From a virus, in the UHGV virus genome UHGV-0107399: a stretch of 14,657 nt of DNA, one strand, 5' to 3'. Numbering within the stretch: position 1 is the stretch's first letter; every line of letters begins with the position of its first letter. The notes beneath the pieces are model-generated. The model was not told the origin of the DNA. It ran no database searches and worked only from the letters and a program-made list of their open reading frames with translations. The position numbers and the translations under genes are program-made. Below, one piece after another: positions 1 through 14,657 of the stretch.

Positions 1-669
1 ATGATTGGCTTCTGCCAATTGTGCAGCCCATTCAAGGCCGTCTTTGTGTCCTTGCAGATAGTCCAACGGCAACTCATCACGATTACTTACGGGTTCGATT
101 TGTTCGGAATTACCGGACAACTGCATGGTACCTTCATTGGTGAGGGTACCATCTGCACCCTGAAGCATGGCTGCCCGGCACTCATCAACAGCCTGACACA
201 GCTTGGCGCGGTGATGTCCAGCCATAGTCCCTTTGTTCCAGTCATGCCCCATTGTCATGCCGTAAGCATGGTGGAGAAGGCGCTTGAAACACTCAGGCAC
301 AGCTACCGGCGCTGGAGGGGCGGTGTAGAGCGGCATTACCTCAATATTGAAGATATCCCCCTCGCTTGGACACGCCTCTGCGCTACCGTAAACCCAAGGG
401 TGAACGACTCCGTTACGCTTGTTGATTAATCTGTGCGCCCACGCCACAGGCTCCGCTTCGAGCGATGCCAGCAGCGCCAGCACGGTGGCGGGGTTGGCTG
501 CGGCGATAAATGCAGCATCACGCGCTTCGTTTTCACTGAATACCATGGCTATTTGCTCATGGTTCACGCCGTCAGTGGAGTAAATCTCATCGTCGAACTC
601 AACAGCCCACCGGCCTTTCGTCGCCTTCTCCGCTGCTTCCCGTAATCCACGTTTGTCGATGTTGCTCAT
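1..669 (-). CDS. Hypothetical phage protein, partial (start at 669, runs off window at 1); possibly Ead/Ea22-like
   Basis: Hand translation of the minus strand from ATG 667-669 gives MSNIDKRGLREAAEKATKGRWAVEFDDEIYSTDGVNHEQ... with no stop through position 1. AAGGAGG Shine-Dalgarno lies just upstream and the ATG overlaps the TGA stop of the upstream gene (ATGA at 666-669). The Ead/Ea22 resemblance is from memory only. Not in the supplied ORF track, presumably because it lacks a stop inside the window. Confidence 0.5.
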   Translation of the reverse strand, partial: MSNIDKRGLREAAEKATKGRWAVEFDDEIYSTDGVNHEQIAMVFSENEARDAAFIAAANPATVLALLASLEAEPVAWAHRLINKRNGVVHPWVYGSAEACPSEGDIFNIEVMPLYTAPPAPVAVPECFKRLLHHAYGMTMGHDWNKGTMAGHHRAKLCQAVDECRAAMLQGADGTLTNEGTMQLSGNSEQIEPVSNRDELPLDYLQGHKDGLEWAAQLAEANH

Positions 670-1148
670 TGGGCGGCCTCCTTGCGAATCTGCTCCCTGA
701 ACAAGCGGGCTGAGACGATGATGTCTCTGATGCGTACTGATTTTTCGTCGAACTGCTCACCACCGTTTTTAATATGCGCATCCAGTTCTGCACTGTGATG
801 CTGAATGAAAGCGTTGAGGTCATGCGCCCGCACTTCAGCCAGGAAAGCGTCTGTGGCCGGGGTTTCGCAGTCGAGCACATACTGGAATTCATGAAGCGTC
901 TGACCATCGATAAAATCCCCGATCTCCGGGTCGATCAGTTTATTGAACTTTGCGTACACGGCGCACGCTTCACCCAGAAGCTCGCGGCCCTTAGCCTTCA
1001 CCCCCGCATTCTCAGCAGCCAGCGCCGCGCACATGGCATCTGCTTCGGCAAATTTACGCACAAGATACTCGGCGTTGGTTTCGTTAACCTTCAGATCGCG
1101 TGGAATGCACTTGCCACGCAGAAAACCTTCCATCTCAAATAATTTCAT
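666..1148 (-). CDS. Hypothetical phage protein (160 aa)
   Basis: In-frame part of ORF 666..1370(-), starting at the internal Met of MKLFEMEGFLRGK. Its ATG (1146-1148) overlaps the stop of the upstream gene (ATGA at 1145-1148). No family recognised. Confidence 0.55.
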   Translation of the reverse strand: MKLFEMEGFLRGKCIPRDLKVNETNAEYLVRKFAEADAMCAALAAENAGVKAKGRELLGEACAVYAKFNKLIDPEIGDFIDGQTLHEFQYVLDCETPATDAFLAEVRAHDLNAFIQHHSAELDAHIKNGGEQFDEKSVRIRDIIVSARLFREQIRKEAAQ

Positions 1149-1444
1149 ACCCCTGCCCTCTCCCAAACCATCAATACTCGCTTCATCGCAGCGCTGTTGC
1201 GGCACTCCTGAAATATTCCGTTGGTGCAGCTGCGCGCGGTGCCATCCTGCTCTTCCGGCGTCGCCAGGCGATAAGTCACCGTTCGCCAGACCTTGCTCAC
1301 GCGGACAATCTTGCGGGACCGTTCCAGATCGATAGCGTTCTTCGTGATGCAGTTGATCGTCATACCGCATTCTGTGGCCACATCCTTCGCGGTGAAGGTC
1401 CGGTGCGTTTCGAGATAACGCAGAATTGCCTGTTTGCCTTTCAT
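1145..1444 (-). CDS. Hypothetical protein (99 aa), possible helix-turn-helix DNA-binding protein
   Basis: In-frame part of ORF 1145..1546(-), starting at the Met of MKGKQAILRYLETHRTFTAKDVATECGMT. Its start codon overlaps the stop of the DnaB-like gene at 1444-1446. The HTH call is a weak pattern guess. Confidence 0.5.
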   Translation of the reverse strand: MKGKQAILRYLETHRTFTAKDVATECGMTINCITKNAIDLERSRKIVRVSKVWRTVTYRLATPEEQDGTARSCTNGIFQECRNSAAMKRVLMVWERAGV

Positions 1445-2877
1445 CAGAAGCCCCCTTTCTTTTTCGGCTGCTGCTCGCGCCCGCGGCGTTCTGCGGCGGC
1501 GGCCTGCTGGTCTGTGTCGTAAATTGCCCCGTTGATCTGATTGCAATAAACCGTTCCGGTACTGCCGTGGCGGTTGAGTCGCAGGATTAACTCGGTTTCT
1601 CCTGGCGGCACGCTGTCATCGAAAGCACCTTCCCGGTGGATGCCAACCCAGTAGTCGCAGTCCTGCTCAATCTGTCCTGTGTCGCGGGAATCGCTCGGCA
1701 ACGGGCGTTTATTCACTCGCTTCTCAAGTTCACGGTTTAGCTGAGTCAGCAGCACGACGACGCAGCCAAGCTCTTTGGCGAGGTTCTTCAACCCTTTGGT
1801 GATCATCCCGTAGGCCAGGTCATTACGGTCGGCTTTTTCGGCTGTCATCAGCGTCAGGTAGTCAACCAGGATCATGCCTACGCAGCCCTTCTCGCGTTTG
1901 ATTCGGCGGCTTTCGCTAACGATGTGCGCCAGTGACAGTCCCGGAGTGTCGTCGATGTACAGCATGTCGATTTCACTCAGCCGGCCAGCTGTAGCGATCG
2001 CCTTCTTAAAGTCTCCGTCGTAGTCGCCCTGGTACTGGTCATCGGCGTCATCCGTGGCGGGCATGTAAAAAATGCTCGGATTTACGCCGGACTTCTGACC
2101 AACCAGTTTTTCGAGGATCTGGTCGCTCGGCATTTCAAGGCTGAACATCAGCGCTGGCTTTTTCTCACGAACCGCGCAGTTGATCGCCATCTGCCCGTAT
2201 AGGGTTGTCTTGCCCATCTTTGGCCTTGCGCCAATCACGAACAGAGAGCCTTTAACCAGACCTTTCGGCGCCAGCAGTCGGTCGAGTGACGGGATTCCGG
2301 TACTCATTCCGCGCTGTTCGCCTGAAGGGTCAAATCGCTTCTCCAGATCTGCCACCCAGTCATCCATAACCTCGCCGAACGACCGCAAACCACGGCGACT
2401 TCCGGTTTTTGAATGGTCTGCGAGCTGGGTGAAAATACCCTGAATGGCCTCGTACTTCTGCGTGGCGCTCATGCCGTTACGGGAATACAGCAGCTCAGTA
2501 GCTTCGGTCAGACGGTTGATACCGTAGCGCTCCATTGCGGCTTCCCGGACTGATGCTGCGTATGCCACGATGTTCGCAGCGCTTGGAGTGTTCTTGGCGA
2601 TCTCCGCCAGGTAAGCAAAGCCACCTACCTGCTCCGCGAGCCCTTTGCCTTCAAGCGCGTCGAACAATGTCAGACCATCGACTGGCTTGTTGTCGCGGAA
2701 CATCTGGCGCATCTCGGCAAAGATCAGCTGGTGAGGTCGGCTGTAGAACGACTCAGGCTTGAGCATCGCCAGAACCTTCTGGACTCGCTCGCTGTTGTCA
2801 TCATCCAGCAGCAGGCCACCGATAACGCTCTGCTCTGCTTCGAGGTTTTGCGGTACAGCCATGAATTCAGCGGTCAT
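1444..2877 (-). CDS. Replicative DNA helicase, DnaB family (phage-encoded, P22 gp12-like)
   Basis: ORF 1444..2901(-). N-terminus PQNLEAEQSVIGGLLLD and Walker A GARPKMGKTTL are typical of DnaB-family helicases. Start chosen at ATG 2875-2877 (MTAEF...), preceded by GAGGGGG at good spacing; the track start at 2901 is a TTG. Confidence 0.9.
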   Translation of the reverse strand: MTAEFMAVPQNLEAEQSVIGGLLLDDDNSERVQKVLAMLKPESFYSRPHQLIFAEMRQMFRDNKPVDGLTLFDALEGKGLAEQVGGFAYLAEIAKNTPSAANIVAYAASVREAAMERYGINRLTEATELLYSRNGMSATQKYEAIQGIFTQLADHSKTGSRRGLRSFGEVMDDWVADLEKRFDPSGEQRGMSTGIPSLDRLLAPKGLVKGSLFVIGARPKMGKTTLYGQMAINCAVREKKPALMFSLEMPSDQILEKLVGQKSGVNPSIFYMPATDDADDQYQGDYDGDFKKAIATAGRLSEIDMLYIDDTPGLSLAHIVSESRRIKREKGCVGMILVDYLTLMTAEKADRNDLAYGMITKGLKNLAKELGCVVVLLTQLNRELEKRVNKRPLPSDSRDTGQIEQDCDYWVGIHREGAFDDSVPPGETELILRLNRHGSTGTVYCNQINGAIYDTDQQAAAAERRGREQQPKKKGGF

Positions 2878-3766
2878 CACGATCCCCCTCGCGCACTTCA
2901 ATGTAGAGCTTTTCGGTCAGGAACTTATCGAATTTCATGCGGCGCCAGGTCTTCCCGGATTTCTGGTCTGGTCGGTCTTCAAGCATCCATCGGCAGTTCT
3001 GAGCGATGTAGCGCAGATAACTTCTGAAACCGTCCATATCCATCGGCTTGCCGTCCAGGTTGCGGGCGATCTTGTTAGCCTTACCCCAGAAGGTGCGGAT
3101 CAGATTGCGTCGCTCATCAGTGAGGCATCTCCATCCCCGTGCTTCAGGCAGTTCGTCTTTCAGGCATTGCCATACTTCATCGCATGACAAACGAGACTTT
3201 TTCTCTTCAGCGGGTTTCTGGTCATTTGCGACATACTTACTACCGTTAGGTAGTAAGTTATTTAATATATTGTTATCTGTGGACACTGGCTGGACATCGG
3301 CTGGACACTCCACCTCCACAGGCATTGGTACGACTGCGTTTGGGCTGGACACCGGCTGGACATCGGCTGGACAAAAATTTGACTGATATTCGTCATATTT
3401 GACCACTTTTAGAACAGTAAAACGGTTGTTCGATTTGGTGGTGATCATGCCCAGATTCTGGAATTTACGGAGCAGTGATTTAACGCGATCAGCGGTCAAA
3501 CCCGTTTCCATTGCCAGCGTGTTTCGCCCGGTAATGAACTCTCCGCGTTCGCAGATCACATCGCCGACATCAGTCGATACCAGTGTCTGTTCGTGATTAG
3601 CACGCAGGAGCAGGTGAACCCATAAATGAGCCGCCTCAGCGTCCTTGTAGAACGGCACATCCATAATTTTACGGTGCAGCAAGGCAAACCCCTTACCGTC
3701 ATTCGTGCGCGGTTTCTGGAGCCTTCTGGCCTCTCTGGCTTCGGCTAAATTGGATACGTTACCCAC
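2867..3766 (-). CDS. Replication initiator, lambda O / P22 gp18-like (assigned by position and internal iterons)
   Basis: ORF 2867..3772(-). Start chosen at GTG 3764-3766, with AAGGAG 7 nt upstream; the track start is a TTG directly abutting the SD. The gene sits between the cII-like gene and the DnaB-like helicase, and its stop overlaps the helicase start. The middle of the gene holds phased 11-bp direct repeats that encode the CPADVQPVS peptide repeats. Confidence 0.6.
   Translation of the reverse strand: MGNVSNLAEAREARRLQKPRTNDGKGFALLHRKIMDVPFYKDAEAAHLWVHLLLRANHEQTLVSTDVGDVICERGEFITGRNTLAMETGLTADRVKSLLRKFQNLGMITTKSNNRFTVLKVVKYDEYQSNFCPADVQPVSSPNAVVPMPVEVECPADVQPVSTDNNILNNLLPNGSKYVANDQKPAEEKKSRLSCDEVWQCLKDELPEARGWRCLTDERRNLIRTFWGKANKIARNLDGKPMDMDGFRSYLRYIAQNCRWMLEDRPDQKSGKTWRRMKFDKFLTEKLYIEVREGDRDDR
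3277..3378. repeat. Six phased 11-bp direct repeats (TGGACA core) inside the O-like gene, followed by an AT-rich stretch; candidate origin iterons
   Basis: TGGACA starts at 3280, 3291, 3302, 3346, 3357 and 3368, all offset by multiples of 11 bp (two triplets 44 bp apart). An AT-rich segment follows at 3371-3420. In lambda the origin iterons lie inside gene O. Confidence 0.55.
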
Positions 3767-3905
3767 GGCCAATCTCCTTACGTTTCAGTTCTTCAAGAAT
3801 GGCGCGCATCTTCTCTGCCACAATCGGGTTAACCGAGCGGATGAAGCGATCGCGGGTTATGTTTTTATGTACAGCGGTATGGTAATAGCGTGGATTTTTT
3901 GCCAT
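3759..3905 (-). CDS. Small hypothetical protein (48 aa)
   Basis: Internal start of ORF 3759..3989(-): ATG 3903-3905 (MAKNPRYYHT...) preceded by AGGAGG. Its 3' end overlaps the O-like start. Function unknown. Confidence 0.4.
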   Translation of the reverse strand: MAKNPRYYHTAVHKNITRDRFIRSVNPIVAEKMRAILEELKRKEIGRG

Positions 3906-3985
3906 TATTCCTCCTGCAACTACTCTCTTTTTTGCACCTGAAAGCCGTTGGTGTTCCAGCACCGCGGCTTTTCCCCTTTCTACGT

Positions 3986-4207
3986 TCATGCTTCAAAATC
4001 TCCCTTCACCCCATCCCGGTTCGAAATCAGGATGGCCAGCAGCAGCGACATGTTCGGTACCAGGTTTTCCCGCCACCGGCTTACGGTTGATTTATTCACG
4101 CCAGCTACTTCGGCGATCCTGGTTGTCCCAAGATCTGCGATTTGCCGCTGCACCCAGCTCTCAATTCGTCGTGCCTCCGCTTTGTTGCGTGTCGTTAAGG
4201 TCTCCAT
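3986..4207 (-). CDS. cII: CII-like transcriptional activator
   Basis: AEARRIESWVQRQIADLGTTRIAEVAGVNKSTVSRWRENLVPNMSLLLAILI aligns by eye with lambda CII (NEALRIESALLNKIAMLGTEKTAEAVGVDKSQISRWKRDWIPKFSMLLAVLEW). GAGGAA lies upstream of the ATG, and the gene sits immediately downstream of the cro-like gene. Confidence 0.8.
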   Translation of the reverse strand: METLTTRNKAEARRIESWVQRQIADLGTTRIAEVAGVNKSTVSRWRENLVPNMSLLLAILISNRDGVKGDFEA

Positions 4208-4234
4208 TTGCGATACTTCCTCTGATTTAATTGG

Positions 4235-4468
4235 TTATGCCGCGGTATTTCGCGGCGAGGCAAAAACCAGGCTCTCTTTGAGCACCGGATCCTGGCGGTG
4301 AAATTTTTTTGTGGCATCTTCGATAGCCGATGCCATTTCTGGTGATGCGCGACGATTTCCGTAAGCGATCTGGTCCAGATAACCTGGCGTTGTGTTTGCC
4401 AGTTTTGCGAGCTGCGCCCATTCGTCTGTAGTGGCGCCCTTACGCCAGCGATGCAGTTCAGTACTCAT
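4235..4468 (-). CDS. Cro-like HTH regulator (77 aa)
   Basis: First gene of the minus-strand operon, divergent from the cI-like repressor across an operator-rich spacer. GGAGA lies 5 nt upstream of ATG 4466-4468. The HTH-like segment is TDEWAQLAKLANTTPGYLDQIAYG. Called by position and size, not by recognised sequence identity. Confidence 0.6.
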   Translation of the reverse strand: MSTELHRWRKGATTDEWAQLAKLANTTPGYLDQIAYGNRRASPEMASAIEDATKKFHRQDPVLKESLVFASPRNTAA

Positions 4469-4584
4469 TGGTGTCTCCGGTTGAGTCGTTTGATTTGGAG
4501 TTTAGCGTTATGCTAAATACTACGCAAGCAACATTTAGCAATTTGCACATTTATCATTTTGCTAAAAGCAGTAACAATGCAGGG
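4469..4584. promoter_or_regulatory. OR-like operator/promoter region between the divergent cro-like and cI-like genes
   Basis: A perfect palindrome TTTAGCGTTATGCTAAA (4501-4517), plus two degenerate copies of the same ATTTAGC-N5-GCTAAAT pattern at about 4533-4551 and 4549-4567. Three sites between divergent repressor genes is the lambda OR1-3 arrangement. Confidence 0.6.
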
Positions 4585-5262
4585 ATGGAAAATAAAGAAA
4601 TCAGAAAAGCCAACCTGGAAGCGCTGTATGAGAAGCGCCAGCACGAGTCTGGAATGACAAAGGCGCAGTTCGCCGAGCTCATCGAGACAAGTCCGGCTGC
4701 GCTTAGCCAGCTGCTGGGACCAAACCCTCATCGCAATATCGGCGATAAGATGGCTCGCAAAATTGAAAGTGCGCTTGATCTGCCTTTTGGTTGGATGGAT
4801 GTTTTACACACCAGTGAAGAACCTTCGAACGTTGCATTTCGAGGACTGAACGAGACAAAAGGAAGTTATCCTGTAATCAGCTGGGTAAGCGCGGGGCAAT
4901 GGATGGAAGCTGTAGAACCTTATCACCGAAGAGCGATAGATCGCTGGTATGACACGACTGTTGACTGCTCAGAAGATTCATTCTGGCTTGACGTTAAAGG
5001 GGATTCTATGACCTCCCCGGCCGGGCTGAGCATACCAGAGGGGGCAGCGATACTTGTTGATCCTGAAGTCGAACCGCGCAACGGGAAGCTGGTTGTCGCG
5101 AAGCTTGAAGGCGATAACGAAGCGACCTTTAAGAAGCTTGTAATCGATGCCGGCAGACGCTTCCTTAAGCCTCTTAACCCCGCATATCCAATGATAGAGG
5201 TTAACGGCAACTGCAAAATTATCGGCGTTGTGGTTGATGCCAAGATACTGAACATCCCATAA
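4585..5262 (+). CDS. cI: CI-like prophage repressor (N-terminal HTH, C-terminal LexA/S24-type autocleavage domain)
   Basis: The C-terminal half (WVSAGQWMEA...FWLDVKGDSMTSPAGLSIPEGAAILVDPEVEPRNGKLVVAKLEGDNEATFKKLVIDAGRRFLKPLNPAYPMIE) aligns by eye with the lambda CI C-terminus, including the Ser (GDSM) and Lys (FKKL) of the catalytic dyad. Start chosen at ATG 4585 (MENKEIRK...) by analogy with the lambda CI N-terminus; the track ORF begins at 4468, and 4510 is another candidate. Confidence 0.85.
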   Translation: MENKEIRKANLEALYEKRQHESGMTKAQFAELIETSPAALSQLLGPNPHRNIGDKMARKIESALDLPFGWMDVLHTSEEPSNVAFRGLNETKGSYPVISWVSAGQWMEAVEPYHRRAIDRWYDTTVDCSEDSFWLDVKGDSMTSPAGLSIPEGAAILVDPEVEPRNGKLVVAKLEGDNEATFKKLVIDAGRRFLKPLNPAYPMIEVNGNCKIIGVVVDAKILNIP

Positions 5263-5282
5263 CCTCACGCAAATCCCGCTCA

Positions 5283-5308
5283 AGCCCGCCATCGCGCGGG
5301 CTTTTTTT
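5283..5308 (+). terminator. Rho-independent terminator downstream of the cI-like gene
   Basis: AGCCCGC (5283-5289), 6-nt loop, GCGGGCT (5296-5302), then a T7 run to 5308. Confidence 0.7.
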
Positions 5309-5345
5309 CGCCCTAAATTCCTGCCCTGTAAATTTTTAATCGCTT

Positions 5346-5422
5346 ATTAATCAATGCGCTAAATAAAACCCACCAATAATTTAGCATTTTGCTATTGCGC
5401 ATAATTTAGCATCACGCTAAAT
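5346..5422. promoter_or_regulatory. OL-like operator cluster, likely with the early-left promoter
   Basis: Three sites of the same ATTTAGC-N5-GCTAAAT family seen at OR: 5346-5364 (degenerate left half), 5379-5397 (ATTTAGCattttGCTATTG) and 5404-5422 (ATTTAGCatcacGCTAAAT, perfect). A candidate -10 CATAAT lies at 5400-5405. The exact promoter was not resolved. Confidence 0.55.
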
Positions 5423-5839
5423 TTACCCCATCGAAACGAAACATCGACAGCTGAGCGAAGTTAGCCAGCGGCGGACAGCAAGTCGCCTGCTTTTTAACAA
5501 CATGCAGATTTACAGCGTCAATGACCTGTTAAGACCCCTACACGTAAACGTGCTGTATCACCGGGTGCGATCCGGTCGGTGAGAGAGTATCCCCGCGCGA
5601 GAGCGAGAACGGCGTGAGAACGGGCAACACTGGCAGGGAGTTGGCGCTGACCAATACAGGGAATGTTATGGGATGTGGTGAAGGGTTCATGGACGGGAAT
5701 ATGTCGCACGTAAAGCGGCGAGGCCCGAGGAGCTATTGCCGAAGATAAGTAGGCCGAATCGGGTCGAAATGGGTCTCCCACCTACCACATCGCCAAAGCA
5801 TTTCTCCCGCATCAGCGGGTAACGACAGAGGGTAAGGGG

Positions 5840-6136
5840 ATGATCGACGACATCAAGCGCATCGACTCAATGATAAATGCGCTTCGCAATATGAAACAGG
5901 ACATCAAGCGTCAGCAGAAACTAAGTGAAATAAACAGTTTAGACCTGTCGCCGAAGCAAGCTCAAAAGCGCAATGCCGATGCTGACTGGATTGCGATGGA
6001 ACAGATTAAGCGTCGGCATGAGCTGCACGCTCTGTCTGTTGAGCTTGGGTTCGCTGAGCGCCGGGAAAGTTATGCTCCATTTGAATTAACTGACGGGTGG
6101 CACCGATTCGACCACAAGCCGCGCGAACCTCAATAG
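5840..6136 (+). CDS. Hypothetical protein (98 aa), first ORF of the early-left operon
   Basis: ORF 5840..6136(+), MIDDIKRIDSMINALRNMKQDIKRQQKLSEINS... AGAGGG lies about 7 nt upstream and an intrinsic terminator follows directly. Not arginine-rich at the N-terminus, so not obviously N-like. Confidence 0.5.
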   Translation: MIDDIKRIDSMINALRNMKQDIKRQQKLSEINSLDLSPKQAQKRNADADWIAMEQIKRRHELHALSVELGFAERRESYAPFELTDGWHRFDHKPREPQ

Positions 6137-6158
6137 CCGCCTAACCAGCGGCTTTTTC
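6135..6158 (+). terminator. Rho-independent terminator immediately after the first early-left ORF
   Basis: AGCCGC (6135-6140), loop ctaacca, GCGGCT (6148-6153), then TTTTT. Confidence 0.65.
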
Positions 6159-6299
6159 ATACCTGGAGTCATTTACGAGTGGCTCAAGTTATGACAACCG
6201 GCGGCCATCCACCGCCCATTGAAACACTGAATAAATGCGTTGAAGTCTTGTATTAACCGTTCCGCTGGCCTGGCGACAAGGGCAAACGAGGGGATTGAG

Positions 6300-6569
6300 A
6301 TGAAAGGTAATACGAAGAAAACAGGCATGATCGGCTTTGGAGCATGCTGGGCACGTAAATTCTATTCACGCCAAAAGCCAATGCAACTCCCAAGTTCTCG
6401 ATCGAATGGCGGGAAAGGTTCAAACAGCCCTGAAGCAAAACACCATCGCCGCGCCCAGCAGAGATTCAACAAAACAGGCGGCATTCCTCGCGGCAAAGCC
6501 TACGTGAAAATGTACCGCCTGGGATATCGCAGCGAGAGCCGAAAAGACCTTATGCGAGCGACTCAATAG
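6300..6569 (+). CDS. Hypothetical small basic protein (89 aa)
   Basis: Internal start of ORF 6240..6569(+): ATG 6300 (MKGNTKKTGMIGF...) with GAGGGGA 5 nt upstream. Lys/Arg-rich (HHRRAQQRFNK, YRLGYRSESRK). Its 3' end overlaps the convergent minus-strand gene by 20 bp. Whether it is truly coding is uncertain. Confidence 0.4.
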   Translation: MKGNTKKTGMIGFGACWARKFYSRQKPMQLPSSRSNGGKGSNSPEAKHHRRAQQRFNKTGGIPRGKAYVKMYRLGYRSESRKDLMRATQ

Positions 6570-6843
6570 GTTTCAGGGCTAACGGCTGATCCTGTTCCGG
6601 CACATATCGCTCTTTGACAATAACAGCCAGTTTTTGCTTAGCCGCAGGGTCGTCATTAGATGTGACGAGTCTGTTTATCTGTTCTGAAAGTGAAAACCAT
6701 CCGTGAGTATCGCAAACGTAAACCACTGATGGAACTTCACGAATAGTTGGTGGTTTTACTTTGATGTTAACCAACTGATTTGTCTGGTTAAAAGACAAAG
6801 AATCTTCACCACAAATAGGACATGGCTTAGTTACTGATTTCAT
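6550..6843 (-). CDS. Hypothetical protein (97 aa) with N-terminal zinc-ribbon-like motif; moron-like gene on the opposite strand inside the early-left operon
   Basis: ORF 6550..6843(-), MKSVTKPCPICGEDSLSF...VVYVCDTHGWF. The CPICGE ... C-x2-H spacing resembles a YgiT/MqsA-type zinc ribbon (pattern only). AAGGA lies 7 nt upstream of the ATG. Local GC content looks lower than in flanking genes. Confidence 0.55.
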   Translation of the reverse strand: MKSVTKPCPICGEDSLSFNQTNQLVNIKVKPPTIREVPSVVYVCDTHGWFSLSEQINRLVTSNDDPAAKQKLAVIVKERYVPEQDQPLALKPIESLA

Positions 6844-7022
6844 AGTTATTCCTTGCTGGCTGTGTGAGAACTACCAGCATACCACCGAGCCTGAAGTGGA
6901 TAAAAGACAGGCACATAAGAGTGGGTTTCGCGGTGGTGAACTGCAGAGTTAAAACGCTCAACTGTGAAGATCAGCACCACGGCACCACCAGCGAAGTTCA
7001 CTCAGCAATAGTGGAGAACATC

Positions 7023-7229
7023 ATGGTTCATCAGCACTACGGTACACAGACAGTAAACCGCGGCGCAGTTCAGCCGGGGATGCTCGTCAAACACAAGGAT
7101 TCAACCTGGACGGCATCAGCTAATGCTCGTGGTCGTTTGTATCTGCATCGCGGCGTTGAGATGACTTACACCAGGGATTTGCTGGTTGAAGTTTATCTGA
7201 ACGGTCTGGGGAATGGCCTCAGCCATTAA
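7023..7229 (+). CDS. Hypothetical small protein (68 aa)
   Basis: Internal start of ORF 6864..7229(+): ATG 7023 (MVHQHYGTQTVNRG...) with GGAGA 5 nt upstream. Sits in the slot where Rac-type prophages carry kil-type genes; this is positional inference only. Confidence 0.4.
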   Translation: MVHQHYGTQTVNRGAVQPGMLVKHKDSTWTASANARGRLYLHRGVEMTYTRDLLVEVYLNGLGNGLSH

Positions 7230-7262
7230 CGGAGAGTTGCCAAAACACTTTAAGGACAGGTG

Positions 7263-7421
7263 ATGAAAAAAGAATGTGGTTATTGCCACAAGCCTGTTGA
7301 AGAAGGCGCAGAAGTAAAGAGCACCTTGCTCTATCTCAACGGTTCGCAACTGGCACAGAAAGAAAAAGAATATTGCTCTAAGCAATGCGCTGAATACGAC
7401 CAGATGGCGCACGAAAGTTAA
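7263..7421 (+). CDS. Hypothetical small Cys-rich protein (52 aa), putative zinc-binding
   Basis: Hand-translated as MKKECGYCHKPVEEGAEVKSTLLYLNGSQLAQKEKEYCSKQCAEYDQMAHES, stop TAA 7419-7421. AAGGA lies upstream. CxxC ... CxxxC motif. Below the 60-aa cutoff of the supplied ORF track. Confidence 0.45.
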   Translation: MKKECGYCHKPVEEGAEVKSTLLYLNGSQLAQKEKEYCSKQCAEYDQMAHES

Positions 7422-7506
7422 ATAGCAGTCCTGAAATATGAAATGAAAAATTCGCCATTAATTTGGCGCGGCTTCTTACACCCTTAATTTAACAACTGGA
7501 GATTTT

Positions 7507-7794
7507 ATGGAAATCGTAAAAATCGAAATGAACCTGAAAGCAGTGAATAAAGAAGTGGCTGTATTCAACTGCGAGAAGAAAGTATCAGGCGTTATTCACT
7601 CAACTACAAACGGTGAAACAACAGTCATTCTCGACGGTGGCTATGTGCTTGGCAAGTTTGATTGCCCGCACTGCGCCATTGAGGAGATCAGCTTGCTGGT
7701 ACTCAAAATCAGCGATAGCGATTACGCCGGCTGTGGAACCTACCGTACATACAAGCAAGATTTTATGAATGAGGCGATCGTAGCCGTCAGTTAA
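7507..7794 (+). CDS. Hypothetical protein (95 aa)
   Basis: ORF 7507..7794(+), with TGGAGA upstream. Contains CPHC and CG motifs. Followed by a GC hairpin at 7801-7816. Confidence 0.5.
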   Translation: MEIVKIEMNLKAVNKEVAVFNCEKKVSGVIHSTTNGETTVILDGGYVLGKFDCPHCAIEEISLLVLKISDSDYAGCGTYRTYKQDFMNEAIVAVS

Positions 7795-7934
7795 GCGAAA
7801 GCCCACCGAAGTGGGCCCGCCATGTCCGGCCTCACCGACCAAAGTTACACCGGAAACAACATTAAAACCAAAGTTAACCCAATGGGCGCTATCAATGGTC
7901 CGGGGATTCTAACACCCAAAAATGAGGATCTCAC

Positions 7935-10844
7935 ATGGAATTTTTCCATCTGATAAAAGCCAGTCAGAAGTCTGGCAAGAAAGATGCAGTGATTTGGTTC
8001 ACTGCGAAAAGTGTAGCGCGCGCCAATCTCCAACTCGATGTGGCACTGGAAGAAGCCGGAATTGAAGAAACTGGCCGCGGTAAAGATTATGCCAAACCAA
8101 TCCGCACCGATTTCCCGGTATATGACGACCTGCCGGAAGAAGGCGCAGTGGATTACACCTGGTGCGAACGCTACGAACTGCAGAACGATGACCGCACCTG
8201 GCTGCCAAAAGTCACAGCTGAAAACTCTGACGAGAAAACGGCTCAGACCGTTGATAGTCACATAACTACTGAGTCAACGCTGTCAGAAACCGCTGGCATC
8301 ACGCTGGACGAACACGACGACGACTCAACCCTCTACCCGGTAGTGCAGATGCCGTTTCGTAAGCAACTGCTTTCCCAGTTCACCGCCGACGAACTGCGCC
8401 ACCACGTAACCCACGAAGAGTACGAAGCTATCGGCGCGCTGGAGATGGACACTGATAACAGTTACGTCCAGAACTTGCTGTTAGCTGCTGAGAACTGCCC
8501 GGAAGTGAAGGGTTACGACACCAAAGACCTGTGGCGCTACACCGATGCCATTCGCAAAGTGTTCAGCCAGGACAAGCGTCACGAACTCGCGCTGGTACTC
8601 CGTTTCACCAGAATGTGGGCGGCGACTGATTACATTGACCGTGGCATCCTGGCGCGTGAATGGGCCGCCGGTAATCGCATCAGTAGTGTGCAGCGTACTG
8701 ATTCCGGCACTAATGCCGACGGCGGTTACGTCACTGACCGTGGACCTGACGCACACCACACACTGGACACTCTCGATTTAGAGATTGCGTGTGCCCTTCT
8801 GCCTATGGACTTCAACCACTTCGAGATCCCGGGCAGCATTCTTCGTCGCGCTAAAGAAATCGTGACCAAAAAAGAAGAACCATGGAAATCATGGAGCAAC
8901 ATCCTGCGCAATCAGCCAGGCGTTCTGGGTGTTAACCGCACGGCTATTTTTAACCTGGTACGTATCGCACCGGAAAATATTCATTTAACCCCTGTCGCTC
9001 ACCTGGAATTTGTTAACCAGACCATGACTGCTGAATTCAACTCTGCGGTTGAGTTATTGCCGTTGCATGAAGCTGAAGTAGCAACTCAGGAAATTCACCA
9101 ACCTGAAAGTAAGGAGTCTCCGCGCAAATCCTTCTGCACTCACGAAGAGAACCTGCAACGCGTGCGTGAAGAAGGAGCACGCCGCCGCGCAGAGGAAGCG
9201 GCAGCACAACCGCAGAAAGTCGAACAAGAACTGGTTAAAAATGTCGGCAACGGAATATTCGACGTTACGGCTTTGCTGCAGAACTCAGCAACTCATGGCA
9301 CGAAAAAGGCTACGGAGACCACCAGCAATGTGCAGGTTCAAGAAACTGTCAGTGATGAAAAACAAGCTGGTGATGAAGTACAGCCAGGCGAAAGCAGTCT
9401 GGAGTCTGGTGAAGAGTCAGATACCAGCCAGAAGGACGATGTAGACCAGAATACGGATTCTGTCGCCAAAAATAGCGATTCTGTAAGCCAAACCGAACCA
9501 GTTGCAGCACAAACCGAGCCAGAAGCGCAATCTGACGAACCAGCTGTTGTTTATCCCGCTTATTTCGAGCCAGGCCGCTATGAAGGGCTGCCAAACGAGG
9601 TTTACCACGCCGCCAACGGCATCAGCTCAACCCAGGTGAAAGATGCGCGCGTTTCGCTGATGTACTTCAATGCGCGCCACGTAGAGAAAACCATCGTCAA
9701 AGAGCGCTCAGCGGTGCTGGACATGGGCAACTTGGTGCATGCGCTGGCGTTGCAGCCTGAACTACTGGACGCAGAATTCAGCGTTGAACCGGTGATCCCT
9801 GAAGGCGCATTCACAACGGCCGCGACCCTGCGCGCCTTTATCGATGAGCACAATGCCAGCCTGCCGGCGCTGCTGTCTGCCGACGACATCAAGGTGTTAC
9901 TGGAAGAGTACAACGCCACCCTGCCGCCGCAGGTTCCGCTTGGCGCTAACCTGGAAGAAACGGCACAGAACTATATGGCGCTGCCAGCTGACTTCCAGCG
10001 TATTGATGGTGACCAGAAGCAGACGGCGACGGCAATGAAGGCATGCATTAAAGAGTACAACGCCACCCTGCCGCCGCCGGTTAAAACCAGCGGCAGCCGT
10101 GACGCGCTGCTGGAGCAGTTGGCAATCATCAACCCTGACCTTGTGGCTCAGGAAGCACAGAAACCGGCACCACTGAAAGTGTCCGGTACCAAATCAGACC
10201 TGATTCAGGCCGTGAAGTCTGTTAATCCGGAAGCCGTATTCGCCGACGAGTTGTTGGATGCGTGGCGCGAGAATCCGCATGGGAAAGTGCTGGTCACCCG
10301 CCAGCAGCTGAGCACCGCACTGGCCATTCAGAAAGCCCTGCTAAAGCACCCAACCGCCGGGATGCTGCTTCAGCATCCGAGCCGCGCTGTTGAGGTGAGC
10401 TATTTTGGCTTTGACGACGAAACCGGACTTGAAGTCCGCGTGCGTCCTGACCTTGAGATCGACTTGGACGGGGTACGCATCGGTGCCGACCTTAAAACCA
10501 TCAGCATGTGGAACATTAAGCAGGAAGGTCTGCGCGCCAAACTGCACCGGGAAATCATCGACCGTGACTATCACCTGAGCGCCGCCATGTATTGCGAGAC
10601 CGCGGCACTTGACCAGTTCTTCTGGATTTTCGTCAACAAAGACGAGAACTACCACTGGATCGCCATCATCGAGGCATCCGCTGAACTGCTAGAGCTGGGC
10701 ATGCTCGAGTACCGCAAGGCGATGCGCGCTATCGCTACCGGCTTTGACACTGGCGAATGGCCAGCGCCGATCACCGCTGATTACACCGACGAACTGAACG
10801 ACTTCGACCTGCGCCGCCTTGAAGCGCTGCGTACTCAGGCATAA
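7935..10844 (+). CDS. RecE-like exonuclease (exodeoxyribonuclease VIII-like), 969 aa, with C-terminal PD-(D/E)xK nuclease domain
   Basis: Long ORF directly upstream of the annealase gene. The C-terminal region carries a PD ... D-x-K arrangement (VRPDLEIDLDGVRIGADLKTISMW) typical of the RecE/lambda-Exo/YqaJ nuclease fold. GAGGA lies 6 nt before the ATG. The acidic middle region contains EYNATLPP repeats. Confidence 0.75.
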   Translation: MEFFHLIKASQKSGKKDAVIWFTAKSVARANLQLDVALEEAGIEETGRGKDYAKPIRTDFPVYDDLPEEGAVDYTWCERYELQNDDRTWLPKVTAENSDEKTAQTVDSHITTESTLSETAGITLDEHDDDSTLYPVVQMPFRKQLLSQFTADELRHHVTHEEYEAIGALEMDTDNSYVQNLLLAAENCPEVKGYDTKDLWRYTDAIRKVFSQDKRHELALVLRFTRMWAATDYIDRGILAREWAAGNRISSVQRTDSGTNADGGYVTDRGPDAHHTLDTLDLEIACALLPMDFNHFEIPGSILRRAKEIVTKKEEPWKSWSNILRNQPGVLGVNRTAIFNLVRIAPENIHLTPVAHLEFVNQTMTAEFNSAVELLPLHEAEVATQEIHQPESKESPRKSFCTHEENLQRVREEGARRRAEEAAAQPQKVEQELVKNVGNGIFDVTALLQNSATHGTKKATETTSNVQVQETVSDEKQAGDEVQPGESSLESGEESDTSQKDDVDQNTDSVAKNSDSVSQTEPVAAQTEPEAQSDEPAVVYPAYFEPGRYEGLPNEVYHAANGISSTQVKDARVSLMYFNARHVEKTIVKERSAVLDMGNLVHALALQPELLDAEFSVEPVIPEGAFTTAATLRAFIDEHNASLPALLSADDIKVLLEEYNATLPPQVPLGANLEETAQNYMALPADFQRIDGDQKQTATAMKACIKEYNATLPPPVKTSGSRDALLEQLAIINPDLVAQEAQKPAPLKVSGTKSDLIQAVKSVNPEAVFADELLDAWRENPHGKVLVTRQQLSTALAIQKALLKHPTAGMLLQHPSRAVEVSYFGFDDETGLEVRVRPDLEIDLDGVRIGADLKTISMWNIKQEGLRAKLHREIIDRDYHLSAAMYCETAALDQFFWIFVNKDENYHWIAIIEASAELLELGMLEYRKAMRAIATGFDTGEWPAPITADYTDELNDFDLRRLEALRTQA

Positions 10845-10849
10845 GGGGA

Positions 10850-11968
10850 ATGATGATGGAAAACACGAATATCGTAACCGCTGAACAGCAGACTCCAAAC
10901 ACGATCTCAGCCAGCAATGCCATTTTCAACGTGCAGGCTTTAACCCAGCTTCAGTCTGTCGCCGGGTTGATGGCACAGGCAGCCGTAACGGTGCCTGAGC
11001 ACCTCCGCGGCAATCCGGCAGACTGCATGGCCATCATCATGCAGGCGATGCAGTGGGGTATGAACCCTTACGCCGTGGCGCAAAAGACGCACCTGGTTAA
11101 CGGTGTCCTGGGATACGAAGCGCAACTGGTTAATGCGGTGATCTCCAGCTCAAACGCCATCGTTGGCCGCTTTCACTATGAGTACGAGGGCGACTGGTCG
11201 AAATGTGCCAGCAGCCGCGAGATAACCGTTAAAAAGCCTGCGAAAGGTGGCGGGACGTACGACAAGAAAGAAATGGTACGCGGTTGGGAAAGTGCTGATG
11301 AACAAGGACTGTCGGTACGGGTAGGTGCCGTTATTCGCGGTGAAAGTGATATCACCTGGGGAGAGCCTGTTTTCCTCTCCAGCGTAATCACACGTAATTC
11401 TCCACTTTGGGTATCAAACCCGAAACAGCAGATCGCTTATCTGGCACTCAAATACTGGGCGCGCCTGTATTGCCCTGCAGTTGTTCTTGGTGTGTACACC
11501 CCTGATGAGATTGAACAGCGCACAGAAAAAGAGATCAACCCAACGCCGCAACGCGTTAGCCTGGCTGATATCTCAGGTGACACCGTCACAACCACGCAAA
11601 GCGCACAGGAATCGTCGGTAAATGTCGACGCTCTTGCCGATGATTTCCGCGAGCGCATCGAGGCAGCACAGGATGTTGATAGCGCCAAAGCACTGCGTGC
11701 TGATATCGAAAGCGCGAAGGCCACGCTCGGATCTGCCCTGTTCACCGAGCTGAAGAATAAGGCAGTGAAGCGCTACTACCTGGTTGATTCACGTAACAAG
11801 GTTGAAGCCGCGATAAACTCCCTGCCGTCTCCGGATGATCCGGATGCAGCTGAACGGTTTGGGGAAGTTGAGCGAGTTCTTGCAACGGCAAAACGTCATC
11901 TGGGCGACGAACTGCACGATCAGTTCAGCATCACCTTGGCGGATATGAAACCGGAATACGTGGCCTAA
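10850..11968 (+). CDS. ssDNA-annealing recombinase, lambda Bet (Red-beta)-like
   Basis: GNPADCMAIIMQAMQWGMNPY resembles lambda Bet GDASDAQFIALLIVANQYGLNPW (by eye). Sits immediately downstream of the exonuclease gene. Three tandem ATGs at 10850, 10853 and 10856; SD spacing favours 10856. Confidence 0.65.
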   Translation: MMMENTNIVTAEQQTPNTISASNAIFNVQALTQLQSVAGLMAQAAVTVPEHLRGNPADCMAIIMQAMQWGMNPYAVAQKTHLVNGVLGYEAQLVNAVISSSNAIVGRFHYEYEGDWSKCASSREITVKKPAKGGGTYDKKEMVRGWESADEQGLSVRVGAVIRGESDITWGEPVFLSSVITRNSPLWVSNPKQQIAYLALKYWARLYCPAVVLGVYTPDEIEQRTEKEINPTPQRVSLADISGDTVTTTQSAQESSVNVDALADDFRERIEAAQDVDSAKALRADIESAKATLGSALFTELKNKAVKRYYLVDSRNKVEAAINSLPSPDDPDAAERFGEVERVLATAKRHLGDELHDQFSITLADMKPEYVA

Positions 11969-12002
11969 GGGAGGCGGGAGGGCGAACCCTCCCGGTAACG
12001 AG

Positions 12003-12347
12003 ATGAGTAAATCTTTAAACGCACGCTGCATCCGCCGCTGGGAAATTGAGTTCAAAGGACGTTGCGATTCGAAAGTAAGTCCTTGGTGGCGCAAACACCA
12101 CCTTCGCGGTTACATCCGGGAATGCGCCCTGACAACTGCCGACTGCATGGTTGAGCGTATGGCTGAGGACAACGCTCTGGTTGATTTTCAAGGTAATGGT
12201 CGCGGCTGGTCACCGGAGTTCTCTGCTTGGTACCACGAACGCCGAGAACAGTATCTCAAAGAGGCGCGCGACTATCTAAACGAAGACGCCACCAATGACG
12301 AGATCGACGAGGAAATTCAGAACGAGCTGGAGGCCTGGAATGACTGA
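12003..12347 (+). CDS. Hypothetical protein (114 aa)
   Basis: ORF 12003..12347(+). Weak SD. An 8-bp hairpin lies immediately upstream at 11975-11994. Start is uncertain; an internal Met at 12147 is possible. Confidence 0.45.
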   Translation: MSKSLNARCIRRWEIEFKGRCDSKVSPWWRKHHLRGYIRECALTTADCMVERMAEDNALVDFQGNGRGWSPEFSAWYHERREQYLKEARDYLNEDATNDEIDEEIQNELEAWND

Positions 12348-12534
12348 GCTGAATTATAACCCGGCAGACCCCGACAAAATGAAACTCCCGAAGGGTAAGA
12401 CTTGCGGCGACTGCGCCCATATCCGCCGCTGTAAGACAATTTTCGGGCATACCGAAACTGATACATATTGCGATTGGTCGCCGTCTCGAGCAATTTTCCG
12501 TCAATCATCCAACCCAGATGGCGGTGAAGCATGA
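12340..12534 (+). CDS. Hypothetical small Cys-rich protein (64 aa)
   Basis: In-frame part of ORF 12295..12534(+), starting at ATG 12340 (MTELNYNPADPDKMKLPKGKTCGDCAHIRRCK...). The ATG overlaps the stop of the upstream gene (ATGACTGA). Confidence 0.5.
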   Translation: MTELNYNPADPDKMKLPKGKTCGDCAHIRRCKTIFGHTETDTYCDWSPSRAIFRQSSNPDGGEA

Positions 12535-12773
12535 AACTGATTAACCGCGGCAATCAGCAATCCCCGATAGCGCGTCAGGCATGCGACATCGCGCTGGCCA
12601 CTCATCACGAACGCTACGGCGACTACGGACGCAGCAAGATGAAGGAAACGTACACGGTGAGAGTTGAAGGTGTGAAGGTCTGGGTGGAGGTAGTGAACCG
12701 CAAGGCGAGCTACGTGGCCACGGCGATGACAGGCATGCGCCGTCTCCGCTCCCTGCCCGGGCAGGTTGGTTGA
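12531..12773 (+). CDS. Hypothetical protein (80 aa)
   Basis: ORF 12531..12773(+). Its ATG overlaps the upstream stop (ATGA), consistent with translational coupling. Confidence 0.5.
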   Translation: MKLINRGNQQSPIARQACDIALATHHERYGDYGRSKMKETYTVRVEGVKVWVEVVNRKASYVATAMTGMRRLRSLPGQVG

Positions 12774-12814
12774 AAAAGATTTTGAATGGCCCGAACGGGC
12801 AACTGGAGAGAGCT

Positions 12815-13012
12815 ATGGATGATATTTTGGTAACGTCAGACCTGACCAGTCGCTACAAAATTTCACGCAAAACCCTTTGGTCATGGCAAAGTGCAGACAC
12901 AATGCCTCGGGGCTTCGTATGCCCGTTCCCACCCCCTGACTGGCCCGGCAACCCTAACCGCTGGCGCTCTGAGTCAATCAAAGAGTGGGAGGATAAAAAG
13001 AAGATAAATTAA
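12815..13012 (+). CDS. Excisionase / AlpA-family small DNA-binding protein (65 aa)
   Basis: In-frame part of ORF 12770..13012(+). Starts at ATG 12815 ([24 protein letters not shown]...), with GGAGA 5 nt upstream. Small basic HTH-like protein adjacent to the integrase gene, as expected for Xis/AlpA-type recombination directionality factors. Confidence 0.6.
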
Positions 13013-14202
13013 CTGAAGGGCTCTCCGATGATCTCTTCAAGATGGCTCTGCCAAACGCGGAGCCAGTGTTTCTGATCATCGATATAGTCATGAAGGTTGT
13101 AATGCGCCATAACCCCCACCATCTGATGCCCGAGCAGCTTTTCAATTACGTGCGGCGGGCAACCTAACTCAGAGAGATTTGTGGCTATCGTCCGCCTCAT
13201 ATCATGAAGCGACCACTCTGCCATACCTGTTCCATTCCAAATAGAACGGGCGTAATTGGATGCCACAGGTGAATGAACGGGCGAATCTTTGATCCCGCCA
13301 TCAATTTTACGTTGTGAAGTCACCAGGTGATTGGTGTTTATTTTCTTGAGGTGATTTCTGACCAGGTTAACGGCGGCGTCTGAGAGTCCCCTTCTAATAT
13401 GTACCCGAGTTTTATAACTGCCCGCAGGCACGACCCACTCATTATCATCCAATCGAAACCATGATCTCTCACTAAGTCGAATCTCAGCCGTACGGCATCC
13501 GGTAAGCATAATAAATTTCACCAGGAAAACGGACTCTATCGACATATGGCTTTTCAACCACTGATAGATTTTGCGCAGATCGTCATCGTCCATCCTGCGA
13601 GTTCTCTTTTTAGGCTTTTGCCCGACATCAGATGGCAGTAATCCCTCGAGTGGGTTTGAGGCGATCACACTTCTGTTAACGCAGAACCTAAACGCCCGTT
13701 TGCACAGCGAAAGCATGTAATGAGCCATCACCCTGCTTTCTATAGAATCGAAGACGTTGATCCAGTGCATTTTCGCTGTGTTATCGACTTTGACATTCTT
13801 CATCGGTTCGGCGATATGTTTCTCAAACACCTGGCGATAGTAATCGACTTTAACTAGCCCGTTAGCGATACAGTGCCTTTCAATCCAGTAATTGAACGCT
13901 TCGGCAACGGACATCGCTTCCTGTCGGGTCTGCTTATCCAGCTTCACCTGCTCTCGCGGATCCAGTCCCTCAGTTAACCAGTTTCTGAATTGTTGGCGAC
14001 GCTCTCTTGCCTGGGTGATACTCATTGCAGGATAATCACCAACATTGAGTTTTACCGCTTTACCGGCCCAGCGATACCGATAGAAAAATGATATTTTTCC
14101 GGCCTGGCTGATTCTGGCGTTGAGCCCGTGCGAATCAGAAATAATCTCGATATCATCTCTTTTCTTGCCGAGCGCCTTCCTGAGCTTTGTGTCGGTGATC
14201 AT
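13009..14202 (-). CDS. int: Tyrosine site-specific integrase, P4-like family
   Basis: ORF 13009..14259(-). N-terminal arm-binding-like region (ITDTKLRKA...[37 protein letters not shown]...GLDPREQ) resembles P4/CP4-57-type integrases. C-terminal catalytic signature includes HDMRRT and the HxxGxxxxxxY-type ending [22 protein letters not shown]. Start chosen at ATG 14200-14202 (MITDTKL); 14217 is an alternative, and the track start at 14259 is a GTG. Confidence 0.9.
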
Positions 14203-14206
14203 TGAA

Positions 14207-14249
14207 TGGGTACACATTTTTGTTTTTGGGTACACAAAAGTGTACACAA
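14207..14249. promoter_or_regulatory. Direct repeats (TGGGTACACA x2) plus palindrome GTGTACAC at the 5' end of int; candidate regulator or arm-type binding sites
   Basis: TGGGTACACA at 14207-14216 and 14227-14236; GTGTACAC (self-complementary) at 14240-14247. They lie immediately upstream of, or overlapping, the chosen int start. Confidence 0.4.
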
Positions 14250-14429
14250 AGTTGCCCACTCAAAGCTACACGCAATGTAACACTAGTTCGCAGAGTGTTA
14301 TGGTTTACATCCTTGAAAGCCTGCTGGATAAGGGTTTAGCGTAACAGAACGTTTTTACGCGGAATTGTTCGTAATATGCCAAATGACAATTTAAGAAAGT
14401 GTTCTGAATAGAGATTCAATATTTAAGGG

Positions 14430-14457
14430 CACGGTTTTTGCAACCGTGTTCTTGTTT
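14430..14457 (+). terminator. GC hairpin with T-rich tail (possible intrinsic terminator or small-RNA 3' end)
   Basis: CACGGTT (14430-14436), loop tttgc, AACCGTG (14442-14448), then TTCTTGTTT. No convincing plus-strand ORF lies upstream of it. Confidence 0.3.
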
Positions 14458-14657
14458 GGCCTTTCCTTATAGCCGGTCAGTGCATTCACCACCACAAGCA
14501 GATAATAACTTTATCTGTATTTCTTTATATGATGTGAGCATATTCAGGAAAAATGACCTTTCCTGAGGTACAGTTGCTCGCTCAAATCCTTTGATTACTG
14601 CGGATAAAGTCATCTACTATTGTTTAACACATTCACGCGCTGCATGTATGTTCAGAA

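Follow-up and report, generated by a model that had tools for sequence, protein, structure and literature searches.

Comparative analysis was used to ask whether a cluster of short repeats inside a replication gene marks the point at which a phage starts to replicate. The DNA analysed, a stretch of 14,657 nucleotides from the virus genome UHGV-0107399 (hereafter the window), carries a gene for an O-like initiator, and a sequence-only reading had proposed the repeats embedded in this gene as a candidate replication origin. This proposal is supported by the rep_origin feature annotated in phage HK620, by what was inferred for phage L (PMC8022706) and by a family-wide comparison. On these sequence comparisons, the region can be regarded with good confidence as the origin of theta replication in a lambdoid prophage whose replication is of the HK022/HK620/L type.

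The initiator gene and its repeats

The repeats lie inside the O-like gene, as had been claimed. This gene is on the minus strand, and the genes and gene parts that frame the repeats are the following:

2867-3766, minus strand: O-like replication initiator gene (299 aa, GTG start), homologous to O of HK620 and HK022 and to gp18 of ST64T
3374-3766, minus strand: region coding for the N-terminal domain (residues 1-131), a predicted winged-helix DNA-binding domain (AF2 and Foldseek)
1444-2877, minus strand: phage DnaB-family replicative helicase gene, overlapping the end of the initiator gene and matching Pfam DnaB and DnaB_C

The initiator is 53% identical to HK620 O over its full length (299 aa, E 2e-113), 49-52% identical to the HK022 and ST64T homologues, and matches PHROG 345, 'replication initiation O-like', with an E value of 3e-68. 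At the DNA level the gene is 98% identical to its counterpart in Enterobacter phage CobraSix, where it is labelled 'hypothetical protein', and 94% identical to that of Klebsiella phage Chronis, where the label is only 'putative DNA replication protein'. The product of the downstream gene scored 550 bits against NCBIfam TIGR03600 phage_DnaB (cut-off 499) and is presumed to be the partner of the C-terminal domain of the initiator.

In the AF2 model, which was built on a shallow alignment and has a mean pLDDT of 63.8, the N-terminal domain consists of a helix (residues 43-55), strands (61-78), two helices (81-88 and 92-104) and a hairpin (108-121), with pLDDT values of 67-84. Every Foldseek match to this domain was a winged-helix DNA binder, but the matches were weak (E 0.01-0.05), and they included the N-domain structures of staphylococcal RepA_N proteins (PDB 4pt7/4pql, E about 0.04). 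A winged-helix fold is predicted from this model. A search of PDB sequences for solved relatives gave no match at E values up to 1. The domain may be distantly related to Pfam Phage_rep_org_N, against which it scored 14.4 bits (E 0.038), below the cut-off of 23.3. No variation is seen in the family alignment at K123, Y124, D125 and Q128. The model continues with a disordered linker (residues 129-191) and a helical C-terminal domain, and the linker is coded by exactly the DNA of the candidate origin, which places the origin in the gene part for a predicted disordered linker between two protein domains. This part of the gene contains the following elements:

3374-3420, minus strand: AT-rich stretch upstream of the iterons in gene direction, coding for the conserved end of the N-terminal domain (..FTVLKVVKYDEYQSNF)
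3343-3373, minus strand: iteron triplet 1, three 11-bp head-to-tail units with the coding strand TGTCCAGCCGA TGTCCAGCCGG TGTCCAGCC, the third unit being the core only; 130 related loci have a homologous triplet
3308-3342, minus strand: inter-triplet spacer, free in sequence and fixed in length
3279-3307, minus strand: iteron triplet 2, coding strand TGTCCAGCCGA TGTCCAGCCAG TGTCCAC
3259-3278, minus strand: AT-rich segment adjoining the last iteron in gene direction, a candidate DNA-unwinding element from composition and stability ranking
3235-3258, either strand: perfect palindrome, two 10-bp arms around a 4-nt centre, reading ACTTACTACC TAAC GGTAGTAAGT on the coding strand

A motif search of the window located the six TGGACA cores on the plus strand at positions 3280, 3291, 3302, 3346, 3357 and 3368, and repeat tools delimited 11-bp periodic arrays at 3280-3309 and 3343-3373. 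The phasing and the two triplets 44 bp apart were thereby confirmed at the very positions given before, as was the duplicate encoding of CPADVQPVS on the coding (minus) strand. The 44 bp are counted from the last unit of one triplet to the first of the next; from start to start, the distance is 66 bp (6 x 11), held exact by the fixed length of the spacer. All six 11-bp units lie head to tail and are without internal dyad symmetry. A 28-nt block is present twice at 96% identity, triplet 2 matching triplet 1 at 27 of 28 nucleotides. Within 3288-3373 the longer unit GGCTGGACA occurs five times without mismatch; by chance, an exact 9-mer would be expected about 0.1 times in 14.6 kb on both strands. 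With up to one mismatch the unit was found 12 times in the window, compared with 3.0 +/- 1.65 times in shuffled sequences, none of which (0/200) reached 12.

In a nearest-neighbour ranking over 14.6 kb, the least stable 30- and 40-bp duplexes of the window (3246-3275 and 3236-3275, respectively) consist of the AT-rich segment and the palindrome. The GC content is 0.275 at 3240-3279, which is more AT-rich than 3371-3420, and averages 0.25 over the 40 nt downstream of the iterons in 114 distinct homologous regions. The sequence-only reading had pointed to 3371-3420 as the AT-rich stretch that follows the iterons. Its composition was borne out (GC 0.33-0.35 against 0.52 for the window, fifth among the least stable 50-mers), whereas its placement was not: since the initiator gene lies on the minus strand, this stretch sits upstream of the iterons, where it codes for the invariant KYD.YQ. 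AT-rich DNA is present on both iteron flanks, and 3374-3420 may, besides coding for protein, take part in unwinding. Neither the IHF consensus nor DnaA boxes (TTATNCACA, up to one mismatch) occur in 3200-3450, window-wide counts of both are at the level of chance, and an Rfam search returned no family in the region.

Conservation and co-inheritance of the elements

The repeats are conserved in the O genes of related phages. The 3+3 arrangement of units with 11-bp spacing and 66-bp offset was found in 130 of the 139 loci examined, in addition to the window, and the triplet offset is identical in all 130. The sources are the plaque-forming phages HK620, HK022, ST64T, CobraSix, Chronis and PA-1 and prophages of many Enterobacterales. 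Minor-allele frequencies do not exceed 0.012 at unit positions 1-8, the core, rise to 0.04-0.10 at positions 9-11 and reach 0.12-0.14 in the spacer, where variability is the highest of the region whichever codon position is considered. Three reading frames are used across the 11-bp unit, and variability tracks the position in this unit, not the codon position. These data show that selection acts on the iteron DNA rather than on the protein; as the same DNA also codes for protein, part of the constraint could be derived from the peptide.

The iterons are inherited together with the protein domain that is predicted to bind DNA. Between iteron classes the identity of the N-terminal domains is at most 0.68, within the class of the window it is at least 0.73, and the part that co-segregates with the iteron type comprises residues ~53-131. 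A natural mosaic (P0014) has exchanged residues ~53-131 together with its iterons. A change of iteron sequence affects all six copies alike and is accompanied by a change of N-domain type. Candidate residues for co-variation with unit positions 1-3 and 7-9 are 30, 37, 38, 50, 72, 77, 104 and 114. The C-terminal domain follows its own partner: the window type is followed by a DnaB-type helicase gene, and natural chimeras that carry a lambda-O-type C-terminal domain on the same N-terminal domain and iterons are followed by a lambda-P-like gene. In natural variants of 277 aa exactly one 66-bp unit is missing and just one triplet is left; one such variant is present in 20 Salmonella contigs beside an intact helicase gene. 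It may be that replication does not strictly depend on six units and on the 66-bp geometry, or that these prophages are defective in replication. More distant homologues of the N-terminal domain, from Staphylococcus phage phiNM3, a Vibrio phage and MAGs of Bacteroidia, Elusimicrobiales and Spongiibacteraceae, likewise carry 11-bp units in arrays at this location of the gene, with AT-rich DNA after them. The module was also found in only a few 'plasmid' records of 40-50 kb (e.g. from E. coli and Klebsiella oxytoca), which look like circular phage genomes, and in two much larger ones.

The palindrome is kept as a dyad rather than as a sequence. In all 114 distinct homologous regions a 4-nt loop is closed by a perfect 9-10-bp stem, and at least 12 different arm sequences build these stems. 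Stems of 9 bp were reached in 2 of 2800 shuffles and in 0 of 456 other coding windows. Double compensatory changes occur at 10 of 10 stem pairs, and among 21 distinct sequences one-sided (G-U) changes were seen in only two cells, both at the outermost pair. The arms were also compared with the iteron class and with the type of the C-terminal domain, and they co-segregate with neither. A reader of the palindrome sequence is disfavoured by this result, and a structure-specific role of the palindrome is favoured instead.

Relation to known replication origins

The design found here is already known as that of the HK022/HK620/L type, having been annotated in HK620 and noted in phage L. GenBank entry AF335538 (HK620) has a rep_origin feature at 10369..10464 in gene O, placed on two triplets of 11-bp repeats; the record marks the origin on the repeats only. 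HK620 and HK022 share with the window a homologous initiator, the same placement in its gene, two 11-bp triplets 66 bp apart, AT-rich DNA and a palindrome with 10-bp arms, with a DnaB-type helicase gene next in both. Iteron register and offset agree as well with ST64T, HK542 and others. The iteron itself reads TTACCAGCAGA in HK620 and HK022 and TGTCCAGCCGA in the window, the N-domain subtype differing accordingly, and the palindrome arms are TCTCTAATAC and ACTTACTACC, respectively. In gene 18 of phage L, six 11-bp repeats (TGTCCAACGGA) were called the likely origin (Zaworski et al., G3 2020/21, PMC8022706), and the same type is present in ST64T, SW-70 and HK542. It has the TGTCCA core and the 3+3 layout in common with the window and differs at unit positions 7-9 (ACG versus GCC), the N-terminal domains being no more than 52% identical between the two classes. 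The 66-bp rule, the AT-rich segment and the co-varying palindrome are not described in the phage L paper (PMC8022706). The annotation in HK620 and the statement on phage L were inferred in their turn, and a literature search found no binding, unwinding, origin-activity or origin-mapping experiment for this origin type.

The iterons of lambda are bound by dimers of O. As noted in the sequence-only reading, the repeat unit and spacing of the window are unlike those of lambda: there are six 11-bp units without dyad symmetry, compared with four dyad-symmetric iterons of ~18-19 bp. Lambda employs the loader P together with the host DnaB, whereas the phage of the window has its own DnaB-type helicase, the downstream gene being a member of the DnaB family and not a P homologue by Pfam and NCBIfam. 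No similarity to lambda O was found: profile comparison of the family with hhalign gave a probability of 0.1%, and Pfam Phage_rep_O did not match even at E values up to 10. An initial profile match that suggested C-terminal homology to lambda O came from a chimera, Erwinia phage 59, in alignment A1. This match was rejected because the chimera carries a lambda-type C-terminal domain, and the clean profile (A3) is without similarity. What the two systems share is architecture. In both, the origin lies in the initiator gene at the boundary between a DNA-binding N-terminal domain and a partner-binding C-terminal domain (PMC3349717, PMC7466680), and iterons are followed by an AT-rich region (~40 bp in lambda) and then by a palindrome with a 4-nt centre. 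In gene direction the window has iterons at 3373-3279, AT-rich DNA at 3278-3259 and the palindrome at 3258-3235; lambda has iterons at 735-819, AT-rich DNA at about 820-860 and, at the equivalent place, a palindrome at 863-890 with 12-nt arms and a 4-nt gap (L140 coordinates). By this analogy, 3259-3278, followed by the palindrome at 3235-3258, is the counterpart of the AT-rich unwinding region of lambda and the candidate for the flank that opens.

Gram-positive phages and plasmids offer further parallels. The N-terminal domain matches PHROGs labelled 'DnaD-like helicase loader' (E 5e-23 and 5e-15), a label that also applies to initiators of Gram-positive phages. At the corresponding place of its gene, the homologue of Staphylococcus phage phiNM3 has seven 11-bp units and then AT-rich DNA; arrays of Gram-positive phages are single and contiguous, in contrast to the split 3+3 array of the window. 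In phage SPP1, oriL lies inside the gene for G38P. The hand-over proposed for the window resembles SPP1, in which an origin-binding protein starts theta replication and passes it on to the phage helicase (PMC5615212). As expected in general of theta replicons with iterons, the region of the window combines clustered direct repeats with a neighbouring AT-rich segment that melts easily and with a putative DNA-binding initiator encoded in cis. Direct repeats with a winged-helix initiator and an adjacent AT-rich unwinding element are likewise features of iteron plasmids. Plasmid iterons are usually about 17-22 bp long, roughly two helical turns, whereas the unit of the window covers a single turn (11 bp) and is located in coding sequence.

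A proposed mode of initiation and its alternatives

The arrangement of the elements suggests how replication could be initiated. The predicted winged-helix domain of the O-like protein would bind the 11-bp units, with TGTCCAGC as the core, each unit taking one protomer in head-to-tail order. As a unit spans one helical turn, the three protomers of a triplet would lie on one face of the DNA. The exact distance of 66 bp, or six turns, could bring the protein clusters of the two triplets into contact over the spacer and put the DNA under strain, in the manner of lambda O in its O-some. Such strain would open the adjacent least stable AT-rich segment (3259-3278), and the palindrome (3235-3258) would then be extruded or fold as a hairpin. 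The C-terminal domain of the initiator would recruit the DnaB-type helicase encoded by the neighbouring phage gene, which would be loaded onto the opened DNA.

Other readings of the repeats were weighed against this proposal. They could be a by-product of protein evolution, a flexible-linker peptide (CPADVQPVS twice) that was duplicated by slippage or unequal crossing-over and has no role in cis. The repeat region does code for a predicted disordered linker, and the natural loss of one 66-bp unit shows that unequal recombination occurs here. Yet the unit is read in three frames within each triplet, which is not the behaviour of a peptide repeat, and conservation is by 11-bp unit rather than by codon, the cores being far more conserved than the surrounding linker codons. 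The exact 11-bp/66-bp spacing is moreover kept in 130 loci with proteins down to about 35-40% identity, and the six copies change in concert and with the N-domain type, so that hardly any credence is left for the by-product reading. Iteron plasmids use the same sites for initiation and for negative control, and the units might accordingly be bound by the initiator or another protein for regulation and not for initiation, with the true origin elsewhere. Autoregulation of the initiator and helicase genes by a roadblock inside the gene, copy-number 'handcuffing' or incompatibility, and a preferred crossover site for module exchange come into question, and mosaic junctions do adjoin the repeats. 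This is nevertheless unlikely: iterons, least stable duplex and palindrome are conserved together as a full origin set, in the order of the lambda origin, whose function is proven (PMC3349717, PMC7466680), and repeat tools found no other repeat cluster near the replication genes. In the account given in PMC8022706 (citing Hilliker 1981), the replication region of phage L replaces that of P22 only as a whole, which suggests that the origin lies within it.

For the palindrome, a role as an RNA element outside the origin was considered, either as the intrinsic terminator of an antisense transcript or as an mRNA hairpin. A consensus scan found 3235-3258 followed by TATTTAATAT on the plus strand, which is terminator-like. 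However, the variable pairs change on both sides across the homologues, bar the two outermost-pair cells, and two-sided changes without G-U intermediates are what a DNA dyad shows and an RNA helix does not. Most stems of the family are very AT-rich, e.g. TCTCTAATAC, and would make poor terminator stems, a scan of 2800-4500 revealed no promoter-like site, and an equivalent palindrome exists in the lambda origin. An RNA element is therefore very improbable, and the palindrome is better read as part of the origin.

The anatomy described here provides a set of testable rules for origins of this type: an 8-bp core in an 11-bp unit, a 3+3 array with 66-bp offset, an AT-rich segment of ~20 bp and a dyad whose 9-10-bp arms flank a 4-nt centre. 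Nature also offers a series of at least eight iteron variants, each paired with a subtype of the N-terminal domain, which could be used to decode how the winged-helix domain reads its sites or to build mutually compatible phage-derived replicons. It may further be, as a tentative and joint suggestion that is open to considerable doubt, that reading an 11-bp array with one unit per turn is ancestral for a winged-helix initiator domain of very wide distribution and, separately, that the palindrome is a structure-specific signal for helicase loading. If so, one face of the DNA would be lined by monomers stacked head to tail, in contrast to the lambda dimers on their dyad-symmetric sites, and the domain would range over phages of Enterobacterales, Vibrio and Staphylococcus and MAGs of Bacteroidia and Elusimicrobiales. 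A Watson-Crick-paired but sequence-free palindrome, forming a hairpin or cruciform, would then be a largely overlooked origin component, since the lambda origin has an equivalent one. The lambda paradigm is extended by these findings, not overturned, and a probable origin is now located for a replication module that is very common in prophages of Enterobacter, Klebsiella, Salmonella and Citrobacter and unannotated in the closest sequenced phages.

Phased repeats in the initiator gene of a lambdoid early region

The gene set that extends from a cro-like gene through a helicase gene, together with recE, recT, an integrase gene and a divergent cI-type gene that are also present in the window, is a lambdoid prophage early region. 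Its genes are listed here in the order of transcription, following the divergent repressor gene:

ORF 4468-5262, likely start ATG 4577: divergent cI-type repressor gene
4235-4468: cro-like gene, the first toward the O-like gene
3986-4207: cII-like gene
3759-3905, minus strand: small orf48/hkaW-like gene, between the cII-like and O-like genes
2867-3766, minus strand: O-like initiator gene, an ORF of 299 aa with a GTG start
1444-2877: DnaB-family helicase gene, overlapping the O-like gene and next in transcription order

The cI-type ORF probably begins downstream of its listed TTG start (4468); ATG 4577 or 4585 is a better fit. Between the cro-like gene and the divergent cI-like gene, the intergenic region (4469-4576) contains TTTAGC..GCTAAA dyads (e.g. 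4500-4517) and a 16-bp tandem repeat, ACATTTAGCAATTTGC in two copies (4531-4562), and these are probably operator sites. The orf48/hkaW-like gene matches PHROG 1913, labelled 'tail protein'; several RefSeq phage records carry the same label for this early-region gene, which is probably a propagated misannotation. An Rfam match to the Hfq-binding sRNA isrB at 7796-7893 (minus strand; 38.2 bits, gathering score 35) overlaps a small ORF and adjoins the recE-like gene (7935-10844) on its upstream side.

The sequence-only reading had reported six TGGACA cores with 11-bp phasing inside the O-like gene, and all six were found exactly at 3280, 3291, 3302, 3346, 3357 and 3368 on the plus strand. Both repeat tools detected arrays with an 11-bp period at 3280-3309 and 3343-3373; they also found a 28-nt block that recurs at a 66-bp offset with 96% identity. 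The longer unit GGCTGGACA occurs in five exact copies within 86 bp and, with up to one mismatch, gives 12 matches in the window versus 3.0 +/- 1.65 in shuffles, none of 200 of which reached 12; this excess is far beyond chance. One exact copy of this 9-mer stands alone at 215-223 (minus strand), about 1.2 kb past the helicase gene end and without a phased partner, and may be a coincidence (about 0.1 copies expected by chance). On the coding strand, the iterons read:

Triplet 1: TGTCCAGCCGA TGTCCAGCCGG TGTCCAGCC, then a 35-nt spacer
Triplet 2, after the spacer: TGTCCAGCCGA TGTCCAGCCAG TGTCCAC

Because 11 is not a multiple of three, one unit is translated in three reading frames within a triplet (C-P-A-D, V-Q-P-V and S-S), so that the 11-bp unit does not correspond to a repeated peptide. 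The peptide CPADVQPVS, described earlier as duplicated, is indeed present twice, since the reading frame is kept only by the 33-bp triplet and the 66-bp offset. For the window's iteron class, 57 distinct regions were compared: codon position explained little of the iteron variability, and the minor-allele frequency was at most 0.012 at unit positions 1-8 and 0.04-0.10 at positions 9-11. The inter-triplet spacer varied more than any other stretch (0.12-0.14 at each of the three codon positions) and was constant in length. This pattern was repeated in two further iteron classes and indicates that selection on the iterons acts at the DNA level.

Family-wide layout and natural mosaics

The sample of homologous loci was drawn from annotated phages, viral contigs of IMG/VR and bacterial genomes, one per species. 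Conservation of the repeats among related O genes, which had been suggested as a check, was found throughout most of this sample: the 3+3 layout of 11-bp units with an exact 66-bp triplet offset is kept in 130 of 139 loci as well as in the window (114 distinct origin regions from those loci). At least eight iteron variants exist in the family. Unit positions 4-5 are CC in every one of them, and an A follows at position 6 except in the Morganella variant TGTCCGGAGAA.

TGTCCAGCCGA: the window and many Enterobacter, Kosakonia, Citrobacter and Klebsiella prophages
Other variants: TGTCCAACGGA/T, TTACCAGCAGA, TTACCAACAGA, GTGCCAACAGA, AATCCAAAGGA, TTCCCAGAAGA and TGTCCGGAGAA

Initiators of 277 aa (P0002, P0006 and P0008) lack exactly one 66-bp unit (22 aa) and retain one triplet, followed by an AT-rich segment and a palindrome (e.g. 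L141 4390-4470, a Salmonella contig). Twenty Salmonella contigs carry P0008 next to an intact DnaB-type helicase gene; either such prophages can manage with three units or they are defective. Proteins whose homology is distant and confined to the N-domain, annotated as 'DnaD-like helicase loader' or hypothetical, are encoded by genes with one uninterrupted array of four to seven 11-bp units (e.g. ATCAACAACAA or GAACAACCAGT) at the same gene position, right after the part coding for the N-domain. Most of these arrays finish in a truncated unit, AT-rich DNA with short repeats follows all of them, and several end in ...CAC AAACAA as in the enterobacterial origins.

L143 1229-1310: array of Staphylococcus phage phiNM3
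L144 1215-1265: array of Vibrio phage 1.157.O
L134-L136: arrays in Bacteroidia, Elusimicrobiales and Spongiibacteraceae MAGs

Pectobacterium phage ZF40 gp14 (L011 735-844) combines an unrelated N-terminal domain with a homologous C-domain, and a different 44-nt block (CCTGTGCC..GCACAGCC CCTGTGCC) is likewise duplicated there at a 66-bp offset.

N-domain identity is at most 68% between iteron classes and at least 73% within the window's class, and natural mosaics act as swap experiments. P0014 is window-type in its first 52 residues and again from the palindrome on, with an N-domain core (residues ~53-131) and iteron peptides (PADYQQIT) of HK022 type in between; P0037 retains the window-type N-domain and iterons and has a different C-terminal part. 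In Erwinia phage 59 (L010) and several Pantoea, Lonsdalea and Erwinia prophages (L128, L129, L133), the N-domain and 11-bp iterons, palindrome included, are fused just past the palindrome to a C-domain 68-70% identical to that of lambda O. A lambda-P-like gene replaces the helicase gene as the next gene in L010, L128 and L129 (L133 ends before it); with a window-type C-domain, the next gene encodes a DnaB-type helicase. In these comparisons, the iterons are inherited with the N-domain and the C-domain with the partner protein.

AT-rich segments, palindrome and a putative initiation mechanism

The stretch 3371-3420 is AT-rich (GC 0.33-0.35), as the sequence-only reading had stated, but it lies upstream of the iterons rather than after them because the gene is on the minus strand. 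It encodes the family-invariant KYD.YQ at the end of the N-domain and is the fifth least stable 50-mer in the window. The least stable 30-mer (3246-3275) and 40-mer (3236-3275) duplexes of the entire 14.6-kb window are located past the last iteron. Over the 114 distinct regions, GC averages 0.25 in the 40 nt on the downstream side of the iterons, compared with 0.30 on the upstream side and 0.56 within the spacer. The downstream segment contains one further element:

3235-3258: perfect palindrome, coding strand ACTTACTACC TAAC GGTAGTAAGT

All 114 distinct regions contain a perfect inverted repeat, with 9-10 bp on either side of a 4-nt centre (T[AG]A[AC]); it begins 12-24 nt past the last iteron, and at least 12 different arm sequences are in use. 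Among 21 distinct sequences, in an alignment anchored on the detected repeat, 10 of 10 palindrome pairs change on both sides and none on one side only, and the share of paired cells is 97%, compared with 61% for shuffles and 28-46% for slid controls. As an independent control, a 9-bp stem was found in 2 of 2800 shuffles of the regions and in none of 456 N-domain coding windows. No G-U intermediates occur among the pairs, which favours a DNA dyad over an RNA helix. Arm sequences follow neither iteron class nor C-domain type, which argues for a structure-specific role. The palindrome followed by TATTTAATAT (3235-3268, plus strand) was also flagged as intrinsic-terminator-like on the strand antisense to the O-like gene. 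The lambda origin has the same order of iterons (39034-39118), AT-rich region and palindrome, there with 12-nt arms and a 4-nt gap (PMC3349717).

An AlphaFold2 model of the O-like protein (shallow alignment, mean pLDDT 63.8) contains two folded domains and a disordered linker:

Residues ~33-128: N-domain, winged-helix topology, pLDDT 67-84
Residues 129-191 (nt 3194-3382): linker, pLDDT <35
Residues 192-299: C-domain, helical, pLDDT 72-89

The linker is encoded by exactly the DNA of the iterons, spacer, AT-rich segment and palindrome. Foldseek searches of the PDB gave weak matches only (E 0.01-0.05), all to winged-helix DNA binders, including the N-domain of the staphylococcal plasmid initiator RepA. 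No Pfam family scored above threshold for the protein, and the sub-threshold matches were winged-helix families and Phage_rep_org_N.

In the likeliest mechanism, each 11-bp unit would be bound by the winged-helix N-domain, as co-segregation and the predicted fold suggest. With one unit to each helical turn, three protomers would lie along one DNA face, and the fixed 66-bp offset would bring a second cluster onto the same face, where the clusters could interact and distort the DNA. The adjacent least-stable segment is the candidate for opening, and the palindrome may fold. The C-domain would recruit the phage-encoded DnaB-type helicase, as the strict pairing of C-domain and partner types suggests. 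For lambda, it is established that O binds the iterons, that the AT-rich region is unwound and that DnaB is loaded at this region (PMC3349717, PMC7466680).

Relation to annotated origins

The O-like gene is 98% identical in DNA sequence to a gene of Enterobacter phage CobraSix and 94% to one of Klebsiella phage Chronis; these counterparts are labelled 'hypothetical' or 'putative DNA replication protein', and the origin is unmarked in both records. HK620 O is 53% identical to the O-like protein over its full length. At the corresponding place in the gene, two triplets of 11-bp repeats (TTACCAGCAGA TTACCAGCAAA TTACCAC) are annotated in the HK620 record as a two-piece rep_origin. The phage L unit differs from that of the window only at unit positions 7-9. 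On comparative evidence, the proposal of a phage replication origin within the O-like gene is right in substance, and the element is assigned to the HK022/HK620/L origin type, as the iteron variant common to CobraSix and Chronis. No experiments on this origin type were found in the literature searched. Some circular records of 40-50 kb that are classified as non-mobilizable plasmids also contain homologous initiator-helicase modules (e.g. NZ_CP044141.1, E. coli, 50 kb; CP026278.1, K. oxytoca, 49 kb); these records could be circular phage genomes or phage-plasmids replicating from such an origin. To this origin type, the present analysis adds a family-wide rule set, evidence for selection at the DNA level, a corrected AT-rich element and a co-varying palindrome.

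Follow-up and report, generated by a model that had tools for sequence, protein, structure and literature searches.

A conserved RNA domain coupled to a ribosomal-type boxA in the phi80-type early-left leader of a lambdoid prophage: a candidate antitermination site

Once a lambdoid prophage is induced, expression of its recombination, excision and kil functions depends on processive antitermination at the early promoters. Two kinds of antitermination RNA are textbook knowledge: nut sites, which need the phage protein N, and put RNAs, which need nothing from the phage. The boxA element is the binding site of NusB and NusE/S10. In lambda, N bound to boxB makes RNA polymerase resistant to terminators, and the leader of the N gene contains an RNase III hairpin between nutL and the ribosome-binding site of N. 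put RNAs measure about 70 nt, consist of two stem-loops, contain no boxA and act on RNA polymerase in cis without phage protein or Nus factor. In phage phi80, antitermination is reportedly ascribed to gene N acting at nutL.

We analysed a 14,657-nt stretch of viral DNA (UHGV-0107399, hereafter the window), in which a first-pass annotation had singled out some 400 ORF-free nucleotides downstream of the OL operators as possibly (i) a cis-acting antitermination RNA resembling HK022 put, (ii) a structured regulatory or small RNA or (iii) a decayed gene. We compare this leader with its closest relatives, describe a domain of 133 nt, termed R1, that lies downstream of boxA, and weigh the functions that such an arrangement could have.

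The early-left leader and its phi80 counterpart

The window covers the early genes of a lambdoid prophage, with the rightward operon on the minus strand and the early-left (PL) operon on the plus strand, 3′ of the OL operator repeats (Table 1). The repressor gene is followed by its own terminator and by three operator-like repeats, and transcription from PL is predicted to start at around nucleotide 5430. The −10 element of PL is the one annotated for pL in the phi80 record JX871397; the −35 element and the operators are particular to this window, identity with phi80 beginning at 5423. A consensus promoter scan made no call at PL because the −35 element fits the consensus at just three of six positions. 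HK639, HK225, KO-TP1 and a Serratia prophage have PL transcripts that begin with the same 5′ segment as this leader. A terminator-like hairpin with a U-run lies at 5470–5495 in the window.

Scanning of all ORFs from PL to the ATG at 5840 shows that the untranslated leader of about 410 nt (5431–5839) is real. Its longest ATG-started ORF on the plus strand has 26 codons (5668–5748), extended to 44 aa if GTG starts are allowed (5614–5748); this 26-codon frame is not conserved, since both of its ATGs are missing from close relatives. The antisense ORF at 5518–5781 is present as described and encodes 87 aa, and the reported purine richness is genuine but modest, with 58.3% purines in 5440–5839 compared to 50.3% in the whole window, which places the region at the 96th percentile among 400-nt windows.

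By BLAST, positions 5423–5900 are 99.8% identical and positions 5423–6285 are 99.1% identical to phage phi80, and the product of the ORF starting at 5840 is 100% identical to the N entries of the phi80 GenBank records M11919, X13065 and JX871397. The putative features of JX871397 map into the leader, with the 9-nt 'nutL boxA' at 5488–5496 and the 12-nt 'nutL core' at 5541–5552, and the 278-nt 'nutL regulatory signal' of the 1985 record M11919 corresponds to positions 5451–5728. Because of this 99% identity and of the phi80 annotation of pL, nutL, N and tL1, the leader is the known PL–N leader of phi80, and the locus itself is already known and annotated. From its sequence, we assign the region to the untranslated PL-operon leader of a lambdoid prophage with a phi80-type PL–leader–'N'–tL1 module, in which tL1A is the first barrier to readthrough of the PL transcript. 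The promoter −10 element, boxA, the 'nutL core', the N ORF and tL1A are common to both phages; immunity differs, the cI gene and OL operators of the window not being those of phi80, and the two sequences diverge beyond 6285.

The phi80 annotation also bears on the statement that the leader is followed by no recognisable N. Formally the public annotation contradicts it, the first ORF being identical to phi80 N; in the sense of an arginine-rich motif (ARM) it has some backing, as the first 40 residues contain at most two arginines per 14-aa window, compared to five or six in lambda N and in a 933W-type N. An absence of boxA and boxB is contradicted by the same records, which place a boxA and a 'nutL core' within the leader, so that on paper an N protein and a boxA site are found together in this operon.

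Table 1. Features of the early region and of the PL leader in window coordinates
Feature	Position	Strand	Remarks
cII-like gene	3986-4207	minus	rightward operon
cro-like gene	4235-4468	minus	rightward operon of the lambdoid prophage early region
O-like gene and DnaB-like gene		minus	rightward operon
cI-type repressor gene	4586-5262	plus	HTH and peptidase S24
PL promoter (predicted)	5395-5423	plus	-35 TTGCGC 5395-5400; 17-bp spacer; -10 TAAATT 5418-5423
5′ leader segment	5430-5487	plus	CAUCGAAACGAAACAUCGACAGCUGAG...; ends in hairpin GGCGGAC-AGCA-AGUCGCC (5470-5487) abutting boxA
boxA	5488-5500	plus	UGCUUUUUAACAA; 12 of 13 positions as in rrn consensus UGCUCUUUAACAA; phi80 'nutL boxA'
R1 domain, 133 nt (predicted)	5515-5647	plus	RNAalifold prediction and pair counts; begins 14 nt after boxA
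R1 P1, outer helix	5515-5520/5642-5647	plus	
R1 P2	5525-5530/5632-5637	plus	
R1 P3	5536-5538/5622-5624	plus	
R1 P4 hairpin	5541-5552	plus	A-rich loop; equals phi80 'nutL core'
R1 P5 hairpin	5559-5581	plus	invariant CGAUC loop
R1 P6 hairpin	5593-5612	plus	variable; inner CGC-GAGA-GCG here, inner GAGA hairpin common in homologues
Module B, long irregular hairpin	5659-5805	plus	base helix of about 21 bp, GGAAUGUUAUGGGAUGUGGUG (5′ strand) with CACCACAUCGCCAAAGCAUUUC (3′ strand)
RBS cassette	5806-5839	plus	hairpin CCCGC-AUCA-GCGGG 5806-5819; SD GAGGG 5828-5832; AAGGGG 5834-5839
First ORF (ORF 5840), 98 aa	5840-6136	plus	identical to phi80 gene named N; PF26859 'Phage_N_antitermin', phrog_25091
Intrinsic terminator tL1A	6135-6160	plus	AGCCGCC-UAACC-AGCGGCU and UUUUU; terminator scan; annotated in phi80

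Conserved elements of the leader RNA

Homologues of the leader were collected in three pattern scans, two over viral contigs and one over representative genomes. A covariance model of R1 was then applied and yielded 77 matching loci (73 distinct sequences, 12 clades) scoring 131–192 bits. The model was built on alignment A3; in the trimmed alignment A4, P1 was out of register.

The boxA core U-UUUAACAA is invariant in 73 of 73 distinct sequences, and the full 13 positions of the rrn consensus are matched in PA2, APSE and many other relatives. APSE-type members agree across 17 nt with the rrn sequence UGCUCUUUAACAAUUUA. Within the window, the site in Table 1 is the only boxA match free of mismatches to the search pattern. 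An rrn-like boxB hairpin 5′ of boxA finds no statistical support across clades: a hairpin located at most 8 nt upstream occurs in 71% of 55 distinct upstream segments, with a median z of −0.35 against shuffles.

R1 is predicted to consist of three nested helices, P1–P3, that enclose the three hairpins P4–P6 to form a multi-helix junction with invariant unpaired nucleotides. In the model-based alignment of the 73 distinct sequences, 96.2% of 1968 pair cells hold a standard pair. Compensatory changes are found at 16 of the 27 pairs, compared to 1–7 when pairing partners are slid by 1–3 columns, and the covariation score of 0.342 contrasts with values of at most 0.066 in these slid controls. Support is also well above that of shuffled controls, and a separate MAFFT alignment agrees. 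P6 is formed by at least ten different stem sequences, and the loops of R1 do not vary even between hosts as far apart as Escherichia, Edwardsiella and Hamiltonella. Folding energy is unexceptional, neither the whole leader (z = −1.67) nor its core (z = −0.88) differing significantly from shuffles, and the evidence for structure therefore rests on covariation and not on energy. Judged by this covariation, R1 is a real structured RNA.

The first-pass annotation had proposed a covariance analysis of homologous prophages and a search of Rfam. The former revealed conservation of structure as well as sequence and argues for its idea of a structured regulatory RNA, in the form of a conserved, apparently cis-acting fold at the position of lambdoid antitermination sites. 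The latter assigned the leader to no family: at the gathering threshold, Rfam 15 gave a single match in the whole window, isrB-like and located elsewhere, and at E values up to 10 the leader matches within 5250–6300 were to unrelated families far below threshold. One of the two hairpins highlighted earlier, CCCGC-AUCA-GCGGG, has exactly the coordinates given for it. The other, ACCGG-N7-CCGGT, is present and lies one base further on, at 5560–5576; it is an alternative register of P5, whose longer form (5559–5564/5576–5581 and 5566–5567/5573–5574 around the CGAUC loop) is better supported by covariation, with 99.1% of cells paired compared to 93.9%.

A half-boxB-like GGCGCUGAC remains at 5643–5651. 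Downstream of it, the base helix of module B joins 5659–5679 to 5781–5805. It is paired in 87.6% of cells, compared to 41–51% in slid controls, shows six compensatory pairs among ten variants and is kept in phages whose hairpin interiors are unrelated. The interior in this window (5669–5799) shares about 90% identity with the segment that separates boxB from the ARM-type N gene in 933W-type O157 prophages. The RBS cassette also precedes unrelated first ORFs at many R1 loci, in HK225 and in HK639. The lambda N leader has its RNase III hairpin in this very place. By analogy, module B may be an RNase III substrate and an element of the N-leader kind, and together with the RBS cassette it most likely governs processing and translation of the first ORF.

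Distribution of R1 and comparison with nut, put and rrn sites

R1 is present in PA2-, P13374- and TL-2011c-type Stx phages, in HK225, Klebsiella phage KO-TP1, Edwardsiella phage Edno5 and the APSE phages of Hamiltonella. The confirmed hosts all belong to the Enterobacterales (Escherichia, Enterobacter, Kluyvera, Klebsiella, Huaxiibacter, Edwardsiella, Arsenophonus, Phlomobacter and Hamiltonella); a pattern match in Corynebacterium was due to chance and gave no match to the R1 model. Every locus carries a single copy, and no second R1 was found on the other strand or within the rightward operon of the window, of phi80 or of any other locus. A nutR is likewise missing: the minus strand of the window holds no match to boxA or R1, none is annotated in phi80, and none lies within 4 kb in 44 of 52 R1 loci.

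The surroundings of R1 are constant on one side and variable on the other. Upstream, on the same strand, every clade checked has a repressor of the HTH and S24 type or a moron inserted after one, the ORF ending 110–760 nt before R1. Downstream, the stretch that separates R1 from the first ORF differs greatly in sequence and length among loci, and these ORFs are not related to one another. Strong intrinsic terminators follow on the same strand at 20 of the 33 loci examined, including tL1A here, with no obvious one at the remaining 13; in PA2- and P13374-type Stx phages the terminator stands 143–248 nt past R1, ahead of any credible ORF. All-against-all BLAST clustering of the proteins encoded in the 4 kb downstream disclosed no common partner, no family exceeding 20 of 54 loci or 5 of 11 clades.

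Homologues of the phi80 N protein accompany R1 in three contexts only, namely this window, phi80 and locus L031. The protein has no similarity to the N proteins of lambda, P22 or 933W, and searches of Pfam, PHROG and PDB for its function returned only the phi80-named family and a PHROG of unknown function. The family (PF26859/phrog_25091) is widespread. Virulent phages (a Kagunavirus, Salmonella STGO-35-1, Erwinia vB_EhrS_59 and Vibrio Seahorse) encode it within arrays of small genes that have no R1 in the vicinity, and in Serratia and Proteus prophages that lack R1 its gene stands immediately behind a canonical arginine-rich N gene (PF25694, such as MNAKERCKLRRKLRRAAERAEA...LPEVAMFAAGFRKSENITARG). 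Among R1 loci, the C-terminal motif of canonical N was found in the Edwardsiella clade only. That clade combines R1 with a canonical nutR and an N gene of the ARM type, which shows that R1 and N do not strictly exclude each other.

Relatives of the leader show what can stand in place of R1. A Serratia leader has the 5′ segment (CAUCGAAACGAAACAUCGA...), boxA and the base of the long downstream hairpin in common with the window, and it contains a 7-bp GAGA boxB (GUAUGCC-GAGA-GGUGUAC) in place of R1, together with an ARM-type N. In 933W-type O157 prophages the order is boxB GCGCUGACAAAGCGC (GCGCU-GACAA-AGCGC), module B and an ARM-type N. Both of these relatives with a true boxB lack the R1 domain. 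In HK639, the same 5′ leader as in the window is followed by the annotated putL. Comparison of the Serratia, O157 and HK639 leaders indicates that a single slot is filled by three alternative modules: boxB with N, put, or R1.

Measured against nut sites of the lambda, P22 and 933W type, the leader agrees in its place directly after PL, in beginning with boxA, in the long hairpin that separates the site from the first gene's RBS, and in the terminator after that gene; against the stem of at least about 20 bp that marks the RNase III hairpin of the lambda N leader, the base helix here has 21 bp. The differences concern the site itself. Where lambda-type nut has a 15-nt boxB 8–10 nt past boxA, the window has a multi-helix domain of 133 nt; the boxA of lambda is weak, whereas that of the window is of the strong rrn type; and both the cognate ARM-type N downstream and the nutR copy after cro are missing. 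With the put sites of HK022 and HK639 the leader shares the nature of a structured, apparently cis-acting RNA directly after PL in phages without N, and putL of HK639, like R1, is annotated in one copy and in the left operon only. A search with the R1 model found nothing in the PL region of HK022 or anywhere in the HK639 genome, annotated putL included, and no similarity was apparent by eye; R1 is also longer than put (133 nt compared to ~70 nt) and is accompanied by a boxA, which argues for an involvement of Nus factors, unlike in put. The proposed likeness to HK022 put accordingly fails as homology, while a role independent of phage proteins is still a live possibility. The rrn leader is similar in its near-consensus boxA and in a presumed dependence on host factors only; its boxB–boxA–boxC arrangement contains no counterpart of R1, and R1 belongs to early operons of phages. 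By joining a boxA of ribosomal type to an extensive conserved fold, R1 gives the impression of a hybrid between the nut and put kinds.

Possible functions of the leader

In our view it is slightly more probable than not that the first half of the leader serves as an antitermination site in cis, with R1 standing in for the pair of N and boxB, and that the second half controls the first ORF. According to this model, the nascent RNA would first display the rrn-type boxA and recruit NusB and NusE, and would next fold into the closed R1 domain of ~133 nt. R1 and the Nus factors would then stay on the elongating RNA polymerase and confer resistance to tL1 and later terminators. The conserved loops of R1 may contact host components, a proposal made because no phage protein is common to the R1 loci. 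Module B and the hairpin–SD cassette would regulate how the first ORF is translated and processed, in the manner of the RNase III hairpin in the lambda N leader. On the comparative evidence we favour independence of R1 from any phage protein; the further step, that R1 is a third antitermination RNA of phages beside nut and put, coupled to boxA, self-folding and served by host factors only, is put forward tentatively and with less than even confidence.

The strongest competitor of this model is a conventional nut site dependent on N; a sensor or Rho-protection leader, an sRNA and a decayed gene are less likely. As a nut site, the leader would bind the product of ORF 5840 at P4, P5 or the GAGA hairpin of P6, and R1 would be an elaborate boxB. 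GenBank records from experimental papers name a gene N, a nutL signal and tL1; the gene order PL–nut–N–tL1 is that of lambda and a boxA is present; the GNRA-type GAGA loop of P6 resembles the boxB of the Serratia relative; and in the Edwardsiella clade R1 stands alongside a true N gene. If the attribution to N and nutL in phi80 rests on N-defective constructs, then R1 needs N in that phage. We nevertheless regard this reading as unlikely: PF26859 proteins have no ARM, they are found in just three R1 contexts although the loops of R1 are invariant, and they occur in virulent phages and behind canonical N genes with no R1 nearby. The terminator of PA2-type phages, moreover, comes after R1 and ahead of any ORF, and neither phi80 nor the window has a nutR.

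The remaining explanations dispense with antitermination. An untranslated RNA of 400 nt is a natural target of Rho, and boxA alone is able to suppress Rho termination (PMC7665894), so that R1 could serve another purpose. boxA would then merely shield the leader, and R1 would be a sensor or protein-binding domain that tunes transcript stability or translation in the choice between lysis and lysogeny; multi-helix junctions with invariant unpaired nucleotides do resemble ligand- and protein-binding RNAs, and 13 of 33 loci have no clear intrinsic terminator downstream. The variable spacing and the unrelated first ORFs argue against control of one particular gene by R1, however, the domain occupies the slot that put or boxB with N takes in relatives, and no riboswitch or ribozyme of Rfam matches, which together make this explanation improbable in our view. 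Prophage leaders are known sources of sRNAs, and R1 or the long hairpin might be excised, for instance by RNase III, to act in trans on host or phage mRNAs. The double-stranded hairpin downstream offers a possible processing site, and the terminator-like hairpin with its U-run (5470–5495) also speaks for this reading; no conserved single-stranded seed is evident beyond boxA and the junction nucleotides, though, and the strict coupling of R1 to boxA and PL, with no promoter or terminator of its own, fits a role in cis better, leaving an sRNA a very slim chance. Short ORFs on both strands and the insignificant folding energies are what a decayed gene or a chance structure would show. Both are refuted by compensatory helix substitutions beyond those of the controls and by the lack of conservation of any ORF, to which the invariant loops in 73 sequences are added, and we attach practically no weight to them.

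Should R1 be such a third antitermination RNA, early-left transcription would depend on it in phi80, in O104:H4- and PA2-type Stx2a phages without N and in APSE phages, and the phi80 gene that has borne the name N for 40 years (PF26859) would not be the antiterminator. R1 is found in the medically important Stx2a phages P13374 and TL-2011c, associated with the O104:H4 and O103:H25 outbreaks, and in PA2-type phages of O157, for which no early antiterminator is annotated, and in the APSE phages that bear aphid-protective toxins. If R1 needs no phage protein, readthrough of early terminators in these N-less phages would be explained, R1 would constitute a compact and portable antitermination cassette, and the Pfam family would be due for renaming. 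If R1 does need the phi80 N protein, an N without ARM would have to recognise RNA in a new mode.

In the literature searched, to which the primary papers on phi80 N and nutL did not belong, we found no description of R1, and the public records of phi80 describe neither the covarying domain of 133 nt nor its spread to phages without this N. What appears undescribed is the coupling of such a domain to an rrn-type boxA, its single-copy spread over many N-less phages and its modular substitution for boxB and N. A scan for ARMs downstream of R1 produced mostly artefacts of alternative reading frames and one real family, a conserved arginine-rich peptide of 43 aa that is confined to AT-rich clades and could be a partner of R1 there.

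Possible joints in the leader and a possible origin of R1

The immunity module upstream of the leader differs from the phi80 module; Klebsiella phage KO-TP1 shares it at ~93%, as do a few E. coli prophages. The −10 element of PL marks its exact junction with phi80-like sequence. We found two further sets of sequence matches bordering the boxA–R1 part of the leader, R1 being the conserved 133-nt multi-helix RNA domain. At the 5′ side, part of the stem of HK639 putL (GGUCAGUCGAACGGCGC) immediately precedes the R1 boxA in four loci, an arrangement that looks like a recombination joint of put-type with R1-type leaders. At the 3′ side, the 3′ strand of P1, the outer helix of R1, together with the bases that follow it (GGCGCUGAC-CAAUAC), aligns to the 933W/P22-type boxB (GGCGCUGACAAAGCGCAAUAAC) over its left half and loop, and the R1 3′ end of other clades, ...GC-AAGCGCAA, resembles the right half of this boxB type. 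R1 may have originated (i) by insertion into a boxB or (ii) by recombination within one.

Coordinates of features in the window and in compared phage and prophage loci (L-numbers)
Feature	Location	Content or further loci
Immunity module	window 4468-5440	cI; three TTAGCA-type operator repeats at OL and at OR
P1 3′ strand aligned to boxB	window 5640-5657; L007 2966-2988	
HK639 putL stem fragment	~45 nt upstream of boxA	L058, L092, L098, L119
PF26859 near canonical or lambda-N-like gene	L134 3729-4300; L132 3723-4303; L129 2442-3291	
Canonical nutR in R1-bearing phages	L022 6859-6915 (−)	also L032, L119, L107, L113, L108
~43-aa arginine-rich peptide	L011 2642-2893	also L055, L014, L088, L042, L096, L094, L103, L106, L099, L105, L121
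89-aa ORF	window 6300-6566 (+)	phrog_29236
Second boxA-like sequence	window 6608-6620 (+)	CGCUCUUUGACAA
isrB match	window 7796-7893 (−)	RF01386

N-type genes, nutR sites and an arginine-rich peptide

The name 'Phage_N_antitermin' probably misdescribes the function of the phi80 'N' family (PF26859). Serratia and Proteus prophages have a PF26859 gene directly after a canonical N gene of the arginine-rich motif (ARM) type (PF25694), and Erwinia phage vB_EhrS_59 has one two genes 3′ of a protein whose HHpred-based annotation is lambda-N-like.

Some R1-bearing phages carry a canonical nutR, the rightward-operon site, 3′ of cro. In the Edwardsiella clade it consists of boxA CGCUCUUUAACAA and GCGCC-GAUACA-GGCGC; in five Enterobacteriaceae R1 loci boxA is followed after ~20 nt by GGCUGA-GUAA-UCAGCC, and a search of these five for an ARM-type N gene found none (0/5). 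A conserved arginine-rich peptide of ~43 aa (consensus MxKxK(I/V)LxS(D/E)(K/R)FPMNNxVRRLRYxQKxEALKxNxxxxFP(V/I)TLY), matching no family in Pfam or PHROG, is encoded 2–2243 nt downstream of R1 and is restricted to the AT-rich clades (APSE, Arsenophonus and relatives), in whose phages it could be an ARM-type partner of R1.

Further features downstream in the window

A second, weaker boxA-like sequence on the early-left strand, with two mismatches and antisense to ORF 6550-6843, is at chance level, at least two matches occurring in 25 of 200 shuffles. The 89-aa ORF, of unknown function, lies 3′ of the terminator tL1A and starts just beyond position 6285, where identity to phi80 stops; its product is very basic, with an internal HHRRAQQRFNK stretch. 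Between ORF 7507-7794 and a 969-aa ORF starting at 7935, on the strand opposite the early-left operon, Rfam matches the Hfq-binding sRNA isrB over the full model with 38.2 bits (gathering score, 35).

Follow-up and report, generated by a model that had tools for sequence, protein, structure and literature searches.

At the N/sieB position of a Rac/Gifsy-type lambdoid prophage, a convergent gene pair of no known protein family

In lambdoid prophages, genes for exclusion and defence are found at a small number of fixed sites. Among these the N/sieB junction is one that has been known the longest, and its logic is poorly understood. In the Rac prophage of Escherichia coli K-12 the genes run racR, ydaG, ydaF, sieB on the opposite strand, kilS, kilR, ydaE, racC, recE and recT; in lambda N and sieB are convergent neighbours. 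The subject of this analysis is a prophage gene that runs counter to the early-left operon at this same position, together with its partner, and the two belong to no known protein family.

The window, that is, the whole stretch of 14,657 nucleotides analysed here (virus genome UHGV-0107399), is the immunity and early-left region of a Rac/Gifsy-type lambdoid prophage, as seen from its ORF map and from family scans. We call the two genes of interest bas89 and Zn97. The features of the window, by position, are as follows.

1444–2901, minus strand: DnaB-type helicase gene (ORF map and family scans)
2867–3772, minus strand: O-like replication gene (ORF map and family scans)
4235–4468, minus strand: cro-like gene (ORF map and family scans)
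4468–5262, plus strand: LexA/S24-type repressor gene (ORF map and family scans)
5423–6285, plus strand: phi80-type block with the pL −10, nutL, N and tL1A (identity to phage phi80)
5840–6136, plus strand: phi80-type N gene, 98 aa (phi80 annotation)
6135–6157, plus strand: terminator tL1A (phi80 annotation; also called by a terminator scanner)
6255–6299, plus strand: bas89 leader and ribosome-binding region (conserved in nearly all bas89 loci)
6286–7013, no strand: cassette holding bas89 and Zn97 (a clean 728-bp indel relative to the E. coli UPEC85 prophage)
6300–6569, plus strand: bas89, 89 aa (ORF map)
6550–6843, minus strand: Zn97, 97 aa (ORF map)
6844–6913, minus strand: conserved upstream region of Zn97 (about 93–100% conserved across loci)
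7023–7229, plus strand: kil, 68 aa, FtsZ inhibitor family (PHROG 294, NCBIfam NF008465)
7260–7421, plus strand: ydaE (NF041288)
7507–7794, plus strand: 95-aa gene (ORF map)
7935–10844, plus strand: recE (ORF map and family scans)
10850–11968, plus strand: recT (ORF map and family scans)
13009–14259, minus strand: integrase gene (ORF map and family scans)

The block that immediately precedes the pair (5423–6285) shares 99.1% identity with phage phi80; the repressor of the window differs from that of phi80. Because the phi80 pL–nutL–N–tL1A block reads that way, the plus strand is the early-left (pL) operon. After the pair come the early-left genes kil, ydaE, recE and recT in that order, and the RefSeq annotation of relatives agrees. 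In the prophage of E. coli MSB1_9D, which is 99.9% identical to the window, RefSeq calls both ORFs hypothetical proteins, and from the repressor to the integrase it lists no intact coding gene on the minus strand other than Zn97, in agreement with an earlier sequence-only reading of this DNA. The immunity region of MSB1_9D also has one minus-strand pseudogene, which is that strain's own.

The ORF map bears out the two convergent frames of that reading and the 20-bp overlap of their 3' ends (6550–6569), which encodes ...PIESLA* of Zn97 and ...RATQ* of bas89. All 22 distinct pairs compared share an overlap of exactly 20 bp, whether the Zn gene is of the 97-aa type or of a 95-aa type; the two most distant pairs overlap by 6 bp and 56 bp. 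Both frames are free of stops and indels in 14 distinct cassettes, and each gene has a median pairwise dN/dS of 0.13 outside the overlap. In the same 14 cassettes the other five frames contain 1–10 stops and give ratios of 0.2–2.4. Both bas89 and Zn97 are genuine genes under purifying selection.

Searches with Zn97 gave 22 protein clusters, and searches with bas89 gave 32, or about 45 with a profile that included distant members; none of these clusters has a name, and all belong to Enterobacterales. Some 30 distinct loci carry either gene, and in every one the partner is present, convergent and overlapping. Full-length Zn97 relatives have bas89 alongside in 14 of 14 viral contigs, in both genome contigs (2/2) and in several assemblies; conversely, a convergent Zn gene accompanies bas89 in each of the 25 viral contigs recovered with it. 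Co-occurrence had been proposed as a check on the pair, and the two stand together at every locus recovered. When 1.84 billion representative proteins were searched with a profile, five matches came back, all of the same small family except one repeat protein. Three further Zn relatives of about 35–41% identity came from this search; one is the 95-aa type already known beside bas89, and the other two, the most distant (35–37% identity), each face an overlapping gene that starts MKGNTK and keeps a GG(I/V)(P/C)RG(K/R) motif. Both proteins are retained down to 33–41% protein identity. The linkage holds in prophages of Escherichia, Klebsiella, Citrobacter, Kosakonia, Atlantibacter and Pantoea, although the repressors, the adjacent cargo (HipA-like, DUF6932, BstA, YafO) and kil vary by locus.

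The two partners do not diverge in step. The Zn types of 97 aa (CxxC...CxxH) and 95 aa (CxxC...CxxD) are only 33–42% identical, while the bas89 proteins paired with them are still 63–100% identical. As an accessory unit of two strictly linked genes, the pair is of old standing in Rac/Gifsy-type lambdoid prophages and not a recent insertion of two unrelated genes.

The borders of the unit can be read from the prophage of E. coli UPEC85, which is near-identical on both sides and lacks exactly 6286–7013. By blastn, window positions 5793–6285 correspond to positions 5848–6338 of the UPEC85 locus and positions 7014–7600 to 6339–6925, so that the flanks are contiguous there; kil follows directly after the phi80 N gene, and bas89 is missing. 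In strain W619 an Nmad5-family gene fills the interval from pL to kil, and in phage HK225 this interval holds three small genes without known function. Since the slot varies in this way among close relatives (empty, an Nmad5-family gene, or three small genes), we regard the pair as accessory rather than housekeeping. The synteny comparison that had been suggested therefore gives a variable slot. The description of the pair as cargo holds in part: the accessory status stands, whereas bas89 is no loose cargo, being a promoter-proximal early-left gene in most relatives. The full cassette is found in two of 5,426 complete E. coli genomes, and tblastn detected no Zn97 relative among 50,697 deposited phage records. 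A full-text search found no literature on the pair, and Rfam gave no match within 5200–7600.

Bas89 is 89 aa long when read from the ATG at 6300; an alternative TTG at 6240 would give 109 aa. Its GC content is 50.7%, beside 49.8% for N, 51.7% for kil and 51.8% for the whole window. The sequence-only reading had called this ORF basic, and the family is strongly so, with pI values of 10.3–11.5 and net charges of +12 to +19. The AlphaFold2 model has a mean pLDDT of 54.6, and the protein is predicted to be disordered; strongly basic, disordered proteins of this kind bind nucleic acid or a large partner. Its sole PHROG match is to a family of unknown function (PHROG 29236). Sequence-profile searches of Pfam, NCBIfam, PADLOC and PDB gave no match to bas89, and a repeat search with the distant members added gave no named relatives.

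In one related locus, L033, the repressor–cro operator sequence recurs twice about 95–135 nt upstream of the bas89 ATG, beside a TTGACG −35 sequence. Loci L038, L048 and L050 share operators in the same way, and in all four no other gene lies between the operator region and bas89. In most relatives the repressor-controlled early-left operon opens with bas89, in the position of N, and its product should for this reason appear only upon induction or infection. In the window the phi80 N block stands ahead of bas89, and both phi80 N and bas89 are present here and in L013. Other relatives of the prophage have unrelated genes in the first early-left position.

The leader of bas89 contains a hairpin-capable element, CGCTGGCCTGGCG, at 6263–6275, and the part of the leader at 6255–6285 is also common to phi80. 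There is one copy of the element per locus; no second, nutR-like copy was found in the rightward operon. RNAalifold gave a 4-bp stem with variation of the G-U type only and no compensatory changes. Elsewhere in the pair the terminator scanner listed two weak internal candidates, at 6650–6668 (plus strand) and 6460–6447 (minus strand), which were called by the scanner only.

Zn97 was said to be lower in GC than its neighbours and to have its own Shine-Dalgarno sequence. Both are so: its GC content is 41.8% against about 50% in the neighbours, and AAGGA lies at 6854–6850, 6 nt before the ATG. The zinc-ribbon motif is likewise present, as CPIC (C8 and C11) and C44-x2-H47. C8, C11 and C44 are invariant across the family, and the 95-aa subtype has Asp in place of H47. 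The protein is mildly acidic, and its AlphaFold2 model (pLDDT 87.1, pTM 0.75) shows a four-stranded sheet that carries both metal half-sites, two helices (54–62 and 66–79) and an extended tail ending in IESL, a sequence kept even in the most distant relatives. The C-terminal helix-turn-helix that the sequence-only reading found wanting is absent from this model, and no HTH family was matched.

The sole PHROG match of Zn97 is 31519, again a family of unknown function. Pfam, NCBIfam, PHROGs, PADLOC, PDB profile and structure searches gave no significant fold or family match, and the defence models of PADLOC-DB v2 matched neither Zn97 nor bas89 at E≤1. The pair had been termed a non-SieB pair, and by Pfam, PHROG, NCBIfam and PADLOC neither protein is indeed SieB or a member of another known family. 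Among the weak fold matches of Zn97, polymerase-binding Tudor-like domains occurred repeatedly. Two BFVD proteins annotated as "restriction alleviation" were also among these weak matches.

The approximately 70 nt upstream of Zn97 (6844–6913) are near-invariant where the coding DNA is only 66–82% identical, and they are kept by most loci with the 95-aa Zn type too. On the minus strand this region contains an extended −10 sequence, TGgTATGCT (TG at 6884–6883, TATGCT at 6881–6876), a weak −35-like TTTATC at 6904–6899, and an inverted repeat, GCCTG-N14-CAGGC, at 6912–6889. As RNA of the plus strand it is not unusually stable (z = −0.98). A strict consensus scanner called no sigma-70 site in 5200–7600, so that promoter function is deduced from the conservation and from the extended −10 as read by eye. 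We regard 6844–6913 as a candidate promoter with a possible protein-binding site.

Tentatively, and aware that it may well prove wrong, we favour the reading that Zn97 is an exclusion or defence-type factor expressed in the lysogen, with an activity tied to bas89. This is based upon the reality of the two genes, their strict linkage, the promoter-like element, the Rac layout, the accessory status of the pair and the place of bas89 first after pL, as well as upon a bas89 that is basic and disordered beside a Zn97 that is confidently folded and mildly acidic. Zn97 would be made in the lysogen while pL is repressed. On induction, strong transcription from pL would run head-on through the Zn97 gene and its promoter, and might so shut Zn97 down as bas89 appears. 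The prophage's own bas89 might then neutralise Zn97 at the lytic switch, which would amount to self-immunity; alternatively, Zn97 may act on the bas89-type early protein of incoming related phages. Faster turnover of one partner is common in proteins which conflict with other phages, and the faster divergence of the Zn protein would fit such a conflict.

Some bounds can be put on this reading. Any contact between Zn97 and bas89 would be limited to conserved residues, because the Zn types are swapped against similar bas89 proteins. Invariant are GWF..SE and the IESL tail in Zn97, and MKGNTKK and GGIPRGK in bas89. Linkage alone is no proof of joint function; N and sieB of lambda are convergent neighbours too. 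Nor does the position in the slot say anything on mechanism, Zn97 being a soluble protein with no relation to SieB, which is a membrane protein. In a fuller version, which we consider unlikely, the pair would form a two-component prophage system, in which the Zn97 of the lysogen blocks incoming relatives in their early development via, or together with, their bas89-type early protein, and the prophage's own bas89 and head-on transcription from pL switch the block off at induction, as an inbuilt self-immunity. Given the weak matches to Tudor-like folds, the block might in this case act at RNA polymerase.

Should the pair prove to exclude phages while sparing its own prophage, or to consist of a toxic early protein and its guard, a new small system would be gained, and with it a compact model of how convergent transcription exerts control; if the genes are independent neighbours, it is an ordinary mosaic cassette. 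What distinguishes it is that the linkage persists through deep divergence and that relatives are wholly lacking, set against the rarity of the cassette and its narrow distribution.

A guarded toxic protein is one of two alternatives which, though improbable, have to be taken seriously. Here bas89 would be harmful, as Kil is, and in the lysogen a constitutively made Zn97 together with its antisense transcript would neutralise any leaky bas89, until pL overwhelms Zn97 on induction. The strict linkage and fixed 3' overlap are consistent with such a safety catch, as are an extremely basic, disordered bas89 and a mildly acidic Zn97 with its own promoter-like element; moreover, 20 nt or more of the two convergent transcripts must base-pair. 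However, type II toxin-antitoxin systems are co-directional and autoregulated, and this layout is convergent. Neither protein matches a toxin or antitoxin family in Pfam, NCBIfam or PADLOC, and the swapping of Zn subtypes against similar bas89 proteins also speaks against this reading.

The other of the two, which we likewise think doubtful, is that the genes have independent functions and merely a common layout, bas89 being an N-like regulator, possibly an antiterminator, and Zn97 an unrelated lysogenic-conversion gene that lies head-on to it, as sieB does beside N or ydaF. Like the N proteins of the lambda type, which have about 90–100 aa, bas89 is small (near the size of phi80 N), very basic, predicted to be disordered and, in most relatives, promoter-proximal. 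A hairpin-capable element is conserved in its leader, the UPEC85 prophage has phi80 N and no bas89, and Rac has the same convergent layout. Unlike lambda-type N, bas89 has no clear arginine-rich motif and no recognisable paired nut-like sites, the leader element being single at each locus. It showed no similarity to phi80 N (hhalign probability 0.1%), no Pfam or PHROG match to N and none to any other Pfam family. Furthermore, the window and L013 hold phi80 N and bas89 at once, other relatives begin the operon with unrelated genes, and the linkage outlasts very deep divergence in a strongly mosaic region.

That Zn97 is a Lar/RalR-like restriction-alleviation factor or small DNase toxin, under antisense control as in the ralR/ralA type I system of Rac, seems to us quite improbable. 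Both are small prophage proteins of the Rac-type early region, and the N-terminal KPCPxCG zinc knuckle of Lar/RalR (PF14354, TIGR03655) is common to Zn97. The matches were weak (E = 0.03 to PF14354 and 0.023 to TIGR03655); hhalign against Rac RalR gave a probability of 79% over only 18 columns at the knuckle, and the two BFVD fold matches point the same way. The score of 15 bits, however, is far under the required cut-offs of 28.6 and 39.6 and covers the first zinc knuckle only. The second half-site of Zn97 differs from that of Lar/RalR, following some 32 residues on as CxxH or CxxD, and its additional C-terminal part, the helices and tail, is without counterpart in that family.

The sequence-only reading had been reminded of antitoxins of the MqsA/YgiT type, and a truncated member of that group is what Zn97 would then be. 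The likeness goes no further than the CxxC...Cxx(H/C) spacing of the zinc-binding N-terminal motif, seen by eye. We did not find a relationship by any method used; there is no HTH, and the genes are convergent rather than operonic, so that a co-directional partner is missing and the one present is not an MqsR-like RNase. This resemblance has therefore been set aside, and we give descent from such an antitoxin very little credence. That one of the ORFs is a chance antisense frame, as overlapping antisense ORFs often prove to be and as the low-confidence bas89 structure might suggest, is scarcely credible and is refuted by the selection analysis of the 14 cassettes, both frames being open in every locus at a dN/dS of 0.13 and the alternative frames having stops.

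The closest counterpart of the locus remains the Rac prophage. The sequence-only reading had placed Zn97 in a slot of the sieB type, and this is confirmed: sieB of Rac in K-12 has the same place and orientation, downstream of the repressor, on the opposite strand and upstream of kil, ydaE, recE and recT, with kilR and ydaE following it. In both cases the prophage would be expected to express the gene on the opposite strand. The 3' overlap is 4 bp between ydaF and sieB in Rac and 20 bp between bas89 and Zn97. The proteins themselves differ entirely. Pfam, PHROG and NCBIfam detected no SieB homology in Zn97: it is a soluble zinc-ribbon protein of 97 aa, SieB is a membrane protein, and the two have no sequence relation. 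Nor is bas89 related to YdaF (DUF1391) or N. Based upon the match to the Rac layout, and to that of lambda, the N/sieB junction is here occupied by two unrelated proteins, which, set against the layouts of Rac and lambda, are never apart in the loci recovered. The window presents a different occupant of this junction, made up of two orphan families that always occur together in these loci and of which one diverges much faster than the other.

Among the related prophages, the cargo carried directly 3' of the repressor changes from locus to locus, and it is apparently here that these phages have their principal slot for variable cargo. The changing stretches downstream of the repressor are listed here by locus, the handles denoting loci or contigs of related phages and prophages compared with the window; bas89 is the plus-strand 89-aa gene which converges with, and overlaps at its 3' end, the minus-strand Zn gene.

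L003, 8908–10409: changing cargo
L006, 9049–10703: changing cargo
L058, 6878–7798: changing cargo
L052, 1119–2107: changing cargo
L040: 177-aa ORF, about 0.8–1.3 kb upstream of bas89

Examples of the cargo at these loci include DUF6932 together with a gene of 305 aa, a pair that is HipA-like, a YafO toxin pair, a BstA_C defence protein and a zinc-finger protein resembling MqsA.

In L038 and L040, which possess the 95-aa type of Zn protein, the otherwise invariant region upstream of the Zn gene is replaced by unrelated sequence bearing its own inverted repeat. In viral contig L051 (6001–6540) both genes of the pair appear to be frameshifted, and the whole unit may therefore be decaying together.

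Downstream of the pair, the following features of the early-left operon region of the window concern gene boundaries and a potential small RNA:

6864–7229 (+): 121-aa ORF, an over-extension of kil
7023–7229 (+): kil as annotated in RefSeq, 68 aa
7507–7794 (+): 95-aa ORF, intact
7796–7893 (-): isrB-like sRNA match

The Kil family match is confined to residues 48–120 of the 121-aa ORF. The 95-aa ORF matches PHROG 2434, which is labelled function unknown, and its counterpart stretch in relatives is covered in the RefSeq annotation by a "DNA breaking-rejoining protein" pseudogene with a frameshift. The interval between this gene and recE holds, in the orientation opposite to the early-left operon, an Rfam match to isrB, a family of Hfq-binding sRNAs [RF01386; 38.2 bits, the gathering score being 35].

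Phage phi80 (L007) shares with the window the part of the bas89 leader element at 6255–6285. Directly after this element phi80 harbours an unannotated 69-aa ORF (4870–5079, +) that has a good ribosome-binding site and encodes two hydrophobic stretches; the sole annotation in this stretch of the phi80 record is the rho-dependent terminator tL1B. From the pL -10 onwards, window 5423–6285, which includes nutL, N and tL1A, is 99% identical to phi80, and the repressor and operators joined to this block differ from those of phi80. The window possesses a hybrid immunity region, the breakpoint of which falls within the promoter.
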